Source: a virus | DNA length: 64,000 nucleotides | IMG/VR virus record: IMGVR_UViG_3300025435_001056 | Coordinates: 96,001 to 160,000 of that record | Reading direction: 5' to 3' (one strand) | Shown: piece after piece, positions 1-64,000 of the stretch | Position numbering within the stretch: the stretch's first letter is position 1 | How the letters are laid out: every line of letters begins with the position of its first letter | The notes under the pieces: model-generated | Databases searched by the model: none | Seen by the model: the letters and a program-made list of their open reading frames with translations, nothing else | Told to the model about the DNA's origin: nothing | Translations under genes and position numbers: made by a program

Positions 1-3000
1 CTGGATTAGATCCGCTATTGCTGGTAAACCAGGACCATTCCATGACAAAATCTTTGGTAAAATCAAAAGTAGTGGTATTCCAGGCCACCGAACCACTCTT
101 GGCGGTGGTGTTGGCGGTGAGTTGAACACCGTCACTGAAGTTTGAGTAAGTAGCATCACCTAAGATCGATCCTGTAATTGACCCACCTGTGGCAGGTGTG
201 CCGTGAATCATTGCAGTCCAGTCAAACTTGCGTTGATTAGCAAATATGGCCGGAGTGCTTGAAGACAATACAATATTACCAGCAGTGGTAATGATTGATT
301 GGGCGTTGCTTAAAACAATATCACCACCGGCCGGTATGGTCAAATTACCGGTATTGTCAAAGGTCCAGGTATAACTGCCGGCTACAATGCCCACATTGGC
401 CTGCGATCCTACAATATTGCCAGCGGCACTGTAAGTCACATTGGTCAGGCCAGCACCATTGCCAATGAAGTTACCGGCTGATATGTTACCTGTGGTAGAG
501 ATGCTGTTACTGCCAATATTGGCCAAGTTGGCATTGCCATAACTGGCTGGTAATCCAGTAAGTTGGCTACCATTACCTATGAAGTAGTTGCCGGTGATAT
601 TACCAGCGGCACTGATCACAGACTGTGTGTTGGCCAACAAGATGTCGCCTCCTGGCGGAACTGTTAGGTTGCCAGTGTTGTCAAAGGTCCAGGTATATGC
701 GCCTGCTACCAGTTGAACATTGGCGCTGGTTCCGGTCACATTGCCGGTGATGTTTATGTTGCCAGTTATGTTGCCGGCTGTGATATTGCCTGTGGTGCTG
801 ATCGTGTTGCTACCGTAGGCGGCCAAGAATGTTGCCACATTGCTATTGCCATAGGTAGCTGGTAATCCAGTGAGTTGGCTACCGTTACCAAACAAGTAGT
901 TGCCGGTAATGTTGCCAGTAGTGCTAATCGTGGCCACATTTGAGATTGAGTAGCCTTGCCCATTGAGATTGGCAGTTAGGTTACCACTGAAACTTCCTGA
1001 GGCACCCGAGGCACCTGTGGCTCCTATGACACCTTGTAATTCTGTAGCACTAATAACTGGAGCAGTGCTTTCGCCCCAAGTAATAGTGGCACTTGCTCTT
1101 GGCATTTTCCAAGAATATGTGTATGTGCCAGCCGGTGGGTTATCTATGAAAACTTGGCATACGCTTTGATTTTCGTTGGCTGCGCTGGATTCAAAGAATT
1201 GTGGATTGCCCAGGGCCACAGCACCACGATACCATTGAACAGTTCCAAAAAATGCCGCAGAATTATTGACAGCATCACCCGAACCTACCAGTTCAACTGG
1301 ACCGCCGGTGGTTGTGATGGTCAGGCTCAATATTGTGCCATTGGCATTGACCACCGGAGGACTGGAAACATTGCCCAAGACCTGAACATAGTTCAATGAA
1401 CTCAATGCTCCGGCTCCGGTTGCACCGACTGGTCCTTGTAGGCCAGTTGCTCCGGTTGCGCCATTTGCGCCCGCTGTGCCAGTTGCACCTGTGGCACCCG
1501 AAGCACCAGCTGAACCCGAAGCACCTGTAGCACCATTGGCTCCTGCTGTGCCTGTTGCTCCACGAGCTCCGGTGGCACCTGTAGGACCAGTTGCTCCTGT
1601 GGCACCTGGTGTGTTGGGTGCGGCATCTACCCATTGGCTGCCTGATCCATCGGTATACCACAGGTATAATCTGCCAGAAACTTCATCCCACCAGAGTGTA
1701 GATGCTGTGGGACTGGTTGGTGCTGTGTTGCTTTGTATGATACTGCCCGAACCGCCACCTCCATTGCCAGTGCCCGAAGGTGCGGCCTGCACCCATTGGC
1801 TGCCGGACATGTCGGTATACCAAACAAAGAATGTGCCTGATACAGTGTCCCACCACAAGGTACTGCTGGTTGGTGATCCTGGCGCTGTATTACTCTGTAT
1901 GACTCCGCCGCCGGTGCCGCTGATGTTGGTCAGTTGACTGCCGTCGCCGATAAAATAGTTGGCTGTGATGTTGCCTATGTTGCTGATGCTGAAACCATTG
2001 CCATTGATGTTGGCAGTGAGATTTCCGTTAAACGCACCAGTAGCACCTGTGACGCCTGTGGCACCAGCTACACCTGTAGCACCTGTAGTGCCAGCTACAC
2101 CCGTGGCTCCAGTCTGTCCATCAACACCAGTGGCACCTTTAACGCCTGTGGCACCAGCTACACCTGTAGCACCTGTAGTGCCAGCTACACCCGTGGCTCC
2201 AGTGGTGCCTTTTACACCTGTGGCACCTGATGCACCTATGCCGGTAGCACCTGTAGGGCCTTGAACGCCTGTAGCACCTGGTGTTCCCTGTGGTCCTGTA
2301 GCACCAGTTGATCCACGAACACCTGTGGCACCCACAGTTCCTGCAACACCTGTAGCACCTGCGGGTCCTTGTGATCCAGTGGCACCGGTTGATCCACGAA
2401 CACCTGTGGCTCCTGGAGATCCAGTGACACCTGTAGCACCTGTGGTTCCACGAACACCCGTAGCTCCAGTAGAACCTATGCCAGTGGCACCTGTGGTTCC
2501 TTGTGGTCCTGTGGATCCCTGAACACCAGTAGCACCAGTTGTGCCAACACCAGTGGCTCCTGTGGTTCCACGCACACCTGTAGCCCCTGTTGCTCCACGG
2601 ATGCCCGTAGCTCCTGTGGGTCCTTGGATACCAGTAGCACCTGTGGTTCCTTGTGGTCCTGTGGCACCCGCTACTCCAGTTGAGCCTTGAACACCTGTGG
2701 CTCCTGTTGGGCCTTGTATTTGCCCCACATCATTCCATAGGGCACCGTCATAGACCCAAAGATGGCCAGTGGTTTGATCCAGCACACCGTCGCCGGCTAC
2801 TGCACCTGGGAATGCCGCATTTAATGTGGCCTGAGGATCACCACCCACTGTGGGTACTGATCCAATGATAACAACACTGGTTCCAGCTGGTCCAGTTGCT
2901 CCTGTAGCACCTGGCACTGTGCTATCAGCACCGGTTGCACCTGTAGTTCCTTGTGGTCCTGTTGCACCTGCAACACCAGTTGAACCTGTGGCTCCCATGA

Positions 3001-4507
3001 CCCCTGTAGCACCTGTAGGGCCTGTGGTGCCTTGAACACCAGTGGCACCAGTAAATCCTTGAACGCCTGTGGCTCCTTGCACACCAGTAGAACCAGCTAC
3101 ACCTGTAGCGCCAATTCCAGTAGCACCTGTGACACCAGTAGCACCACGAACACCGGTTGCTCCAGTGTCTCCTTTTAATCCTGATGCTCCTGATGCTCCA
3201 GTAGCACCACGAACACCTGTGGCTCCTACCACACCTGTGGCACCAGTTGCCCCTTCTAGGCCTGACGCACCTGTGGCGCCAGTTGATCCACGCACACCAG
3301 TGGCACCTGTTGTACCAGTGGCACCTGTGGCACCTTCTATTCCTGTAGCACCTGTAGCGCCAGTTGTTCCTGCGTTTCCTGTGGCACCTCTTACGCCTGT
3401 AGCACCAGTGGCTCCATATATACCAGTTGCACCTGTGGTTCCTGTTGCTCCTTTAACTCCGGTAGCGCCTTGCACGCCAGTAGCACCAACGGCACCACTT
3501 GCGCCTGTGGCACCGGTTGATCCCAATGATCCTGTGGCACCTCTTAAACCCGTTGCACCTTGTAGTCCCGACGCACCCGTAGCACCTGTAGCACCTTGTA
3601 ATCCAGAAGCTCCTGTAGCACCTGTGGCACCAAATCCGGTAATTGGCGTGCCATTGGCATAGTTTACTGCAAATGTATTGCCCGGAAGTGTCAGATTGCC
3701 GGCGGTATCAAAGATCCAGGCAGCACTGGCGCCGCTGTGGATTTGTACATTGCCATTGGCAACGGGAATAGCCACATTGCTAGTGCCGTTAAAAATGGTG
3801 TTGCTGGTGGTATTGATACCGGTCAGTTGACTACCATTGCCCAACAGATATGCACCCGAAATATTGCCGTTGGCAGTGATGTGTCCACCAACTTGGATGT
3901 TGCCCGGAATGGTCAGGTTGTCAACAGTGATGTTGCCGCCGTTATAGTCTACATAATCGGCATAAACGGTATTCCATCTCAGGGCAGGAGAACCCAGATT
4001 TCTTATGTGTGCCTGATCGGGCAAGACATGAGCATTGGCTATGACATTGCCAATTCCGTTGGGATTCAACACCAAGTTGCCGTTGGTATTGGTGGTTTGA
4101 ATGGTGTTGTTGGCAATGACTACATTGCTCAAGACCGGACCTGCGGCAAAGATCTGGTCAAAGTTCACATTTACGGCAGTGAAGGCTTGATTCAGTGATT
4201 CACCGGGTGGCACAGTGGGTATGATCTGTTGACCGCCTTGATTGATGGTGGCCAACATGGTGCCCGAACCGTTGGAGACCGCATAGGTGCTGCCGCCAGG
4301 CAAGGTGGTTAAGGTGATGTTGCTGGTAGGGTATCCAACTGTGATGTTACCGATATAGTAGGTGGTATTGGCAGTGATGTTGCCAAATGTTGTGCCGCTG
4401 AAAACGATCGGCAATCCTGGGAACATGTTGGCGGTGGATGCGACAGCAACGGCGTTTCCAATTGAAAATGTGGCTGTAGCCGTGGTTGTAAAAATATTCG
4501 AACTCAT
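1..4507 (-). CDS. Collagen-like tail fibre/structural protein (>1500 aa, runs off the window start)
   Basis: Not in the ORF track because it has no stop in the window. ATG at 4507 ([14 protein letters not shown]...), frame still open at position 2. Long Gly-X-Y (GATGATG) tracts at ~1400-3640, Gly/Asn-rich [12 protein letters not shown] repeats, TAAATA motif upstream on the - strand. Confidence 0.85.
1408..3640 (-). repeat. Gly-X-Y collagen-like coding repeats
   Basis: Dense 9-nt-period repeats (gcacctgta/gcaccagtg), including near-exact internal duplications at ~2036-2200. Confidence 0.9.
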
Positions 4508-4564
4508 TAGGTATCCTGGTTAGCCTTTTTAGTTATTTATGGCTAAATGCTTATCCAAACCTTG

Positions 4565-4593
4565 TTGCGTATTGTGCAATCACATGCTATACT
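4565..4593 (+). promoter_or_regulatory. sigma70-like promoter
   Basis: TTGCGT-17-TATACT with extended TG. Confidence 0.55.
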
Positions 4594-4639
4594 AGCATCA
4601 TGCTGTTGTTAAACAGCGTTTAACATAGAAAGGTATCAC

Positions 4640-4903
4640 ATGAAACATTTTAATCCAGAAACAAAAACTTTTAAAGTATTTTCCGCATTGCAATCTGGCA
4701 AGGCTTTGACAGCTAGCCAGGCAAGCAAATTAGGAGTTAAGAACTTATCAGCTGAAATCACCCGTATCCGCCAACATGGATTTGCTGTCTATACGAATTC
4801 TCGTAAAGCTGGCAACGGTGTGCAGGTCACAGAATATGTGCTTGGAAAACCTTCAAGAAAGATCGTAGCCGCCGGTTACCGTGCCCTTGCGTTGGGTCTT
4901 TAA
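4640..4903 (+). CDS. Small winged-HTH DNA-binding protein
   Basis: LTASQA..LGV.NLSAEITRIRQHG pattern, basic, SD aaggt. Confidence 0.65.
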   Translation: MKHFNPETKTFKVFSALQSGKALTASQASKLGVKNLSAEITRIRQHGFAVYTNSRKAGNGVQVTEYVLGKPSRKIVAAGYRALALGL

Positions 4904-5562
4904 TCTAACGCAGTAACACTCCGTTCGGTAGTGTTACTATGGCCCTCGTGCAATGCGAGGGCTTTTTTACGGGCCCAATATTCCTTCATTGTTTGACTTG
5001 TTTTTGTTTTGTGCTCTTCAGTCATCTTCCGACCCTTTAATGCGGCACTTAATTTGGCTCTAATTTCTGGAGTATTTTTATGCCCATGACGGCCTTTTCG
5101 TGTAGCACTCATCTTGGCTCGAGTTTCATCCGTTACTATTCGAGTGCGATTTGCTTCACTAATCTTAGCTCTGGTTTCTTTGCTTAATACACGCCCTTGA
5201 TTTGATTTGCTTATTTTGGCTCGAGTTTCTGCGGAATTTATCTTACCTTTACTAATTTTACTAAGTTTAGATCGAGTTTCTGCGGTATGAGTATATCCAG
5301 TAACACCTTCGCCGCCATCGGTCATATTGCGTAAAATACCAGTTTGTAAATCTTTTCGCCCATACCAACGGATCATTCTGCGTTCAATAGCAAATGCACC
5401 CAATTCAGTTAAATTGGTTTCAAGCATAACAATCCGTTTTTTATCTTTAGGAACTGGAATATTTCGATGCCAGTCCCAAGCACGATTACCGTGCCCTTTT
5501 CCAATATAGTAAGGTGTGCCATCTTGTCTAAGGTAGGCGTAAACATAATAAGTATTGTTCAA
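4900..5562 (-). CDS. GIY-YIG homing endonuclease with NUMOD3 repeats
   Basis: YYVYAY...YYIGKG, NMTDGGEG and repeated (H)T/SxETRAKIS motifs. Likely start is TTG at 5562, 9 nt after AGGAGG. Confidence 0.85.
   Translation of the reverse strand: MNNTYYVYAYLRQDGTPYYIGKGHGNRAWDWHRNIPVPKDKKRIVMLETNLTELGAFAIERRMIRWYGRKDLQTGILRNMTDGGEGVTGYTHTAETRSKLSKISKGKINSAETRAKISKSNQGRVLSKETRAKISEANRTRIVTDETRAKMSATRKGRHGHKNTPEIRAKLSAALKGRKMTEEHKTKTSQTMKEYWARKKALALHEGHSNTTERSVTALD
4942..4968 (+). terminator. Rho-independent terminator
   Basis: gccctcg-tgcaatg-cgagggc followed by T6. Confidence 0.75.
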
Positions 5563-5630
5563 GCTGATGCTCCTCCTGAGCGTTAGAGTAGTTGGGGTTC
5601 CAGCCCGCGAACTACACCTATATTTACCAG

Positions 5631-5659
5631 TTGACCAGTAAATCCATTTCAAGTATAAT
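5631..5659 (+). promoter_or_regulatory. sigma70-like early promoter
   Basis: TTGACC-17-TATAAT. Confidence 0.8.
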
Positions 5660-5687
5660 AGTAGTATATTAAAAATTTAGAGGTTGT

Positions 5688-5942
5688 ATGGATATTACTT
5701 CGTCAATTTATATTGTTCAGACTTATGCGAAAGATCAGGGTTTACGAATTTCGGAAGCCTTGGCAGAATTAGATCATTTGGCCTCGGAGGATTGGATCAA
5801 TACCAGCCCCGGAGCCCCCAAAGGATATCAACGCAAAACTACTTTGGCTCAGGATGAAGCAGTTACTACTTTCTGTAAAAATAGAGCCAAGTGGAGAAGT
5901 CAAGCTGTTCTTGCTGGGTTGGATCTTAGCGATTGGACCTAA
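5688..5942 (+). CDS. Hypothetical protein
   Basis: ORF with SD gagg directly after the early promoter. Confidence 0.65.
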   Translation: MDITSSIYIVQTYAKDQGLRISEALAELDHLASEDWINTSPGAPKGYQRKTTLAQDEAVTTFCKNRAKWRSQAVLAGLDLSDWT

Positions 5943-5981
5943 CAAAATTGTTTATTAATCTAAAATAAGTAAGGAGTCAAC

Positions 5982-6500
5982 ATGCCCAACTGGTGTTCAA
6001 ATCGTGCCACAATCACCGGACCTGAACCGGTAATTGACGAAATCAAACAAAAATTAACTCAGGACAATCCAGAACTCTTGTCTTGGATGGTTCCACAACC
6101 AAACTTTGAAGGTGATCAAGACTGGTATAGTTGGAATATCAACAACTGGGGCACCAAATGGGACATCTGTGATGTCTACATCGACAATGCGGCGGAACAG
6201 GACAGCGTCAGTTTCAGTTTCAGCACAGCCTGGGCTCCACCCATACAGGCCTTTGAAACCTGGGCATTTGAGGATGGGCGTGTCGAGTTTGAACTCAGCT
6301 ACTGGGAACCCGGTGCTGGTTTTGTAGGAACCACTAGCTATGATGGTGAATACATGAATACCGACGAATGGGACTGCGGCCGTGATCCAGATCGCTATAA
6401 AGAAGTGGCCTCCGCAGAATGGGGCTACGAAGAATGGGAAGAACCCGAACCGCTTACTGAATGGTATACCCAAGGTGTCACAGACAAGGGTCTAGCATGA
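5982..6500 (+). CDS. DUF1281/Api92-like ferredoxin-fold protein
   Basis: MPNWCSN, WY.W...NWGTKWD, F.TAWAPP and EPG motifs; SD aaggag. Confidence 0.75.
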   Translation: MPNWCSNRATITGPEPVIDEIKQKLTQDNPELLSWMVPQPNFEGDQDWYSWNINNWGTKWDICDVYIDNAAEQDSVSFSFSTAWAPPIQAFETWAFEDGRVEFELSYWEPGAGFVGTTSYDGEYMNTDEWDCGRDPDRYKEVASAEWGYEEWEEPEPLTEWYTQGVTDKGLA

Positions 6501-6862
6501 TTGAACTTGACGTAGGAGCAGTGGTCATTGGCATGGTTCTTGGTGTAGTGCTGATTGGTGCGGCAGCCTGGTATGAAGTGCATCGTTTTGAACGCCAGCT
6601 GACACGCATGATCAAGACTGCCATGAAAGACACCATGTTTGGTCTGGAAGTTGAACAGGATCACGGTGTATTTTTCTGCTACAGCGCCGAAAACAAACAG
6701 TTTGTGTGTCAAGGTGCCGACCTGGAGCAGGTGAGATCTGCGTTTAGACAACGCTACCCAGATCGTGTGGCTTATATCGTAGGTGGTGATCCTGCCGCAG
6801 TAGAACAACTACAGGCACAAATTGCTCAACAGGAATCCCATGAAACTAGCCCTAGCATCTGA
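6497..6862 (+). CDS. Hypothetical membrane-anchored protein
   Basis: ATG overlaps the previous stop (ATGA); N-terminal hydrophobic helix. Confidence 0.65.
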   Translation: MIELDVGAVVIGMVLGVVLIGAAAWYEVHRFERQLTRMIKTAMKDTMFGLEVEQDHGVFFCYSAENKQFVCQGADLEQVRSAFRQRYPDRVAYIVGGDPAAVEQLQAQIAQQESHETSPSI

Positions 6863-7760
6863 CATACATTTAGAATTTGGTCCTATCACCCTGACCAATG
6901 ACGAGTCAGCTGATGTGTTGATTCTAGCTGGCGATATCTGTGTGGCTCGACACTTTGCAGATGGCAAGCCCACTTACCAGCAAACCTTGGCCAAGGAATA
7001 TCGTGCGTTCTTTGACCAAGTCACTCGGGAGTTTCCGCAGGTGATCTACATCATGGGCAATCATGAACACTACTCGGGCGATGTGGCTAAAACATACGCA
7101 ATTCTACAGGAGCATTTGGACTACCCTAACCTGCATATTCTTGAAAAAGAAACCTGGAAGTATCAAGATGTAACATTTATCGGCGGAACCTTGTGGACCG
7201 ACATGAACCAGCTGGATCCACTCACTCTAAACTACACACAGGGCGCAATGAACGACTTCCGTGAAGTCGTCAACAGCAATAGAATGGTAGTGCGCAATGT
7301 TCCCATCTATGAGCGCAATCCCTTATGGACTGCGGATGGGCAGAACGGTGGACAGTATAGCAAGGATGCGACAGGGGCAATGATCAATATCGGCTACAAG
7401 AGCAAAGAAGAACCGGCTAGGTGGACTCCTGAAGACAGTGCTCTTGATCATGCTAAAATGTTGTCATACATTGATCATGTGACTCGCGATCCCGGTAGCT
7501 ACATTGTGGTCGGCCATCATTGTCCTAGTGAACAGAGTGTAGCGGCACAATACAAGGGCGACCTGTTGAATGGTGCATTCCGTAGTAAACTAGATGATTT
7601 TATTGAGGCTCGTCCACAGATCCGGTATTGGTTACATGGGCATACGCATCACAACTTCAACTACTGGATTGGTGAAACTCGTGTGGTATGCAACCCACGC
7701 GGCTATGTGGGCCACGAGTCCAGTGCAGATTTTTTTAAATTGCAGTATTTGGAGGTATGA
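6840..7760 (+). CDS. Calcineurin-like metallophosphoesterase
   Basis: SDIHLE, AGD, GNHEHY, HH and HGHTH motifs. Confidence 0.9.
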   Translation: MKLALASDIHLEFGPITLTNDESADVLILAGDICVARHFADGKPTYQQTLAKEYRAFFDQVTREFPQVIYIMGNHEHYSGDVAKTYAILQEHLDYPNLHILEKETWKYQDVTFIGGTLWTDMNQLDPLTLNYTQGAMNDFREVVNSNRMVVRNVPIYERNPLWTADGQNGGQYSKDATGAMINIGYKSKEEPARWTPEDSALDHAKMLSYIDHVTRDPGSYIVVGHHCPSEQSVAAQYKGDLLNGAFRSKLDDFIEARPQIRYWLHGHTHHNFNYWIGETRVVCNPRGYVGHESSADFFKLQYLEV

Positions 7761-7939
7761 TGAACTGGATTCGCTACTCAGGCATCACGGTTAGCCTAAA
7801 CTTAAATCCACTTCACTGGTACTGGCGTCCTATCGCCCGTGCTGAACACAACTCAGAATGGGGATCACCATGGCGTCAGTGTCGAGCAGGTTGGTTGTTT
7901 ATAAGTGTTCTGTTATACTTGGATGATGGGAGTTGGTAA
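7757..7939 (+). CDS. Hypothetical Trp-rich small protein
   Basis: Overlaps the upstream stop; SD ggagg. Confidence 0.55.
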   Translation: MMNWIRYSGITVSLNLNPLHWYWRPIARAEHNSEWGSPWRQCRAGWLFISVLLYLDDGSW

Positions 7940-8130
7940 TGATTGTAGGTATGCAACATGCAGGTGAAGAACATAGGTGTAATGTATGCTCATGTGAGTT
8001 TACTGACGACGAAGGTGGTGTGGTAGGCTATTTTGGTATCTTGCCTGTGGCCTTTTGCCCAACCTGTTACAGCAGCATGGTCGACATGGTGCAACAAGAT
8101 CTTGACTCCGGAGAAGAACTGTGCGAATAG
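7939..8130 (+). CDS. Small Zn-finger-like protein
   Basis: CxxC...CxxC; translationally coupled. Confidence 0.55.
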   Translation: MIVGMQHAGEEHRCNVCSCEFTDDEGGVVGYFGILPVAFCPTCYSSMVDMVQQDLDSGEELCE

Positions 8131-8345
8131 AATCGGCCGACGGCCAGGAAGGTTATCTAATCTGGTGTGGCGGAGATCGCTATGTGTTTAGAATCTACAG
8201 CAATGCGCCGCATGACTTTGTTGACTACGACCTGCGACATACCGACATGAAAGTTCGGATTGTAGACTCAGATGCGTTCTTTTATAGCGACGACAAGGGC
8301 GACTGCATTGACCATAGTCCTGCAACATTAGGAATCAAATCATAA
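8121..8345 (+). CDS. Hypothetical protein
   Basis: Packed in the operon; GTG start. Confidence 0.55.
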   Translation: MRIESADGQEGYLIWCGGDRYVFRIYSNAPHDFVDYDLRHTDMKVRIVDSDAFFYSDDKGDCIDHSPATLGIKS

Positions 8346-8728
8346 TGGGCATGTTTGATCAACTGTGGTTTGAGGGAGAGGAGTATCAAACAAAAGATAC
8401 TCCAAGTCAGCTGTTGGATAATTACAAGATAGAACAGGAACCGGTTTCAGGTAACTGGTATCTGTGGCATGAAGAATACGACACCGACTGGGTCGAACAG
8501 CCCGGTCGATGGAGTAGCGGATACCTGAAACAGTCAAACCAGCGTTGGGTCCACTGTGCGGACTTTACCGGCACCATTCGCTTTTATCGTAGAGATAGTG
8601 AAATCGAACAGTGGATTGAATACGAAGCGGAATTTGTTGATGGTGTCAAGATTACAATCAAACCTGTGTATGATGAACCGTTCACACGCTGGTATGAGGC
8701 CGGCGTAAAAGACAAAGGACTAGAATGA
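8345..8728 (+). CDS. Hypothetical phage protein
   Basis: MGMFD...YQTKD pattern; coupled TAATG start. Confidence 0.7.
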   Translation: MGMFDQLWFEGEEYQTKDTPSQLLDNYKIEQEPVSGNWYLWHEEYDTDWVEQPGRWSSGYLKQSNQRWVHCADFTGTIRFYRRDSEIEQWIEYEAEFVDGVKITIKPVYDEPFTRWYEAGVKDKGLE

Positions 8729-8922
8729 ACGAACGGATTAGACAACTTGCTAAACAGGCTGGACTATTAGGTCCTAGTAGCCGAGTAGGAAATTCACACG
8801 AAGCCACAGAAAAGTTCGCCGAGATGATTGTTAGAGAATCTGCCCATGTTGCTTTAATGAGTAACGGAAACAATCTACATGTCTGCGAGTTGATTAAACA
8901 ACATTTTGGAGTTGAAGAATGA
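8725..8922 (+). CDS. Hypothetical phage protein
   Basis: MNERIRQLA...EKFAE.IVRE...IKQHFGVE; coupled start. Confidence 0.7.
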   Translation: MNERIRQLAKQAGLLGPSSRVGNSHEATEKFAEMIVRESAHVALMSNGNNLHVCELIKQHFGVEE

Positions 8923-9560
8923 AAATTTGGACCTCGAAATACAGAAATCACTGGATCTCACCGTATGTGATCCTCAAGACCATTTGTTTTTGGGAGAAAG
9001 ACGAAGATCGCATCTACAATCTCACGGATGACCCCAGCAATCCATACGACCGTTGGGTCAAAATTCTAGATCCCATTTGTAAAGGAATACAATGGTTCCT
9101 GGATCGAATTCACCCACGCTGGACTTATGTTCGCGTTGATCCATGGGATACCTGGAGTTTTGATCATACCTTGGCAGACATTATCTTACCAGGACTAAAG
9201 CAGTTACAAGCTACCAAACACGGTGCACCACACACCGATGATGAGGATGTGCCAGAATACTTGCGTAGCCACATGGCACAACCCAAGGAAAATGAGTGGG
9301 ATACTGATAGTCTTTGGTTTATGCGTTGGGACTGGATTCTTTCGGAAATGATCTGGGCCTTTGAGCAAAAGGTCACAGATGATGCTGACAGCCAGTTCTT
9401 TGATCATTCGGAATGTGGTGATGAAAAATTGCCATGGAATCGGGATGGTCAGTATGTGAGCAAGATCAAGTATGATCGAGAAGGACATGCGGCATGGCAG
9501 GCTCGCAAGGACAACGGTTTCCGCCTGTTTGGAAAGTATTTCGAGGCGCTTTGGACCTAA
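8919..9560 (+). CDS. Conserved hypothetical phage protein
   Basis: DTWS.D.TLA.II.P.L and GF.LFGKY..LW patterns. Confidence 0.75.
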   Translation: MKIWTSKYRNHWISPYVILKTICFWEKDEDRIYNLTDDPSNPYDRWVKILDPICKGIQWFLDRIHPRWTYVRVDPWDTWSFDHTLADIILPGLKQLQATKHGAPHTDDEDVPEYLRSHMAQPKENEWDTDSLWFMRWDWILSEMIWAFEQKVTDDADSQFFDHSECGDEKLPWNRDGQYVSKIKYDREGHAAWQARKDNGFRLFGKYFEALWT

Positions 9561-10057
9561 TGGCCAAAAAGAAAAAGCCCAATTCAGCCGATGGTCGCGA
9601 CAGCTACGACTCAGAGTCCACGGGTGAGTTGATCCAGTTCTTCAACAAGAATGTCACACCTTATCCAACCGAAGTAGGTGGCCCTAGTTTTGATCTCATA
9701 CCGGTTGAGAAGCAAAAGGACATCATGGTCAACGTGGCCCGCATGCACGGCCACCAAGAGTATAATCGTATCATGGAACTGGTAGCAGTGCTACAGCGCC
9801 AGGCCGATGATGTGCGCCGTCGTTTAGATATAACCGATCTGGTGCATGCGGCCCGTTACCAGTTTCAAATCTATCATGGTCAGTGCTATTGGCTGGCCTT
9901 GGATCATAGAAAAGGTGGTAGCATTTTGGTCCAAACCGGACCGACCGAATGGGCCACCGGAATACCTGAAGGTTATGAGTATATCTGTAGAGTAAAATGG
10001 TTGGGTGATTACACCTGGATTGAGGTTGATCTAAATGGCGAAAGTGTGTTAAAATAA
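9560..10057 (+). CDS. DUF2452-like protein
   Basis: YPTEVG.P.F, A.Y.F and GD.TW pattern; start overlaps the upstream TAA. Confidence 0.6.
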   Translation: MAKKKKPNSADGRDSYDSESTGELIQFFNKNVTPYPTEVGGPSFDLIPVEKQKDIMVNVARMHGHQEYNRIMELVAVLQRQADDVRRRLDITDLVHAARYQFQIYHGQCYWLALDHRKGGSILVQTGPTEWATGIPEGYEYICRVKWLGDYTWIEVDLNGESVLK

Positions 10058-10060
10058 TAT

Positions 10061-10309
10061 ATGACAAGAAAAACCGCAATGGAACAAATTGTAGCTTTTG
10101 CAGATCGAACAGATCGAGTTCATGAACCCGTTACCCGAGAGGCATTTGAGCAATGGAAACAGGACTTTACCTTTGAAGCCCTGCAAGGACAACGATATGG
10201 ACAGAGTTTCTGTAACACCTTTGGTATCACAGACAACTTACTGTATTATACTCAGTGGCCCGCAGATCAGGTCAACGACTACATTGTGAGATATTATCTT
10301 GCAGGATAG
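10061..10309 (+). CDS. Hypothetical protein
   Basis: RYGQSFCN.F motif; ORF in operon. Confidence 0.65.
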   Translation: MTRKTAMEQIVAFADRTDRVHEPVTREAFEQWKQDFTFEALQGQRYGQSFCNTFGITDNLLYYTQWPADQVNDYIVRYYLAG

Positions 10310-10706
10310 AACACTCTACCTGGCCTATGGGGCCAACATGCACCCGGCGGCCATGTCATGGCGATGCCCTAAGGCTCTGGGCGTAGGGTCATTTGTTCTG
10401 CGTGATTGGGAACTACAGTTTTACAACCATGCTACCATTGAGCCCAAGCGCGGCGCGGCCACACACGGAGTCTTGTGGGCCATCACCGAGGAATGCGAAG
10501 CTCATCTGGATGCGTTTGAAGGATTCCCCAGTTACTATACCAAACGCACCTGGATACAGGATGGCCAACAGTTTTTCTTTTACGAAATGACCGATCCCAA
10601 GTCAGGCCGTCCCAGCCCAGGCTATGTGGCCGACATCAAGGAAAGCTATGAATTCTGGCAGATGCCTGTACAGGCCTTATTTTCCGCACTCAATGAACCT
10701 GCGTAG
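10299..10706 (+). CDS. Gamma-glutamylcyclotransferase (AIG2/GGCT-like)
   Basis: YLAYGANM, G.LW and LD.FEG.P.YY motifs. Confidence 0.8.
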   Translation: MQDRTLYLAYGANMHPAAMSWRCPKALGVGSFVLRDWELQFYNHATIEPKRGAATHGVLWAITEECEAHLDAFEGFPSYYTKRTWIQDGQQFFFYEMTDPKSGRPSPGYVADIKESYEFWQMPVQALFSALNEPA

Positions 10707-10953
10707 AGAAACCGGACCCCTGTTAAAAAGTCCCATGGACTATATGCGGGATCGCGACAGCTTTCCTTATGCTCAGGAAATAGTCAAACCGTTTGGCCAG
10801 ATAGAATCGATTCTGGACTGGTGCAAGGAAGAACTGGTAGCCGAATGGCGCTGGCAGTTGATCAGTGCCAGTACCGATACCCGCCCGGGTCGCTACTGTT
10901 TTTTCTTTGATTCCGAAAGAGATTGTCTAGCATTTACCATGAAATGGGCCTGA
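10693..10953 (+). CDS. Hypothetical phage protein
   Basis: WC...W...F..ERD..AF.MKW pattern. Confidence 0.6.
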   Translation: MNLRRETGPLLKSPMDYMRDRDSFPYAQEIVKPFGQIESILDWCKEELVAEWRWQLISASTDTRPGRYCFFFDSERDCLAFTMKWA

Positions 10954-10982
10954 TTGACCAGTAATGATTTTTTTGTTACAAT
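10954..10982 (+). promoter_or_regulatory. sigma70-like early promoter
   Basis: TTGACC-17-TACAAT. Confidence 0.7.
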
Positions 10983-10991
10983 ACATATACT

Positions 10992-11342
10992 ATGAAAAAT
11001 TACAGATACCTAGGTGAAACAGCAGAAGTTTTGGGCAATAGATTAGATGCGGCTCGTGAGGCTAGAGATCGAGCTCGATCAGTCTGGGCCCGTAACTATT
11101 GGAATCAGGCCGTGGAACGACTCTTGTTCCAGTGGCATCAATTGCCCATCCTACATGATGCAGACGCCCGCATGACCATCATTCCTCGTTGGAACATAGA
11201 CTACAATTTTTATGAAGGTGACTATGGCAACGAAGGCTATGGCATCACTGACCGCGTGTTTGAAAAATTATTTAAACACGGCAACGACCTGACCGCAAGT
11301 TGGGAACGCAACAGAGAACGCAGATTGGCACGGGCACAATAA
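10992..11342 (+). CDS. Hypothetical protein
   Basis: ORF directly after the promoter. Confidence 0.65.
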   Translation: MKNYRYLGETAEVLGNRLDAAREARDRARSVWARNYWNQAVERLLFQWHQLPILHDADARMTIIPRWNIDYNFYEGDYGNEGYGITDRVFEKLFKHGNDLTASWERNRERRLARAQ

Positions 11343-11518
11343 TGACATATACTAAACAAGCAAGATTTACTTCAGCTGACGGAAAAATTTTCCTAGTAGA
11401 TGAAGTTGTACAAGGACCAGCCGGTCTTACAGTGTACTATCACAACGAGGCCACCGAGGAACAATACAGTTGCCTGTTGGAAGCATTCGCAGAACGATTC
11501 CGAGAGCTGGTGCAATGA
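11342..11518 (+). CDS. Hypothetical protein
   Basis: Coupled TAATG start; YSCL.EAF..RF pattern. Confidence 0.6.
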   Translation: MTYTKQARFTSADGKIFLVDEVVQGPAGLTVYYHNEATEEQYSCLLEAFAERFRELVQ

Positions 11519-11706
11519 CCGACGATCGCCTCATGGTGGTACAGGCTGTGTTTGATGGTAAATTGAGTCAAGACTATCTTACACAGGACGAAATTGACGA
11601 GTTTGCTATCTTGGTTGCAGACGTGGCCATGGAACAGCTCATGAGCGAAGCTGAGTCTCGTGGATGCAGTGTTTTTGAAGGTATAGATGGAGATCCTGTA
11701 CACTAG
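11515..11706 (+). CDS. Hypothetical acidic protein
   Basis: ATGA overlap. Confidence 0.55.
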   Translation: MTDDRLMVVQAVFDGKLSQDYLTQDEIDEFAILVADVAMEQLMSEAESRGCSVFEGIDGDPVH

Positions 11707-11707
11707 G

Positions 11708-11736
11708 TTGACACAGTAATAGTTTTGTTGTAAAAT
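11708..11736 (+). promoter_or_regulatory. sigma70-like promoter
   Basis: TTGACA-17-TAAAAT. Confidence 0.7.
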
Positions 11737-11798
11737 AGTAGTTAATTGGCAATAGATGAATAAAAACTTGCGCCAAATACAATTTGAAAGAAAATAAA

Positions 11799-13025
11799 AT
11801 GCAATCAGTAAGTAATCTTGTCGTAGATAGCACAACAGCGCCACAGTGCGTTCCTCCACAGACCTATGCTCAAAAGGTCAATTCCAAATACAGTAATTCA
11901 GACTCATTCTTTGTAGATCTCAAGAAAAGAATTGACGATACCATAAACGGATTACCACATTTCAAACAGATAGGGTTGCGTGGTAGCCTAAAAAATGCCA
12001 TGGATATTTGGCAAAAAAACTTTTCTCATATTAAACAGTTTTCAGATTTGCAATTGGTCAATTGTCACTATCGACCTCTCAGCGATATATTGATCGATAC
12101 AACCATGCAGAGAAAATTAGATTTATCCTGGGTCATGTATTTGTTGAAAAAGTTTTGTGAAGTGCAGGCAGTACCAATTCAAGTCTATCAAGTAATCAAA
12201 GGTGAAGCTGAACTAAATTACTGTCCTGTAGGCGAAGAGTTATATGCTAGCTGGGATGGTCAACACACCGCTGTGCTATTTTATTTCATTGCTGTTTGGA
12301 TACTGGGTGAAGATCCTACCAAAGTTATGATTCCAGTAAACATTTATCCAGTTAGTAAAAAAAGCGTAATCCGTCAGGTGTTTGTTGGCAATAACAGTAG
12401 CGATGGCAAAAAACTTTTGGAGGAAATCGACCTATTCCAGCAAAAAGTCTATGGTGTCCGCATTGACGAAAACAACAATCCAGACTGGGTGTCTGCCGAG
12501 CTCAAGCAACAGTATCTTGAACAGGCAGATTTATTTGTTACAGCAGAAAAATTTGGAGATACCCAAGAACCCGGAGCTATCAGTCGTATGCAAGAAATAA
12601 ATGGCTATTCTAGCGACATCATTCGTAAGTTTGCCATATACACCACAACCATTCCAGTAGCTCGACCAATTGCCAGTCAGGAAATAGAGATCATGTGTCG
12701 TTTCTTTGATGTTGCCAAGTCCAGTGCAGTAGATTACACTGACGAGGAAATAGTTGATCTAGGACAACATTTGCATGGATTGTTTGACGCTAATTTTCAC
12801 GAAAGTAGTCCGCTTTGGGACAAAGTACGCACAGCCTACAATAACTGGTGGGATGATTTTTATGACGGAATTCCAGAGGACCGTAAACCTACTCGCAGTC
12901 GTGTTAGCAAGAATTGGACCACAGGAGGACCTTTTTTATGGCATCAATTGAAAAAAACTTGGGATGGCCGTTTGCCAAGAATGATCAACAGTCCATTTCA
13001 ACCATTTGCTAAGGATCTGTATTAA
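11799..13025 (+). CDS. ParB/Srx-superfamily (DGQH-motif) protein
   Basis: IDTTMQR and WDGQHT motifs resembling DGQHR/DUF262 domains. Confidence 0.6.
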   Translation: MQSVSNLVVDSTTAPQCVPPQTYAQKVNSKYSNSDSFFVDLKKRIDDTINGLPHFKQIGLRGSLKNAMDIWQKNFSHIKQFSDLQLVNCHYRPLSDILIDTTMQRKLDLSWVMYLLKKFCEVQAVPIQVYQVIKGEAELNYCPVGEELYASWDGQHTAVLFYFIAVWILGEDPTKVMIPVNIYPVSKKSVIRQVFVGNNSSDGKKLLEEIDLFQQKVYGVRIDENNNPDWVSAELKQQYLEQADLFVTAEKFGDTQEPGAISRMQEINGYSSDIIRKFAIYTTTIPVARPIASQEIEIMCRFFDVAKSSAVDYTDEEIVDLGQHLHGLFDANFHESSPLWDKVRTAYNNWWDDFYDGIPEDRKPTRSRVSKNWTTGGPFLWHQLKKTWDGRLPRMINSPFQPFAKDLY

Positions 13026-13026
13026 C

Positions 13027-13590
13027 ATGAAAAATACTCAATCCTTGGTGGAAGGATTTGTCAAACCCAGTAGAGGACGCGGTGTCAAACGCGACGATTT
13101 GGCTTATGAACAGGCCCTAGAAACCACAACTATAGAATTAGAGCGACTATTAGATATCTATCGCACCACTGTATTTGTGGAGGACATGCGAGCCCGATTG
13201 TATCGCGATAGCATTGATCACTGGATTCGTCGTTATCACGGTTATGCAATTGAAGGAAAAATTAAAAGTCATTATCGCGAAATTGGAGTAGACGAAAAAG
13301 ATTCGGTATTTGAACACGTGCTACCGGCTAGTAGTGTGGTAGACATGCTGATACAGGATCGATTGACCATTAATCAAGCTCTGAATACCCCGACCTGTCT
13401 GATCAAAAAATCTAGTGACCTAGTGTTAAAGGACAATGGTCTGACCAAACAGAGCCCAGATAATTGGCGTTTTTTTCGACGTTATTCAGTTTTAAATTCT
13501 AGTTTTGTAACGTATGACGGGAAAGCAATTACCAATATCAATGACTGGACATTGGATAATCACTGGAATTTATTTGGAATAACACTATGA
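13027..13590 (+). CDS. Hypothetical protein, possible HNH-like (EHxxP) nuclease
   Basis: FEHVLP motif; immediately follows the DGQH gene. Confidence 0.5.
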   Translation: MKNTQSLVEGFVKPSRGRGVKRDDLAYEQALETTTIELERLLDIYRTTVFVEDMRARLYRDSIDHWIRRYHGYAIEGKIKSHYREIGVDEKDSVFEHVLPASSVVDMLIQDRLTINQALNTPTCLIKKSSDLVLKDNGLTKQSPDNWRFFRRYSVLNSSFVTYDGKAITNINDWTLDNHWNLFGITL

Positions 13591-14645
13591 GCTATCTGGA
13601 CGAAATACGAAAAAAGTACGACATACGGGACCATGTAGAGTCCCCAGTAACCATACCCAATTTGCCCAAGGAAGGAATCGTACTGATTGTGGGTACTTCG
13701 GGGTCGGGCAAAAGTACTATACTACGCAACCTAGGTATTGCTAAGTCTCCGGTGGTAAACAATGACCGCACAACCATTGAAAACTTTTCCTCTCCCGAGC
13801 GTGGTGAAGAACTCTTGTTGGCCTCTGGGCTTAGATCAATACCTGCTTGGTTCAGACCTCCTGGCACCTTGAGCAATGGTGAATATCACCGCTTTGAAAT
13901 GGCTCTGTGCCTGGACCAAGGCATTGGTGTGGTCGATGAGTTTACCAGCGTGGTTGATCGAGACACTGCCAAGAGCCTGGCCTACAGCATGCGCAAGTAT
14001 TATGATCAGCGTGGCACTGACCAGCCCTTGTACATAGCATCATGCCACAGAGACATTATTGACTGGTTAGATCCTGATTACATCTACGACACTGACATGC
14101 AGGAATTAACTGCAAGGGGGTCGCTTCATCTTCGATTGGGGCGAAGACCCGAACTCACACTCACCATCAAAAGCACAAGTGTCGACCATTGGCGACATTT
14201 CCGCCGTCATCACTATTTAGATACTGCTATCTCACGAAGTGCTCACTACTATGTCCTACTGCTGGGTGACAAGCCCATCGGCTTTCATGCCGCCATACAC
14301 TCAACCAACAGAGATATTCACTCCTACTGGCGTGGGCATAGAACTGTGATCCTGCCCGAGTTTCAGGGTATGGGCATAGGTACTGCCTTCTCAGATGCCA
14401 TTGCTGAGATCTATGTGAGTCACGGATTTAGATACTTTAGCAAGACAGCACATCCAAGTTTTGGTGAACATCGTCAAAAGAGTCCGCTCTGGCGAGCCAC
14501 CAGTACCAACTTGAAAAGTCGCTTAGGCAGTTACCTGCTGAAAGATGGCACTGCTAGAAAGATGCCCGGCTATGGTGGCACCACTACTGCCAGAGATGCT
14601 GGTCGACTTTGCTACAGCCACGAATACATTGGCAAAAAATCCTAG
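13587..14645 (+). CDS. ABC-type ATPase fused to a GNAT acetyltransferase
   Basis: Walker A GTSGSGKST, signature LSNGE, Walker B VVDEF, H-loop SCH; GNAT motif A VILPEFQGMGIG. Confidence 0.8.
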   Translation: MSYLDEIRKKYDIRDHVESPVTIPNLPKEGIVLIVGTSGSGKSTILRNLGIAKSPVVNNDRTTIENFSSPERGEELLLASGLRSIPAWFRPPGTLSNGEYHRFEMALCLDQGIGVVDEFTSVVDRDTAKSLAYSMRKYYDQRGTDQPLYIASCHRDIIDWLDPDYIYDTDMQELTARGSLHLRLGRRPELTLTIKSTSVDHWRHFRRHHYLDTAISRSAHYYVLLLGDKPIGFHAAIHSTNRDIHSYWRGHRTVILPEFQGMGIGTAFSDAIAEIYVSHGFRYFSKTAHPSFGEHRQKSPLWRATSTNLKSRLGSYLLKDGTARKMPGYGGTTTARDAGRLCYSHEYIGKKS

Positions 14646-14673
14646 ACCTCTATAAAAAAATATTCTTTGCAGT

Positions 14674-14726
14674 ATAGATAAAATCTATTAAAATTGTTTG
14701 ACAATAGAGATATATAATTATACAAT
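14674..14726 (+). promoter_or_regulatory. sigma70 promoter of ahpC with OxyR/LysR-like box
   Basis: ATAG-N7-CTAT (14674-14688) upstream of TTGACA(14698)-17-TACAAT. Confidence 0.55.
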
Positions 14727-14779
14727 AAACTATCAGTACAAACACTGATCCACCAATTTTACTTTGAAAGGAAACAAGC

Positions 14780-15322
14780 ATGAAAACAGTAGGACACAAA
14801 TTAGAAAAGTTTACAGTAACCGGCGTTCGTCCAGGACAGCCAGAGGATGCATTTTTTGACATCACCGACGAGTCATTCGCCGGCAAGTGGAAGGTAATTG
14901 TTTACTATCCAAAAGATTTTACATTCGTATGCCCAACTGAAATTGTTGCATATGACAAATTGAATCAGGACTTTGAGGATCGCGATGCAGTCCTGTTGAC
15001 AGGTTCAACCGACAACGAGTTCTGTAAGGTCAGCTGGCAAAAGAGCCACCCAGACTTGATTAATATCAAGCACACACAGTTTGCTGACACACAGCGTGGC
15101 GAGTTATCATTGATTGAGCAGTTGGGAGTATTCTATGCTCCTGCCGGTGCCGCACTTCGTGCCACATTTATTGTTGATCCAGACAACACAATCCAACACG
15201 TTACAGTCAACAACTTGGATGTGGGTCGTAGCCCAGAAGAAACACTTCGTGTGTTGGATGCGTTACAAACAGGCGAATTGTGTGCTTGTAACCGCACCGT
15301 AGGCGGAGCCACTTTATCGTGA
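14780..15322 (+). CDS. ahpC: Peroxiredoxin AhpC
   Basis: YPKDFTFVCPTE motif, GR..EE.LR.LDALQ, C-terminal Cys. Confidence 0.95.
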   Translation: MKTVGHKLEKFTVTGVRPGQPEDAFFDITDESFAGKWKVIVYYPKDFTFVCPTEIVAYDKLNQDFEDRDAVLLTGSTDNEFCKVSWQKSHPDLINIKHTQFADTQRGELSLIEQLGVFYAPAGAALRATFIVDPDNTIQHVTVNNLDVGRSPEETLRVLDALQTGELCACNRTVGGATLS

Positions 15323-15522
15323 GCGATGATGCTGTACGCAGTCTGGCCAAGGCCGTCAGTTGGCGGGTCACCGGAACCATTGATACTTTCATTATCAGTT
15401 GGATCATAACCGGTGAACCCTTGATTGCCAGTGGGATTGCGTTTACAGAAATCATGACCAAAATAGCATTGTTTTGGGCCCATGAACGGGTCTGGAACCG
15501 AATACAATGGGGAAAGAAATGA
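15319..15522 (+). CDS. DUF2061 small membrane protein
   Basis: RSL.KA.SWR...T.DT...HER.W..I.WG pattern. Confidence 0.75.
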   Translation: MSDDAVRSLAKAVSWRVTGTIDTFIISWIITGEPLIASGIAFTEIMTKIALFWAHERVWNRIQWGKK

Positions 15523-16037
15523 GTTGGATAGATACTATCAAGGAAGCATTACCAGATTATGCCAAAGACATAAAATTAAATCTGGATTCAGTTATTAAAA
15601 GAAGTACCTTAACAGATGAAGTTGCTAATGCGTGTGCGTTAGCCGCGGCGTTTGCTACAGGTAATGGTAAATTAATTACATTTGTTAGCAGTAATTTTAC
15701 AGACGAACAAACTGTTGTTCGTGATGCCGCACTTACAGCGGCAAGTTTAATGGCAATGACAAATAGTTGGTACCCCTATGTTGAAATGGCCGACGATCCT
15801 GCGTTAAAAGGCTTACCTGCTCAACTCAGGATGAACGCTATTGCTAGCCACGGTGGTACAACTAAGGCTAATTTTGAAGCATTTAGTTTGGCCGCAAGCA
15901 TTGTGGGCAAGTGTCATTTCTGTGTCAAGGCACACTACGAAGGTCTCAAAAAGATGGGTTACACAGTAGAACAGTTGCGTGACATTGGTCGTATTGCCGC
16001 GGTAATCAACTCGGTGGCCAAGGTGTTGAATTCGTAA
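15519..16037 (+). CDS. ahpD: Alkylhydroperoxidase AhpD
   Basis: LPDYAKDIKLNL and AASIVGKCHFCVKAH (CxxC) motifs. Confidence 0.9.
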   Translation: MSWIDTIKEALPDYAKDIKLNLDSVIKRSTLTDEVANACALAAAFATGNGKLITFVSSNFTDEQTVVRDAALTAASLMAMTNSWYPYVEMADDPALKGLPAQLRMNAIASHGGTTKANFEAFSLAASIVGKCHFCVKAHYEGLKKMGYTVEQLRDIGRIAAVINSVAKVLNS

Positions 16038-16069
16038 CACAAATGTAACAATTGGGTCGTAAATACCTT

Positions 16070-16285
16070 ATGGTACTAGAAAAAGATCACGACCGAGTAG
16101 CTCGGTGGAATCACGACAACAATTGTTGGTTCATTCAAGATCGTATTATCTATCGTTGGTGCGATCTACGAGGTCGCAGTGTCACCGATTGGTATGATAA
16201 TCTTTCGGTGGCGTTAGAATACGCTATAAATCGGGCACAAGATAAGGTGAACGCTGGATCCGTAACCAGCACTAAAGAGCCGTAA
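16070..16285 (+). CDS. Hypothetical protein
   Basis: ATG 4 nt after TAAATA; followed by a terminator. Confidence 0.5.
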   Translation: MVLEKDHDRVARWNHDNNCWFIQDRIIYRWCDLRGRSVTDWYDNLSVALEYAINRAQDKVNAGSVTSTKEP

Positions 16286-16297
16286 GGCTCTTTTTTT
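16274..16297 (+). terminator. Rho-independent terminator
   Basis: aaagagcc-gtaa-ggctcttt plus T run. Confidence 0.8.
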
Positions 16298-16364
16298 ATT
16301 ATCATAATTTTTGACTTGCTTTTTGATATATAATATGTTACAATAATATTACAAAGGAGACGCC

Positions 16365-16496
16365 ATGAAGGTTAAAAAATTAATTGCAAAGCTATATCGT
16401 GCTGAGATCGAGCACAACATGGCCCAGGCCAAGAAGTTTTGGTTAAAGCTATTGAAAAAGAGCCTTAAGGGCAAGCACACCGAAGCAGTCAAGTAA
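16365..16496 (+). CDS. Small basic protein (43 aa)
   Basis: Below the track size cutoff; SD aaggag; MKVKKLIAKLYRAEIEHNMAQAKKFWLKLLKKSLKGKHTEAVK. Confidence 0.6.
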   Translation: MKVKKLIAKLYRAEIEHNMAQAKKFWLKLLKKSLKGKHTEAVK

Positions 16497-16539
16497 TACA
16501 GTATTTTGATACCTAAAACCAAGGTCGGTAAATATTGGT

Positions 16540-17424
16540 ATGAGTGTAATCATACTGACAAAACTGGATCGTAACGAATACGAATCGACTCGTTTAGTTG
16601 AAAGTTTTGCGGCCAAGGGCATTGAAGCTCGTATGTGCCATCCCGACGACTTTGATATCATTGTGGATCTCGACATACATAAGGGCATCAAGTACAAGGG
16701 CGAAGATCTAGAACTGCCCAAACTGGTCCTGGTGCGGTTGGGTGCCGGCATACTGCCATTCCAACTGGCAGTGGTGCGTCATTTTGAACAGGCTGGGATT
16801 CCTTGTATCAACGGTAGTTTGCCTATAGAAACGGTCAAGGACAAGTTGCGTAGTAGCCAAATCTTAAGTCGATCAGGTATTCCTATTCCCAACACCATGA
16901 TGGTGCGATTACCCATAGACGATGGACTAGTGGAAACAAACATTGGCTTTCCCTGTGTGGTCAAGGTTGTAACCGGTTCGTACGGTGAAGGTGTTTATCT
17001 TTGCGAACGAAAACGCGACTACAAGAAGTTGATGGAGTTTGTGGACAACCTGGGCAACAAAAAAACCATGATAGTGCAGGAATACCTGGGTGAACGACCT
17101 GGTGAAGACCTGCGAGTCTTGGTCATAGGCGGCAAGGTCATAGGTGCCATGCGCCGTACCGCACCCGAAGGTGATTTCCGTGCCAACATCACCAACGGCG
17201 GCACTGGCGAAAACTTTGAAGTCACAGAAGAAATCGACTACATTGCCAGAAAAACAGCTCGATCTCTAAATTTAGACATTGCTGGTGTTGATTTGTTGTT
17301 TGACAAGCGTGGATTCCGTGTGTGTGAAGCCAACTCAAATCCTGGTTTTATTGGCTTTGAAAGATTCTGTGGCGTAGATGTAGCAGATTTAATCACGGAA
17401 TATATCAAGTTCCGCACACAGTAA
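16540..17424 (+). CDS. rimK: RimK-family ATP-grasp alpha-L-glutamate ligase
   Basis: DK.RS.Q.L, G.P.VVK...GS.G.GV, QEY, DLRVLVIG, FRAN...GG, GVDLL and EANSNPG motifs. Confidence 0.9.
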   Translation: MSVIILTKLDRNEYESTRLVESFAAKGIEARMCHPDDFDIIVDLDIHKGIKYKGEDLELPKLVLVRLGAGILPFQLAVVRHFEQAGIPCINGSLPIETVKDKLRSSQILSRSGIPIPNTMMVRLPIDDGLVETNIGFPCVVKVVTGSYGEGVYLCERKRDYKKLMEFVDNLGNKKTMIVQEYLGERPGEDLRVLVIGGKVIGAMRRTAPEGDFRANITNGGTGENFEVTEEIDYIARKTARSLNLDIAGVDLLFDKRGFRVCEANSNPGFIGFERFCGVDVADLITEYIKFRTQ

Positions 17425-17444
17425 ATCTATAAACAACATCAATT

Positions 17445-17513
17445 GACCCCGTTTAAACGGGGTTTTTGTCTATTAACTAAACGGTTGACCCAAAATGATC
17501 AATTTTGTATAAT
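17445..17513 (+). promoter_or_regulatory. Terminator + sigma70 promoter cassette (copy 1)
   Basis: gaccccg-tttaaa-cggggtt+T, then TTGACC(17485)-17-TATAAT. Confidence 0.75.
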
Positions 17514-17538
17514 ACAATATACAATCATCGGAGTCATA

Positions 17539-19263
17539 ATGAGCAATACGGCCATAAAAAATATCTTGATTGATTTAAGGACCGATCCAACCAACACAGC
17601 AGATGTAAATGGCATTGCCATAAACTCACCTGCACAGATTAATCCCTTACTCGATCATCTCAAAACAGCGGGCTACAACACAGTAACCTTCAATGTGGAT
17701 GTGGGTATCGACATGAACACCGGCAAGATCGATCTGAATCCAAGTCCTGGGTTGAACACTTTGCCATCGGCACATCTTTGGCAAGACGTGGCCTACGCTC
17801 ATAGCATTGGACTATCTGTCAATATTTTGACAGTGCCCACAGTGATCTATAATGCCAACGGAACTCCAAATTTTTCAGATACACCGATTTCATCAGCTAC
17901 ACCCTTGGCCGCAGGTGTTAGCATCGATACTGTATTTAAAAATATAGCCAGCTACGAAACTACCTTAGCTACTCTGGCTCAACAAAATCATGCGGAAACT
18001 TTTTATATAGGTAGCAACAATTTTGGATATGATTCTGCAACCTACGCACCCGAGTGGCAACAAGTAATCAATGCAGTTCGATCTGTTTATTCTGGAACCA
18101 TCGCCTATCAGGCCTGTTATGATAATGCAGTATTTGGCATGGTTAATCAAATTGACTATTTGCCAAATCCTGTGGTTTCAACCACACCAATTTATAATTT
18201 GGCCCAGATTGTAGAAGGGTATTATCACACACCGGTATGGACCAACGGGCCCACGTATTTTCAAGAAATTGCCGCAATGGTGCGAGAGTATGGCGCAACG
18301 CCAATTGTATTGGATGCTTTTCAGGCACAGGCTTCGAATACCGGTATAGGAAATCTGACCTATGCATTTTCCACATTGATGGACAACGGATCCAATGCAT
18401 TGACCAGTCTTCCACAACCAAATCATGTTGAACAGGCCCTGGCATATCAAGCATTTTTGTATGTGGCTCAACACTTAATGGCTTCCCAAGTGTCCGGAGT
18501 TGGCATAGACGGCTACATGCCCTGGGCACAGGCTGCATGGTTACAAAATCCTGGAACTAACACCAATGGACAACTTTGGAACTTAATGAATCAACTTGGC
18601 AATAATCTTTGGGGAGATTCCACAGTCGAAGCCGTCATTGCCCAATCTTTTGCAAACAATCCATTGCCCAATTATTTTTTTAGTACTCCAGCGAACGATA
18701 CTGTCACAGGTAATCCCGGAGTAGTTAACACCGAAGTCTTCTATGCCAGTTCAACTGCAAGCACAGTTACCAAGACTTCTACAAGTCTCACAGTCACTAC
18801 ACCAATGGACGGTACAGATACACTTGCCAACATCCAGCGACTTGAATTTAGTGACACCGTGATTGCGTTCGATTCGGCCCCGGGACAGATAGCCGGAGAA
18901 GCCTATCGTTTATACACCGCTGCCCTGGGTCGCACTCCTGATACCGGAGGACTGGGGTTTTGGATCAATGCCTTAGATAAAGGTGAATCATTACATGACG
19001 TGGCTGGCGGTTTTGTAAACAGTCCAGAGTTCCATAACAAATTCTACGGTGATGGCTCCAATGGTGTTTTTGTTACAGCATTGTACAATAATGTGTTGCA
19101 TCGTGCTCCGGATGTGGATGGTTACAATTTTTGGGTTAACAGTCTAAATCACGGTGCTGATCGCGCAGATATATTGGTTGGATTTTCTGAGTCTCCAGAG
19201 AACGTAGCACAAACTGTTGGCCTTGTGGGGCAAGGCATACACTATGATCAATATTTGGGTTGA
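17539..19263 (+). CDS. Glycoside-hydrolase-like TIM barrel + DUF4214 domain protein
   Basis: C-terminal YRLY.AALGRTPD.GGL.FW...SPEF...LY.NVL.RAPD..GY.FW...FSESPEN (DUF4214); GTDTL.NIQRL.FSD motif; N-terminal GH113/GTA-TIM-like region. Confidence 0.7.
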   Translation: MSNTAIKNILIDLRTDPTNTADVNGIAINSPAQINPLLDHLKTAGYNTVTFNVDVGIDMNTGKIDLNPSPGLNTLPSAHLWQDVAYAHSIGLSVNILTVPTVIYNANGTPNFSDTPISSATPLAAGVSIDTVFKNIASYETTLATLAQQNHAETFYIGSNNFGYDSATYAPEWQQVINAVRSVYSGTIAYQACYDNAVFGMVNQIDYLPNPVVSTTPIYNLAQIVEGYYHTPVWTNGPTYFQEIAAMVREYGATPIVLDAFQAQASNTGIGNLTYAFSTLMDNGSNALTSLPQPNHVEQALAYQAFLYVAQHLMASQVSGVGIDGYMPWAQAAWLQNPGTNTNGQLWNLMNQLGNNLWGDSTVEAVIAQSFANNPLPNYFFSTPANDTVTGNPGVVNTEVFYASSTASTVTKTSTSLTVTTPMDGTDTLANIQRLEFSDTVIAFDSAPGQIAGEAYRLYTAALGRTPDTGGLGFWINALDKGESLHDVAGGFVNSPEFHNKFYGDGSNGVFVTALYNNVLHRAPDVDGYNFWVNSLNHGADRADILVGFSESPENVAQTVGLVGQGIHYDQYLG

Positions 19264-19289
19264 TCTGTTGCCAAAAAACAACATCTTTT

Positions 19290-19359
19290 GACCCCGTAAA
19301 AAGCGGGGTTTTTACGATTTTACCAAAAGGTTGACCAAAAATGCCCAATTTGTTATACT
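19290..19359 (+). promoter_or_regulatory. Terminator + sigma70 promoter cassette (copy 2)
   Basis: gaccccg-taaaaag-cggggtt+T, then TTGACC(19331)-17-TATACT. Confidence 0.75.
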
Positions 19360-19389
19360 ATTATTATAGTGAACATAAAGGAGCAGAAC

Positions 19390-19662
19390 ATGTCAAAACT
19401 TACAGCATACACAGTAGAAATTTATAAAGCAGATCGTCGTGTTACCGCGGGTCGTAGATTGGTTGAGAAGCGTGACTTTGATCCGGTTACCCGTGACTAT
19501 ATCGACACAGTGGTTGAAAAGCTTCAAACCAAAGGTATCACAGTTGAACTACACGAAACCTTTGTGACCAAAAAAAACCTAATGGGCGGTCGAGAGTTTA
19601 CCGAGCGTTACGACACTCCGTATTTTTGCTCGCCTGCAAGTGAATCTTACTGGAGCATGTAA
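19390..19662 (+). CDS. Hypothetical phage early protein
   Basis: SD aaggag; NLM.G..F.E..DTP..CSPASE.YWSM C-terminus. Confidence 0.75.
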   Translation: MSKLTAYTVEIYKADRRVTAGRRLVEKRDFDPVTRDYIDTVVEKLQTKGITVELHETFVTKKNLMGGREFTERYDTPYFCSPASESYWSM

Positions 19663-19667
19663 TTCGA

Positions 19668-19696
19668 TTGACCAAAAATACCCAATTTGTTATAAT
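19668..19696 (+). promoter_or_regulatory. sigma70-like early promoter
   Basis: TTGACC-17-TATAAT, 27/29 identical to the promoter at 19331. Confidence 0.8.
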
Positions 19697-19726
19697 ATTA
19701 CATATAGTTAGAAATTAGGAGCAGAT

Positions 19727-19882
19727 ATGACCCGTAAACATTTCGTAGCAATGGCCCAAGAAATTGCCCAAATGCCAGATCGTGAATCAGCTCGTATTGC
19801 AGCCGAGGCCTTTGCGGCAGTGGCCAGAACTGTAAATTCTCGTTTTGATACCGAACGTTTCTTGACCGCGTGTGGAGTTTAA
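19727..19882 (+). CDS. Small hypothetical phage protein (51 aa)
   Basis: SD aggag; MTRKHFVAMA...NSRFDTERFLTACGV. Confidence 0.7.
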   Translation: MTRKHFVAMAQEIAQMPDRESARIAAEAFAAVARTVNSRFDTERFLTACGV

Positions 19883-19883
19883 T

Positions 19884-20225
19884 ATGAACTATACTGTAGA
19901 CCAAATTAAAACAATCGTAGCCGAAGCTCGCCACGAAGCATACCTAGCCGCAGACAAGTTCTTTAAGGACAAGCTAGGTGGTCAAGACAAATATTCCTGT
20001 GGCTTTGCCTGGGTAGACATCTTTGGTATCAAAGGCAATACTCGGGTAGGTCGTGCCATGAAAGAAGCCGGCCTTCGCAAGAGCTATACCGGTAGTTACC
20101 AAATTTGGAATCCAGCCAGTTATGCATGTCAGAATATCGACACTCTTGAAGCAGGTGCTGAGGCAGCTGCAAAGGTATTTGAACGATATGGTTTCAAGGC
20201 CTACGCCGGATCGAGGTTAGACTAA
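19884..20225 (+). CDS. Conserved hypothetical phage protein
   Basis: CGFAWV...Q.I...EAGA.A.A.V....G..AYA.SRLD pattern. Confidence 0.75.
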   Translation: MNYTVDQIKTIVAEARHEAYLAADKFFKDKLGGQDKYSCGFAWVDIFGIKGNTRVGRAMKEAGLRKSYTGSYQIWNPASYACQNIDTLEAGAEAAAKVFERYGFKAYAGSRLD

Positions 20226-20389
20226 TGACCTTAGATCAAGCCTGTGCTAGAATTGTTGCCTACAGTGTGGTCAACGGTATTGAAAGTCTAACAGCGGTAG
20301 AGCGTATGGTCAAATACTATCGACTCTTATCCACCGAAGATCAACAAGCCGTTACAGTATTCATGGACAAAACAAAGGAGACAGCATGA
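20225..20389 (+). CDS. Small hypothetical protein (54 aa)
   Basis: Coupled TAATG start; fills the gap in the operon. Confidence 0.55.
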   Translation: MTLDQACARIVAYSVVNGIESLTAVERMVKYYRLLSTEDQQAVTVFMDKTKETA

Positions 20390-20514
20390 AAGCATTCGTA
20401 TTAGGAACCGTTTTTGGTATTTTGATCTGTACCGTTGGTCTATCCGGAATTGCCAAGATGCTAGACAACGGAGTAGCCAAGGTCCAGGAAGTATCCAAAG
20501 AAGCCGCCAAATAA
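20386..20514 (+). CDS. Small membrane protein (42 aa)
   Basis: SD aaggag, ATGA overlap, hydrophobic N-terminus. Confidence 0.6.
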   Translation: MKAFVLGTVFGILICTVGLSGIAKMLDNGVAKVQEVSKEAAK

Positions 20515-20548
20515 GGCTCTTTTGGATAACCAAATATAGCAATTATGG

Positions 20549-20577
20549 TTGACTTCAAACCCGAATTCAAGTATAAT
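20549..20577 (+). promoter_or_regulatory. sigma70-like promoter
   Basis: TTGACT-17-TATAAT. Confidence 0.75.
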
Positions 20578-20643
20578 AGTTATTGTAGTGAGAAGTAAAG
20601 GCAGTTTAAATCAACTTAATAGGCAACTTAGAAAGGCAACACA

Positions 20644-20967
20644 ATGTCACAAGAAAAATTATTTACAGTAGCAGGTACAGCAACTAACGCCGATGGCACA
20701 GTTAAGGCACGTTTTGCAAACGACTTGGTAGCTCGGATCAAGATCCTAAACAAAGCAGGTTGCACCAATATCAACCTTATGGAATTGCCACAAGCAATGA
20801 CCAAGCTCCAGGCTCTTCAGTACCTGACAGAGCAGGGTGTCACAGGTGATGCGGGTTACGCAGTAGCCAACAAACTTGCAGAAAAGACCAAGATCGCTAA
20901 AAAAGCCGAAATTAAGGTTGCAGGTAAGGCTATTAAGTCTGTTAAAGTAGAAAAAGTAACAGCCTAA
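20644..20967 (+). CDS. Hypothetical basic protein, possibly nucleic-acid binding
   Basis: K.RFAND...R.K.L.K.G motif and Lys/Ala-rich tail. Confidence 0.7.
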   Translation: MSQEKLFTVAGTATNADGTVKARFANDLVARIKILNKAGCTNINLMELPQAMTKLQALQYLTEQGVTGDAGYAVANKLAEKTKIAKKAEIKVAGKAIKSVKVEKVTA

Positions 20968-21012
20968 TAGGTAGTGGGGCAGGTGCAAACTATAAGTCCC
21001 CTAACTTATATC

Positions 21013-21306
21013 ATGACAAAGATACTGACCGTATCTTTTCTCTTTTTATTATCCGGTTGCGCAGCGGCTCCGTTGGTATTAACCGGACTCGGAGTCACTG
21101 GTGTAGCAGTAAACGAAACCACAGGCAAAACCCTTACAGATCATACAGTAAGTTCAATCAGCGGGCAAGATTGCAGGATTGGTAGAGCATTTAAAGAACA
21201 ATCGGTTTGCCAAGATTTGAATCAAGCTCAAACTCAAATACAAATAATCAATACTGGCACCAAACCATCAACTGTAGAAGAAATTCAAGCTCGTTATCGC
21301 TGGTAA
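21013..21306 (+). CDS. Putative lipoprotein
   Basis: Signal peptide with lipobox LLSGC. Confidence 0.6.
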   Translation: MTKILTVSFLFLLSGCAAAPLVLTGLGVTGVAVNETTGKTLTDHTVSSISGQDCRIGRAFKEQSVCQDLNQAQTQIQIINTGTKPSTVEEIQARYRW

Positions 21307-21334
21307 CTTGGCCATTTTGGCTAAGTATTTTGAT

Positions 21335-21565
21335 ATGTTTGACGAACTTGATCTTACCATTAGAACTGCAATTCATAATCTCATGCTGGTCTTATACGAT
21401 CAAGGCATCACCGAAATCCATACCGGCGGCCTCATGCGCCTGTTGGGTGTGTCCAATGATGTAGCCCAGGAGTATGATGATGAACGGGTGATCTTGGATG
21501 ATAATTTTGTCAGATATGTGGAAGAAATCAACACACCAAGACCGCCTGATCAGCTCCTGCATTAA
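21335..21565 (+). CDS. Hypothetical protein
   Basis: ATG 7 nt after TAAGTA. Confidence 0.6.
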   Translation: MFDELDLTIRTAIHNLMLVLYDQGITEIHTGGLMRLLGVSNDVAQEYDDERVILDDNFVRYVEEINTPRPPDQLLH

Positions 21566-21807
21566 TGACAGTACCTATTTTCAAAAACGGAGATGCCCTT
21601 TATACAGTAATTCTGCGAGAGTCTGATGCTCGAAATCGATTGGTTAAATGGTCCACTTCCAGTCGTAGTATCCAAGCTCGTGTTGACGAAAACAAGATGC
21701 ATATCTATGATCACAATACCCTAAGCCTGTTTATAGTGACCTGGACACACGGATGGGATAATGTAACAGTTTGGGATCCTTGGCTCAAACGGCATATTAC
21801 AATTTGA
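21565..21807 (+). CDS. Hypothetical protein
   Basis: Coupled TAATG start. Confidence 0.6.
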   Translation: MTVPIFKNGDALYTVILRESDARNRLVKWSTSSRSIQARVDENKMHIYDHNTLSLFIVTWTHGWDNVTVWDPWLKRHITI

Positions 21808-21837
21808 CAAATGCAATTTACACTGTATAATAACAGT

Positions 21838-22350
21838 ATGGATCCTAAAGATTATACCACATTTGAAAAAATATTAGACAGTTCGATCGCAACTGATTGT
21901 ATCACTATTCCTAATGGATACGGAGCCGAAACGGTTACAGTAAACAATGCCATTGACACAATCACTTTGTCTGAGTTTGACTTCAATTTACAAAACACCA
22001 TGTCTACTTATAGTAATGTTACTGTCACTAGCCCATACATTGTAAGTGGTGGCACTGGTCTTTATACTACAGGTACAACTGCTTCTCCGTGGGCTACTAC
22101 ACCCAGTTCAAAGATCCAACTGAACGGCGAAGACGCCGATATCGAAGTTAATGGATTAAGTCTAATGGATGCGATACAAAAGATTGAAGAACGCTTAAAC
22201 ATACTACATCCAAATACTGAATTAGAAGCGGAATGGGCAGAACTACGCGAATTGGGCGAGCAATACCGCAAACTTGAGCAACACATCAAGGACAAACAGG
22301 CTACATGGGACCGTTTGAAGGCCATGCCACCACCGGTGACTGATCAATGA
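21838..22350 (+). CDS. Hypothetical protein with C-terminal coiled coil
   Basis: Promoter TTGACA-16-TATAAT at 21804-21831; IEERL.IL.PN..LE.EW.EL motif. Confidence 0.65.
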   Translation: MDPKDYTTFEKILDSSIATDCITIPNGYGAETVTVNNAIDTITLSEFDFNLQNTMSTYSNVTVTSPYIVSGGTGLYTTGTTASPWATTPSSKIQLNGEDADIEVNGLSLMDAIQKIEERLNILHPNTELEAEWAELRELGEQYRKLEQHIKDKQATWDRLKAMPPPVTDQ

Positions 22351-23738
22351 CAACCTGGTCTGATTTTTACGATCAAATTAGAGATTCTTCCTGGCCCGAC
22401 TGCACAACTGAAGATCAGTTTGCCTTGTTGCCTGAACACATACAACAAGAATGCCAAGAAAAATTTGGCTATGTGCCTGGTGCATTTTCCAAGATCTCCA
22501 AATTAAAAAATCAAGTTTTCCCAATAAAAACAGCCACGGCCTGCCAGCTGAAATGGAATTGGAGTACCGTATTTCTTACTACAGAGGAAACCGCCAGTTG
22601 CCATAGGACCAATCATCACAAGTTTGATACCGATCTATTTGATTTTCATAATACTCCATCAAAATTAGATGATCGAAATCGCATGTTGGCTGGCAAATGG
22701 CCTCAGGAAGGATGTACATATTGTCACAACATTGAACAAGCAGGGGGGCAGAGTGATCGTATGACCAACCTGAACTTTTCGGGTATACATGCTCCGCCTG
22801 AATTAGACAATAATCCTCAAGCCATACAAGTTACCCCTAGAATTTTAGAAGTGTATTTTGATAATACCTGTAATTTGAAATGTCTCTACTGTGGTCCACA
22901 TTTTAGCAGCCTATGGGATGCCGAAAATCGACAGTTTGGACAACCGGCCTTTATCAAAAGCAAAAATATAGACAAAAACAAACAACAAATTTTTGCCTGG
23001 TTACGAGTCAACGGACAGTATTTGACCAATTTCAATATACTGGGCGGGGAACCCTTGTACCAGAGCGAATTGGAAGAGTGTTTAGATCTGTTTGAACAGT
23101 ATCCTGCCTCAGAACTCAAGTTGCAAATTTTTACTAATCTTAATACCAAACTTGATCATTTAAAAAAAATAGTTTCCAGAGTCAAACAGTTAGTCAATCA
23201 AAATAGTATTAGAGAATTTGAAGTTACAGCCAGCTTAGACTGCTGGGGTGCGGCACAGGAGTACGTTCGTTATCCTTTGAATTTGGAATCTTGGCAGAAA
23301 AATTTTGAATATCTACTGTCAGAATCCTGGATCAATTTGATTATAGGCAGTACCGTGACACCGTTAACTATAAAAACTCTGCCAGATTTATTGGAAAGGA
23401 TCAATCAATGGAATCAAGTTCGACCAGTTCATCATTATCAAAACAGTGTTAATGGACCCAGTTACATGTTTATTGATATGTTTGGTGATATTTTTCAGTC
23501 AGATTTTGCTTGTGCATTGGAACTCAAACCCGATGCTACCCCAGAACAACAGGCCAGCAAAAATTATCTATTGGGCATTGCCAAGCAATCGGTTGCCGGC
23601 GCTCCAAACTTGCCTGAAATAAAAAAACTGTTTGATTTTTTGAATGAAATAGATCGTCGTCGAAAGACCAGCTGGCCCAAAGTATTTCCTTGGTTAGTTT
23701 TGGAATTTAGCAAACATGGATTTAATATACCTACTTAA
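22347..23738 (+). CDS. Radical SAM protein
   Basis: CNLKCLYC (CxxxCxxC), GGEP, additional Cys (SCH, CTYC). Confidence 0.85.
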   Translation: MTTWSDFYDQIRDSSWPDCTTEDQFALLPEHIQQECQEKFGYVPGAFSKISKLKNQVFPIKTATACQLKWNWSTVFLTTEETASCHRTNHHKFDTDLFDFHNTPSKLDDRNRMLAGKWPQEGCTYCHNIEQAGGQSDRMTNLNFSGIHAPPELDNNPQAIQVTPRILEVYFDNTCNLKCLYCGPHFSSLWDAENRQFGQPAFIKSKNIDKNKQQIFAWLRVNGQYLTNFNILGGEPLYQSELEECLDLFEQYPASELKLQIFTNLNTKLDHLKKIVSRVKQLVNQNSIREFEVTASLDCWGAAQEYVRYPLNLESWQKNFEYLLSESWINLIIGSTVTPLTIKTLPDLLERINQWNQVRPVHHYQNSVNGPSYMFIDMFGDIFQSDFACALELKPDATPEQQASKNYLLGIAKQSVAGAPNLPEIKKLFDFLNEIDRRRKTSWPKVFPWLVLEFSKHGFNIPT

Positions 23739-23802
23739 TGGCAAAAAGTATCAAAAATTGTAGATTTTAAACCAGACAAGTTATATAATACTAAGTATTT
23801 TA

Positions 23803-24094
23803 GAGAGTAGAAAAAACAACCAGGCTAACATTGCGTTTAGCGGAGGATTACAAATCAAGATCTACTCCACAACGGACGGGTCAGTGCCGCAAAGCTGACC
23901 GGTATTAAAGAGGACTTCGGAAATCCTCTTCATTGACAAATGGTATGGGCAAACTGGAAACAAAGGTTTGCTTAGAGAGTATGGCACTGAGGCCCGAGGT
24001 CTTGATCTGTCTAAATATCTACCCACCGCCATTGTCTGTGCGCCCATTCCGGGCATCCGCTGAAACGGTCCAGTTGAACCGAAGGAGGACGACA
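23803..24094 (+). ncRNA. Candidate structured leader RNA (unassigned family)
   Basis: At least 7 complementary stems, including long-range and pseudoknot-like pairs, in a ~350-nt non-coding gap. Confidence 0.55.
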
Positions 24095-24781
24095 ATGAAG
24101 CGTATCTTATTATCGTTATTACTAGTAGTCAGCAGTTTGGCAACAGCAGCAGAAGTACGGCAGGATCAGGTAGTGTTGGCAGACAACACGACTTTCAGCG
24201 GTCAGATGGCGGAGCATGCCGCTAGTTTCGTTCGAAGCACTGCCAATACCTTAACAGCACCATTCTTGTCACAGCAGGATGTTGAGTGCTTGGCCCGTAA
24301 CATATTTTACGAAGCCGGATCGGAACCCTTAGAGGGCAAGGTGGCCGTGGGCATGGTCACAATCAATAGAACCCAGGACGATCGATACCCACAAGATATC
24401 TGCGGAGTAGTAAAACAACGCACAGTGATCACAGTACCACAACAGGTCACTCAAGTCAAGACAGTCAAAGAAGGTTGGCTACTACCACCCCGGCAGGTGG
24501 TGGAAACTCGAACTCAACGGGTAACTCGTGCCATATATCAGTTTAGTTGGGTAGGACAACGCAATCTGCGCATACGCGAAGATGATCCGCGCTGGATCGA
24601 AAGCCGCGCTGTGGCCGAAGAACTGGCCCGCGGCGGCTACGAAACATGGCAAGAAAAGTATAGCGAAGCCATGAATTTCCATGCGGTGTATGTGAATCCG
24701 GGCTGGCGTTTAAAGCGCATTGGCCGGGTAGGAAATCACATATTTTATAAAGGAAACGCACCTGTTCAACAGGGTGGTTGA
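24095..24781 (+). CDS. Cell wall hydrolase (SleB/Hydrolase_2 family)
   Basis: CLARNIFYEA.SE...GK.AV..V..NR, QFSW, FHA.YV.P.W, G.HIFY motifs; signal peptide; SD aaggagg. Confidence 0.9.
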   Translation: MKRILLSLLLVVSSLATAAEVRQDQVVLADNTTFSGQMAEHAASFVRSTANTLTAPFLSQQDVECLARNIFYEAGSEPLEGKVAVGMVTINRTQDDRYPQDICGVVKQRTVITVPQQVTQVKTVKEGWLLPPRQVVETRTQRVTRAIYQFSWVGQRNLRIREDDPRWIESRAVAEELARGGYETWQEKYSEAMNFHAVYVNPGWRLKRIGRVGNHIFYKGNAPVQQGG

Positions 24782-24806
24782 CCAAAAACTCGCAAGGTGT
24801 TATAAT
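24778..24806 (+). promoter_or_regulatory. sigma70-like promoter
   Basis: TTGACC-17-TATAAT. Confidence 0.75.
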
Positions 24807-24838
24807 TGTAGTATGAATAACACTTGCGAGTCGAAATA

Positions 24839-25234
24839 ATGGCATTCCATCTTGAAGGACCGTGGTTAAGCACAACTGGCAAAAAGCGAGGCCCCCGTAA
24901 ATGGGCCAGTTCCGAAGCCAAACAATTAGCTCAAAAACGGCAGGCTGAATGGGATCGTAAACTGATTCAGTTTGAAAAGATGGCGCCTAAATTTAGTACA
25001 GGACCTTATAATGCTCCAAGAAAAACAATACACGACTTTATACCAAAAACTCCACCAGGGCGCGAAACAGTTGCTATCCCTAGTCAGGATACTGGTTGGG
25101 TTGCCTGCGTAAAAGCACAAGATACCGAATATACCGGTACCAAAGTAAAAGGTATTGGCACCATGCACAAATCCAATGCTGTGCCTATTTTCTCCGATGA
25201 CGAAGCAAAAGATATAAGTAAAATGCGTCGCTGA
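24839..25234 (+). CDS. Conserved T4-like phage hypothetical protein
   Basis: YTG..VKGIGTMHKSNAVPIF...A.DIS.MRR C-terminus. Confidence 0.75.
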   Translation: MAFHLEGPWLSTTGKKRGPRKWASSEAKQLAQKRQAEWDRKLIQFEKMAPKFSTGPYNAPRKTIHDFIPKTPPGRETVAIPSQDTGWVACVKAQDTEYTGTKVKGIGTMHKSNAVPIFSDDEAKDISKMRR

Positions 25235-25250
25235 AAAAGGAGATAGTGTC

Positions 25251-25469
25251 ATAGCAAAAGAAGAAGTAATCAAAATGGACGGGTTAATAGCCGAAGTGCT
25301 ACCCAATACCCAGTTCCGTGTGGAAATTGAAGGATTTGAACGAGCTATCTTGGCTACTTTAAGTGGACGCATGCGGCAAAACAATATCAAAGTGCTAGCC
25401 GGTGATACGGTAGAAATGGAATTTAGCCCTTACGACCTAACTCGCGGTCGTATTACCCGACGCCGATAA
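25251..25469 (+). CDS. infA: Translation initiation factor IF-1 (probable ATA start)
   Basis: (M)AKEEVIKMDG...LPN..FRV...SGRMR.N.I.VL.GD.V..E.SPYDL.RGRI; SD AGGAG 8 nt before ATA. Confidence 0.9.
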   Translation: MAKEEVIKMDGLIAEVLPNTQFRVEIEGFERAILATLSGRMRQNNIKVLAGDTVEMEFSPYDLTRGRITRRR

Positions 25470-25477
25470 ATATCTGT

Positions 25478-26020
25478 ATGCGTGAAATAATTGACCTAGT
25501 AGAAGCTTCTACCCGACCAGCCAAGCTGGAAACCACAACCTTGCCCTACACTCACAAGGCCTTGGAACCGGTTATGAGTGCAGATACCATTGAGTATCAT
25601 TACGAACATTTGGCCAAGGGCTATGCAAAGAAATACAATGCAGGCGAAGGCGACCCTGACTTTAATCGTGCTGGAAGTTTCCTGCACAACAAGTTCTTCC
25701 CACAGTTGCGTGAACCTCGCGGTGCCAATAGACCCAAGGGTGCAGTATTGGAACTGATTGAAACCAAGTTCAAAACCTACGAAGACTTTAAAGCAGCAGT
25801 TAAAGAAGTGGCCATGAAGATCCAAGGAAGTGGTTGGATATATCTATCAACCGGTGGCGAAATCAAAACCATTCGCAATCATGCTGTTCGTACCGATATC
25901 TGTGTCTTGATTGACTGGTGGGAGCACTCGTGGAGTTTGGATTATCAATGGGACAAAGAGAAGTATTTGGATAACATCTGGAAGATTATCAACTGGGATG
26001 TTTGCAACGAACGGTTGTAG
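25478..26020 (+). CDS. sod: Fe/Mn superoxide dismutase
   Basis: LPY...ALEP, HY..L...Y, FLH..FF, GSGW and DWWEHS motifs. Confidence 0.9.
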   Translation: MREIIDLVEASTRPAKLETTTLPYTHKALEPVMSADTIEYHYEHLAKGYAKKYNAGEGDPDFNRAGSFLHNKFFPQLREPRGANRPKGAVLELIETKFKTYEDFKAAVKEVAMKIQGSGWIYLSTGGEIKTIRNHAVRTDICVLIDWWEHSWSLDYQWDKEKYLDNIWKIINWDVCNERL

Positions 26021-26048
26021 TCATAAATACTCGTGGGAACACGCAACC

Positions 26049-26516
26049 ATGAGAACAACCAAAAAACACAGACGCATTTACGAAGATTATTATAATGTAA
26101 GATTGCCAAGCATTATTGAAATACATCATATTGATGGCAATCACGATAACAATGATATCACAAACTTAATGGCAGTTACTATCGAAGAGCACTTTGAAAT
26201 TCATAGACAACAGGGCGATTACGCTGCGGCATTTAGAATATCACAAAGAATGGAAGTTAGCAAAGAGGAAAAAAGTAGATTGGCATCCTTAGCCGCAACC
26301 AAAGCCAATGCAGAAGGAAAATGCGGGTTTAAATTGGGTCATGCTTCGATCGCTGGAAAGGTAGGCGGCAAAAAAGGTGGCGCCTATGCTAAGGAAAACC
26401 GTACAGGAATATTTGCATTAACACCCGAACAGAATAAACAACGACATTTCAATTCTGTAGTAACCAAAATGATTAAAGCCGGCAAAGCAAGTGCTTGGCC
26501 AAGAGAGGAAATATGA
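26049..26516 (+). CDS. HNH homing endonuclease
   Basis: [17 protein letters not shown]...EH motif; own TAAATA upstream. Confidence 0.8.
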
Positions 26517-26839
26517 TTACAATTACAGATTCAGCAGTATCAAAACTCCAAGATATTCTGATAGAGGAAGCCAACCCTAATCTTAAACTTCGTGTGTTTG
26601 TACAAGGTGGTGGATGCAGTGGTATGCAATATGGTTTTACTCTGGACGAAGAGCAGGCCGAAGATGACTGGGATCTGGATGTCAATGGTGTCCATGTGCT
26701 AGTTGACAGCATGAGTGGTGGGTATTTGCAAGGAGCCACCATAGACTATCGAGAAGATCAATACGGCAGCAGTTTCAGCATCAACAATCCCAACGCTCAA
26801 ACCACCTGCGGTTGCGGTAGTAGCTTTAGCCCTTACTAA
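26513..26839 (+). CDS. erpA: A-type Fe-S carrier (ErpA/IscA/HesB)
   Basis: [16 protein letters not shown] and [12 protein letters not shown] motifs. Confidence 0.9.
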
Positions 26840-26893
26840 CCAGAATACTCTAGCTTAACCCTATGCTAAATACAGTATAGGGGTCCTGAATCT

Positions 26894-28933
26894 ATGAGTC
26901 AAGTATACATCAATGTAGGAGCAACACCAAACGACGGTGATGGCGATCCCATCCGCACGGCGTTTATTAAAACTAACACCAATTTTAGCACACTTTTTAG
27001 CATACCGCAAGCCAGTCCTCCTCCAACATTGGTAGGCAGCCCCGGTGATTTTGCTGGCATGTATGCCTATAGCGGTTCTTATTTTTACTATTGTTTTGCT
27101 AACTATACCGGCAATACAACAATTTGGGCACAAATTACACAAGCTGGTAATGTTTCAGTTTCGGCCATTAACAATGGAACCAGCAATATATCAATTGCAG
27201 GAGTCAATGCCAATGCCACAGTCAATATTAATGGCACCAGCGATGTGGCAGTTTTTAGCAATGCCGGCATTTTTCTCAGTGGTGTAGTCAGTGCCACTGG
27301 TAATATACGCGGCGGCAACATTAATACAGCCGGAGTAGTCAGTGCCATTGGAAATATTTCTGGAAATTATATACTGGGAAATGGAAGTCAACTGACTGGA
27401 TTACCGGCCACTTATTCAAATGCCAATGTGGCTAATTATTTGCCAGTATATTCGGGCAACATATCAAGCAACAATTTATCAGCTACGGGCAATATTGTTG
27501 GCAATAATATTTTTTCCAGCAGTATCATCAGTGCCACAGGCAATATTGTTACTGCTGGATATTTTGTTGGAAACTTTGCCGGCAATATCACTGGAAATTT
27601 GGTGGTACCTGGTTCAAACACTGAAGTGTTGTTCAATACCAATGGAAACTCTGATGCGGTAGCTGGCATGACCTACAACAAAGGAACCAATACTTTTGCA
27701 GTATTGGGAACTGTTAGCTCACAAGGTAATATCATTGGCGGTAACATTGTCACTGTGGGACTAATCACTACCGCAGGAAATGTGTATGCTGCTAACATCA
27801 CAGGTGGTAATCTATTAACCGGTGGACTGATTAGTGCGGCTGGATCACTCAATACCAACACTAGTGTCATTGCTCAAGGTAACATACGTGGTGGAAATTT
27901 GATCAGCAACGGATTGATCACATCCACCGGTAATGTTACCGGTGGCAACTTGTTGACAGGCGGTCTGGTTTCAGCCACAGGCAACATAAGTGGTAACTAT
28001 ATTCGTGCTGGGCAAGATATCAATGCTGGCGGCAATGTCACGGCCGTCAATGTCAATGCCAATATAGCCAGTATCATTGGCAATGTCTACGGCGGCAATA
28101 TTTCAACTGTTGGTCTAATAAGTGCTGTAGGAAATGTCTCTGGCAATTATTTTATTGGCAATGGAAGACAGCTTACTGGATTGCCAACTTCATACAGCAA
28201 TACTGATGTGGCCTCCTTTTTATCTGCGTACGGTTCCAACACTGTCAGCACTACCGGCACTGTAACCGCAGGTAATATCACAGGTGGCAATGTGTTAACT
28301 GGTGGAGTTGTCTCTGCCATCGGCAATGTCATTGGCAACTACATACTTGGTAACGGAAGTCAACTAACCGGATTGCCAGCCAATTACGGAAATTCAAATG
28401 TGACCACTTTGTTGGCGGCATTTGGAAGTAATACTATATCGACCACAGGAAACATTACAGTTGGCAATATTCTTAATGCCAACGCAAATGCCCAAGGCAA
28501 TATTGGATCGCCTGGTGTATATTTCAACACAGTTTTTGCGCAGGCTACTTCGGCACAGTATGCTGACTTGGCTGAATGTTATCTAGCTGATGCCGACTAT
28601 ACCCCTGGAACTGTAGTTAGTTTTGGGGGTACTGCAGAAGTTACCACTAGTGATATAGATGCAGATCCTAAGATTGCTGGTGTAGTAAGTACTCATCCGG
28701 CTCACCTAATGAATTCTAAGTTATCTGGAGATCATGTGGTAGCTGTGGCTTTGGTAGGTCGTGTGCCATGTCACGTAATAGGACCTGTTACTGCAGGAGC
28801 CATGATGGTGTCGGCCGGTAATGGTCGTGCTAGAGCTGAAGTTGACCCAGCAATGGGCACAGTAATTGGCAAGGCTGTACGGGCATTTGATGGTGCAACA
28901 GGTACTATTGAAATAGTTGTTGGAAGAATTTAA
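26894..28933 (+). CDS. Tail fibre/baseplate-attached fibre with C-terminal chaperone-like domain
   Basis: N-terminal G..PNDG.GDP.R.AF.K.N.NF, GNIT-type repeats, C-terminal AQYADLAE.Y...G.V.C.V.G domain. Confidence 0.75.
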   Translation: MSQVYINVGATPNDGDGDPIRTAFIKTNTNFSTLFSIPQASPPPTLVGSPGDFAGMYAYSGSYFYYCFANYTGNTTIWAQITQAGNVSVSAINNGTSNISIAGVNANATVNINGTSDVAVFSNAGIFLSGVVSATGNIRGGNINTAGVVSAIGNISGNYILGNGSQLTGLPATYSNANVANYLPVYSGNISSNNLSATGNIVGNNIFSSSIISATGNIVTAGYFVGNFAGNITGNLVVPGSNTEVLFNTNGNSDAVAGMTYNKGTNTFAVLGTVSSQGNIIGGNIVTVGLITTAGNVYAANITGGNLLTGGLISAAGSLNTNTSVIAQGNIRGGNLISNGLITSTGNVTGGNLLTGGLVSATGNISGNYIRAGQDINAGGNVTAVNVNANIASIIGNVYGGNISTVGLISAVGNVSGNYFIGNGRQLTGLPTSYSNTDVASFLSAYGSNTVSTTGTVTAGNITGGNVLTGGVVSAIGNVIGNYILGNGSQLTGLPANYGNSNVTTLLAAFGSNTISTTGNITVGNILNANANAQGNIGSPGVYFNTVFAQATSAQYADLAECYLADADYTPGTVVSFGGTAEVTTSDIDADPKIAGVVSTHPAHLMNSKLSGDHVVAVALVGRVPCHVIGPVTAGAMMVSAGNGRARAEVDPAMGTVIGKAVRAFDGATGTIEIVVGRI

Positions 28934-28936
28934 ACA

Positions 28937-31399
28937 ATGTCTCGACCAGTTTGGATCACTCCTCCTGGCAGTTTAGGAACCATACCCGAGGGTGTTTTTT
29001 ATTCGGTTCCTTTGGCTGCCGCAGCTGACACCACGGTATACTATCAACTGATTGCTGGAAATTTGCCTGCAGGTATGTTCATTGACGAAACCGGTGTATT
29101 GTCTGGTAATCCTATGGCCAAGAGCACGGCTGCTGGTGTTCCGTTGCCGGTGGTTGCTGATACTACCAGCCGATTTGCTGTTAGAGCTTATACCAACACT
29201 CGACAATTAGCTGACCGTACTTTTACCATTACGGTTACAGGACAAAACACAGTAAACTGGGTTACACCGCCCGGCAATATTGGTAACTATTATGATGGCA
29301 ATCAAATCACCGCGTTGGCTGTTGATTATCAAGACACTGACATTTATGCCAAGCCCGTGGTAACTCTGATCAGTGGTGCTTTACCACCTGGACTTGCTAT
29401 ATCCTCTACAGGCGTGATTTCAGGCTATATAGAACCGGCCATACCGCCAGGGGCTACTCCAGGTTTTAGCTATGCCGGAACACAGGGCTATGATGTGTAT
29501 GCTTTTGATTTTACTACAAGCAGTGTCACTACCAATTATGAATTTACTTTAAAAGTTACCAACGGCCAGTCCACAGATACCCGTACTTTCAGTATCTTGG
29601 TGTATGCTCTGGAGACCATGACTGCAGACACTACAAAGATAACTGCCGACAACACATTTATCACAGCTGATGTATCACCACCAATTCCGCCTATTATTAC
29701 CACACCTATTGGCACAATTGGCTCTACACGCAGCGACAATTTCTTTGCATTTCAGTTTACAGGCATAGATTTCAACTACAATCAGTTTCAATTTGTAGCC
29801 AATACAACATTGCCACCGGGCTTGACTCTGGATCCAAATTCAGGATGGCTGTATGGTTATATACCAGCTGGCGGCATTGTCTCGACGGTGTACCCTTTTA
29901 GTCTGTATGCACAAGAAGTCAACAATAGATCAGTAGTTAGCCCTGTTTACAACTACAGCTTGACTATTACCAGCCCAGTTGGGTCAGATGTAACTTGGCT
30001 TACACCCAGTTACCTAGGATCTATCTTTAATGGATCAACCAGCACTTTTTATGTGTCTGCAATTAGCTCAGGTGGACAAAGTCTCAGCTATCAGTTGTTA
30101 TCAGGCAGCGACAGCAGATTGCCGCAGGGACTAGAACTGTTGCCCAATGGGTTGATTGCAGGTCGAGTCAGCTTTGACACTTTTGCTGTGGACGGTGGCG
30201 CCACCACATTTGATTCCACAACCAATGCCGATACTACCGTGGTTCCCAAACCCACTACGTTTGATCTAGTATGCTCATTCACAGTGCAGGCCACCAGTGT
30301 CAACGGTGTGGTCAATGCTACCCAGGTATTTTCAATACGGGTGATCCGTAAATACAACCAACCCTACGACAATCTCTACGTGCAGGCCATGCCGCCTGAA
30401 TCAGACCGTGCTCTAGTAACCAGCCTGTTGCAGGACACACAAATATTCCCATCTAATTTGATTTATCGATTCAACGATCCTAATTTTGGAGTGGCCAATC
30501 GCGTGATCTATCGTCATGCCTACGGACTCACAGCGGCTACGTTGGATACCTATGTAGCTAGTTTAAATCTCAATCACTACTGGAAAAATTTGACCTTGGG
30601 CGAAATCAAAACAGCCAGAGCAGTCGATCCGGTTACTGGTGCGGTCATATATGAAGTAGTTTATAGTGAAGTTATAGATGACCTAGTCAATAATGAAGGC
30701 CAAAGTGTCGGTAAGTCGGTGAATTTGCCATATGTAGTTGAGGGTGACGTGCAAACGGTATATCCTAATGCCTTGACTGACATGCGTACACAGGTAATCG
30801 ATGTGGTTGGCCAGGAAAGCAATATTTTACCCTTGTGGATGTTAAGTAAACAGTCAGACGGATCGGTCCTGGGATTCACACCGGCCTGGGTCATAGCTTA
30901 TACCAATCCAGGACAAAGCGGACAAATTGCCTACAACATAAGAACACATTTCGGCCAACAGTTGAATCTGATTGACTTTGAAGTGGATCGTTACGAATTA
31001 GATGGCCTGTTGACTCGTAATTGGAACAGAGAATTGCAACAATGGACACCAACACCTCCTCAGTTGACCACTTTTGATCTGAATCATCGTTTAGGAACCT
31101 GGGTGAACAATTATAGCGAAATAGTATCTTGGACCAATAATACCGGAGGTTTAGTCTATTGGACTTATGGATTCCCGTCTGGTACTACTTTTGACGGCGG
31201 TAGCATGCAGTTTGAGGCACCGGTAGACATGTACTCAAATACCACCGCCTATGATTCGTATCTGCTGTTCCCGCGCCGTAATATCCTGCAACGTGTGCCA
31301 CAGATAAATCCTTTGTTGTTTGTCAACAGTTCTGGTTCTGCAATTGAATGGCACAGTACTGACGATCGCCCCTTAGTTTTTACCGGTACCAACGCATAA
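28937..31399 (+). CDS. Baseplate/virion structural protein with putative Ig domains
   Basis: Repeated W.TP.G.LG and G.LP.GL.L...G.I.G motifs. Confidence 0.7.
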   Translation: MSRPVWITPPGSLGTIPEGVFYSVPLAAAADTTVYYQLIAGNLPAGMFIDETGVLSGNPMAKSTAAGVPLPVVADTTSRFAVRAYTNTRQLADRTFTITVTGQNTVNWVTPPGNIGNYYDGNQITALAVDYQDTDIYAKPVVTLISGALPPGLAISSTGVISGYIEPAIPPGATPGFSYAGTQGYDVYAFDFTTSSVTTNYEFTLKVTNGQSTDTRTFSILVYALETMTADTTKITADNTFITADVSPPIPPIITTPIGTIGSTRSDNFFAFQFTGIDFNYNQFQFVANTTLPPGLTLDPNSGWLYGYIPAGGIVSTVYPFSLYAQEVNNRSVVSPVYNYSLTITSPVGSDVTWLTPSYLGSIFNGSTSTFYVSAISSGGQSLSYQLLSGSDSRLPQGLELLPNGLIAGRVSFDTFAVDGGATTFDSTTNADTTVVPKPTTFDLVCSFTVQATSVNGVVNATQVFSIRVIRKYNQPYDNLYVQAMPPESDRALVTSLLQDTQIFPSNLIYRFNDPNFGVANRVIYRHAYGLTAATLDTYVASLNLNHYWKNLTLGEIKTARAVDPVTGAVIYEVVYSEVIDDLVNNEGQSVGKSVNLPYVVEGDVQTVYPNALTDMRTQVIDVVGQESNILPLWMLSKQSDGSVLGFTPAWVIAYTNPGQSGQIAYNIRTHFGQQLNLIDFEVDRYELDGLLTRNWNRELQQWTPTPPQLTTFDLNHRLGTWVNNYSEIVSWTNNTGGLVYWTYGFPSGTTFDGGSMQFEAPVDMYSNTTAYDSYLLFPRRNILQRVPQINPLLFVNSSGSAIEWHSTDDRPLVFTGTNA

Positions 31400-31428
31400 A
31401 TATTGCATAAACTACCAACAGGACCCAA

Positions 31429-32349
31429 ATGACCGTTCCATACACTTTTGCTAACCAATCAGGCCCAGTGGCAGCAGCCGAACTTGATGCTAATTTTGCC
31501 GCTGTAAGCGGTGCCACTGGATCAACCGGTCCTACAGGCGCCACTGGTCCCAGTGGTGGTCCCACAGGTGCCACTGGTGCCACGGGTGCAGGAGCAACAG
31601 GTGCCACGGGCGTTGCAGGTGCAGATGGTGCAACAGGCGCAACAGGCGTTACAGGATCAACAGGTCCACAAGGCGATCCTGGGGGTGCCACTGGTGCCAC
31701 AGGTGTTGTTGGATCAACCGGCGCTACAGGTGCAGGAGCAACAGGTGCCACTGGAGTTGGAGCCACTGGAACAGCAGGTGCAAATGGGGCGACAGGTGCT
31801 ACTGGAACATTTAGCGGCACATTGACTTCCAACATTGCTGGTGCCGGTTACAGTATTAGTAACATTGGCACACTAACAGTTGGTAGTATTGTCAACAACA
31901 ATGCCAACGGTGTGGGCAATATTGGCTCAAGCACAACATATTTCAAAACTGTATTTGCCCTGGCTACCTCGGCACAGTATGCGGACTTGGCAGAAAACTA
32001 TCTAGCCGATGCAACCTACAATCCCGGAACGATAGTTATTTTTGGCGGAGATCAAGAAATAACAGTTACTTCAGAATTTGCCGATGAGCGTGTGGCTGGA
32101 GCAATATCAACTGAACCAGCACACTTAATGAATTCAGGATTAGCTGGATTACCAGTGGCCTTACGTGGTCGTGTTCCTGTACAGGTCATAGGACCTGTGA
32201 CCAAAGGTGACAGCTTGGTTACCAGTTCGATTGCAGGATTTGCACAAAGTATAGGCAGAGATAGGAGCTACTCACAGGCTGTATTTGCCAAGGCACTTGA
32301 GACCAACATTACAGATGACAAAAAAGTTATTACGGCTGTGATACTTTAA
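31429..32349 (+). CDS. Short collagen-like fibre with C-terminal chaperone-like domain
   Basis: GATG repeats; [10 protein letters not shown] domain paralogous to that of 26894..28933. Confidence 0.75.
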
Positions 32350-32368
32350 AACAATACTTTAGGAAAAT

Positions 32369-33337
32369 ATGACTTCGCTATACACATTCGGTTCACAAAT
32401 AGGCCCAATACCATTGGGCGAGTTGGACTATAATTTTGCTGTTGTGGCCAACAATGTGCTCACAGCCAACACTGTGATTTCTAATTCACAGCCCAATATT
32501 ACTTTGTTAGGTACACTAACCGGACTCACAGTAAGCGGAAATCTACAGGTCAACAGGGCCACATTGACCAACCTATCAGTCACCGGCAATACATACGCTG
32601 GCAATACCAGCCTGGGAAATCTGGCGGTAAATTCCGATACTATACTCTACGGAAATCTCACAGTTTATGGAAACACCACAACCATCAACAGTAATACTGT
32701 AGTCACCAATGATCTTCTGTTGGTATTGGGCAACAATCAAAACAGCGGATTGGCCTTAAACGGCGCTGGGTTGGCGGTAGGCAACAACAGTCTTGCTACT
32801 TGGCGGTTTAACAATGCTACCAACAGTTGGCAAAGCAACATTGCTGTAATTCCAACTGGTAATGCCGTATTATCCTTGGGTGGTACAAACAACTATTGGG
32901 GAACGGCCTACATCAATACAATCAGTGCCCATGGCAATGTTACTGGCAATTATTTTGTTGGCAATGGTAGCCTATTAACTGGTATAGGCACATATACCAA
33001 TGCCAATGTGGCCGCTTACTTGCCCACGTATACTGGCAATTTTACTGCTAATAATATTTCTGCCAGTGGAAACTTACTTGTAACCGGAAGCGCACAACTG
33101 TCAGGCGGTGCTACAGCTCCTACTGCTGCAAACGGCACAGCCAATAGCCAGGTAGCTACTACAGCATTTGTTAGTAATCAAATGGCAAATTCAATTGGTA
33201 AATTAAGTACCAACTGGTCAGTTGCACAGATTGGTAATAATTTATATTTTCAATTTAATGGCGCCAATATTGCCAGATTAGATACATCGGGCAACTTTGT
33301 CACCATCGGAAATGTTACTGCGTTTGGAACATTGTAA
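32369..33337 (+). CDS. Tail fibre protein
   Basis: LD.NF N-terminus, Asn/Gly-rich, APTAA.GT.N.Q.ATTAFV repeat. Confidence 0.7.
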   Translation: MTSLYTFGSQIGPIPLGELDYNFAVVANNVLTANTVISNSQPNITLLGTLTGLTVSGNLQVNRATLTNLSVTGNTYAGNTSLGNLAVNSDTILYGNLTVYGNTTTINSNTVVTNDLLLVLGNNQNSGLALNGAGLAVGNNSLATWRFNNATNSWQSNIAVIPTGNAVLSLGGTNNYWGTAYINTISAHGNVTGNYFVGNGSLLTGIGTYTNANVAAYLPTYTGNFTANNISASGNLLVTGSAQLSGGATAPTAANGTANSQVATTAFVSNQMANSIGKLSTNWSVAQIGNNLYFQFNGANIARLDTSGNFVTIGNVTAFGTL

Positions 33338-34407
33338 TGACTCTGCCAACAAGCGGTCCCATTTCTTTGGCCGATATTCAGCAGGAGTTCGGTGGCACTC
33401 ATCCAGTTACACTTAGTAATTATTACAAAGGTGGCGCCTATGTGCATCCGTGGTCCACTGCCCCAAATGTTCCTGCAAGTGGAAAAATATCTATCAGTGA
33501 TTTTTACGGTGCCAGCAATACCGCAGCACCAGCAGTGACCTGGGTTACTTCGGCTAGCCAATCAATGGAACAAACTGTTCCGTTTAGTCTACAATTAAAT
33601 GCTACTAATGCCGTGACTTATGCAGTGACCAGTGGAACATTACCCAATAATCTTTCTATGACTACAGGAGGATTAATAACAGGCACACCCGGAACAGTAC
33701 AGACAACTTATCCAACTATTACAGCAACTTCAATTTACAATGTGTCTACTCCACAGGCATTTACATTTGACGTGTATTCTCCTCCACCTTCGTATAATGA
33801 AATTATTACTGGTCCAGCCAGCGGCAACGGTGGAACTCAACTGAATATGCAAATTACAGGGGCAGCACCAAATTCAACCTATAATGTTACCCAAACTAGC
33901 GGACCGCCTCTCTTTGTTAGTCCAAGTGTTAATAATAACATAGGATCCGACGGTACCGCTATTTTTGTTGTGCTTCCGCAACAACCTGCATATTACAATT
34001 TTAGTTTTTATTTTACCGCAACTGGAGATACTAGAACATTTAGTTATGTTGTAAACTACACCTATACTAATGGTTTTACACAAGAATACGGTTGGACTGG
34101 TTCTAATTTAACTTTAGCTCAGCAGATTAACCAAACTTATTACGAATCTAACAACGCATTTACAGTCACTTACACTCCTACTCCGGAAACCAGATGGGGG
34201 TTGTACAGACGGGGCGAGTCTGGCGGTATAAGTTTTTGGGTACAGGCTTGTGTAAACAATGGGTGGTCGATATCATCTCAGGGGTTGATTAATGCTATCT
34301 TTACTGCGGCAAGCCAAGATGCCGATGCTGCAAGGGCGCTTACTCCAAATAAATCCTATGTTCCCGGACCTGGCTATGGTGATTTTAGTGATCGTCCAGT
34401 TCCTTAA
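33337..34407 (+). CDS. Fibre tip/adhesin-like protein with Ig-like domain
   Basis: LPTSGPISL.DI..EFGG...I.ISDFYG N-terminal module; coupled to the preceding fibre gene. Confidence 0.65.
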   Translation: MTLPTSGPISLADIQQEFGGTHPVTLSNYYKGGAYVHPWSTAPNVPASGKISISDFYGASNTAAPAVTWVTSASQSMEQTVPFSLQLNATNAVTYAVTSGTLPNNLSMTTGGLITGTPGTVQTTYPTITATSIYNVSTPQAFTFDVYSPPPSYNEIITGPASGNGGTQLNMQITGAAPNSTYNVTQTSGPPLFVSPSVNNNIGSDGTAIFVVLPQQPAYYNFSFYFTATGDTRTFSYVVNYTYTNGFTQEYGWTGSNLTLAQQINQTYYESNNAFTVTYTPTPETRWGLYRRGESGGISFWVQACVNNGWSISSQGLINAIFTAASQDADAARALTPNKSYVPGPGYGDFSDRPVP

Positions 34408-34479
34408 ATACGCCAAAGATTTTATCAATATTAACGTACACCCCGGCTAAATACAACTAATGATTAAGGAAAGACACAA

Positions 34480-35358
34480 ATGACCAGTAATATCAACCCA
34501 AATGACATTGACGGTAATTATCCAGTAGCCGGACAAGACAACAACAGTCAGGGCTTCCGCGACAATTTTACCAATACTGCCACCAATTTTCAGTATGCCG
34601 CAGACGAAATTACCGATCTGCAGAACAAAGCCGTGCTCAAAGCCGCACTAAACGGAACGGCCTTAGACAACAACATGAACGGCAGCTTGCTATACAATGC
34701 ACAGCTCCAACAGATGACTCAAACGGTGATACCGTTGGGTACCTTGAATGGTTCTGTAGTGCTAAATTTTGCCACCGGATCTGTACAGACCTTGACCACA
34801 AATGGTCCTATCACATTGGGATTCAGCAACTTGCCAGCGGCCGGTGTTTCAGGAACCATAGCCCTGCAGGTCACAGTGGCCAGTACAGCACACACTATCA
34901 CTTTCCCCACAGCAGTATCGGTCAACACCGCTGGTATCCAGGGATTTGATATCACTACCAATGTAATGGAGTTTGCTGCATCAGGCACCTACAACTTTGC
35001 GTTTACTACGGTAAATGGCGGGAGTACTGTGACTATCAGCCAGGACAACAATTCACTTGTACCATTCAATAATTCCAGCGAATTGCTCAGCAGTGCTTCA
35101 GCTGCCAACTTGGCCGTGACCACCAGCTACTTTACTACAGTTTCTGCCAGCACTGCTACCTTGGCCGCTGGTGTTGCTGGACAAATCAAAGTGTTCAGCA
35201 TGAATGCGGCTTCGGGCAACATGGTAATCACTGTAACCAACCATGCCTGGGCCGGATCCGGCACAATCACATTTTCGTCTGCTGGCCAAAGTTGCATCTT
35301 GCAATATACCAATAACAAATGGTTCTGCATTGGCAACAACGGCGTTGCTTTTGCCTAA
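34480..35358 (+). CDS. Virion structural protein
   Basis: YPVAGQDNNSQGFRDNF motif; TAAATA upstream; beta-rich. Confidence 0.7.
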   Translation: MTSNINPNDIDGNYPVAGQDNNSQGFRDNFTNTATNFQYAADEITDLQNKAVLKAALNGTALDNNMNGSLLYNAQLQQMTQTVIPLGTLNGSVVLNFATGSVQTLTTNGPITLGFSNLPAAGVSGTIALQVTVASTAHTITFPTAVSVNTAGIQGFDITTNVMEFAASGTYNFAFTTVNGGSTVTISQDNNSLVPFNNSSELLSSASAANLAVTTSYFTTVSASTATLAAGVAGQIKVFSMNAASGNMVITVTNHAWAGSGTITFSSAGQSCILQYTNNKWFCIGNNGVAFA

Positions 35359-35368
35359 ACCAAAACGG

Positions 35369-35397
35369 TTGACAATAATCAAAACTAGCTGTATACT
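35369..35397 (+). promoter_or_regulatory. sigma70-like promoter
   Basis: TTGACA-17-TATACT. Confidence 0.75.
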
Positions 35398-35403
35398 CAA
35401 GGA

Positions 35404-35625
35404 ATGGAACATCCATTAATTTCAAACCTTGATGACTTGACCGAACAGCAACTTTTGGACAAAATAACCGAACTCAATAAAAAATTGGCCATCGCCTACA
35501 ACACTGGCAACGGACATCTGTGCAATCAAGTGCGTATGGCTATTGAAACTTATCAAAACAAATACCAAGAAAAGCTCCGCAAAAAACCCGATGAGGGGTT
35601 TGACAACATCATAGACATATCATGA
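35404..35625 (+). CDS. Hypothetical coiled-coil protein
   Basis: First gene of the operon after the promoter. Confidence 0.65.
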   Translation: MEHPLISNLDDLTEQQLLDKITELNKKLAIAYNTGNGHLCNQVRMAIETYQNKYQEKLRKKPDEGFDNIIDIS

Positions 35626-36221
35626 ATGTAAGAATTGCACAACCGTTTTCAATTACAGCTGGCGGGTGGTATGATGACTACCTAGAGATGAATCAGTACA
35701 ATATAAAACTGTGGATGATCACACAAAGCATGAGCGAATTAGAACAAAACATTGCATTTCGCAGGATAAAACATTTTGTTCACTACGAACTCAACAGTAC
35801 AGTATTCATCGATTCGGCTGAGACAGAAAAATGTGCCGAATTGTCACAAGCTGGACTCAATATTACTACCTTGCCTGGTGTTCCGGCGGATCAACTGATT
35901 GGTATCATGTTGTTCCACAAACTCAATGCTATCATGGAAGGTCGTATCAGTGTAGTTGAGGTTGAAATTTCGGCTGGAGATGCTGTAATATATCTACACG
36001 GCGAGCATGAAACTTCAGATGATGTTAAACAACCCGATTGGTGGTCCACCGCAGATCTGATACATTCAGATATTATAGAAAACACTGAAAATATTGTAAG
36101 TTTAAGATCTGTTACTCGTTGGAAAGATCTAGATTTGGACTGGCCTGAAGATAGTACTCCAACAGACTCAGGTAATACCATAGTTTTTGCTGACTTTAAA
36201 TCTAGTGATGATACAAAATAA
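35622..36221 (+). CDS. Hypothetical protein
   Basis: ATGA overlap; 199 aa. Confidence 0.7.
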   Translation: MNVRIAQPFSITAGGWYDDYLEMNQYNIKLWMITQSMSELEQNIAFRRIKHFVHYELNSTVFIDSAETEKCAELSQAGLNITTLPGVPADQLIGIMLFHKLNAIMEGRISVVEVEISAGDAVIYLHGEHETSDDVKQPDWWSTADLIHSDIIENTENIVSLRSVTRWKDLDLDWPEDSTPTDSGNTIVFADFKSSDDTK

Positions 36222-36720
36222 ATTTGGTGAAATGATTTTTAACGAATCTGACGTGTGTGACTTGATCATGCAAGGTTGCGCTGTGGCAGATCTTTCAGAA
36301 ATGATTGTAGACGAAACGGTAGATTTGACTTGCTGGCCCGATACCTTAAATCCTGCGCCTAATTTCCTACAACAAAAATCTCACGACTGTACAGTGTCAG
36401 AATTTCACCAACAACAACAGTCACATTGGCACATGCCCACAGAATACAAGATATTAGACATAGCTGAACATGTTCTTGGATTGTGTATCACCGAAGAAGA
36501 ATTACAACGCTGTGGGCAAGAGTTGTTGTTATATCAGGAACGCAATTTATTTGATCTGCTACGCTACTTAAAGTACCTAGTAGACGTCATGACCAAAAAT
36601 CAAATCATTTGGGGTGTTGGGCGTGGATCAAGCGTGGCTAGTTATGTGCTGTTTAAGCTGGGTGTGCACCGCATTGACAGTCTTTATTACAAATTAAATA
36701 TACACGAATTCTTGCGATAA
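36208..36720 (+). CDS. DNA polymerase III alpha (DnaE)-like N-terminal palm fragment
   Basis: R...EL......F..L..LVD....N.I.WGVGRGSSVAS.VL..LG...ID motif. Confidence 0.8.
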   Translation: MIQNKFGEMIFNESDVCDLIMQGCAVADLSEMIVDETVDLTCWPDTLNPAPNFLQQKSHDCTVSEFHQQQQSHWHMPTEYKILDIAEHVLGLCITEEELQRCGQELLLYQERNLFDLLRYLKYLVDVMTKNQIIWGVGRGSSVASYVLFKLGVHRIDSLYYKLNIHEFLR

Positions 36721-36747
36721 GTATACACATATCCTAAAGGAACTATT

Positions 36748-37320
36748 ATGACCAATCAAGTTTATAAATCAGCACAGGGTCAGAGTGTTGATCTGGGCAC
36801 AATTAAATTGAAAAACGAGCATGTGCGTGCTGTGGGCAACATGAATGTAAATGCTCGGGGCGACGTAGTAGATAGTAATAATCAAGTGATTGAATCCAAA
36901 AGTCGCCAGATACAGAGGCAAAATGCTCAGTTAACCAACGTGGCCGATGCTGTGGTCCATACCAGTAGCGCAGCGGCACGACGAGCTCGCCAAGCGGCTG
37001 TTGCAAGTGCCCAGACCATGCCGGTAGATACAGTGTCGGATATTGTACCTGCAGACACTACGCCCGAAACAACATCAGTGTCTATGGTTCCAGTTGAACC
37101 ACTGGTAGAAGTGCCAGACCCTGTTGAACCGCTCGTGACAGCGCCGTCTCCGGTCGAACCAACAAATATAGCAGATGCAATTGCACAGTCCACTCCAGCT
37201 ACATCCGCTACAGGCGGCGGATTAGCAGCAGCTATTGCAAGATCCAAAACAATCAAACAAGAAAAAGAAAAAACTTTTAGACAACTACAACAAGATACAC
37301 CAGGAGTAAGGAAGATTTAA
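36748..37320 (+). CDS. Hypothetical phage protein
   Basis: AVGNMNVNARGD motif; Pro/Thr-rich linker; SD aagga. Confidence 0.7.
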   Translation: MTNQVYKSAQGQSVDLGTIKLKNEHVRAVGNMNVNARGDVVDSNNQVIESKSRQIQRQNAQLTNVADAVVHTSSAAARRARQAAVASAQTMPVDTVSDIVPADTTPETTSVSMVPVEPLVEVPDPVEPLVTAPSPVEPTNIADAIAQSTPATSATGGGLAAAIARSKTIKQEKEKTFRQLQQDTPGVRKI

Positions 37321-37718
37321 TGAAAAAACCAGCTTTTGCACCACACAAGTTAAACCGTCGGCAAATTAAAGCCTTGCATGATGATATCCTAGTACACGAC
37401 ATGGCATTTGATACACGTATTACCCAAGGCGGTATTTGGATACCAAATGACAACGGCAAGGGACACGGCATCCGCCCTAGATGGGGTCGTGTGTATGCCG
37501 TAGGTCCAGAACAACAGGAAGTAAGAGTTGGGCAATGGGTCATGGTCGAGCATGGTCGTTGGACCCGTGGGTTAGAAATTGAAGACGAATCTGGAGAAAC
37601 CACCATCCGTAAGGTCGATCCTGATTGTATCATGATGATATCCGATGAGGAAGAATGTCCCGATGCTGAAGGCATTAGCACCGCAGTACATATTGACAGC
37701 AAAACCATGCCAGCCTAG
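37320..37718 (+). CDS. groES: Co-chaperonin GroES-like protein
   Basis: L.D.ILV, T.GGI.IP, G.V.AVGP and V.VG motifs. Confidence 0.75.
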   Translation: MKKPAFAPHKLNRRQIKALHDDILVHDMAFDTRITQGGIWIPNDNGKGHGIRPRWGRVYAVGPEQQEVRVGQWVMVEHGRWTRGLEIEDESGETTIRKVDPDCIMMISDEEECPDAEGISTAVHIDSKTMPA

Positions 37719-37998
37719 TGAAATTTTGCAGATGCAATCTACTATGATTAATCGCTTACTGTAGTCACGGTTGGAACGATAGTATCAACCTTTGCACCCT
37801 TTACAACAATGGGCATTGCCCGTTGGTGCAGAGATCATTTACATGACAAGAATTGTAAATAAAAACACCTAAATGGTTGCAAGAGTTCAAAGAAAAGCGT
37901 AAAATCAAAAAACAAGAGGAATTAATACGGGCGTTACGACGCCCCAAAAACAAACAACGCCGACCAGCGGCAAAGTTTGCAAACAAAATAGGATCAAA

Positions 37999-38919
37999 AT
38001 GAAAGAACTTTGGGTAGAAAAATATAGACCACAAACCATGGACGGTTATGTGTTTGTGGATGCTGCACAGCGTGAACAGGTTGCCGCTTGGATACAAGAT
38101 AAAACTATTCCACATCTCCTGTTCTCGGGCAGTCCCGGCACAGGCAAGACCACCTTGGCCAAGATGTTGGTTTCGGAACTGGGCATTGATGAATATGATG
38201 TCATGTGGGCTAACGGATCCAAAGAAGCTCGTAAGATTGAATGGGTAGACAAGTTGATCTCGTTTTGTCAGACCATGCCCTATGGTGATTTCAAAGTGGT
38301 CATGATCGACGAAGCTGACTACATGAATCCTGCTTCGGTACAGCCAGCCTTGCGTAACCTCATGGAAGACTACAGTGCCACAGTGCGTTTTATCCTGACT
38401 TGTAACTATCCTAACAAGATTATTCCACCTATCCATAGTCGTTGTCAACAGCTACACATTGTCAAAACTGATCTAACAGAATTCACAGCCAGGGTAGCCA
38501 CTGTCTTGGTCACCGAAGCGGTAGAATTTGATTTGGATACCTTGGACAGCTATGTGCGTGCTACATATCCAGATCTGCGTAAATGTCTAAACCTAGTCCA
38601 ACAAAACAGCCAATCTGGCACCTTGACAGCACCCAATAGCACAGACAAGAGTGTAGGTGATTGGAAACTGGATTGTGTACAGTTATTCAAAGATGGCAAG
38701 ATGCGAGAAGCCAGAACACTCATGTGTCAACAGAGCACTCCTGAGGAAGCCGATGACATATTCCGCTGGATGTATGACAATTTAGATCTTTGGTCAACTG
38801 ATCCGCACAAGCAGGATCAAGCGATTGTAATTATTCGCAACGGCCTGGTCAATGTGCCCATGGTAGTTGATCAAGAAATAAATCTAAGTGCTACACTCAC
38901 GGAATTATGTCAACTGTAA
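37999..38919 (+). CDS. Clamp loader AAA+ subunit (RFC/T4 gp44-like)
   Basis: WVEKYRP, GSPGTGKTT, IDEAD, FILTCN and SRC motifs. Confidence 0.9.
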   Translation: MKELWVEKYRPQTMDGYVFVDAAQREQVAAWIQDKTIPHLLFSGSPGTGKTTLAKMLVSELGIDEYDVMWANGSKEARKIEWVDKLISFCQTMPYGDFKVVMIDEADYMNPASVQPALRNLMEDYSATVRFILTCNYPNKIIPPIHSRCQQLHIVKTDLTEFTARVATVLVTEAVEFDLDTLDSYVRATYPDLRKCLNLVQQNSQSGTLTAPNSTDKSVGDWKLDCVQLFKDGKMREARTLMCQQSTPEEADDIFRWMYDNLDLWSTDPHKQDQAIVIIRNGLVNVPMVVDQEINLSATLTELCQL

Positions 38920-39692
38920 ACAAAAATTTAAATGTTTGTTTCGATGGATGTAGTCTTACTGTTGGAGAAGGGTTTCCTGAGCAACTGCGGGATGATTACA
39001 TTTATGATAGACTACTAACTAAAAAATTTAATTTCAACAGCACAAATATTGCCCAACCTGGGTCTGGCAATCATGTAATTTTTATGCGCACGGTACAGGC
39101 GTTAAAAGAAAAAAAATATGATATTGTGTTTGTGCAGTGGAGTGGGTTGAATAGACTGTGGTTGAGCCCTGGGCCGGAAGTATGGTATGTTGCCATGATC
39201 AACAAGAGCATCACCGAATTTAGATATCGCGACATTTACCTGGGCAAAAAAGACAAATTAAAATTTGAAGAAACCGTGGCATTATTAAATCACAATTATC
39301 AAAACATATTTGATTTAATCACCTATTGCGACATTTTATCGAATCTGGCAATTATAAATTCTACTAAAATTGTTTTTATAAATGGACTGGTTCCTTGGCA
39401 AGATGATTTAATCAAGCCGTTTGATACCAATAATCCTAGTGAGTCATTGAGTGACTATACAAAAAACATGTTAGAGTTTGATGATCGCAACGATGAAGAA
39501 ATTATTTTATTTTTTTCTAAACTACAACAAAAATTTACCGAACTAGATAAATCGTTATGGGTCAATCTATTTGATTCGTTTTATAAGAATAGTATCGACG
39601 TCGGTCCCGAAGGACATCATCCTGGTATAAAAAGTCATCAATGGATGGCAGAGCAAATAACTAATTACATTAACACTAAAAACTTTTTATGA
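38907..39692 (+). CDS. SGNH-hydrolase-like hypothetical protein
   Basis: GCS.T.G, N.A..GSGN, QWS...R and C-terminal HP motif. Confidence 0.55.
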   Translation: MSTVNKNLNVCFDGCSLTVGEGFPEQLRDDYIYDRLLTKKFNFNSTNIAQPGSGNHVIFMRTVQALKEKKYDIVFVQWSGLNRLWLSPGPEVWYVAMINKSITEFRYRDIYLGKKDKLKFEETVALLNHNYQNIFDLITYCDILSNLAIINSTKIVFINGLVPWQDDLIKPFDTNNPSESLSDYTKNMLEFDDRNDEEIILFFSKLQQKFTELDKSLWVNLFDSFYKNSIDVGPEGHHPGIKSHQWMAEQITNYINTKNFL

Positions 39693-39985
39693 GATACTTA
39701 TTTTTAACCTACTATCAAAAACCCACTGGCAAGATCGATGAAGTCATGACTATCGCTAACCGGATACGTCGCAAAGATCTCCAGACCACTAATGTGATCT
39801 TAGACTTTGAAGAACAAAAGGTTGTACTGTGCAGTGTGTCGGGGATCACAGCCAAAAAGGATTGGGACACCATTGTGAGCTACTACTATCAACACTATCC
39901 GGCCACCATTGAGCGCCTGTTCCAGGAGAACGGGCATGAATTAGACATAAAAGCACCTGCTACGGCCGCCGCTACCGCCGGTTGA
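39689..39985 (+). CDS. Hypothetical protein
   Basis: ATGA overlap. Confidence 0.65.
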   Translation: MRYLFLTYYQKPTGKIDEVMTIANRIRRKDLQTTNVILDFEEQKVVLCSVSGITAKKDWDTIVSYYYQHYPATIERLFQENGHELDIKAPATAAATAG

Positions 39986-40010
39986 CCAAAAAGTCATTTC
40001 GTAGTATAAT
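39982..40010 (+). promoter_or_regulatory. sigma70-like promoter
   Basis: TTGACC-17-TATAAT. Confidence 0.75.
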
Positions 40011-40016
40011 AATACT

Positions 40017-40619
40017 ATGAAATCAAAATTTAAGAACCTAAAACGACTGATCCTGACCGACTGCGACGGCGTTTGTTTAGATTGGGAATGGGCATTCAAT
40101 GTCTGGATGCAAGAACACGGGTTCGTTGAACAAGAGGGTTCAAAATTTGAATATGACATGAGTTTGCGGTATGGTATCACTAGAGAGCAGGTAATCAAAC
40201 TGATCAAGGTATTTAACGAAAGTGCCGCGATTGGATTCCTTCCGGCACAGCGTGATGCCATGTTCTATATCAAACGTCTACACGAAGAACATGGATTCAG
40301 ATTCCATGCCATTACTAGCGTAAGCCTAGATCCCAACGCAATCAAACTGCGTGAAATGAATATACACAAGCTGTTTGGTCCTACCGCATTTGAACGGATT
40401 GTATGTCTAGATACCGGAGCACACAAAGACGAAGTACTTGAAGAATACGAAGGCACTGGTTGCTGGTGGATTGAGGATAAGCCAGCTAATGCCGAAGCAG
40501 GCTATCGTGCAGGACTAAAATGTTTGTTAGTAGAACACGGGCACAACATGAACTATAATCACAAACATATACAGCTGGTCAAAAATTGGAAACATATTTA
40601 CGAAATAGTTACTCAGTAA
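40017..40619 (+). CDS. HAD-superfamily 5'(3')-nucleotidase-like protein
   Basis: DCDGV motif I, IED...N motif IV. Confidence 0.8.
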   Translation: MKSKFKNLKRLILTDCDGVCLDWEWAFNVWMQEHGFVEQEGSKFEYDMSLRYGITREQVIKLIKVFNESAAIGFLPAQRDAMFYIKRLHEEHGFRFHAITSVSLDPNAIKLREMNIHKLFGPTAFERIVCLDTGAHKDEVLEEYEGTGCWWIEDKPANAEAGYRAGLKCLLVEHGHNMNYNHKHIQLVKNWKHIYEIVTQ

Positions 40620-41586
40620 CGCCGCAAACAGTATTACAGTTGTAAATTTGACGATCAGTGCTCCAGGTTTTTTCGATACGATCAAACCAGGTCATAGCTT
40701 GTTCTATACCAACTTGGTTGGCATTGTTACACTCAGGCAAGATTTGTTTAAGCCCAGGATTTCCTGTATGATTCATTTGTCTAGGATAGAATCCTAACCA
40801 ACAACAGGGAGATACTTCTCCAGTAGCACTGACATATAAAGATTTTGATTTTGCAACTTTGCAATCGATCCTCTTGGGGGTTGTTACAGGATCTATAAGA
40901 TTATTTCTGCGAGATCCTTCCCACCACATGATTTTGTCTTCCCAATTTTTTGGTTCAATGTTGTCGCCTATGTCGTGTGAAAATTCTCGATTGCGATTGA
41001 ATACTGAAAAACGACTACGACCCTGATCAATTAATTCAAATTTTTCAAATCCCATTTGCTGGCTTAATTCACGACAAGCATCAATTTGATGTAAATTATG
41101 ATCAAATTTAATCATTGACCAAATTGCATGCCCACCTGCTGCAATAAATTTACGAGCATTTTCTAATATAAAATGATAATCGGTGTATTGTCTATATAAG
41201 TGATGAGTATCTTCGAGTCCTTCTATTCTAAAATGTACGGTAACGCCTAGTCGACCCAATGGTTCCCAAACCGATGGTTTGGCACTGCCATTGGTGGATA
41301 TCACAATATGAAGAGCGGAATTTTTTTCTAAAAAATATCGTACAATTTCTAATCCATCACGACAAGTAATAAAATCTCCAAGGTTACCATTTATGTTAAT
41401 GATTTTAAGTTGCTGTAAAAACTCTGGTTGAAAAATAGTTTTGGCCTCTGCAAGAGTCATATCGTGTATAGGATAGTCGTCAACTACGTCAACTCCGCCC
41501 ATGTTCCTAGGACAACCAGGACAACCAGCATTGCATCGAGTGGAAATTTCTAAGTGTATTTCTTTGACTTCGGAATAGGAGTACAT
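40609..41586 (-). CDS. Radical SAM protein with SPASM/twitch-like C-terminus
   Basis: CNAGCPGC, C...G.VSPCCW and CxxxC motifs; probable start MYSYSE 5 nt after TAAATA. Confidence 0.85.
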   Translation of the reverse strand: MYSYSEVKEIHLEISTRCNAGCPGCPRNMGGVDVVDDYPIHDMTLAEAKTIFQPEFLQQLKIININGNLGDFITCRDGLEIVRYFLEKNSALHIVISTNGSAKPSVWEPLGRLGVTVHFRIEGLEDTHHLYRQYTDYHFILENARKFIAAGGHAIWSMIKFDHNLHQIDACRELSQQMGFEKFELIDQGRSRFSVFNRNREFSHDIGDNIEPKNWEDKIMWWEGSRRNNLIDPVTTPKRIDCKVAKSKSLYVSATGEVSPCCWLGFYPRQMNHTGNPGLKQILPECNNANQVGIEQAMTWFDRIEKTWSTDRQIYNCNTVCGVTE

Positions 41587-41594
41587 TTTTATAT

Positions 41595-42341
41595 TTATTG
41601 TAGTATAGATTCGCACATGGTTTTAGACCAATGCTGACCAAACAAATCTATAGAGTCGGGCGATTTTGCCATTTCCAAATTTGTTTGCCATAGTTTATGA
41701 TAACATGGAGCGATATCAATATTGAGTAACTCAGACAAACGTTTGCTACCATCGGGCGATATCACATCTTTATAAGGTATAGTCACGTGCGGAAAATTTA
41801 CAAAAGGAGTTGAATTATTTCTCACAGATAGTTGTTTTTTGAAAATCTTGCATCGATCTTGGTTTGTTATTATTTGATTTTTGAATTGGTAATCTATGTG
41901 ATATTTTGGTAAATTGTATTCGATAGCATGCCGACGGGTGTCATAAAATCCAAAAGTTTTGACACAAAATTCCCAACATAAAGTTGCAAAGTCAACTCCG
42001 GTGGTATCGATCACAATAATTTTTATAGCCGGTAAATCGTCTGTGCATATTTGATTGTTAATATGCCATCCGTGGCAAGCGCCCGAATAAACATATTCAG
42101 CATTGGAATCTAAATGCCAATTTTGTTTTTGTAAATAGTCACGGAGATTATTAGGGCCAATATCCGGCAACTTGTCAAGATTTCTCATTGCCTGTTGAAC
42201 ACCGTGACTACGGCCAGTTAGGGGGTCTATAATCCACTCATTGTTGATTGATCCTGGCAAACTACCAAGCCACCCAGCAACAAAGTCGGTTCTAGAACCA
42301 CCACAACCTAAGGTTAAGTAAAGAGATATAGGGTAGGTCAT
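41595..42341 (-). CDS. Hypothetical protein (sulfotransferase-like?)
   Basis: N-terminal GGSRTDF loop; AT-rich. Confidence 0.55.
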   Translation of the reverse strand: MTYPISLYLTLGCGGSRTDFVAGWLGSLPGSINNEWIIDPLTGRSHGVQQAMRNLDKLPDIGPNNLRDYLQKQNWHLDSNAEYVYSGACHGWHINNQICTDDLPAIKIIVIDTTGVDFATLCWEFCVKTFGFYDTRRHAIEYNLPKYHIDYQFKNQIITNQDRCKIFKKQLSVRNNSTPFVNFPHVTIPYKDVISPDGSKRLSELLNIDIAPCYHKLWQTNLEMAKSPDSIDLFGQHWSKTMCESILQ

Positions 42342-42361
42342 ACCCTATATTTACTATTTGA

Positions 42362-43102
42362 TTACTCGGCATAAAGATTTAGCACGCTATCGATGATAGC
42401 ATGCCGCTGTATGTCGCGATTATCTAAATTACATACAGCTATTCCTTTTACACCCCCTTTCTGCAATCTTTGGCACAGGTCTATCAGACCATTATTGCCG
42501 CGGCTGCGATCCGCCTGTTCTACGTCGCCCGTGATTACAATCTTACTGTCTTGGCCGATACGGGTCATCAGCATTTTGCATTGTGCTGGCGTGGCATTTT
42601 GCATTTCGTCAGCTACAATATATGCATTTTTTAACGTTCTGCCCCTCATAAAAGCCAGCGGAGCAATCTCTATAGTTTGCTCTTCTATCATAGCGGCTAT
42701 ATCGGGTTGACGATAGTACTCGCGAAGAATATCTGTCAATGGTCGTACCCAAGGATCCATTTTTTGATTGAGGTCGCCGGGTAAGAAACCATGTTTTTCG
42801 TCTTCTACACCCACTGCTGGGCGTGTTAACACTATACGATCTACTGCTCCTTCTCTAAATGCTTTTACTGCTGCCAGCATGGCCAAATAGGTTTTTCCTG
42901 TTCCTGCTGGACCTGCTGTAACCACAATCGACTGATTTTTGTCCTGCAAGGCCAAAACCAACCGCTCTTGATTTCTTGTACGTGGTACAATATCAATAGG
43001 CCGTTGTTTTTGTGGTTTTGGTTGATCAAAACGGATTGTGTTTTCTTGTAATGTCATTTTCTGACGCTTTTGTGATTTGCTAACTACTTTTTGTCTACTC
43101 AT
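42362..43102 (-). CDS. phoH: PhoH-family ATPase
   Basis: GPAGTGKT, RPAV, GFLPGD, MRGRT, DE.QN and GD..Q.D motifs. Confidence 0.95.
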   Translation of the reverse strand: MSRQKVVSKSQKRQKMTLQENTIRFDQPKPQKQRPIDIVPRTRNQERLVLALQDKNQSIVVTAGPAGTGKTYLAMLAAVKAFREGAVDRIVLTRPAVGVEDEKHGFLPGDLNQKMDPWVRPLTDILREYYRQPDIAAMIEEQTIEIAPLAFMRGRTLKNAYIVADEMQNATPAQCKMLMTRIGQDSKIVITGDVEQADRSRGNNGLIDLCQRLQKGGVKGIAVCNLDNRDIQRHAIIDSVLNLYAE

Positions 43103-43280
43103 GATACTCCGTGTAGTGGGTTAGATTACTTCCAACAGCACCGTGCTGTCTTAATTATTTAGGTACCCATACTCAAAAGTTTAGTATGGGTACTAAATGA
43201 TTTAAATCTAGTATAAGTATTAGACTGTACACTCAACTCTCCAAACTGTTCATAGTTGTAAATTAACCATAAATAATCAT

Positions 43281-43859
43281 ATGGATCAAGAAATTTTTAA
43301 AAATCATCAAGACTACTGGCAAGTTGCCAAAAACATTCGTGACATCTACATGAGCGAAGGTAGTCTGCTTACTCTGTTGGATTTTGAACGAGTGCTAGAT
43401 GAACTAGATATCTATGCGTTCAAAAACTGGAGCATAGGCGAACTGGTACAGGGCCCCACAGTTAGCAAGTATCGTGTAAGTTGCATATTCATGTGGCCTG
43501 AAAAACTCATGCCAGATCCGCGTGGTGCTTGTAGACTCTTGCCATTTGACTGCAAGGTCGAATACAAAAAAACCACAATGAAAATTCCAGTCAAGATTAT
43601 GGATCCGTCGGACTATCGCCCAGGCACACACAAGGCCAAGATTACCGAAAAGAAAATATGGCTGGTAGAGATAACCATGCCCAAGAGTCTCATGAGCGAC
43701 ATACGCACCGGTTCTGTAGAACTAGAAGACCAAGACATTGACTTGGCTGACCTAGATGATGCTTACGAACAGGATCTAGATAAAGACGAATTACAAAATC
43801 AACAACAAGCCCAAAATGCACAACAATCACTTAGCCAACCTCAAACGCCTGGTTTCTGA
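43281..43859 (+). CDS. Conserved hypothetical phage protein
   Basis: LLDFERVLD..D.YAF.NW..GELV.GP and MPDP.G motifs. Confidence 0.75.
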   Translation: MDQEIFKNHQDYWQVAKNIRDIYMSEGSLLTLLDFERVLDELDIYAFKNWSIGELVQGPTVSKYRVSCIFMWPEKLMPDPRGACRLLPFDCKVEYKKTTMKIPVKIMDPSDYRPGTHKAKITEKKIWLVEITMPKSLMSDIRTGSVELEDQDIDLADLDDAYEQDLDKDELQNQQQAQNAQQSLSQPQTPGF

Positions 43860-44385
43860 AAGCCTAGACTATAAAGAAATGGAAGGCTTGATGAAGCCTA
43901 CAATTCATGTGGATGAATTTTCAAGTAAGATGGGCGACGACGATGACATCATTGTGGTCAGTTTTTTTGTGCGTGATGCTCAGGCCGCAAAGGATCTAAT
44001 GACCTGGTTTGAAAAAGGTTATGATTTTGTGTTGGATGCAGATCGTAGTCCAGGCGAAATCAAACCCAATCGTTATCTAGTGTATGTAGAAATTCGGCGT
44101 CGTAGCACAGCCGGGGCACATGTGGAACAACTCTTAAACGACCTCAATACTTTGACCGAACACCAAGGCAGTTCGGCCTGGACCATGCACTACAAGGGCG
44201 AATCAATTCCATTTACAATGGAAACTTTTGAACAGTTGGTACCATTAAGTCCTAGAGCTTACCGTGAGCGTTACGAGCAAGATCTCAACGAAATGCGCAC
44301 AGCTGCCGGAGTCCCGGTGGTCACCCACTACGATCGAAAAGACCCGGCCTTGCAATCTATTCAATCAGCCGCTGGCCTACTATAA
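43816..44385 (+). CDS. Conserved hypothetical phage protein
   Basis: DEF.SKMG.D.D, FEKGY.FVLDAD.SPGE motifs. Confidence 0.75.
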   Translation: MHNNHLANLKRLVSESLDYKEMEGLMKPTIHVDEFSSKMGDDDDIIVVSFFVRDAQAAKDLMTWFEKGYDFVLDADRSPGEIKPNRYLVYVEIRRRSTAGAHVEQLLNDLNTLTEHQGSSAWTMHYKGESIPFTMETFEQLVPLSPRAYRERYEQDLNEMRTAAGVPVVTHYDRKDPALQSIQSAAGLL

Positions 44386-44423
44386 AATCATAGTGTTATC
44401 GTAATCTAGGTATATAATTGCCT

Positions 44424-45107
44424 ATGAAACTAAAAAGTTTTGGATGTAGTTTTATCTTTGGTTCAGAACTGGCCGATGATGGGCATGGTGGACCGTATGC
44501 TACGCCTAGTCAGTTGACTTGGCCTGCACATTTAGCTAGTTATTTAAATCGTCAATACGAATGCTATGCTCGTCCAGGGTCTGGGAATCTACAGATATTA
44601 GAAAGTATCTTAAATCAAGCAGCCACCAGTACCAGTTCGGATTTATTTGTTATTGGATGGACCTGGATCGATCGATTTGATTACTACCCAACAAATCCCA
44701 ACACGCCTAGTCGCAGTCCTTGGCGTACTATTATGCCGGTAGATACCGATACAGTAGCTCAAGTTTACTATAGAAATCTACATTCAGAATATCGTGACAA
44801 ACTTGTTTCTTTGGCCAATATCAAATTGGCCATTGATACATTACAACAACGACAAATTCCCTTTGTGATGACCTACATGGATCAACTGTTGTTTGATCAG
44901 CAGTGGCATATTACCCCGGCTGTGATCGAACTACAAACCTATGTGCAACCTTTTATGAAAAATTTTGATGGACAAACATTTTTAGAATGGAGCAGGGCCA
45001 ATGATTATCCAGAAACTGCGGCTTGGCATCCTTTAGAAGAAGCACACCGAGCCGCATCTGATTTTATGATTAAAGTTTTTGATAAACAAAATACAGGCGA
45101 TTGTTAG
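44424..45107 (+). CDS. SGNH-hydrolase-like hypothetical protein
   Basis: FGCSF..G, PGSGN, WT..DR, HPLE.AH; same architecture as 38907..39692. Confidence 0.55.
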   Translation: MKLKSFGCSFIFGSELADDGHGGPYATPSQLTWPAHLASYLNRQYECYARPGSGNLQILESILNQAATSTSSDLFVIGWTWIDRFDYYPTNPNTPSRSPWRTIMPVDTDTVAQVYYRNLHSEYRDKLVSLANIKLAIDTLQQRQIPFVMTYMDQLLFDQQWHITPAVIELQTYVQPFMKNFDGQTFLEWSRANDYPETAAWHPLEEAHRAASDFMIKVFDKQNTGDC

Positions 45108-45798
45108 CATCCTTCTTGAATTCCAATAGTTTGAGATTAAACAGTTCGGCAAACTCATTTACTAGCTCAAACGACCAGGGAAAAATATCCACATACGGTC
45201 CTGTTTTATGGGTCACTCCGGGGTTAGCACGCAGATAAAAACGTCCACCCGTTTTAAGCAGATCCACGCAGTGTCCAAAACGAGCTTCGATTTCATCTTG
45301 GCTGTTAAAATTGATAGATCCCAAGGCCATGATCACATCGTACTTGTGCTTTACACGGTATTCGAGAATATCTACCTGATAGTCAGCTGCGTCATTGTAA
45401 GGATCAATGCCCACTAAATTTTGAATACGGCCTTTGAATGGATGATACCCACAGCCCACATCCAGTACAGCTTCGGGATTGAGTTTGTTGATTTCTTCTG
45501 CTAGTTGCCAACCAGTGTGATTGTAATCATCCGTACGCGGTTTCCAAATTTCCCCAAAAAAGCGCAGAATGTAGCGTTCGCTGATGGTGTCTACAATTTT
45601 GAGCAACGGGCCGTTGAAGCCGCAGTCTTCCAACATGAGTTCAGCTTCTATCGTATCCTTGAACTTGCGATAACGAGCCGGCGTCCAAGGCAGTTGATCT
45701 ACCTCAGTGTCGACGTCAATAGAAATATTCTTATACTTGGGTAAATTAAAAGTATCTTGTAAATTTTTTGTAATTAGGTTAAAAATTTTGGTATTCAT
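45070..45798 (-). CDS. Class I SAM-dependent methyltransferase
   Basis: VLDVGCG, GID and YDVI motifs. Confidence 0.8.
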   Translation of the reverse strand: MNTKIFNLITKNLQDTFNLPKYKNISIDVDTEVDQLPWTPARYRKFKDTIEAELMLEDCGFNGPLLKIVDTISERYILRFFGEIWKPRTDDYNHTGWQLAEEINKLNPEAVLDVGCGYHPFKGRIQNLVGIDPYNDAADYQVDILEYRVKHKYDVIMALGSINFNSQDEIEARFGHCVDLLKTGGRFYLRANPGVTHKTGPYVDIFPWSFELVNEFAELFNLKLLEFKKDANNRLYFVYQKL

Positions 45799-45889
45799 TA
45801 AAAATTTTCCGTTTTAGGTAAATAATTTTACAAAGAGCTTAAAAATTTTAGGCCACTTGTAAATTCATATAACTATTTAAGGAGATTTT

Positions 45890-46585
45890 ATGAACTCAAA
45901 AGAATTTGTTGCCAAGATCGTGGCCGATAACCAAGCCCTGTTTCAAGCAAGCCAGCACAATGTTCGGGCTTACTTTGACAGTAAGCCAGCTCAAGAAGAA
46001 CTGGTAGAGCACTTTATTGGCCGTATGGTCAATGAGCGTATGAACATGGTTGAGATCAGCCAAGCTATTGCTACCATGCCTGCCGATGCAGATCCTGTAG
46101 AATTACAGTTGTTGACACAACAGGCTGCCGACGAAGCTGTTCATTTCCGTCTTGTTAAAGAAGTTATTGAACACATTCAAGGTGCACCAGTTGATGTAGA
46201 AGCCGCCATTGCTCGCGAAGCCGCTAAACCAACTGCCAAAGGTGCTGGTTTATTGGCCAAGTACGGTGCAGAGAATGATCGAGTGGCTCTTGCCGCTTAT
46301 CAGTTGGTTGCCGAAGGTCGCGCCGAAGCTGTTTGGAACACTATGGCCGAGTGCATTGAAGATGAATTTATTAGTAAAAGTTATGCCAAAATTGCCCGGG
46401 ATGAAGGTTTCCACAGCAAGATTGGTGCTCGTAAGCTAGAGCAGTTAGTTACAGATGCAGAAGTTGCTGCTCGAGTTGAAACATTGGTTGCCGCTATGCG
46501 TAAAGACTTGTATGAAATTTCATGCCGGAACACTGTAGCAGCTGAAGCTGGCAAAGAGCTAGTGGCAGACGCATACGGTTGGTAA
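45890..46585 (+). CDS. Ferritin-like diiron-carboxylate protein
   Basis: E...DEAVH...E...DEGFH twin ExxH motifs; SD aaggag; TAAATA at 45819. Confidence 0.8.
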   Translation: MNSKEFVAKIVADNQALFQASQHNVRAYFDSKPAQEELVEHFIGRMVNERMNMVEISQAIATMPADADPVELQLLTQQAADEAVHFRLVKEVIEHIQGAPVDVEAAIAREAAKPTAKGAGLLAKYGAENDRVALAAYQLVAEGRAEAVWNTMAECIEDEFISKSYAKIARDEGFHSKIGARKLEQLVTDAEVAARVETLVAAMRKDLYEISCRNTVAAEAGKELVADAYGW

Positions 46586-46586
46586 T

Positions 46587-47147
46587 TTGAAAATAGGACT
46601 CACTCAGCGGATCCTAAACTTCAGAGGGCGGGCGTATGACTCAATTGAGCATGGTTGGTATTCCTACTTGAAAGAGCATACGCTTGTTTTTGTTCCCAAT
46701 CGATTAGATCAGGATTTTGAATCAGTAGCACAAGAAGTAGATTGTCTTATTATCACCGGTGGCGATGATCGTTTGATCAGACGCACCACAGAATTACAAT
46801 TAGCCACAGCAGTAATAAAACAACAAAAACCTATTTTGGGTGTATGTCATGGAGCATTTTTGCTGACTGATGTGTTTGGCGGTATAGTCGGTCGTAAAGA
46901 CGGACATAGAGATGGAATTGAACATGTGGTCCGGTATTGTGAGCAGGATTATGTGGTCAACAGTTTTCACGGACTTGCAATTGAATCGGCACCACCCACA
47001 GCACAAGTACTGGCTCGAGACCCCGATGGCACTTGCGAATCCTGGATTGATGGGTTGGTAGCAGCAGTAGTATGGCATCCAGAACGTATGGCAAACCCCT
47101 GGTTGCCAACAGAAATACAAAATTTAATATTCAAGGACAACAAATGA
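46587..47147 (+). CDS. Class I glutamine amidotransferase / peptidase C26-like
   Basis: ITGG.D, PILGVCHG, VNSFH, WHPE (intact Cys-His-Glu triad). Confidence 0.85.
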   Translation: MKIGLTQRILNFRGRAYDSIEHGWYSYLKEHTLVFVPNRLDQDFESVAQEVDCLIITGGDDRLIRRTTELQLATAVIKQQKPILGVCHGAFLLTDVFGGIVGRKDGHRDGIEHVVRYCEQDYVVNSFHGLAIESAPPTAQVLARDPDGTCESWIDGLVAAVVWHPERMANPWLPTEIQNLIFKDNK

Positions 47148-48118
47148 AAAAATTATTAGCGGTATTATTATTAATCCCAACCCTGGCCATGGCCTGGGAA
47201 CCTATATATCCAGTTTCTGTAATTGTGGGCAACACTCCCGGAGCTGGCAACGAAATTGCCTTTAGAGCCCTGGCAGCTGTTGTGCAAAAAAACAATCCCA
47301 AGTTTGTGTATGTGGTCGAAAACAAACCCGGTGCTGATTCAGTAGTGGCTCAAAATTATTTCCTACAGCAACCAGCCGATGGATACACCATCAATCTACC
47401 CAGCCATATGAGTACCTATGTGACTAATGACATCTGGGAAGCCAAGATCAAAAAGTTTAACTACGATTCATTCATTGATGTCATGACCATGGGCAAGAGT
47501 CCATTGGTCCTGGTTGCCAATGCAAAAAGCAAGATCAATACTCCGGTTGAATTTATTAGATTAATTGCTACAACTACCCGTCCTATTAATGTTGCGGTAG
47601 GCGGTGGTGCTCATAGAACTGCCTACGAATATCTTATGATGAAGGCCCATGGCAACGCTGACCTGGTCAAACCTATCAAGTTCAATGGTCCTTTACCGGC
47701 AGTGACCAGTGTTGCATCATTTGATACCGCCGGAGGAACAGAATTTGGTATTATGCCCATTGCTGTGGCTCGGCCATTGGTTGAGGCTGGCAAGGTCAAG
47801 CCCATTGGATTTACAGGCACACACCGCATGCCACAATATCCCAATGTTCCCTTGTTAAATGAATGGGTTCCCGGTATCAATGTATATGCCGCTTGGTCAA
47901 TAGAATTACCCAAAGGCACGCCTCAAGAAGTAGTCGATTGGTATCAGCAGAAGTTTAGTGCGGCTGTACATAGTGCGGAGTATAAAAAGTGGTGCGAACA
48001 AAATGTGGTCTTTGTGGATGAGTCTGAACTAAAGCCAGCTGGACTACGCCGGCACATGGAGGAACTGCGTGCTACATTCTTGCCTGTGTTGAAAACTATT
48101 GATTTAAGCAAAGAATGA
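47144..48118 (+). CDS. Tripartite tricarboxylate transporter substrate-binding protein (Bug/TctC)
   Basis: Signal peptide; VENKPGA, ADGYT, G.VK.IG.T...R....P.VP and P.GTP..VV motifs. Confidence 0.85.
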   Translation: MKKLLAVLLLIPTLAMAWEPIYPVSVIVGNTPGAGNEIAFRALAAVVQKNNPKFVYVVENKPGADSVVAQNYFLQQPADGYTINLPSHMSTYVTNDIWEAKIKKFNYDSFIDVMTMGKSPLVLVANAKSKINTPVEFIRLIATTTRPINVAVGGGAHRTAYEYLMMKAHGNADLVKPIKFNGPLPAVTSVASFDTAGGTEFGIMPIAVARPLVEAGKVKPIGFTGTHRMPQYPNVPLLNEWVPGINVYAAWSIELPKGTPQEVVDWYQQKFSAAVHSAEYKKWCEQNVVFVDESELKPAGLRRHMEELRATFLPVLKTIDLSKE

Positions 48119-48735
48119 AATATATCTTTTGTGCAGGTGCACCTGGCTCAAAATGGAGCAGTCTAATCAAAAACATCTACTACAGCCCCGATGTGGATCG
48201 TTCGGACTATTCGGATGACAGAACCTACTGGCACGATGCTCCGGGACAGTTGGAACTCATGCACCTAGGTGCTTATTTTGATCCTGGCATGGAGTTTGGC
48301 GACTGGTTTGATCGTTTGGACCAATATACTCGGGCCGAATGTGAAGCTGAATTTGACCGCCCGTTTTCGGGCACAGGTATTCGTATCATCAAAAGCCATG
48401 TGTTTGCACATCACATAGATTTTATCAAACAGACCTGGCCTGATTGCCCTGTTATCCTGGCACATCGCAACAATGATGCCGCACTGGGCTGGTGGGTCAA
48501 GTGTGGACACTTTAATATTACCTACCCGCTATATGATAAGTACTATCGAGATCTGCGAACCATGGCTGGCATAATTGCCAATCAAAATCAGGATATACAA
48601 AAAGCATGGGATCATCACAAGGGTAAAATACCTCCAAATAATCTTGCGTTGGCAGATATTTTAGGAATCAAATTGCCGCCTGATAATTATTTTCAAGACT
48701 ACAGACAATCGGACCTAGGAGTAAAGGTAATATGA
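48115..48735 (+). CDS. Hypothetical P-loop/sulfotransferase-like protein
   Basis: N-terminal GAPGSKWS; IIKSH motif. Confidence 0.55.
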   Translation: MKYIFCAGAPGSKWSSLIKNIYYSPDVDRSDYSDDRTYWHDAPGQLELMHLGAYFDPGMEFGDWFDRLDQYTRAECEAEFDRPFSGTGIRIIKSHVFAHHIDFIKQTWPDCPVILAHRNNDAALGWWVKCGHFNITYPLYDKYYRDLRTMAGIIANQNQDIQKAWDHHKGKIPPNNLALADILGIKLPPDNYFQDYRQSDLGVKVI

Positions 48736-49418
48736 AAAATCAAGCAGATTACGACAGCAGTTGGCAATGGTGTGTGGATCACAGTTGTTATCATTTTGAT
48801 AACACTCGCATTGACCAGCCTGGTGAATGGTTTCGGGTCTTGGGTCGTTTTGAAGGCAACTGGACCGACGAAGTGACACAGGCTCAAGGAAAACCCATAA
48901 CTTGGGCTACCCGTAAATTTTACGGCAATGACGATGATACCGTAAGTCCCATGTTAGCTCAAGAAGAAAACGATCTTAGAACTACAGGTGCTCCGGTAGA
49001 TCTTGAACTGACCGACGCAGTATTTGATATCACGCCTTATCCTACCTTGATACGCATGAGTGAATACTTTGGTATAGCAGATGCCAAGATTCGCATGCAT
49101 TATCAAAGACCAGGGCAGATGTTCAACCTGCACATAGACAAATTGCAGGATCGTTGTCCTGAAGATCCTGAACAAGTGATCAGAATGACCATCATGCTAG
49201 CCGACTGGGCACCTGGACAATTTTACTCTTACGGTACCTGTAACTACTCACACTGGCGTGCCGGAGATGTTCATATCTTTGATTGGGCCAATGTGCCACA
49301 TGCCACGGCCAATGCCAGTCGCCACATGCGCCCGGTGCTACAGATCACTGGACTCAAAACCGAACACACTAGAAAATTATTAGAATACGCAGGACCCGAA
49401 GCCAGATATCAGGTATGA
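48732..49418 (+). CDS. Putative 2OG-Fe(II)/cupin dioxygenase
   Basis: PGQMFNLHID...PHATAN...R (HxD...H facial triad). Confidence 0.7.
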   Translation: MKNQADYDSSWQWCVDHSCYHFDNTRIDQPGEWFRVLGRFEGNWTDEVTQAQGKPITWATRKFYGNDDDTVSPMLAQEENDLRTTGAPVDLELTDAVFDITPYPTLIRMSEYFGIADAKIRMHYQRPGQMFNLHIDKLQDRCPEDPEQVIRMTIMLADWAPGQFYSYGTCNYSHWRAGDVHIFDWANVPHATANASRHMRPVLQITGLKTEHTRKLLEYAGPEARYQV

Positions 49419-50050
49419 CACAAACAAAAAAACTGTTGATCCTGACCGGTCCACAGGGTGCAGGCAATCACATGTGGTCAAAAATCTTTGCTCTGTATCC
49501 AAGGACCTTTGGCTGGCAGGCTCTGCTGGACAAATACTGGATTGGGCATGATCAAGAACCCTTTGCTGAATACTGGGAAGATCCTGAAAAATTAAAAGAC
49601 TTTGATTGGTCTGGTCACGATTACTTTGTGACCAGTATCAGCGTGCCTTACATGCTGAATGGTGAACGTACCATACCTCGTTTTGGTCCATTCATACAGG
49701 CAGTTCGGGCAGCCGGAGTACAGATCCAATTTGCCATTCTAGGCCGAGATGCCAACATACTTGAAATGCAAGAAACTCGTGTGCGTGGAGAGCCTACCTT
49801 GCATCTAGCTGTTAACGAGCTGGCCAAACTATCTGGGCAGATGCCACAATTTCTCAGTTACGAATTGTTGCATTTATATGGCCGTGACTATCTACAACAA
49901 TTAAATACCATACTCGAGTTTCCTGTGGTTCATACAGATCCCAGGATTAACGAAATCATAAAGGAAGACGCAAATACCAAATATTTTCAACCTGTAGAAC
50001 ATCATTGGGTAGACGATTTGGCCAAACATACTTCAAGGAAATGGCGATGA
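49415..50050 (+). CDS. Hypothetical P-loop/sulfotransferase-like protein
   Basis: LILTGPQGAGNH; SYE motif. Confidence 0.55.
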   Translation: MTQTKKLLILTGPQGAGNHMWSKIFALYPRTFGWQALLDKYWIGHDQEPFAEYWEDPEKLKDFDWSGHDYFVTSISVPYMLNGERTIPRFGPFIQAVRAAGVQIQFAILGRDANILEMQETRVRGEPTLHLAVNELAKLSGQMPQFLSYELLHLYGRDYLQQLNTILEFPVVHTDPRINEIIKEDANTKYFQPVEHHWVDDLAKHTSRKWR

Positions 50051-50883
50051 CACAACGAATTTTAATCATGGGTTTACCAGGATCGGGCAAAACAACTCTA
50101 GCAGGTGTTTTAAAAAAATACTTAGAAGAGCATGGCGATATCAACTATACTCGAGCATTAAACGAATGCATCGGACCCGGAGTCATGGTTAATTGGTTCA
50201 ATGCTGATGATGTCCGTCGCAAGTACAACGACTGGGACTTTAGTCAGGATGGTCGCATTCGTCAGAGCCTGCGCATGTTTCAGTTCAGCATGGAGTCCGG
50301 AGGCGACTATGTGATCTGTGACTTTGTTGCACCCTTAGTAGAACAGCGTAACAACTTTAAGGCTGATTGGACCATCTGGGTAGACACTATCCGTGAAGGA
50401 CGTTATGCTGATACCAATCGAGCCTTTGTGGAACCTGAACAGTACGACTTCCGCATTATCGAGCAGAATGCAGAAAAATGGGCTGAATTTATTGGTGAAC
50501 ACATTGTAGCCAATCGTCGTCGTCCGGTCTTTGATTGGCAGAAGGAAACTGTACAGATGCTGGGCCGTTGGCAACCCTGGCATGACGGACATCGTGCCCT
50601 GTTTGAACGCTTGATTGCTCGCACCGGGCAGGTAGTAATTCAAATTCGTGATTGCCAGGGCTGGCAAGGTTCGAACCCATTTGAAATAAAAAAAGTTAAA
50701 GAATTTATTCGACGCGACCTGGATCCAATCTATCAAGGACAATACGAAATACAAGTAGTTCCTAACATTGTACATATTGGATGGGGCCGTGGAGTTGGTT
50801 ATACGTCGGGCAAAGAAACGTTTGACGAAAGCATTACTGACATAAGTGCTACCAAAATTCGTCGAGAAATGGGCCTTGAGTGA
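50047..50883 (+). CDS. Adenylylsulfate-kinase-like domain fused to HxGH nucleotidyltransferase
   Basis: GLPGSGKTT, NADDVR, DFS..GR.RQ; GRWQPWHDGH...ISATKIR. Confidence 0.8.
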   Translation: MTQRILIMGLPGSGKTTLAGVLKKYLEEHGDINYTRALNECIGPGVMVNWFNADDVRRKYNDWDFSQDGRIRQSLRMFQFSMESGGDYVICDFVAPLVEQRNNFKADWTIWVDTIREGRYADTNRAFVEPEQYDFRIIEQNAEKWAEFIGEHIVANRRRPVFDWQKETVQMLGRWQPWHDGHRALFERLIARTGQVVIQIRDCQGWQGSNPFEIKKVKEFIRRDLDPIYQGQYEIQVVPNIVHIGWGRGVGYTSGKETFDESITDISATKIRREMGLE

Positions 50884-51094
50884 TACCGCTTTACAAAGTT
50901 TGGTTAAAGCCATCAGTTGGCAAGTAACTGGATCCATTGACACTTTTGTTATCAGCTGGTTGATTACTGGTCAGGTGTTACTGGCCAGTGGTATAGCCTT
51001 TACTGAAATTATAACCAAGGTCTTTTTGTTTTGGGCCCACGAGCGAGTATGGAATAAGATTGCGTGGGGTATTGACTTGGTTGACAAAAAATAG
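50876..51094 (+). CDS. DUF2061 small membrane protein (paralog of 15319..15522)
   Basis: SL.KAISW...GSIDT...HERVW.KI.WG; probable TTG start. Confidence 0.7.
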   Translation: MSDTALQSLVKAISWQVTGSIDTFVISWLITGQVLLASGIAFTEIITKVFLFWAHERVWNKIAWGIDLVDKK

Positions 51095-51100
51095 TATAAT
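51072..51100 (+). promoter_or_regulatory. sigma70-like promoter
   Basis: TTGACT-17-TATAAT. Confidence 0.7.
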
Positions 51101-51111
51101 TAGTATAGTAC

Positions 51112-51903
51112 ATGAAAAATTATTACGAAGCCTTAGGAGTCGATCGCACGGCCAGCCCAGATGAAATCAAACTGGCCTATCGACGATTAGCCAGCCAACA
51201 TCATCCTGACAAGGGCGGAGACAAGCATCGATTCCAAGAAGTTGAAGAAGCCTACAGGACTCTAAGTGATCCCAATGCACGAGCTCAATATGACAATCCT
51301 ATAAGTGCTCGTGGCCCTGGATTTGGTTTTCAACCCAATGGTTTTGATTTTGAATCAATATTTGATATTTTTGGTGCCAGATTTCAGCATCCGCATCAAC
51401 AACAACGCCGAGCACAACATGCCATTATGACCTTGTGGATTACCTTGAAAGATGTGGCCCTGGGTGGTCGCAAAACAGTCAGCGTAGGTACTCCTCAGGG
51501 AAACTCCACAATTGAAATAGAAATACCCAAAGGAATCAATGATGGCGATAATGTACAATATGGTGGTGTTGGTCCCAATGGTATGGATCTAGTGATTACC
51601 TACAGAATACATCAGGATCCTAAGTGGAATCGCAACGGCCTTACCTTACATGCAAAAGAAAACATATCTGTTTGGGATTTGATACTAGGTACAGAATTAC
51701 CTGTTCGTGACATATTGGGAAATAGCCTAACTTTAACTGTGCCGCCTAGATCACAACCTGACACAATACTGCGCCTGCGCGGTCGCGGACTAACCGATCG
51801 GGCAGGCAACACCGGTGATATGTTGGTCAAACTACAAGTACAAATTCCTGATATTATTCCGCAAGAATTATTGGACCACATTACTCAAATCCGTGGTCAA
51901 TAA
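51112..51903 (+). CDS. dnaJ: DnaJ-class chaperone (no Zn finger, CbpA-like)
   Basis: J-domain with HPDK, G/F region, C-terminal LRLRGRG...GD motif. Confidence 0.9.
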   Translation: MKNYYEALGVDRTASPDEIKLAYRRLASQHHPDKGGDKHRFQEVEEAYRTLSDPNARAQYDNPISARGPGFGFQPNGFDFESIFDIFGARFQHPHQQQRRAQHAIMTLWITLKDVALGGRKTVSVGTPQGNSTIEIEIPKGINDGDNVQYGGVGPNGMDLVITYRIHQDPKWNRNGLTLHAKENISVWDLILGTELPVRDILGNSLTLTVPPRSQPDTILRLRGRGLTDRAGNTGDMLVKLQVQIPDIIPQELLDHITQIRGQ

Positions 51904-51916
51904 ATAATCCTATAGC

Positions 51917-51945
51917 TTGCATTTTGTATTAAAATACAGTATAAT
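51917..51945 (+). promoter_or_regulatory. sigma70-like promoter
   Basis: TTGCAT-17-TATAAT. Confidence 0.6.
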
Positions 51946-51978
51946 AAACATTCGGTTAACATATTAAAAAAGGAACAC

Positions 51979-54255
51979 ATGCAAACTAGCCCCGAAATTG
52001 AACAGATCCTAGAAAACGCAGTTGGTCTGGCCCGCGAATACAAACACGAATATGTCTTAACCGAACATGTGTTGTTGGCTCTGATACGTTACAACCCCTT
52101 CCGTAAATGTTTAGAAAAATACGGTACCAATGCGGATCTTATGGATCAAGAGATTCAGGCCTATCTGCTCAGCCTAACCAATCTGGTTACTGACAAAGAT
52201 GCTCCACCTAAAAAAACTAATGCACTAGAACGTTGTTTTAACCGAGCTTTGACCCAGGTGTTGTTTACCGGACGCCGTCAGGTGGCCACAGCTGATCTTT
52301 ATCAGGCCATGATGGCCGAGACCAATAGTCATGCACACTATTTTCTGCTCAAGTATGGCGTGCAGAAAAAAGACTTTATGGAGTTTTGGCAACAACACTA
52401 CAATCATGCCGATGTAACTTTGAGTGATCAGCAGGCCTCTGAAATACTTACACAACACTGTTTGGATTTGACCAAGCTGGCTAAAGAAGATCGATTAGAG
52501 CCCATGATCGGACGATCCGCTGAAGTAGAAGAAATGATCACAGTTCTGGCACGCAAGTTTAAAGCCAATGTGCTCATGGTTGGTGATCCTGGGGTGGGCA
52601 AAACTGCTATTATTGAAGGCCTAGCACAAGAAATTAGTACAGGTCGTGTACCAGAGTTCTTGAAAGATCATGAAGTGTGGAGCCTAGAAATAGCTAGTTT
52701 GTTAGCCGGAAGCAAATATCGTGGCGAGTTTGAAGAAAAATTCAAACAGGTCATTGCCGCACTTGAAACCAAGAAAAAATGTATTTTGTTCATTGACGAA
52801 GCACATACCATGATGGGTGCTGGAAGTTCTAGCAACAGTACCTTGGATTTTGCCAACATGTTAAAACCAGCCATTACTAAAGGTAATTTAAAAGTAGTAG
52901 CAAGCACTACCTGGGAAGAATACTACGAGTCATTTGAAAAAGATCGCGCACTTATGCGTCGTTTTCATCGTGTAGCCATCGACGAGCCCACACCCGAAGT
53001 AACAGAGCAAATTCTTATTGGACTTAGCCCAAGATTAGAGTCATTTCACAATGTGTTAATTGGTACTGATGCTATCACTTCTGCTGTAGAATTAAGTGGT
53101 CGATATATACATGATCGTAAAAATCCCGACAAGAGTATTGATCTAATTGACGGTGCCTGTGCTCGAGAGCGTGTAAAAGACAAAGGTACAGTCACAGTTA
53201 ATCAAGACATGATCATGGCACAGCTGAGTCGTGTGACCTCAGTACCGTTAGATCGTTTGCAAAATGAGAGCAGTCAAAATATTGTCGAACTAGAAAGCAA
53301 TATTAAACAAAAGCTCTATGGACAAGATACTGCCGTAGATGCAGTACTAGAACGCATTTATATTAATTTTAGTGGTATTGGGAATGGCCGTCGTCCTATT
53401 GCCAGCTACCTATTCCTGGGACCCACAGGTACTGGTAAAACAGAACTAGCCAAGTTGTTGGCTGAAAATCTAGATATGAAATTGCTCAAGTATGATATGT
53501 CAGAATATCAAGAACGACACACGGTTAGCAGTCTAATTGGTGCACCTCCGGGTTATGTAGGATTCGAAGATGGCAATATCGGCGGCGGCAAGTTGATTAG
53601 TGATATTAGTAAAAATCCATTTAGTATTTTGTTGTTCGATGAAATCGAAAAAGCTCACCCCGATGTAATCAATATCATGTTGCAAATGTTAGATGAAGCC
53701 CGTATTACTAGCAGTAATGGTAAAGTGGTAGATCTTAAAAATTGCATCATTATCATGACATCGAACTTGGGTGCTAGAGACAACGAAACAAACAACATTG
53801 GTTTTGGACAAAGTTTAGAAAAAACCGGCAGTGAAGATAAGGCCATGAAAGAATTCTTTAAGCCTGAACTACGTAATCGCATTGATCAAGTCTGTAAGTT
53901 TATTAAACTGGACAACTTGGCTATCAAGAAGGTAGTAGTCAAATTTGTAGATGAACTAAAGGCTACGCTTGCAGATCGTCATGTTGATTTGACCTTGACT
54001 GAACCCGTAATTGATCTTTTGGTCGAAAAGGGCTATGACAGCCGGATGGGTGCCAGACCTCTAAGTCGCAAGATTGATGAACTAATTCGTGTACCATTAA
54101 GTAAACGTATCTTGTTTGATCGTTTAGAAAATTGCGCTATCCGTGCGGTTTTAAATGGCGATCAAATTGAATTTGTTACCAATAATGCCAACACCGGGTC
54201 CGTTGTCGATGACCAAGGATATATTGTAATTGACCAAATCGATCCTCCCGTTTAA
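51979..54255 (+). CDS. clpA: ATP-dependent Clp protease ATPase subunit ClpA
   Basis: Clp-N domain, two AAA+ modules (GDPGVGKT, GPTGTGKT), IGF loop, no ClpB middle domain. Confidence 0.9.
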   Translation: MQTSPEIEQILENAVGLAREYKHEYVLTEHVLLALIRYNPFRKCLEKYGTNADLMDQEIQAYLLSLTNLVTDKDAPPKKTNALERCFNRALTQVLFTGRRQVATADLYQAMMAETNSHAHYFLLKYGVQKKDFMEFWQQHYNHADVTLSDQQASEILTQHCLDLTKLAKEDRLEPMIGRSAEVEEMITVLARKFKANVLMVGDPGVGKTAIIEGLAQEISTGRVPEFLKDHEVWSLEIASLLAGSKYRGEFEEKFKQVIAALETKKKCILFIDEAHTMMGAGSSSNSTLDFANMLKPAITKGNLKVVASTTWEEYYESFEKDRALMRRFHRVAIDEPTPEVTEQILIGLSPRLESFHNVLIGTDAITSAVELSGRYIHDRKNPDKSIDLIDGACARERVKDKGTVTVNQDMIMAQLSRVTSVPLDRLQNESSQNIVELESNIKQKLYGQDTAVDAVLERIYINFSGIGNGRRPIASYLFLGPTGTGKTELAKLLAENLDMKLLKYDMSEYQERHTVSSLIGAPPGYVGFEDGNIGGGKLISDISKNPFSILLFDEIEKAHPDVINIMLQMLDEARITSSNGKVVDLKNCIIIMTSNLGARDNETNNIGFGQSLEKTGSEDKAMKEFFKPELRNRIDQVCKFIKLDNLAIKKVVVKFVDELKATLADRHVDLTLTEPVIDLLVEKGYDSRMGARPLSRKIDELIRVPLSKRILFDRLENCAIRAVLNGDQIEFVTNNANTGSVVDDQGYIVIDQIDPPV

Positions 54256-54934
54256 AATAGTCTTTAAAGATCGACTGTTTTACAGTCGATTTGAGTACAC
54301 CATTGGATTTCAACTAGACGAAGCCAGTTGCCTGCGTGAGCTAGATCATACCTATATCGACACCATGATAGAGCGGCGCAAGGTTTGGCGTGAAGTAGCG
54401 CATCAGCGTTGGCAAAAGACCAACAACACATTTGGCAATATACTGACTCGTCGTACCAAAGAAATCACTGGCCAAACAGTCAACGACCTACACGAATTTG
54501 CTCGACATCTATTGACCACTACAGCAGATTTCAAATTGATTGTGAGTTCCAATTACGGTCATGTATATACCAATGATTGCAAGTTAATAGATCAATTAAG
54601 TGACCTAGGATCGTTGAAACAAAAAATTTATCGTCGTGCTGTGATAACTCGGGCCAAAGATACAATCAGTTTGAGAAATCCACAGCATCAGTTTCGTAGT
54701 TATTTTAAATCGACCAAAATTACTGCCGAACAAAAAGACCATCTAGTGGCATTTTTAACCATGCAAACAGAAATCAGGGTCAGTCCAGCCTTGAGCGGTT
54801 GGATGCTGACACCGTTTCATAGGACCCAGGATTATTTTTTTGTAGATCACAATGAAATGACCTGGTTAACCATGTTGAGCCTAGTGCGTACAGGACTTGT
54901 AAGAAAAACTATGCAGATAATTGCAACTAAATAG
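54230..54934 (+). CDS. Hypothetical protein
   Basis: 234-aa ORF following clpA. Confidence 0.65.
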   Translation: MTKSILPFKIVFKDRLFYSRFEYTIGFQLDEASCLRELDHTYIDTMIERRKVWREVAHQRWQKTNNTFGNILTRRTKEITGQTVNDLHEFARHLLTTTADFKLIVSSNYGHVYTNDCKLIDQLSDLGSLKQKIYRRAVITRAKDTISLRNPQHQFRSYFKSTKITAEQKDHLVAFLTMQTEIRVSPALSGWMLTPFHRTQDYFFVDHNEMTWLTMLSLVRTGLVRKTMQIIATK

Positions 54935-54940
54935 TTAGCT

Positions 54941-55309
54941 ATGACACAGTACACCACTTTAACTCTACTACCCTCGACCGTTTATGGCACACCTTCGGGC
55001 AACTATAACGGATCCAACACCACATTTATAGGTAATGTAGTTCCGGCCGCTAATTACTATGCTGGTCAAGGAGTAGTACAAACCTTAACCTATACTACCA
55101 ATGGTTTTGTTGGAGTAATTACCATACAAGCCACTCTGAACGATAACAATCCGCAGGCTGCCTGGTTTGACATAGATTCGTATGGTAATGCCACGGTGCC
55201 CACTACTGGAACACATGCCAATTCTGTTATGGGCAATTTTAGCTATCTCAGAGCTGCGGTAACAGATTTTACAGCCGGCAATATCACCGTTGTGACTGCT
55301 TCTTATTGA
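54941..55309 (+). CDS. Small beta-rich virion protein
   Basis: F.G.I.IQATL...W...GNF...RA pattern; late motif upstream. Confidence 0.65.
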   Translation: MTQYTTLTLLPSTVYGTPSGNYNGSNTTFIGNVVPAANYYAGQGVVQTLTYTTNGFVGVITIQATLNDNNPQAAWFDIDSYGNATVPTTGTHANSVMGNFSYLRAAVTDFTAGNITVVTASY

Positions 55310-55322
55310 TTAGAAAGATTCT

Positions 55323-55757
55323 ATGACTACCTATCAAATTTCATGTACTATCGGAACTACAGACCCTATTGCTAAATTGGCATTAGAAATTTGGCTTGAT
55401 AATCAACAGTTATGGCATGCAGAACAAATCGCAGAACTGACATCGTTGACTTTTGATCTAGAAGAAGACGAAGACGAACACGAACTAAAATTTGTGATGA
55501 AAAATAAAGACTTGTCACATACCACGGTCGATAGCGACGGCAATATACTGAGTGATGCTAGATTGACCGTTTCGGATCTGGCCTTTGACGAAATAAAATT
55601 GGGGCAAATTTTTATTGATCAGTCCACTTACACTCATGATTTTAATGGTACCCAGAACAAAATTGTTGAACAATTCTACGGAGAGATGGGGTGCAACGGT
55701 ACAGTAAGCCTTAAATTTACCACTCCGATCTACCTGTGGCTGCTAGAAAAGATGTAA
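55323..55757 (+). CDS. Hypothetical protein
   Basis: G.MG.NG...L.F.TP.Y.WLLE motif. Confidence 0.65.
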   Translation: MTTYQISCTIGTTDPIAKLALEIWLDNQQLWHAEQIAELTSLTFDLEEDEDEHELKFVMKNKDLSHTTVDSDGNILSDARLTVSDLAFDEIKLGQIFIDQSTYTHDFNGTQNKIVEQFYGEMGCNGTVSLKFTTPIYLWLLEKM

Positions 55758-55773
55758 TACTAAATATGTTACA

Positions 55774-56541
55774 ATGAACTATCTTGTAATCTATCCCGGA
55801 CGATTTCATCCATTTCATCGAGGACATCTAGCCAGCTATGAATATTTAACCCGCAAATACGGGGCTGATAATGTGTACATTGCTACCAGTGAATTAACTG
55901 CGCCTATAACCAGCCCTTTTAGTTATAGCGACAAGGTTTCCATGATGACCAAATTGGGTATTCCGTCTAGTCATATCGTCAAAGTGACCAATCCCTATCA
56001 GGCTACTGAAATAATCAAAGGCCTGCCCGAAGAAGAAAAGTCCAATACTGTATTGATATTTGCGGTCAGTGCCAAAGACCAAGAAGGTAAGAAACCTAGA
56101 TTTACCTTTGGCACCAAGCGTAATGGCAATCCCAGCTATATGCAACCCATGCCAGACAACACCAAACAGCTTGAGCCATTAACAAAACATGCTTATGTAA
56201 CTGTGGTACCAACGGTCAATTTTAAAGTACGCGGTGCCGATGCCAACAGTGCCACTGAGATTAGACAGCAGTATATCAAGGGCAATCAAGCTGATCGTGA
56301 ACAAATTATACACGATCTATATGGAACTGTAGATCCCGAGCTTAAAAATATATTTGATAAAAAATTGGGTGTTGCGGAACGAGCACAGGAATTTGTCAAA
56401 GAAGCTCGTAATATACGTACAGAAAGAAGTATAGCTTGGCTCAAACAAGTATTGATCTTAGAACAAAAAGCGCATCCAGATCCAATGATAGAAGATCTTC
56501 GCATTGATTATATTGAAGAAAAACGGCCTAGGAAAATTTAA
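55774..56541 (+). CDS. Cytidylyltransferase-like (HxGH) nucleotidyltransferase
   Basis: YPGRFHPFHRGH, PF...K and SATEIR motifs. Confidence 0.8.
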   Translation: MNYLVIYPGRFHPFHRGHLASYEYLTRKYGADNVYIATSELTAPITSPFSYSDKVSMMTKLGIPSSHIVKVTNPYQATEIIKGLPEEEKSNTVLIFAVSAKDQEGKKPRFTFGTKRNGNPSYMQPMPDNTKQLEPLTKHAYVTVVPTVNFKVRGADANSATEIRQQYIKGNQADREQIIHDLYGTVDPELKNIFDKKLGVAERAQEFVKEARNIRTERSIAWLKQVLILEQKAHPDPMIEDLRIDYIEEKRPRKI

Positions 56542-56593
56542 CCTGGTGTGCTAAACTAGTGTAAATATTCGACTATTTTACACAAAGGAAATC

Positions 56594-57517
56594 ATGGCTG
56601 ATCAAGACGCAGTACCTACTACACAACTACCTGAGGTGCCTCAACCACAGATTAATCAAATAACTGAAAATCCACAACCGGGTGCCAATCAAATCCAGGT
56701 CAATGTTGATTTCCTAAAGACCACTCGAGTACACATCTGTATGCCTTGCTATGGCGGCATGTTGACCGAAAGTTGCTTTATGAGCTACATCAAGTGGGCC
56801 AATGTTTGTCGTCAGTTGGGCATTGACTGGACCATGGAAACCATGACCAATGAAAGCCTGATCAGCCGTGCTCGTAACACACTCACAGCCAAGTTCTTGT
56901 ACAACAAAGAGTCAACACACTTGATGTTTATCGACGCCGACATCGGCTGGGAGCCATGGCATTTATTGGTCATGTTGAACCGTGATGTGGATGTTATTGG
57001 TGGACTTTACCCAATGAAATCCTTACCAGTCAAATGGTGTGTCAACGGCTTTGAAGGTGCTGAAGAAGGTCCAGATGGTCTGCAAGAAGTATCAAAAACC
57101 GGCACAGGATTCTTGTTGATCAAGCGTGGTGTATTTGAAAAGTTGGATGCTCACCCTGCTACCAAGCCGTTCATGAACGACATTGGTTTACCTGTAGAAT
57201 TAAATCCCTACATGAAGACCTACTTTGATACAGCAGTACGTGAAAATCGTTACTACTCAGAGGACTGGACATTCTGTGAAAACTGGCGTGATCTAGGCGG
57301 TAAAGTCTGGATTGACAAGCGTGTGTTACTCAAACATACCGGCACCTATGTGTTTGACTTCCAAACACAGGATCAGCTGTACAAGGATCTGCACAACTTG
57401 GCCTTGCAAAACGGTGCTGCCCTGGGTGGTGCTGTGGGAGTTGCTGCTCCGGTTGATACTGCGAAACCAGTGGAAGCTAAAGTTTTGGCATCCAGTAAAA
57501 AAAGCAAGAAAAAGTAA
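56594..57517 (+). CDS. GT-A fold glycosyltransferase-like protein
   Basis: SLISRARN, FIDADI (DxD), GTGFLLI and SEDW.FC motifs. Confidence 0.75.
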   Translation: MADQDAVPTTQLPEVPQPQINQITENPQPGANQIQVNVDFLKTTRVHICMPCYGGMLTESCFMSYIKWANVCRQLGIDWTMETMTNESLISRARNTLTAKFLYNKESTHLMFIDADIGWEPWHLLVMLNRDVDVIGGLYPMKSLPVKWCVNGFEGAEEGPDGLQEVSKTGTGFLLIKRGVFEKLDAHPATKPFMNDIGLPVELNPYMKTYFDTAVRENRYYSEDWTFCENWRDLGGKVWIDKRVLLKHTGTYVFDFQTQDQLYKDLHNLALQNGAALGGAVGVAAPVDTAKPVEAKVLASSKKSKKK

Positions 57518-57540
57518 CAGTCACCTGACCTAAACTACAC

Positions 57541-57567
57541 AAGCCGCTATCTCAGCGGCTTTTGTTT
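57541..57567 (+). terminator. Rho-independent terminator
   Basis: aagccgct-atctc-agcggctt followed by T-rich tail. Confidence 0.8.
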
Positions 57568-57584
57568 GCCCGGTAAATACATCT

Positions 57585-60500
57585 ATGAACATTCAAGAGC
57601 TGGATTCCTACAACCTCGCAGATGCTGTCAAGTTTAATGATCATCTAAATCCTCGTTTGTGGACTGCCGACGAGCACCTACGCCCCGAAGTGCGTGAGCA
57701 ACTGCTACGCATAGCTGAAGATTTTCGCGAAAGCCTGGGCATATCAGATCTAGATCTACGGGACATAACCATCAGCGGAAGCAATGCGGCCTATACCTAC
57801 ACACCCAATTCAGACATTGATCTACACCTGGTGGTCGATGTGCCCGACGATAAAGTTTATCGTGAACTGTTCAATGCCAAAAAGTTTCAGTACAATGAAC
57901 AGCATGACATCACTATTGGCGGTGCCGATGTGGAACTGTATGTGCAAGACGACAAAGAACCACACATCAGTCAAGGGGTATATTCGGTACTCAACAACAA
58001 GTGGTTGTCAGTGCCACGCCGTGTAAAGAGTGTGGTGGATGATACCAGCACCAGAAATAAATTTGAAACAGTGGGTCATCAGATTGAACGAGCCATCCGG
58101 TCGGGCAACATAAAAAGAATGTCCCGCCTGATTGACAAGATCAAGAAAATGCGTCAAACTGGCCTGGAAGCACACGGAGAATTTGGTCCTGAAAACCTGG
58201 TATTCAAAATGCTACGCACACAGGGCAAGATCAAACAACTGTATGATGCTCGTACAGCGGCCAAGGATCGTGAGCTGAGTCTTAAGGAAAAAGCTCCGGT
58301 TAAGTTGCCAAAACTGACCTGGGGATTCAAGACACCTAGAGTCATGGAAACAGCACCGGCTACAGAACTTGAGCAACCAAAACTGTCTGAAGAAGATATC
58401 TTGCGAGACTTTATACACTTCTGTGTCAAAGAATTAAAAATTGATCGTTTGCCTACCATCAAGTTGCGTAAAGATCCACAGTGGCCTGTGGTGAACAAGA
58501 CCTTTGGCCGTTACACCAATGATCGACATCTACTGGAAGTGGCCTGGGGTGGTCGCCACATCATGGATGTGCTACGCACAGTGGCACATGAACTCACACA
58601 CAAACATCAGCACGAGCGCGATGGTGCCCGTATGGGAGCCACAGCCGGCGAAACCGGCAGTCCTTGGGAAAATGAAGCCAATGCTAGAGCCGGCATACTC
58701 ATGCGTGACTATGCTAGACTGCACCCTGACTATTTTGCCATAGGGCAAGCACATGACTTGACCGAAGCCACCGGATACATACCCACAGCGGCCGAAGCTG
58801 ATGATCCACGCTTTAAGATGGCCTTGACTCGGGATGTGCGTCCGGGTGCTATAGGTCGTGCGGCCAATGCTTTCTTGTTGGACACAGATGCACAGGGTCA
58901 TCCGCAGGAACTGAGACCCGATGGACTGGTACACCGTATGATGGCCGAATACCATCAGTTCAAAAAGAAAAATCGTCTGAGTGAAACAGTAGAGCTGGAC
59001 GAAGTCAAAATGAGTCCCAGCAGTTTGATGAAGTGGGCCGGTAGTCCTGAAGCTCAGGGTATCCGTGCCGGCTTTGAAGCCGAGTTGATATTCCGTGACA
59101 CAGCCAGTGAAGATTCAGATTACGATCAAGAACCCGATTATGATCAGGACGAGCGTTGCCGTAGCATAGATCAAGTGGTGGACTTTTTCCAAACGGATGA
59201 TTATGGTTATGGTATCAGTGATCGCCAGGCTGAACGCTTGCGTGAGGGCCTAGACGAACAATACTACGAGTGGCACGATGAGCGAATGTACGCCGCTTGG
59301 AAAGACGAGCAGGACGAGCTGATTAAAGAAGCCTGGTTAGAAGACAAGCCCATGACGGAACGCATACATGCGGCCTTAGTTGATGGGTTGGAATTGACCG
59401 ATGAAGAAGCCGATGCGGTTGAAGCCTTGCATGCCCAGCGTGAAAAGGGTGAAATCAAAGGTTCAGACATGTCAGAAGAACAGTTGGACATGGTTGCAAA
59501 GTATAGCGAAGCTCGTAGCATTGCCGAAGATGTGTTAGAAGAAGATGTGGAACAAACCATAGCCAAGCAAGATGGTTTCTATGACAGTGTGTTGGACAGC
59601 TTCCGTGATAACTTTTACATAGATGACGACCGCGGATTTTTTGACGATGTAGGACTACGCTGGATGAGCGATGTGTCAAACGAATATGATTTGGGCTGGC
59701 CCTACATGTCCGGTGGTGGCAACGGCGGATCGAGAGATCCTGAAGAAATTGGCGACAGTTTGAGCAAGGCCGTTGGCATGCAGGTCAAAGTAAGTAGCGG
59801 GTATCATCAGGCCACTCGTAAGCCAGACCTGTGGATCCTAGAACCTGACTCGAGTCTGGAACCCGACGATCGTGAAGACTATGGACTCGAAATAGTAAGT
59901 CCACCCCTGCCCTTGTTGACTACACTAGAAAAACTACAACAAGTGGTTGACTGGGCCAACAGCGGTACAGGTGATGCCTATACCAACAGTTCAACTGGCC
60001 TACACATGGGCGTAAGCGTGCCTCACAAGGGCGGTGATGTAGACTATGTTAAACTGATCCTGTTCATGGGTGACGAACATGTGTTGCAACAGTTTGGTCG
60101 TGAAAGCAGTGTGTACTGCAAGAGTGCCCTGGCCAAGTTCCGAGAGAATATCAAGGGTGGCCGTGCGGATCCCATGGGCGTGATCAAATACATGCAATCG
60201 GGCTTGCTAGAACTGGCACACAAGGACATACAAAAAGGTGTAGGCACCGGCAAGTATACAAGTGCGCACATACAGGATGGTTATATAGAATTCAGATCAC
60301 CCGGTGGTGATTGGTTGTCCGAAGCTAGAGCCCTGTCAGAAGATGCCAACAGCGCCAACATATTACAAAATACCATGTTGCGTTTTGCTCGTGCCATGCA
60401 GATTGCCTCTGACCCTAGTGCCGAACGCCAGGAGTATGCCAAAAAGCTGTACAAGCTAGTTGCTCCCGAAGGTGATGATCCTAGCCTGGCTCTGTTTGCT

Positions 60501-61940
60501 CGATACTCCGCAGGCGATATCGACAAAGAACAACTAAAGAAACAGTGGGCTGAAAAGACCTTGGGCACTGAAAAGAAAATTAATCAGCGTTGGAAACTGT
60601 ATCAAAACGTCAACGGACGTTGGGAACCGGTTCCGGCAGCTGAGTGGAACGGCTACACTGAAGATCAGGTAAAAAATGCTGTGTGGAGCCGTTATGGTCG
60701 TGAAGCTCTTGACACTGGTGAATACCAATTGGTCAACATGGGCGAACAAGACTGGGAAGTGTATGATGTCAAGACCGGCAAGACCTTGGAAATAGTCAAG
60801 GGCAAGAGCAAGGGCGAAGTGGCCGATGCGGTGTATGACAAGTATGTGGATCAGGGTATTGGCTTTCAGGTGCGTCCGTGGGAAGATCCTGCCAAGATGT
60901 CACCCCGAGCAAAACTGGCTAAACGAATAGTTAAACCCGCGGACAAAAAAGACTGGGACGTTGTTTACAAACCAACTGGTCGTGTAATTGATAGTATACT
61001 ACGTGTTGACAAAGATGAAGCCAAAAGATTATTGGGACACGTGGCCGCGTTACACGACTTTGAAAATGCCGACGATTTAGAAATTCGTCCGCAAGATGTA
61101 AAACGGGCCGCTGACAATCGCCAAGACAGCAAAAGATTAGGGGCTACCTTGGGCGTCAATAATGTGGAACCCGATGTGGCACAAAACTTTGATCAACCTC
61201 AGGATGCTACCAACAGGGTAGGTTCTTGGAGCATATACGATGTTACCCTAGGACGTGAGCTCAGCAGAATGGACAATGTTCCTTGGTCTCAGGCTGATGC
61301 TCGTGCTAACGAAATTGAACGCGGCACTGGACACAACATATCAGTGCGTGGTTTGTCAGAAACGATGGTAGAAAGCCTACCTGCCAAAAATCTCAATCAG
61401 TTATACAAGATCAAACAGCAGTTGGCCAATCCGGCCATGACCACGGCAGAGCCTGAGCCAACGGCCAAACCAGCCGTTGCCAAACCAGCCCAACCCAGAC
61501 TACATGCCGCTCTAACAGATCTACAGCGCCAGCGTGAAAAGATACAACGCATCCTGGATCTCAAACAGGAGATAGAAACACTTACAGCCCGTGCTGGTCG
61601 CACACGCTACGGAATCACTCCAGGCCTGGCCGCTGATATCGAAGACATATACCCCAATCCTGCCACCGAAAAGGACATGGATGCGGCCATATCCGGTTAT
61701 CAAACCCAGTTGAAAAAACTGCAGGATTATATTGCTCGTCAACGTAGAGTATTTCCCAAGGAAGATGTTGCGGAAAACTTTGCCGATGGTCGAGGTCCAG
61801 GTCGCCCAGGAGACAGCGTTCGTCATGGAATACCCAAAGGTGCTACCATGGCTGAATTAGAAAAGGCCAGTCATGCCAAGGGTAGAAAAGGGCAATTGGC
61901 CCGTTGGCAGTTAAATATGCGTAGAGGAAAAAAGAAATGA
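57585..61940 (+). CDS. Multidomain protein: Pol-beta nucleotidyltransferase + zincin metallopeptidase + COOH-NH2 amidoligase
   Basis: GSNA.Y....SDIDL; AHELTH; GFEAE...EPDSSL...GLEIVSP...TGLHM.VS...IEFR. Confidence 0.75.
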   Translation: MNIQELDSYNLADAVKFNDHLNPRLWTADEHLRPEVREQLLRIAEDFRESLGISDLDLRDITISGSNAAYTYTPNSDIDLHLVVDVPDDKVYRELFNAKKFQYNEQHDITIGGADVELYVQDDKEPHISQGVYSVLNNKWLSVPRRVKSVVDDTSTRNKFETVGHQIERAIRSGNIKRMSRLIDKIKKMRQTGLEAHGEFGPENLVFKMLRTQGKIKQLYDARTAAKDRELSLKEKAPVKLPKLTWGFKTPRVMETAPATELEQPKLSEEDILRDFIHFCVKELKIDRLPTIKLRKDPQWPVVNKTFGRYTNDRHLLEVAWGGRHIMDVLRTVAHELTHKHQHERDGARMGATAGETGSPWENEANARAGILMRDYARLHPDYFAIGQAHDLTEATGYIPTAAEADDPRFKMALTRDVRPGAIGRAANAFLLDTDAQGHPQELRPDGLVHRMMAEYHQFKKKNRLSETVELDEVKMSPSSLMKWAGSPEAQGIRAGFEAELIFRDTASEDSDYDQEPDYDQDERCRSIDQVVDFFQTDDYGYGISDRQAERLREGLDEQYYEWHDERMYAAWKDEQDELIKEAWLEDKPMTERIHAALVDGLELTDEEADAVEALHAQREKGEIKGSDMSEEQLDMVAKYSEARSIAEDVLEEDVEQTIAKQDGFYDSVLDSFRDNFYIDDDRGFFDDVGLRWMSDVSNEYDLGWPYMSGGGNGGSRDPEEIGDSLSKAVGMQVKVSSGYHQATRKPDLWILEPDSSLEPDDREDYGLEIVSPPLPLLTTLEKLQQVVDWANSGTGDAYTNSSTGLHMGVSVPHKGGDVDYVKLILFMGDEHVLQQFGRESSVYCKSALAKFRENIKGGRADPMGVIKYMQSGLLELAHKDIQKGVGTGKYTSAHIQDGYIEFRSPGGDWLSEARALSEDANSANILQNTMLRFARAMQIASDPSAERQEYAKKLYKLVAPEGDDPSLALFARYSAGDIDKEQLKKQWAEKTLGTEKKINQRWKLYQNVNGRWEPVPAAEWNGYTEDQVKNAVWSRYGREALDTGEYQLVNMGEQDWEVYDVKTGKTLEIVKGKSKGEVADAVYDKYVDQGIGFQVRPWEDPAKMSPRAKLAKRIVKPADKKDWDVVYKPTGRVIDSILRVDKDEAKRLLGHVAALHDFENADDLEIRPQDVKRAADNRQDSKRLGATLGVNNVEPDVAQNFDQPQDATNRVGSWSIYDVTLGRELSRMDNVPWSQADARANEIERGTGHNISVRGLSETMVESLPAKNLNQLYKIKQQLANPAMTTAEPEPTAKPAVAKPAQPRLHAALTDLQRQREKIQRILDLKQEIETLTARAGRTRYGITPGLAADIEDIYPNPATEKDMDAAISGYQTQLKKLQDYIARQRRVFPKEDVAENFADGRGPGRPGDSVRHGIPKGATMAELEKASHAKGRKGQLARWQLNMRRGKKK

Positions 61941-62899
61941 AAGCTAACGAATTTGTCACTGAAAAGTGGAGTCAAAAATACAAGAACAGTATCAACTGTA
62001 GCCACCCTAAGGGGTTTAGCCAACGTGCTCATTGTGCTGGCAAGAAGAAGCACAACGAAAGCCATGAGTTAATGGAAATGACATGCCCAGACTGTGGCAT
62101 GTGCCAAACACACGGCAACTTAAATGAAATCAAAAAAGGTCAAAAAGATGCCAACGGTTACACTCGTTGCTGGCCTGGTCGACATGCCGAAGGTACCAAG
62201 CGTGGTAAAAACGGCGGACAAGTTCGCAACTGTGTGCCCAACGAAAGTGTGGCAGAAGGCGAAGGTCGCGTAGATCCTATCCTGATCAAAGCACTCAACC
62301 GCATGCCCGACGGTTTGGCAACTCATCGTGAAGTGCTGGATGCCGCCTATGACGCTTATGCCATGGAACTGGGCAAGATGGCCATGCGAAGCGAGTATGG
62401 TGTAACCAACCGTTATATTCCACAACTCTTGAGCCTTTACAAAGACAAACACGGTTTAACTTTTAACGAAGAACAAGAAGAACTTGCAGAAGAGTTTGAT
62501 CTGATCGAGTCAATCATTGAAGACTTGGCCGCAAGCAATGGAGTTGATAGTGAAGTGATCTGGGAAGATTTAGAGAGCTTGGACGATGATGAGCTGTATG
62601 TGTTTGCTACCACCAGCACCATTATGGAAACTGAAGCCTGGCAAAAGGCCAATAATCGAGATAGAACCAACGGCATGAGTCGTAAGGCAGTAAAAGCCTA
62701 TCGCAGAGAACATCCTGGGTCAAAACTACAAACAGCAGTGACTACTAAACCTTCAAAATTGAAAAAAGGTAGCAAGGCCTCCAAGCGTCGTAAGAGCTAC
62801 TGCTCAAGATCAAAAGGCCAAATGAAAATGCACAATATCTCGTGTGCCAAAACTCCAGATAAAGCTATCTGTAAAGCACGTCGTCGCTGGAATTGCTGA
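61937..62899 (+). CDS. Modular basic/acidic protein, probable internal head protein
   Basis: MKANEFVTE start; Cys-containing basic modules (KWSQKYK..I.C..PKGFSQ.AHC; CWPG...NCV; RRKSYC.R...RRRWNC). Confidence 0.65.
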   Translation: MKANEFVTEKWSQKYKNSINCSHPKGFSQRAHCAGKKKHNESHELMEMTCPDCGMCQTHGNLNEIKKGQKDANGYTRCWPGRHAEGTKRGKNGGQVRNCVPNESVAEGEGRVDPILIKALNRMPDGLATHREVLDAAYDAYAMELGKMAMRSEYGVTNRYIPQLLSLYKDKHGLTFNEEQEELAEEFDLIESIIEDLAASNGVDSEVIWEDLESLDDDELYVFATTSTIMETEAWQKANNRDRTNGMSRKAVKAYRREHPGSKLQTAVTTKPSKLKKGSKASKRRKSYCSRSKGQMKMHNISCAKTPDKAICKARRRWNC

Positions 62900-63153
62900 T
62901 GCGTTTGAGAGAGTTTGCTCCTGGAGCCGGTGACGGCCGTAACGAGCCCAACGAAGAAGAAGTGCTTCGCAAGTTGGCCGCACAGTGGTGGCACGGCGAT
63001 GAAGATCCGCGTGCTGAACGTGCCTTGTCCGCCCTGGGTTGGACCATAGGACAAAACGAAAGCGATGACGAAGACGGTGTGTTTGTTGTGCGTATTGGCG
63101 ACATCAACGGCGACAGTTACATATCCTTTCCAGAAAGCGAATTGGATTTATGA
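62899..63153 (+). CDS. Hypothetical protein
   Basis: MRLREF start overlapping the upstream TGA. Confidence 0.65.
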   Translation: MRLREFAPGAGDGRNEPNEEEVLRKLAAQWWHGDEDPRAERALSALGWTIGQNESDDEDGVFVVRIGDINGDSYISFPESELDL

Positions 63154-64000
63154 GATTAAGAGAGTTTGTAACTAACCCAGATCCGTGGAATGGTGGCGAG
63201 GATGATGAAGTACCAGATCATCTGTATCGTTTGGCCAATCTATGGTGGAACTCTGCTGATCCGCAAGAACAACAAGCCTATGCTCGTGAATTGGCCGCAC
63301 TTGGCTGGACTATTCAACAGGTAGATTATGATTATGTCCAGCTCAAGAATCGCGCAGGTCAAGAGTATACTATCAGTGACAGCGGCTTTGATCCCGATCT
63401 AGATGAAGTTGTAAATCCTAACCTGCGACCCGGCTGGGAACGCCGGGAACACCGCGGTGGATTGGATCTCTTGGCTTCTTACAATGAACCCAACGGTCAG
63501 CGGGTGCTCAGCATCTTGGCCTATGATCGCGGCGGTAGAGAAATAGGCAATGCACACTTTGAAGTCATAAACGATCATTTGGAAAGTTTTGACACCTATG
63601 TGCGGCCCGACATGCGCCATCAGGGCATAGCCACTGTGATGTATGACTATGCGCAAGAGCTGGGCAATGATCTCAAGCCCAGCGGCTATCAAACTCGTGC
63701 TGGCAAGCGGTTCTGGCGAGCCCGTCAGCAACCACAACAGGTGGCCGAAATCAGTGACGAACTACGCCGTAGCTATTTAGATCGTGCTGGTCGTCATGTG
63801 GATCGTCGTATGGATCACATGGCTCGTGTGCGTGATAAACTCAATAAAGGTTATGAAATCTACCATGCAGATCGTCCTGCAGGAAGCTCACAGATAGTGG
63901 ATCGCTTTGAAGCTGATACTCCTGCGGAAGCCAGACGCTATTATGAACAGTATATTCAGAACTATGAAAGTGATCGAGACTTTGATCTACGCCTACGCCG
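63150..64000 (+). CDS. GNAT-domain multidomain protein (runs off the window end)
   Basis: Not in the track. ATG at 63150 (MRLREFVTNP...), open to the end; GNAT motif A VRPDMRHQGIA and QT.AG..FW. Confidence 0.75.
   Translation, partial: MRLREFVTNPDPWNGGEDDEVPDHLYRLANLWWNSADPQEQQAYARELAALGWTIQQVDYDYVQLKNRAGQEYTISDSGFDPDLDEVVNPNLRPGWERREHRGGLDLLASYNEPNGQRVLSILAYDRGGREIGNAHFEVINDHLESFDTYVRPDMRHQGIATVMYDYAQELGNDLKPSGYQTRAGKRFWRARQQPQQVAEISDELRRSYLDRAGRHVDRRMDHMARVRDKLNKGYEIYHADRPAGSSQIVDRFEADTPAEARRYYEQYIQNYESDRDFDLRLR

Follow-up and report, generated by a model that had tools for sequence, protein, structure and literature searches.

Comparative sequence evidence for a pseudoknotted leader RNA in front of a SleB-type hydrolase gene in uncultured freshwater jumbo phages

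Introduction

The timing of phage lysis is known mainly through holins and transcriptional programs. The locus described here raises the question of what a long non-coding gap does directly in front of the gene for a cell-wall hydrolase, and whether it acts, as RNA, on the expression of that gene. The gap is located in a window (the whole stretch of DNA that we analyzed) of 64,000 nucleotides that corresponds to bases 96001–160000 of a 176.6-kb IMG/VR record; we estimate that this record represents about half of a jumbo phage genome. An initial annotation, made from the letters of the window, had described the region as a large multi-stem, pseudoknot-capable RNA associated with the hydrolase gene; conservation, covariation and strict synteny in relatives now bear out that description. 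As judged from this comparison, the gap (23739–24094, + strand) is a structured RNA, strongly conserved and pseudoknotted. On balance, and by a modest degree, we think it probable that this leader (~300 nt in extent, of which the core and 3′ module account for ~190 nt) represents a new family of cis-acting RNA, with control of the initiation of sleB translation as its proposed function.

Results and discussion

The gap and its flanking genes

The gap noticed initially is real, that is, the upstream ORF ends at 23738 and the SleB ATG is located at 24095 (Table 1). The 228-aa SleB ORF has a predicted N-terminal signal peptide (MKRILLSLLLVVSSLATAAEV). No tRNA or tmRNA is detected by ARAGORN in positions 22000–26000, and blastn of the gap against GenBank phages gives no match; in cultured phages the best SleB match is <34% identical, and the leader is present in none of them. 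The initial annotation was unable to assign the RNA to a known family, and a search of the window with Rfam 15 (4227 models) agrees, with 0 matches at the gathering threshold. At E ≤ 10 the region gives one chance lncRNA match only, and this is inside a CDS; in 18 relatives at E ≤ 10, no match on the leader recurs in two or more lineages, with the exception of a 22-bit match to a ctRNA fragment in two close copies. We found no description of this leader RNA in the literature.

Table 1. Coordinates of the leader, its predicted elements and the flanking genes in the window.
Feature	Positions	Strand	Remarks
Radical-SAM-like ORF	22347–23738		Directly 5′ of the gap
Weak sigma-70-like promoter, TTGGAA-17-TAATAT	23700–23728	+	Inside the 3′ end of the upstream ORF
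Spacer (TTAATGGCAAAAAGTATCAAAAATTG...)	23729–23790	+	Moderate conservation; contains the ATG of the long frame found in half of the relatives
CTAAGTATTTTAG box, 5′ edge of the structured RNA	23791–23803	+	T2–T9 invariant in 84 sequences
H1	23805–11/23861–67	+	99.3% paired; 3 pairs changed on both sides
H2	23824–29/23835–41	+	99.2% paired; 4 pairs changed on both sides
PK1, CGG/CCG, the latter in the H3 loop	23873–75/23887–89	+	100% paired
H3	23879–84/23895–23900	+	4 pairs changed on both sides
H4, AAGAGGA/UCCUCUU 7-bp stem with loop CUUCGGAAA	23908–23930	+	Invariant
H5, candidate long-range helix, CAUUGACAA/UUGUCUGUG	23931–39/24032–40	+	88.6% paired
H6, 10-bp stem	23946–55/23965–74	+	9/10 pairs changed on both sides
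H8, AGGC-CCGAG-GUCU, hairpin or kissing partner of the H4 loop	23990–24002	+	Invariant
H7, hairpin GCCC/GGGC	24042–45/24051–54	+	98.5% paired; 3 pairs changed on both sides
Candidate anti-SD, (C)UCC here	24055–24058	+	CUCC in most relatives
S1	24059–62/24071–74	+	C-G 56/G-C 27, plus U-A to G-C
S2	24066–70/24077–81	+	5/5 pairs changed on both sides
Shine-Dalgarno (SD), AGGAGGA	24083–89	+	
Hydrolase start codon, ATG	24095–97	+	
SleB-type hydrolase, 228 aa	24095–24781	+	Pfam Hydrolase_2, 5.9e-17; PHROG endolysin

The leader accompanies SleB-type genes in one clade

In 30 IMG/VR contigs and at least 100 contigs from lake metagenomes, the leader is followed directly by a SleB/Hydrolase_2 gene. With a 30-nt pattern from the core, exact matches are found in 28 IMG/VR contigs; with an 18-nt core pattern, the matching contigs number 30 in IMG/VR and at least 119 in metagenomes, almost all of which are lake-derived (~10 of these metagenome matches were attributed to chance and discarded). 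In a relative with a SleB that is 68% identical to that of the window, the same gap of ~360 nt is present and shares long blocks of identity; GCUC/GAGC in place of GCCC/GGGC is a compensatory change there. In total we collected 93 distinct full-length copies; the 84 with a complete 5′ domain constitute the alignment (A2) on which the structure was counted.

In the core, 56 of 98 positions are invariant. The SleB proteins encoded behind the leader are of two types with a mutual identity of 36–43%, and the RNA core is near-identical. The leader is under strong purifying selection, and that it is much more conserved than the enzyme implies a post-transcriptional checkpoint, so far unrecognized, in uncultured jumbo phages of a widespread freshwater group. 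A covariance model of the core identifies exactly one copy per genome in five genomes, two of which are complete (terminal repeats; 337 and 344 kb). Because just 6 of 80 further SleB loci in IMG/VR carry the core, we consider the leader to be confined to one clade; a search of bacterial genomes for the core produced a single match, on a 2.4-kb contig that had been binned to a lake-sediment MAG. At all 28 loci that were checked, the SleB ORF begins 8–14 nt past the SD that follows S2, and at 28 of 28 the downstream SleB-type hydrolase has an N-terminal signal peptide or membrane anchor.

The leader lacks a coding signature

The region might be protein-coding, that is, it might contain an ORF of ~105–130 codons that starts at a conserved ATG (in TATTATGG) or an N-terminal extension of SleB. 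Translation of the latter kind was one of the outcomes that, according to the initial annotation, would refute the RNA. The conserved ATG is located ~85 nt 5′ of the structured part; in 45 of 88 distinct relatives it opens a frame of at least 100 codons across the element that often closes at or near the sleB start, and a TTG at 23933 of the window shares the sleB frame. However, in the window the frame from the ATG is just 10 codons long, 10 relatives have ACG or AAC in place of the ATG, the frame in which the invariant core is read differs among relatives, and the distance from the ATG to sleB is uniform modulo 3 (17/16/14). The substitutions per codon position (0.18/0.21/0.21) have no third-position excess, in contrast with sleB from the same genomes (0.14/0.10/0.42), and the signal peptide begins at ATG 24095, behind a strong SD. 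Translation of the leader, as a gene or as an extension of SleB, was therefore rejected on the basis of the frame, modulo-3 and third-position tests; a coding function is extremely improbable.

Comparative evidence for the structure

The initial annotation had named the folding energy relative to shuffled controls and covariation in relatives as checks on the RNA. Folding of the single sequence gives an MFE of −84 kcal/mol, no better than that of shuffled sequences (z = −0.79 on the + strand, −1.63 on the − strand), so the evidence for structure is comparative, not thermodynamic. The covariation check is positive. On A2 (84 copies), the hand-built structure (64 pairs in 11 helices) is paired in 94.3% of cells, with slid controls, in which the 3′ partners are moved by 1–3 columns, reaching 27–43%; compensatory changes, that is, changes on both sides, are found in 32 of the 64 pairs, with a covariation score that was reached in 0 of 500 shuffles. 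The many G·U pairs place the RNA on the + strand. APC-corrected mutual information detects local helices only, the same ones as in the counted structure, and no long-range covarying pairs. Alignment of whole elements with MAFFT followed by RNAalifold gave an unstable consensus; the hand-built structure was counted in its place.

The 5′ domain and its pseudoknot

Three local stems from the initial annotation, GAGTAGA 23805/TCTACTC 23861 (H1), GCTAA 23824/TTAGC 23837 (H2, which carries a bulged U) and GGTCAG 23879/CTGACC 23895 (H3), are conserved with compensatory changes (84 relatives). H1 encloses H2 together with a conserved GGAGGAUUAC stretch. The loop of H3 pairs with a CGG on its 5′ side (PK1), and two independent compensatory events occur in this pairing, with C-G replaced by G-C in L081/L122 and G-C by A-U in L115; comparison thus supports the assignment of PK1 and H3 as an H-type pseudoknot (23873–23900). 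An alternative from RNAalifold, CGGA 23873/UCCG 24056, was dropped in favor of PK1, which has compensatory changes.

Two long-range pairs that had been proposed from the window alone, 23854/23999 and 23881/23983, were also discarded, as they are not conserved or are uncompensated. The partners ATCAAGAT/GTCTTGAT have no conservation; in the pair TCAGTGCC/GGCACTGA, many relatives have GCCAAAG for GGCACUG with no compensating change, and CCG of the loop instead bonds with CGG 23873–75.

H1–H3 are missing in five relatives that retain the box CTAAGTATTTT, the core and the 3′ module; the CTAAGTATTTTAG box is retained in L009, L020, L070, L083 and L094. The 5′ domain is absent or different in L009, L020, L002 and L158, with the L002/L158 lineage having a 5′ domain of another kind. 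The 5′ domain is, therefore, dispensable, and its variability sets the minimal conserved unit at ~23907–24089.

The 3′ module and the Shine-Dalgarno sequence

The GCCC/GGGC stem at 24042–54 (H7), recognized initially, is conserved with compensatory changes in 84 relatives; the loop contains conserved pyrimidines (AUCCU in most relatives). The hairpin CCG-ctgaaa-CGG that had been drawn on its 3′ side is replaced by a different arrangement, since the pairs that covary there are 24059–62:24071–74 (S1) and 24066–70:24077–81 (S2). S1 and S2 interleave and, therefore, form a second H-type pseudoknot, with 2–3-nt loops. S1 covaries at two positions and has further pair types in L002, L062 and L091. 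This 3′ pseudoknot (24059–24081) ends 1–3 nt 5′ of the SD. The pairing GTCC/GGAC at the SD, which the initial annotation had also included, is specific to the window.

Between H7 and S1 is a pyrimidine strand, the candidate anti-SD, that is able to pair with GGAG of the SD in 96.3% of cells; every change in this strand is C to U, so the wobble is kept. The resulting anti-SD:SD helix, P0 (pairable in 96% of cells), has no compensatory changes because the SD side is invariant. In the nested MFE structure of the 3′ module, 80 of 84 copies have the SD paired with bases located upstream of it, for the most part as P0 around S2.

Two other devices that could act on the SD were considered. An SD-mimic in the 5′ domain (AGCGGAGG, 23839–46) is 92% pairable with the anti-SD strand, without double changes and with the pairing broken in 27 sequences; because no covariation supports this helix, we treat the mimic as an accessory idea only. 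A kink-turn that masks the SD would call for a 3-nt bulge and then tandem G·A/A·G pairs, GA being present on both strands beside the C-stem; GA immediately 5′ of GGAG is found in 28 of 84 copies only (39 have AA and 15 NG), and the middle base of the kink-turn 'bulge' covaries with the S2 loop (C-G 56/G-C 27), which favors the pseudoknot.

The invariant core

We infer that the core is closed by H5, inside which are H6, H8, the conserved joiner GAGAGUAUGGCACUGAGG and a variable linker (24003–24031). H5 has no double changes in A2 and one change, A-U to G-C, in the divergent L062. From the 15-nt long stem of the initial annotation, GACAA/UUGUC plus CA/UG alone persist; the UGGG part belongs to the 23946 stem. 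The stem GCAAAC 23949/GTTTGC 23966 proved to be conserved, with compensatory changes, as part of that 10-bp stem (H6), the loop of which (GGAAACAAAG) is conserved.

The remainder of the core hardly varies. The stem AAGAGGA 23908/TCCTCTT 23924 (H4) is present, as the initial annotation had it, but with no covariation signal; H4 is invariant, so covariation cannot test it, and the same applies to P0, H5 and the H4–H8 contact, all of which rest on invariant bases beyond the reach of covariation. The joiners CAUUGACAAAUGGUA and GAGAGUAUGGCA..AGG and the H8 segment AGGCCCGAGGUCU exhibit hardly any variation, and both copies of TTAGAGAGTA, which the initial annotation had seen twice in the leader, are conserved in the family.

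The invariant segments have two complementary partners each, which fits alternative folds. The H4 loop UUCGG is complementary to CCGAG 23994–98 in H8 (a possible kissing interaction), and in L062 CCGAA in H8 converts a U·G with the H4 loop to U-A; alternatively, H4 in its entirety can pair with 23989–24002 as a 13-bp duplex (RNAalifold). Likewise, CAUUGACAA can pair with 24032–40 (H5) or with the GUAUGGCA joiner. Stems that covary freely next to segments that are frozen would be expected if the frozen parts serve alternative folds or a bound partner.

Such a partner might be a protein, with the leader as its operator: a phage RNA-binding protein, or feedback in the SleB pathway, would recognize invariant blocks (e.g., the twice-occurring UAGAGAGUA and H4) and repress or activate sleB translation at a defined time. 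Gp32, RegA and ribosomal proteins are known to regulate translation on pseudoknotted leaders; like the autoregulatory leaders of T4 gene 32 and S15/S4, in which the pseudoknots are protein-binding operators, the leader has a pseudoknot near the translation start. The invariance of H4 over 7 bp, with neighboring stems that covary freely, is suggestive of recognition by sequence; the repeat UAGAGAGUA is also conserved, and the restriction of the leader to one phage clade (6 of 80 further SleB loci) favors an operator too. However, alternative pairings explain the invariance equally well, and the size of the leader and its two pseudoknots go beyond known phage operators; relative to the T4 gene 32 and S15/S4 leaders it is far larger, with two pseudoknots and an invariant core. 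We regard an operator as rather unlikely.

A run of ~38 invariant nucleotides and the multi-pseudoknot architecture are also typical of catalytic cores, and the element is located in the 5′ UTR of a cell-wall gene. It could thus be a self-cleaving or processing ribozyme, or a platform for RNase processing, that sets the 5′ end and the stability of the sleB mRNA by a logic like that of glmS. However, the ribozyme models of Rfam find no match at E ≤ 10, either in the window or in 18 relatives, and no cleavage site can be inferred; we consider this function improbable. The ydaO/c-di-AMP riboswitch (RF00379) and the glmS ribozyme (RF00234) are the known RNAs in front of cell-wall genes, and the leader resembles them as a structured, pseudoknotted 5′ UTR element before a cell-envelope gene; unlike them, it is matched by neither model at E ≤ 10 in the window or the 18 relatives, and its conserved blocks are unrelated.

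Promoters and the extent of the transcript

The sigma-70-like promoter upstream of the leader is weak in the window (8 of 12 consensus positions; the scanner did not flag it) and aligns with a perfect TTGACA-17-TATAAT in most relatives (29 loci), ~90 nt upstream of the CTAAGTATT box. The strength of this promoter in most relatives suggests that transcription is early and abundant, as would suit a trans-acting RNA too. The CTAAGTATTTTAG box (23791–23803) may be a phage promoter or the 5′ end of the RNA. The late-type motif TAAGTA that the initial annotation had pointed out in front of the RNA does not vary within the family, but the window as a whole has no excess of it (22 sites, 29 expected); examined as a repeated late promoter in three genomes, TAAGTA or CTAAGTATT is weak or variable. 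No promoter-like sites are found within 23804–24094, and no terminator-like site is found in the gap between the RNA and the SD.

The mRNA for the T4 lysozyme (gene e) contains a simple inhibitory hairpin, with the late promoter and start inside the hairpin. The leader is like this system in that the RBS of a hydrolase mRNA can be masked by leader structure and early and late starts are possible. By analogy, early transcripts, from read-through or the upstream promoter (P1), would have a masked RBS and late ones, from the CTAAGTATT box, would be translated. Consistent with such temporal control, there are two plausible start regions (the sigma-70-type promoter ~90 nt upstream and the invariant CTAAGTATTTTAG box), the CTAAGTATTTTAG box persists even in relatives without the 5′ domain, and predicted folds have the SD paired. 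However, the only conserved promoter-like box is at the 5′ edge of what is, unlike the gene e hairpin, a conserved ~300-nt multi-pseudoknot RNA, so both transcripts would include the whole leader and the SD-masking module; TAAGTA and CTAAGTATT are without clear enrichment, and a simple hairpin would do. Because the box lies 5′ of all helices, a simple scheme of the gene e type is distinctly improbable.

The initial annotation had left a choice between a controller of the hydrolase and an independent non-coding RNA. An RNA that acts in trans, and is upstream of sleB by position only, would account for the consensus promoter of its own in most relatives, the very high sequence conservation and the modular architecture. 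However, no terminator precedes the SD, the covarying S2 ends 1–3 nt from the SD, and the adjacency and orientation are constant in >100 contigs despite the differing SleB types; an independent RNA is, accordingly, very improbable. The controller is favored because S2 adjoins the SD, no terminator intervenes, and the leader occurs once per genome, invariably with a SleB gene behind it.

A proposed switch at the ribosome binding site

We propose that the cis-acting leader would control sleB through two states of the 3′ module. In the OFF state, CUCC would pair with GGAG of the SD, forming P0 around hairpin S2 and masking the RBS. In the ON state, S1 would form between the strand beside CUCC and the S2 loop; S1 and S2 would stack, and the SD would be freed. 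The ends of the S1/S2 pseudoknot would be too far apart for P0: by a geometric argument, P0 and S1 would exclude each other because these ends oppose across a ~9-bp stack and the link between S2 and the SD is 2–3 nt. The choice of state would be decided by the invariant core (H4, H5, the joiners and H8), with a possible contribution from the SD-mimic AGCGGAGG where it is present; the trigger would be a protein, a small molecule or the stage that the infection has reached.

If the signal is a small molecule, from the host or the phage, the leader would be an undescribed class of riboswitch or allosteric ribozyme in jumbo phages that gates synthesis of the exported hydrolase, a tentative proposal that we consider possible rather than likely. 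Examples of such inputs would be an ion, a nucleotide second messenger, and precursors or turnover products of the cell wall. Covarying helices with invariant junctions in a 5′ UTR, the generic features by which riboswitches are recognized, are present. In the preQ1 and SAM-II/SAM-V translational riboswitches the pseudoknot abuts or includes the SD; the leader is similarly located in a 5′ UTR, with covarying stems around invariant junctions and an H-type pseudoknot directly 5′ of the SD, next to a pyrimidine tract that could mask it. However, it is 3–6 times larger than these riboswitches, has no Rfam match and is found in one clade of uncultured jumbo phages, and its gene is of the lysis type, not metabolic.

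If a riboswitch function is correct, the phage would gain metabolite-informed control of lysis or wall remodeling. Were it to bind a ligand, the leader would define a new class of riboswitches, phage-specific in its role and an orphan sensor for the state of the infected cell; were it to bind a protein or cleave itself, it would be a new regulatory RNA fold. The boundaries, helices and pseudoknots of the leader, with >90 natural variants, are now defined.

Hydrolase genes and their neighbors

The window phage and one complete relative each encode two Hydrolase_2 proteins; the leader is found on one gene only, that for the signal-peptide type. The membrane-anchored paralogue (G000:C1, ~49.8–50.3 kb) has an upstream gap of ~85 nt with no match to the leader. 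Phage_lysozyme and SLT domains were not found in the leader-bearing genomes that we examined. In genomes with a single SleB, the leader and its SleB gene are followed by an overlapping ORF of 104 aa without a family match; this ORF, holin-like by topology only, encodes three hydrophobic segments.

A possible alternative pairing at the sleB start and an open frame across the leader

In most relatives, that is, other contigs with the same leader, the context of the sleB TTG start (GACAUUGAA) repeats the CAUUGA of the 5′ strand of H5, the candidate long-range helix of the leader core (by inspection; e.g., positions 460–470 of locus L004), so that the 3′ strand of H5, UCAAUG, could pair with the start codon instead. 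In 45 of 88 relatives, a frame of 105–130 codons that begins at a conserved ATG (within TATTATGG) runs through the RNA, and the TGA stop of this frame often overlaps the sleB TTG start. No coding signature was found in the frame in these relatives; its persistence might reflect ribosomes traversing the leader.

A search of 185,579 species genomes with the RNA core gave a single match, on a 2.4-kb contig (L153, CAITCX010000170.1) binned to a lake-sediment Dehalococcoidia MAG. This contig is probably a mis-binned phage fragment and, as such, provides no evidence on the host.

Neighboring genes, a second SleB and promoter-like motifs

Features of the sleB locus and related loci
Feature	Location	Remarks
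Radical-SAM-like ORF, 463 aa	window 22347–23738	
Conserved ATG/open frame across the RNA	relatives, e.g., L238 1330–1647; window 23738–23770	
Promoter-like site, TTGACC-17-TATAAT	window 24778–24806	near-consensus, extended TG; overlaps sleB stop codon (24779–81)
136-aa ORF, phrog_27048	window 24824–25234	PHROG of unknown function; also retained downstream of sleB in relatives
104-aa ORF, three hydrophobic segments	L238 2235–2549 (genomes G001–G003)	overlaps sleB stop via ATGA
SleB/Hydrolase_2 paralogue, 179 aa	G000:C1 ~49794–50333 (L241 1195–1734)	own genome, outside the window

The only relative of the radical-SAM-like ORF among GenBank phages is in the Ralstonia jumbo phage RsoM2USA (30% identity). 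The 104-aa ORF, which the window's genome lacks, is found in relatives with a single SleB; it matched no PHROG family, and its topology is holin-like. The 179-aa paralogue has an N-terminal membrane anchor and no structured leader; directly 5′ of it is a large Q/N/T-rich, structural-looking ORF, and the two-paralogue arrangement also occurs in G004, a complete relative.

The promoter-like site is placed ahead of the 136-aa ORF. The TAAGTA hexamer, which shows no overall enrichment, occurs in A/T-rich surroundings at window positions 5966, 25215, 36718 and 43214, each time with a start codon 10–60 nt downstream, and could be a weak promoter motif of the phage.

Follow-up and report, generated by a model that had tools for sequence, protein, structure and literature searches.

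A phage gene for initiation factor IF1 with a probable AUA start codon behind a strong Shine-Dalgarno sequence

The IF1 gene and its immediate surroundings

We analyzed a stretch of 64,000 nucleotides (the window; positions 96,001 to 160,000 of IMG/VR record IMGVR_UViG_3300025435_001056) from a large freshwater phage. The complete record comprises 176,632 bp and is estimated to be about 51% complete, which puts the phage genome at roughly 340 kb. At the locus under study, a gene for a bacterial-type translation initiation factor IF1 (infA) follows a gene for a 131-aa protein and precedes one for superoxide dismutase (SOD). The following features, numbered by position in the window, were identified.

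24778..24806, plus strand: sigma-70-like promoter match, TTGACC-17-TATAAT with TG; 11/12 consensus positions, a consensus match alone
24839..25234, plus strand: 131-aa gene, phrog_27048, putative protein; C terminus ...DISKMRR-TGA
25203..25281, plus strand: near-identical block of ~77 nt in the pairwise alignment of the window with lineage L097 (~752-830), with a 1-nt indel in an A-run
25213..25220, plus strand: TATAAGTA motif, one mismatch to the T4 late-promoter consensus TATAAATA
25238..25242, plus strand: Shine-Dalgarno sequence (SD) AGGAG, 8 nt (ATAGTGTC) 5' of ATA and 32 nt 5' of the internal ATG
25251..25253, plus strand: ATA, proposed initiation codon (initiator tRNA, fMet), homologous to the TTG, ATG, ATT, or ATC starts of relatives
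25251..25469, plus strand: infA coding sequence, bacterial-type IF1, 72 codons plus TAA; PF01176 over its full length
25275..25277, plus strand: internal ATG, Met9; start chosen by the gene caller (64-aa product) and a conserved IF1 residue
25465..25480, plus strand: junction of IF1 and SOD, GATAAATA-N5-ATG; a late-promoter-like motif overlaps the IF1 stop codon TAA (25467-25469)

Translated from 25251, the 72-aa product matched the Pfam family PF01176 (IF-1/eIF-1A) over model positions 1-64 of 64 (E = 3.6e-18; 65.4 bits, with a cut-off of 30.2). It aligned from residue 1 with the products of 80 bacterial and 80 viral IF1 genes, which gives strong comparative support to the original prediction that ATA restores the conserved (M)AKEE.IKM N terminus. 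The N-terminal segment AKE(E/D)xI(K/E)(M/V)xG is present only if the start lies at 25251. The core GRMR..I....GD.V..E.SPYDL.RGRI is conserved as well, consistent with binding in the 30S A site and with IF2/IF3 stimulation. Identity was 58-92% within a large clade of viral IF1 genes and at most 61% to bacterial IF1, where the best matches were scattered over many phyla. Accordingly, the viral genes constitute an old, separate clade without host signal, and our attempt to infer the host from IF1 failed. Among INPHARED phages, a megablast search with 24800-26100 returned no match, and tblastn found distant IF1 genes alone, 45-54% identical.

The start region reads CGC TGA AAA AGGAG ATAGTGTC ATA GCA AAA GAA GAA GTA ATC AAA ATG GAC GGG, which confirmed that AGGAG precedes ATA by 8 nt. 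We also verified the claim that the upstream frame holds no ATG, GTG, or TTG. The IF1 frame is shut by TAA at 25215-25217, and the 11 codons from there to ATA (GTA AAA TGC GTC GCT GAA AAA GGA GAT AGT GTC) include neither these nor CTG. No canonical in-frame start occurs between this TAA and ATG 25275, and a listing of open reading frames with canonical starts contains just the 64-aa form that begins at 25275. The SD cores of this genome lie 4-9 nt 5' of start codons according to a crude gene-start model, whose background start-codon frequencies are rough.

Three other properties that the start region might have were considered and rejected. A structured RNA element masking the SD or the start was not found: the fold of 25195-25310 is no stabler than those of shuffled sequences (z = +0.82), and the initiation region is unstructured. 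Small out-of-frame ORFs that cover the start (here GTG-TCA-TAG; ATG or GTG in relatives that start with ATT) are not kept across lineages with AUH (AUA, AUU, or AUC) starts. An altered genetic code with ATA as Met was also rejected, as every relative has Ile or Val opposite the ATA of codon 13. We searched for tRNA genes as possible readers of an AUA start and detected none in the window or in the 176-kb record.

Most relatives keep the 131-aa gene in synteny with IF1, and it nearly always lies directly upstream. Distant homologues of its product occur in Delftia phage PhiW-14, Acidovorax phage ACP17, and Synechococcus phage BUCT-ZZ01. In the window its stop codon (25232-25234) is 3 nt 5' of the SD and 16 nt 5' of ATA. 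This proximity, together with the conserved synteny with a gene ending in ...MRR-stop, would suit an IF1 that is made as a fusion to the 131-aa protein, by frameshifting or read-through at CGC-TGA, or strictly by re-initiation after it; in the L097 lineage both genes even share one frame, with TGA alone between them. In the window, however, the two genes do not share a frame and the in-frame TAA (25215) closes the IF1 frame, and relatives whose IF1 starts with ATG have intergenic spacers with their own motif. Because of the 1-nt indel, sister lineages differ in how the two frames relate; a recoding geometry is therefore not conserved, and frameshifting and read-through were rejected. We consider a fusion or strict re-initiation product extremely improbable. 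Termination-coupled re-initiation at AUA is compatible with our main explanation, namely, that AUA is the start codon of IF1.

Conservation of the start region and choice of start codon

To ascertain that ATA is genuine, we inspected Logan contigs from four further freshwater runs, which matched 25100-25500 with 0 differing letters. Three of the four span 25251-25253 and agree on ATA; the fourth ends at 25252. The IF1 core shares 91% identity with P0066, a database protein of 64 aa. Nine contigs, drawn from at least eight samples of JGI and ENA, encode P0066 in the gene order cell-wall hydrolase, 131-aa gene, IF1, and then SOD and Fe-S protein. Each of the nine has the sequence AGGAG-ATAGTGTC-ATA-GCAAAAGAAGAAGTAATCAAA-ATG. 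Regionally, this lineage (L097) shares about 84% nucleotide identity (80-85%) with the window, and 35% of the third codon positions of IF1 have changed. Altogether, three diverged sister lineages, represented in many samples, have ATA, SD, and spacing as in the window.

Within the ~77-nt block that is nearly identical between the window and L097 lie the TATAAGTA motif and the SD as well as ATA and the first 9-10 codons of IF1; the flanks of the block are just 80-85% identical. We read this block as a putative promoter-like motif followed by a leader and the initiation region. It also preserves synonymous sites in the last 10 codons of the 131-aa gene and has no stable RNA fold.

A scan of JGI metagenomes with a pattern of ATH plus the IF1 N terminus yielded 21 contigs. 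All of them carried a true IF1 gene with ATA, ATT, or ATC and with AGGAG 5-8 nt upstream. No fewer than five lineages have ATA (the window with L097-L106; L117/L122; L114/L120; L125; L126), no fewer than four have ATT, and ATC was found in L113 and L080. In IMG/VR, the ATY pattern recovered the four known AUY genes and 11 unrelated matches, and the strict ATA+IF1 pattern gave no match besides the window's own record. The latter result, and the fact that ATG to ATA is a single transition, would agree with a sequencing or assembly error or with a recent private mutation, a knockout on the way to a pseudogene. Such an origin is hardly credible given the identical letters from four further runs, the ATA codons of the nine sister-lineage contigs and of the four other ATA lineages, the ATT and ATC codons that always accompany an optimal SD in further lineages, and a gene that is intact and constrained. 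The closest relatives show ATA, not ATG, which disposes of a private mutation.

Among 80 IMG/VR viral loci sampled without bias (58-78% aa identity), the start codon was TTG in 52 (51 aligned plus L049, in which TTG is displaced one codon later), ATG in 24, ATT in 3, and ATC in 1; in proportions, the clade has ~64% TTG, ~30% ATG, ~5% AUH, and no GTG. At the homologous codon of 80 distinct relatives, TTG occurred in 40, ATG in 21, and ATA, ATT, or ATC in 19, an AUH share that is inflated by the targeted scan. Phage IF1 resembles bacterial chromosomal infA in fold, length, and the N-terminal (M)AKE..I.M/V.G motif. The starts differ: the phage clade is rich in TTG, whereas infA in 80 bacterial species begins with ATG (~57), GTG (~13), or TTG (~10), mostly with ordinary SDs, and never with AUH. 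As to the prediction that related phages conserve ATA, ATT, or ATC, several lineages do keep AUH, but the majority have TTG or ATG. With AUH in 4/80 unbiased viral loci plus the window and in 0/80 bacterial infA genes, AUH as a family-wide hallmark was not borne out. On the gene tree, about nine changes connect AUH and canonical codons, although counts of independent origins are rough for a weakly resolved tree of 213 nt. The clade of the window on this weakly resolved tree comprises 13 AUH and 4 TTG genes, and the third position alternates between A and T.

Two observations concern the bacterial genes themselves. Several Clostridia MAGs in the bacterial control start infA with TTG. The Streptococcus infA loci (L162, L166, L168, L174, L176, L178, and L181) have GTG behind GGAGG in all those sampled.

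Start codon and SD are coupled in the phage family. All 19 distinct AUH genes have an SD of at least 5 nt in length at a distance of 5-8 nt, a regularity beyond chance, and no SD lies at 4-9 nt in any of the 40 TTG genes or 21 ATG genes. In 15 of the 40 TTG genes an SD is found at 11-13 nt, the others have none, and an SD is absent from all 21 ATG genes. The flanking genes use SDs at similar rates across the three classes (24%, 23%, and 17%), and so the coupling is not a host effect. In many relatives of the TTG class, the SD is supplied by the final codons of the upstream 131-aa gene, ATG-AGG-AGA-TAA.

We next compared selection along the AUH genes. The pN/pS ratio is 0.26 in codons 2-8 and 0.21 in codons 10-72, and codons 2-8 never contain indels or stops; a ratio of 0.26 in this segment implies that the N-terminal extension is translated. 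These data bear on the possibility that the internal ATG 25275 is the only start, that the protein is a shortened IF1 of 64 aa, and that ATA and the SD are left over from a start since lost. Gene callers choose this codon (as in P0066). It is the sole canonical start, its Met9 is conserved in most relatives, and a purine-rich, weakly SD-like GAAGAAG sits 8 nt ahead of it. Yet the strong SD is 32 nt from ATG 25275 and 8 nt from ATA, and codons 2-8 are in frame and under purifying selection in the 19 AUH genes. GAAGAAG and Met9 also occur in IF1 genes with canonical starts, where they do not serve as the start, and the ~77-nt block conserves codons 1-9 between lineages that are 15-20% apart elsewhere. 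Moreover, two AUH-start genes lack Met9, which is replaced by Leu in L036 (ATT) and L126 (ATA); the next canonical in-frame codon is at position 34 in L036 and at position 12 in L126. An internal-only start is consequently improbable, and ATG 25275 is probably not the main start of IF1. Relatives, SD position, and the AUH genes without Met9 all favor the view that ATG 25275 was annotated as the start through a gene-caller artifact. Some initiation at 25275, giving a 64-aa isoform, is possible from the sequence.

In two further lineages, the canonical codons that could compete are poorly spaced from the SD. The sole upstream in-frame TTG of L114/L120 is 1 nt past the SD, whereas ATA is 7 nt past it. 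L207 has an ATG just 2 nt from AGGAG, whereas its homologous ATT is 8 nt away. Together, these comparisons indicate that AUA 25251 is very probably the functional start of phage IF1.

Promoter-like motifs and three initiation layouts

An NTAA[AG]TA motif is present upstream of IF1 in 67/80 relatives. Its position is 5-7 nt 5' of ATG starts (18/21) and 17-35 nt 5' of TTG and AUH starts. We take this motif to resemble the T4 late promoter TATAAATA. ATAAATA is the top-enriched 7-mer ahead of open reading frames in this genome (29-fold). For the full 8-mer TATAARTA, the window shows no enrichment (3 observed versus 4.9 expected), whereas the looser NTAA[AG]TA is enriched before open reading frames.

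In the 176-kb record, the motif ends 4-8 nt before the start of 16 genes, of which 16/16 begin with ATG and 0/16 have an SD. Where it is 9-40 nt away, SDs are frequent and GTG or TTG is sometimes used. This pattern suggests that the 16 motif-proximal ATG genes represent a large class of leaderless or nearly leaderless transcripts. If NTAA[AG]TA is a promoter, the motif-proximal class would be leaderless, which requires AUG. The SOD gene next to IF1 exemplifies this second type of initiation region in the genome; its ATG (25478) is 5 nt 3' of the late-promoter-like motif and lacks an SD. Ahead of IF1, TATAAGTA may likewise act as a promoter, with an mRNA 5' end predicted ~25 nt before ATA and a leader containing the SD. 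A weak sigma-70 match, ATGACG-16-TAAAAT (25197-25224), overlaps TATAAGTA. Farther upstream, the sigma-70-like match at 24778-24806 may be the promoter for a bicistronic transcript of the 131-aa gene and IF1. Lying ahead of the 131-aa gene, it would allow IF1 to be reached both by an early host-type promoter and by the late-type motif.

The initiation regions of the family follow three layouts. In the first, ATG without an SD is placed 5-7 nt past NTAA[AG]TA, probably on a leaderless transcript. The second has TTG with an SD at a poor spacing of 11-13 nt, or TTG without an SD. In the third, AUA, AUU, or AUC is served by a perfect SD at 5-8 nt. The combination of ATG and SD is found in none of the 80 distinct relatives. 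Judged from these genes, the IF1 family seems never to join a strong start codon to a strong SD, and AUA appears to be one state of this design.

Downstream of IF1, lineages differ in the genes that lie between IF1, SOD, and the Fe-S gene. In the window, an HNH endonuclease open reading frame (25911-26516) is located between SOD and the Fe-S (IscA-like) gene. In the L097 lineage (997-2816), a radical-SAM gene and a 231-aa gene are inserted between IF1 and SOD.

Expression level, start-codon proofreading, and related systems

According to our model, AGGAG would anchor the 30S subunit 8 nt upstream of the start in an unstructured leader, and initiator fMet-tRNA would pair with AUA 25251 through a third-position mismatch. 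The predicted product is the full 72-aa (M)AKEEVIKMDG..., in which ATG 25275 would encode an ordinary internal Met9. Selection may hold IF1 synthesis low or conditional, and an AUH start would additionally tie output to IF3-centered start-codon proofreading and to the nutritional state of the host. We infer that the IF1 initiation region is weak or capped and that expression is low or tunable and sensitive to conditions. It seems that the phage requires IF1 in capped or conditional amounts, which would link a phage translation factor to a genome with many SD-less genes.

Published work illustrates how AUA starts behave. In Staphylococcus aureus, the AUA starts of infC, ccpN, and citZ were mapped by Ribo-RET, have extended SDs, and give 10-30% of AUG output in a medium-dependent manner (PMC13009471). 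In Escherichia coli extracts, an AUA-infA mRNA with an optimized initiation region was translated at 0.95 of the AUG level in rich-medium extract and at 0.56 in poor-medium extract, and ppGpp inhibited it strongly (PMC5499595). A 10-fold excess of IF3 caused a 20-25% loss on this mRNA in poor-medium extract and none in rich-medium extract; unlike AUA, an AUU start is strongly sensitive to IF3, and UUG and AUG are treated as canonical (PMC5499595). IF3, supported by IF1, discriminates against noncanonical starts (PMC5499595; PMC9031893), and extra IF1 has no effect on noncanonical initiation in wild-type E. coli (PMC6868393). Leaderless mRNAs are inhibited by high IF3 and stimulated by IF1 and IF2 (PMC9031893). 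infC uses AUU, AUC, or AUA for its autoregulation (PMC5499595; PMC13009471).

By analogy with infC, AUA might serve negative feedback: IF1, from phage and host, would act with IF3 to reject the AUA complex, so that the phage factor is made only when factor activity per ribosome is low. The cited roles of IF3 and IF1 in discrimination, the infC precedent, and the sensitivity to high IF3 that the inferred leaderless AUG layout would share are in keeping with such a circuit, as is the absence of relatives that pair ATG with an SD. On the other hand, most relatives use UUG or AUG, both canonical to IF3, and AUH in just ~5% of the unbiased sample weighs against feedback as a property of the family. 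In addition, AUA is only marginally IF3-sensitive in vitro (PMC5499595), extra IF1 was without effect in wild-type E. coli (PMC6868393), and a search of the 176-kb record, itself ~51% complete, turned up no IF3 gene. Feedback of this kind is a tentative and, on balance, doubtful proposal. We regard as unlikely the broader idea that phage IF1 synthesis is wired to the host initiation state, with all three layouts disfavored under high IF3-centered proofreading. If it were true, phage IF1 would be made only when initiation factors limit per ribosome, as by a homeostat of the infC kind for a second factor, and IF1 could boost the many SD-less and probably leaderless genes of the phage (16 in the 176-kb fragment).

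Whatever its regulation, a functional AUA start would have close parallels in bacteria. In codon position, SD spacing, and conservation, the phage gene agrees with genes that pair an AUH start with a strong SD (infC, pcnB, ccpN type). Like infC, which starts with AUU or AUC in E. coli and its relatives and with AUA in S. aureus, it is an initiation-factor gene with a long-kept AUH start and a good SD, and in infC output is tied to start-codon proofreading by the AUH codon (PMC5499595; PMC13009471). It differs in being a phage-borne infA, in that AUH is confined to a minority of the family and the rest have UUG or SD-less AUG, and in that IF1 is an auxiliary fidelity factor. The same anatomy, an AUA or AUU start behind a well-spaced strong SD with both elements conserved, is found in ccpN (AUA), cvfC1 (AUU), and citZ (AUA) of S. 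aureus and Bacillus subtilis, whose output is 10-30% of that from AUG and depends on the growth medium (PMC13009471). Those starts were mapped by Ribo-RET and reporters in a cultured Firmicute, whereas the start of the phage gene, which encodes a translation factor, is predicted from comparison with relatives.

IF1 genes of huge phages (Lak phages and Sinorhizobium phage Phosso; PMC7162821) likewise encode a bacterial-type protein of 72 aa in large genomes and are presumed to redirect host translation. The freshwater clade is distinct from these, with 58-92% identity within it and at most ~54% to INPHARED records. Start codons were not treated by Al-Shayeb et al. in their 2020 account of huge-phage IF1 (PMC7162821). 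Both phage IF1 genes (PMC7162821) and the class of AUH starts with strong SDs were thus known already, and an AUH-initiated infA is a new member of that class. We found no report of one in the literature. After infC, it would be the second initiation-factor gene with a conserved near-cognate start. The homologous series, in which AUG lacks an SD, UUG follows a distant one, and AUH follows an optimal one, constitutes a natural set of initiation regions validated by evolution. It can be used to probe the trade-off between start-codon and SD strength, and the sensing of IF1 dosage through initiation fidelity.

The start correction also has consequences for annotation and applies equally to all AUH lineages named above (those with ATA, ATT, or ATC). 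Gene callers truncate IF1 to 64 aa, as in P0066, or pick implausible codons, such as a TTG 1 nt past the SD in P0117/P0118, and as a result of miscalled starts, IF1 counts and alignments for large phages are slightly wrong. Finally, P0003/P0004 and P0117/P0118 are the same genes entered twice, with residue 1 alone differing (JGI gives L and ENA gives M for TTG), which makes first protein letters unusable for counting ATG versus TTG across sources.

Follow-up and report, generated by a model that had tools for sequence, protein, structure and literature searches.

Gene layout and control region

The window analysed, a stretch of 64,000 nt from a viral record, carries at 45070-51094 a gene set that had been described in an initial annotation, and that observation is confirmed: eight co-directional + strand genes (g05 to g12) and a divergent methyltransferase-like gene (g04) are present as open reading frames where they had been placed. 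The class-I SAM methyltransferase-like g04 (45070..45798, - strand, 242 aa) has a VLDVGCG motif, no Pfam match and only weak NCBIfam matches to CmoB (0.006). On the opposite strand, g05 (45890..46585, 231 aa) is a candidate ferritin-like diiron-carboxylate protein and g06 (46587..47147) a class-I glutamine amidotransferase/peptidase C26 of the gamma-glutamyl hydrolase type. They are followed by an exported TctC/Bug-family solute-binding protein (g07, 47144..48118, 324 aa), a sulfotransferase-like protein (g08, 48115..48735, 206 aa), a probable 2-oxoglutarate/Fe(II) oxygenase-like protein (g09, 48732..49418, 228 aa), a second putative sulfotransferase-fold protein (g10, 49415..50050, 211 aa), a protein joining an APS-kinase-family domain to a minimal HxGH nucleotidyltransferase (g11, 50047..50883) and a small DUF2061 membrane protein (g12, 50876..51094; Pfam 8e-20). 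Nearly all of these genes had been described as coupled by ATGA overlaps. Five true overlaps of this kind exist (g06/g07, g07/g08, g08/g09, g09/g10 and g10/g11), but g05 and g06 are joined by TAA-T-TTG, and g12 overlaps g11 by 8 nt from TTG 50876 or by 38 nt from the possible start GTG 50846. TTG is preferred because it is suggested by the start of a DUF2061 paralogue (15319-15522), which begins MSDDA. Two overlapping sigma-70-like promoters (51072..51109, + strand; TTGACT-17-TATAAT and TTGACA-17-TATAGT, 11/12 matches each) lie at the boundary before the DnaJ gene.

The divergent control region between g04 and g05 (45799..45889) contains TAAATA on both strands (45819-45824, +; 45879-45874, -), flanking a hairpin (45827-45863), after which an AAGGAG ribosome-binding site precedes g05. 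The motif is truly enriched before genes: of the 22 + strand sites in the window, 15 have a + strand ORF starting no more than 80 nt downstream (9.75% expected, P=6e-11), far exceeding all composition-matched hexamers; the canonical T4 TATAAATA was absent in the promoter-motif search. With 71 nt of context, the hairpin itself does not fold significantly (z -1.19); when the sequence is cut to 41 nt, it reaches z -2.95. In seven related loci, the equivalent position folds with z-scores of -3.1 to -8.1, the stems covarying and differing in sequence around an A5U4 loop that is conserved, and the layout of the region is repeated in 8-10 related loci. Both the late-promoter-like motif and the leader hairpin are real.

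A conserved core with variable companions

Co-conservation was counted in 63 loci that are anchored on TctC and have room for neighbours. The methyltransferase gene g04 is present in all 63, g09 in 59, g08 and g10 in 56 each, g11 in 37, g05 in 16 and g06 in 15. The constant core thus consists of g04 and g07-g08-g09-g10, and the diiron/amidotransferase pair g05/g06 is optional, occurring in about a quarter of loci. The genes g11 and g12 are a pair of their own with a much wider distribution, found in many other contexts and often, not always, adjoining the core; g12 directly follows g11 in 36 of 80 g11-anchored loci. Two near-complete phage records have the core but lack an adjacent g11, and in both a g11 relative is encoded at another place. 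The idea of a single operon holds in that a co-conserved unit exists, but the eight genes do not make up one fixed pathway; as had been supposed, no characterised operon fits the set. The conserved core of TctC, putative sulfotransferase, oxygenase-like and methyltransferase-like genes is a new element.

It is unlikely that the region is only a hypervariable island in which independent accessory genes are packed and transcribed together for the sake of economy, each serving a different host process, with TctC capturing solutes, g11 acting in sulfur metabolism and the rest making assorted modifications. The island is indeed flanked by conserved PhoH and DnaJ/ClpA blocks and differs in content between phages: g05/g06 come and go, the g11-g12 pair is found beside neck/tail-fibre genes, radical SAM enzymes, a carbamoyltransferase or PTPS, and the DUF2061 paralogue occurs in an unrelated AhpC/AhpD pair. 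However, each of four genes is found with TctC in 89-100% of the 63 loci despite 40-75% protein divergence, the core stays together after rearrangement (L036, L022), and the stop/start overlaps are kept. Moreover, two sulfotransferase-fold genes and a PAPS-synthase-like gene would form a functionally coherent set.

Putative sulfotransferase-fold proteins and a candidate PAPS synthase

The two P-loop proteins of the initial annotation, g08 and g10, look like sulfotransferase-fold proteins rather than kinases, and sulfotransfer, which had also been raised, is the best-supported chemistry. The match of g08 to Sulfotransfer_3 (4.5e-5, 24.3 bits) falls just under the 27-bit cut-off, the family model matches 8 of 12 g08 family members, and PGS(K)WS, KSH and R118..D121 are invariant. 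In g10, the Walker lysine is absent from the loop GPQG(A/S)GNH. Sulfotransferases take the top six places among the VIA matches of its AF2 model (pLDDT 84; 4gox Z 10.8, TPST2 10.6, TPST1 10.5), although their Z-scores of 9.5-10.8 are only ~1-2 above those of P-loop kinases. A Foldseek search, proposed earlier as a check, returns TPST1 as the top match (5e-4), and Atlas sulfotransferase clusters score 0.94.

The kinase family of g11 is clear, and its substrate may be APS. Residues 1-158 form an APS-kinase-family domain (Pfam APS_kinase, 29.1 bits against a 21.1-bit cut-off; phrog_10255, 1e-44) and residues 165-278 an HxGH nucleotidyltransferase of 115 residues, the whole being modelled by AF2 with pLDDT 89. 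The Walker A and HxGH motifs noticed earlier are supported by invariance of K15 and H179/H182 in 46 homologues. All top Foldseek matches of the kinase domain are APS kinases, which also lead in VIA over residues 1-158 (Z 17.1, 17.0 and 16.2, against 13.9 for gluconate kinase, the next family). An alignment to a canonical APS kinase matches up the Walker A, D-x-x-R, FS..R and F(V/I)xP blocks; the canonical lid is missing from g11. The C-terminal domain, in which GRxQPxHxGH, GRxxG and ISATxIR are invariant in the 46 homologues, is unlike Sat-type ATP sulfurylases, and PF01747 finds nothing in g11. Human PAPSS1/2 (1x6v) and Aquifex Sat-CysC (2gks) likewise combine an APS-kinase-family domain and an HxxH-superfamily nucleotidyltransferase in one chain; the g11 model can be aligned to 1x6v over 254 residues (Z 15.9), and its kinase domain to 2gks (Z 16.2). 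However, these bifunctional enzymes have ~570-620 aa, whereas g11 has 278, lacks the lid segment and a PUA-like domain, and has an NMNAT/PPAT-like minimal nucleotidyltransferase.

Two fusion proteins give these domains other partners: P0231 joins the g11-type nucleotidyltransferase to a canonical CysC-type APS kinase (PF01583, 5.7e-63), and P0249 joins the g11-type kinase to a different nucleotidyltransferase (PF00483), so that kinases of this family may contribute to other NDP-X donors. Among the 80 g11-anchored phage loci, 30 carry one of three unrelated sulfotransferase families. In bacteria, a g11 relative adjoins a TPR-Sulfotransfer_3 protein in Bradyrhizobium (8.8e-42) and an arylsulfotransferase in Inquilinus. 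Seven Pelagibacter genomes with a split g11-type pair contain Sulfotransfer_3 matches, strong in five (1e-34 to 1e-40) and weaker in two (5e-9 and 1e-5); none of the seven has a Sat ATP sulfurylase or a convincing CysD, and two have no other good APS-kinase match (one marginal second match, 1.7e-4). No sulfotransferase adjoins the g11 relatives of cultured Xylella/Stenotrophomonas phages or those of most SAR11 genomes. Taken together, the fusion partners, the sulfotransferase neighbours and the SAR11 genomes with sulfotransferases but without a known ATP sulfurylase point to g11 as a candidate miniature PAPS synthase. PAPS generation, suggested in the initial annotation along with sulfotransfer, is the best-supported chemistry; the product could be a small molecule, a glycan/lipid or a virion decoration, as proposed there.

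A role of g11 in nucleotide-cofactor synthesis, as a NadR-like nicotinamide-riboside kinase/NMN adenylyltransferase or a CoA-synthase-like PPAT/dephospho-CoA kinase, seems very improbable. The sulfotransferase-like neighbours would then be unrelated, using host PAPS or having another function. GRxQPxHxGH is an archaeal/NadM NMNAT signature, and the best folds for the C-terminal domain are PPAT 4nah, NadM 2qjt and M. jannaschii NMNAT 1f9a (Z ~10); in SAR11 the pair lies beside an enoyl-CoA hydratase and a CoA-binding protein, and in Xylella-type phages the g11-type gene is found among nucleotide-metabolism genes. However, the kinase domain is plainly closer to APS kinases than to dephospho-CoA kinase (Z 10.6-10.7) or to nicotinamide riboside kinase (Z 10.1), and the NCBIfam NMNAT match (2e-5) reaches 24 bits against cut-offs of 127-181. 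The C-terminal domain is also ~50 residues shorter than NMNATs, leaving little room for a large second substrate, and P0231 pairs this domain type with a canonical APS kinase.

Proposed sulfation-centred tailoring and the phosphoramidate alternative

In giant T4-like freshwater phages, the region may be an accessory module, expressed late, for sulfation-centred tailoring of an acceptor, a reading with about an even chance of being correct. The g11-g12 pair would supply the donor, the C-terminal domain of g11 adenylylating sulfate to APS and its lid-less kinase phosphorylating the 3'-OH to give PAPS. The two different sulfotransferase-fold proteins g08 and g10 would transfer the sulfuryl group to the acceptor; g09 probably installs or alters a hydroxyl group, and g04 would methylate. 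In a quarter of the phages, g05 and g06 may add oxidation and amide steps. Against this reading, neither a PAP phosphatase nor a sulfate transporter was found in the 176-kb record (about half the genome).

Dedicated PAPS supply beside a sulfotransferase and tailoring enzymes is also seen in rhizobial Nod-factor genes (NodPQ PAPS supply, NodH sulfotransferase, NodS methyltransferase, NodU carbamoyltransferase) and in tyrosine sulfation by Xanthomonas RaxPQ/RaxST/RaxX, both of which act on a secreted or surface molecule. Carbamoyltransferases adjoin g11 in other phages, and the best fold matches of g10 include tyrosylprotein sulfotransferases. However, there is no sequence-level orthology, the genes here are viral, and their conserved core also includes genes for a TctC-family binding protein and a 2OG-oxygenase-like protein.

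A phosphoramidate-type donor appears distinctly unlikely. The activated donor would be a PAPS-like 3'-phospho-NDP-X instead of PAPS, for example the 3'-phospho-CDP-amidate of the Campylobacter O-methyl phosphoramidate (MeOPN) pathway, with g11 performing nucleotidyl transfer and 3'-phosphorylation, g06 acting like Cj1417, the sulfotransferase-fold proteins as transferases and g04 as methyltransferase. In the Campylobacter jejuni donor pathway (Cj1415-Cj1418), the APS-kinase homologue Cj1415 acts on CDP-amidate, phosphorylating the 3'-OH of the NDP-X donor (PMC11800397). The likeness extends to a C26-type amidotransferase and accompanying methyltransferases, g04 being present throughout the TctC-anchored loci. 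The expected Cys-His-Glu residues of g06 are present (GVCHG plus WHPE), and its Pfam matches are Peptidase_C26 (4e-16) and GATase (1e-11). Its best NCBIfam match is the gamma-glutamyl-CDP-amidate hydrolase (Cj1417) family (1.1e-14), although at 55 bits against a 250-bit cut-off; its PDB matches are of the SpuA/PuuD type. The protein shares 26% identity (1e-13) with the amidotransferase found in SAR11 MeOPN-like clusters. Also present in these clusters are PRK05849 (Cj1418-like, 996 bits), a kinase of the PRK05541 type and an NTP transferase of the fold class that P0249 joins to the g11-type kinase (PF00483). Against this, the 176-kb record contains no Cj1418-type glutamine-kinase gene (PPDK_N), the nucleotidyltransferase fold differs, and P0231 carries a canonical CysC-type kinase. 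Since no more than 15 of the 63 core loci and 3 of the 80 g11 loci contain g06, neither g11 nor the core can depend on it for what they do. To our knowledge, the neighbouring sulfotransferase families use PAPS in every case studied.

Bug/TctC proteins are solute-binding proteins of tripartite tricarboxylate transporters, and many bacterial Bug genes are, like g07, encoded without TctA/TctB. No TctA is found in the 176-kb record (~51% complete). Like orphan Bug proteins, g07 exceeds the Pfam TctC cut-off (7e-20, 72 against 27 bits), has a signal-peptide-like N-terminus (MKKLLAVLLLIPTLAMA) and keeps both glycine-rich binding loops (PGAGNE, GGGAH). Unlike them, it is phage-carried, translationally coupled to putative cytoplasmic tailoring enzymes and part of a large virus-only clade (73-100% identity, contigs up to 456 kb). 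In the sulfation-centred module, g07 would bind a precursor, product or related carboxylate in the periplasm and may dock on host TctAB. The part of an exported TctC protein in a cytoplasmic sulfation route is not obvious, which counts against this reading.

The assignments of g05 and g09 rest on motifs. The twin ExxH diiron motif of g05 (E...ExxH...E...ExxH) is intact, with E82/H85 and E172/H175 invariant in the three available sequences; Pfam and PDB sequence searches gave no match, and in the Atlas it neighbours viral 'RNR-family'/ferritin-like clusters, with leads to AurF and DUF455. Similarly, the HxD...H motif of g09 (H134-x-D136...H190) and R200 are invariant in 9 homologues, with no significant match in Pfam or PDB. 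Next to the module, g03 (44418..45107, + strand, 229 aa) overlaps g04 tail-to-tail and is a candidate SGNH/GDSL-like hydrolase (FGCSFIFGSE and WHP..AH motifs; no Pfam match); it is present in 28 of the 63 TctC-anchored loci and is multi-copy in other g11 islands.

Gene layout and conservation of the cluster

The source is a giant T4-like freshwater phage, represented by a 176.6-kb IMG/VR record with an estimated completeness of 51%, of which the window covers bases 96001-160000. PhoH, DnaJ and ClpA genes flank the cluster. A search of sequencing runs found the region's DNA only in freshwater and lake DNA metagenomes and listed no RNA run, a nucleotide search found no match to it in cultured phages, and the window contains no tRNA. 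All ORFs lie where the initial annotation placed them. The genes are numbered g03 (44418-45107, + strand), the divergent methyltransferase gene g04 (45070-45798, - strand), and eight co-directional + strand genes. These are g05 (45890-46585; candidate diiron enzyme), g06 (46587-47147; amidotransferase), g07 (47144-48118; TctC), g08 (48115-48735), g09 (48732-49418; oxygenase-like), g10 (49415-50050), g11 (50047-50883; kinase-nucleotidyltransferase) and g12 (50876-51094; DUF2061). The proposed translational coupling is borne out by ATGA overlaps at five junctions, while g05/g06 reads TAA-T-TTG. The g11/g12 overlap is 8 nt with the TTG start of g12 at 50876, which is preferred to the alternative start at 50846 because a paralogue (15319-15522) begins MSDDA. 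This second DUF2061 gene shares 72% nucleotide identity with g12 and overlaps both of its neighbours, an AhpC-like peroxiredoxin gene (14780-15322; FVCPTE) and an AhpD-like CxxC gene (15507-16037). DUF2061 is thus not tied only to the kinase-nucleotidyltransferase.

Two anchors were used to examine co-conservation in viral contigs. The g11 anchor occurs in at least 599 contigs at 73-88% identity. In the neighbourhoods of the 80 best, g12 follows g11 in 36, g04, g07 and g08 occur in ~14, and g05 and g06 in only three. For TctC, a single-protein scan of viral contigs gave no matches, and an alignment-based scan provided 63 loci with enough flank. All 63 carry g04, and most have g09 (59), g08 (56) and g10 (56); g11 is found in 37, g05 in 16 and g06 in 15. 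The constant unit is therefore the divergent g04 with g07-g08-g09-g10, g11-g12 is a wider-spread pair often attached to this core, and g05-g06 is an optional pair. In the two near-complete phage records where the core has no adjacent g11, a g11 relative is encoded elsewhere. A lack of co-conservation, which would have counted against the initial annotation, is not what these loci show.

Other g11 neighbours include a 587-aa sulfotransferase (Sulfotransfer_3, 1.6e-20), RCC1-repeat proteins, radical SAM/SPASM enzymes, a carbamoyltransferase, UDP-galactopyranose mutase, and neck and tail-fibre genes. In one group of loci (L050, L052-L054, L063, L066, L071, L080), the genes beside g11 encode several tandem RCC1-repeat proteins, the 587-aa protein, whose N-terminal third is the sulfotransferase domain, and a tail fibre carrying an S74 chaperone domain. 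This is a hint that virion fibres or glycans are modified in these phages. In another (L003-L005, L011, L020, L021, L032, L043, L060, L062, L076), g11 comes after multi-copy radical SAM/SPASM genes, a gene for a 361-aa protein, between one and three SGNH-type genes resembling g03, and a carbamoyltransferase gene of the NodU/CmcH type.

The kinase-nucleotidyltransferase g11 and its proposed donor

The N-terminal half of g11 matches Pfam APS_kinase (PF01583) with 29.1 bits against a cut-off of 21.1 (25.4 bits in the genome scan), and its PHROGs match is a kinase (1e-44). In an AlphaFold model built from 46 diverse homologues (pLDDT 89), the top 13 Foldseek matches are all APS kinases or PAPS synthases. 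For residues 1-158, VIA returned 2yvu (Z 17.1, rmsd 2.2, 140 residues aligned), 4rfv (17.0) and 2gks (16.2), the next family being gluconate kinase (13.9). The blocks GLPGSGKTT, NADDVR, DFSQDGRIRQ and DFVAP align with the canonical kinase of P0231, a database protein that joins a g11-type nucleotidyltransferase to a CysC-type APS kinase (5.7e-63). Walker A, D-x-x-R, FS..R and F(V/I)xP are thereby kept; K15 and R57 are invariant among the 46 homologues, and F65, R70 and Q73 are at least 90% conserved. The mobile lid of APS kinases (KARxG...FTG) is missing from all g11-type sequences, with ~16 residues deleted relative to the P0231 kinase. The kinase thus belongs to the APS-kinase family, and phosphorylation of APS to PAPS is its predicted reaction.

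The C-terminal 115 residues form a minimal HxGH nucleotidyltransferase, whose closest folds are PPAT and the NMNATs (VIA on the model, Z ~10). Its motifs are GRWQPWHDGH, GRxVGY and ISATKIR, and R174, Q176, H179, H182, G247, R248 and R272 are invariant in the 46 homologues. Although H179-D-G-H182 fits the HxxH nucleotidyltransferase motif, this is common to the whole superfamily and so is not specific to Sat ATP sulfurylase. The Sat-type enzyme (PF01747) has no match in the record, and its ~390-aa architecture with a PUA-like domain differs from the 115-residue domain. Motifs of archaeal/NadM NMN adenylyltransferases (GRFQPxHxGH, ISxTxIR) are also present, but scores against NMN adenylyltransferase profiles stay far below their cut-offs (24.1 bits vs 127; 23.6 vs 181). 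The 176-kb half-genome likewise has no ATP-sulfurylase, Sulfotransfer_1 or PAPS-reductase matches, and none to inositol-monophosphatase (CysQ-type), PPDK_N or TctA.

An exhaustive search yielded 1804 g11 relatives, including fusions. Besides P0231, these comprise P0249, in which a g11-type kinase is joined to a PF00483 NTP transferase, and P0154, which carries an added DUF4118 membrane domain. A further protein, P0264 (281 aa), combines a g11-type nucleotidyltransferase with part of a chorismate synthase (positions 93-240 of the 327-position profile); it probably reflects chimerism or mis-assembly of the record and not a meaningful fusion.

Full-length or split g11 homologues also occur in Pelagibacter and many Alphaproteobacteria. 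TPR-sulfotransferases adjoin the homologue in Bradyrhizobium (8.8e-42), as does an arylsulfotransferase in Inquilinus and a Rhodospirillaceae genome. In seven Pelagibacter genomes with a split g11-type pair, Sat ATP sulfurylase is absent and nothing matches CysD convincingly; two of the seven have no other good APS-kinase match. Sulfotransfer_3 is above its cut-off in all seven, strongly in five (1e-34 to 1e-40) and more weakly in the other two (5e-9 and 1e-5). The split genes lie in a conserved region that also has enoyl-CoA hydratase, CoA-binding protein, GcvT-family, Rieske and SBP56 (methanethiol-oxidase family) genes (genomes G001-G007; loci L137, L139, L140, L142, L145, L157, L166). Taken together, the kinase family, the fusions, the sulfotransferase neighbours and the SAR11 genomes make a miniature PAPS synthase the best reading of g11, in which we infer that the small domain adenylylates sulfate.

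A phosphoramidate-type donor in place of PAPS is a live rival, owing to g06, to the chemistry of Cj1415 and to SAR11 clusters that resemble the O-methyl phosphoramidate (MeOPN) pathway. The product of g06 can be assigned to the C26/class-I amidotransferases (Peptidase_C26, 59.8 bits vs a cut-off of 20.5; GATase, 45.3 vs 22.8), and its Cys-His-Glu triad was rightly described as intact (GVCHG and WHPE). Among named families, the g06 product comes closest to Cj1417 of the Campylobacter MeOPN pathway, even though it scores only 55 bits against the Cj1417 gamma-glutamyl-CDP-amidate hydrolase equivalog NF045546 (cut-off 250). In that pathway the APS-kinase homologue Cj1415 phosphorylates CDP-amidate (PMC11800397). 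Moreover, g06 is 26% identical to the hydrolase of SAR11 MeOPN-like clusters, where the SAR11 "full-length APS kinases" are located. Two such Pelagibacter clusters (L168:242-5050 in G006; L169:432-8643 in G005) encode a PRK05849 glutamine-kinase-like protein (at 996 and 680 bits) and a Cj1417-like hydrolase (at 194 and 115 bits), along with an APS-kinase homologue of the PRK05541 type, an NTP transferase and a transferase of the LIC12162 family, which suggests a phosphoramidate-type surface modification in SAR11. However, the phage half-genome (176 kb) has no glutamine-kinase-type gene, g06 is optional (15 of the 63 TctC-anchored loci), and a two-domain enzyme needing only sulfate and ATP is a more economical explanation of the widespread g11.

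Probable sulfotransferase-fold proteins and proposed tailoring genes

The products of g08 and g10 had been described simply as two P-loop proteins; both are better read as sulfotransferase-fold proteins. The g08 protein itself falls just below the Sulfotransfer_3 (PF13469) cut-off (24.3 bits vs 27), and eight of 12 homologues hit this family at E<=0.01, with 1.2e-5 as the best value. The invariant motifs of the family, PGS(K)WS, KSH and R..D, fit the PAPS 5'-phosphosulfate (PSB) loop, catalytic His and 3'-phosphate motif described for sulfotransferases. No Pfam family was matched by g10 or by 120 of its homologues, and every one of its 1547 relatives carries the label "hypothetical". For the g10 model (pLDDT 84), the top six VIA matches are all sulfotransferases (Z 10.8-9.5, 166-177 residues aligned), among them an olefin-synthase sulfotransferase domain (10.8), TPST2 (10.6), TPST1 (10.5), 3-OST (9.5) and NDST (9.5). 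P-loop kinases reach Z <=9.4 over 131-148 residues, a modest margin. TPST1 is also the top Foldseek match, Atlas features agree with a sulfotransferase, and the loop GPQG(A/S)GNH has no Walker lysine. Together, the g08 profile and motifs and these g10 features support the assignment of both proteins with moderate confidence. Comparisons by hhalign of the g08 and g10 families with each other and with the 587-aa phage sulfotransferase, on shallow alignments, were not significant (E 0.45, 0.0024 with a probability of 12%, and 0.4), and profiles of g08, g10, g09 and g05 found nothing significant among PDB sequences.

By its sequence, g07 is a clear TctC/Bug protein (PF03401, 72.1 bits vs a cut-off of 27) with an export signal at the N-terminus (MKKLLAVLLLIPTLAMA). 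As had been noted, no TctA partner is seen, PF01970 having no match in the 176-kb record (51% complete). The protein belongs to a large phage-only clade and, as all close relatives are phage-borne, gives no indication of the host. The only match to g07 in a cultured-phage protein search was weak and to an unannotated uncultured record; parallel searches returned nothing useful with g10, and with g08 no more than an uncultured marine virus.

The HxD...H motif of g09 holds up as a facial triad (H134, D136, H190), invariant in nine homologues together with R200, ten residues past the distal His. This pattern points to a 2OG oxygenase. No profile match is significant (best relevant PDB match 4iw3, E 0.28; Pfam Asp_Arg_Hydrox 0.16, in one member), nor is hhalign against a SAR11 HalD-like family (E 0.22). 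The twin ExxH diiron motif attributed to g05 is likewise present, as an invariant E...ExxH...E...ExxH; g05 has no Pfam or PDB match and only Atlas leads.

The finding is real and coherent, and is classed as a probable dedicated PAPS supply combined with sulfotransferases and tailoring enzymes, a combination also found in Nod-factor and RaxST-type systems. Unusual in the phage are the minimal nucleotidyltransferase that would stand in for ATP sulfurylase, the two viral sulfotransferase-like families, both uncharacterised, and the conservation of a phage TctC, an exported protein among otherwise cytoplasmic enzymes. A fuller scheme, which we consider rather unlikely as a whole, is self-sufficient phage sulfation. 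A third, so far undescribed kind of ATP sulfurylase (the 115-residue NMNAT-like domain, fused to a lid-less APS kinase) would feed two new viral sulfotransferase families, which with the oxygenase and methyltransferase would yield a sulfated, hydroxylated and methylated molecule. The TctC-type protein would either handle this molecule or itself be the product, the latter in a RaxST/RaxX-like manner proposed from the likeness of g10 to tyrosylprotein sulfotransferases. If the sulfation reading of the cluster is right, such phages could sulfate targets without host sulfate activation, which would matter where the host has no assimilatory pathway. The 115-residue domain would then represent a new ATP sulfurylase class that also explains sulfotransferase supply in SAR11 bacteria. 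A phage periplasmic binding protein would be tied to cytoplasmic tailoring, making the TctC ligand an entry point to the product. Sulfotransferases are often listed among phage auxiliary genes, with a role called unclear (PMC10580990), and the literature gave nothing linking DUF2061 or phage sulfotransferases to a function. Defined here is a conserved five-gene core with a dedicated donor-supply gene, in hundreds of lake giant-phage contigs.

Candidate promoters and the divergent leaders

The TAAATA proposed at 45819, upstream of g05, is real. Of the 22 + strand TAAATA sites in the window, 15 precede a + strand ORF by no more than 80 nt (P=6e-11), an enrichment far exceeding that of every composition-matched hexamer. 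TAAATA is therefore a credible late-promoter core of this phage; the window has no copy of the canonical T4 late promoter TATAAATA. A minus-strand TAAATA (45879-45874) faces g04, so that the divergent motifs point at each other across 45827-45872, and this double layout is also present in related loci. Should both act as promoters, the leaders of g04 and g05 would share ~35-45 nt of complementarity, conserved hairpin included.

The leader hairpin noted previously reaches z -2.95 in a 41-nt fold but is not significant in a 71-nt fold (z -1.19). RNAalifold on a MAFFT leader alignment gave no consensus structure because the hairpin arms are out of register, and single-sequence folds were used instead. 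These place a hairpin at the equivalent position in seven related phages (z -3.1 to -8.1). Their stems vary (AGAGAGG/CCUCUCU, AUAGC/GCUAU, ACAAGACC/GGUCUUGU, GAGAUAA/UUAUCUU) around a conserved A5U4 centre, and the structural conservation is accordingly taken as real. Candidate roles are leader stability, regulation, or an inverted repeat common to both divergent leaders. In two related loci (L055:5038-5078 and L048:3790-3830) a seven-U run follows the hairpin, which gives it the look of an intrinsic terminator or attenuator; no U tract follows the copy in the window.

At the end of the cluster, two strong sigma-70-like promoters (51072-51109) open the DnaJ unit. Two promoter classes are visible in the window: sigma-70-like TTGACA-N17-TATAAT upstream of 11784, 14780, 19369, 40017, 51112 and 51979, and TAAATA 11-32 nt ahead of the start codons at 16540, 25478, 26894, 31429, 34480, 43281, 54941, 55774, 56594 and 57585. 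Within g10, 145 nt ahead of the g11 start codon, there is a further TAAATA (49902-49907). It is a possible internal promoter for g11-g12, a pair that acts as a separate unit in other phages.
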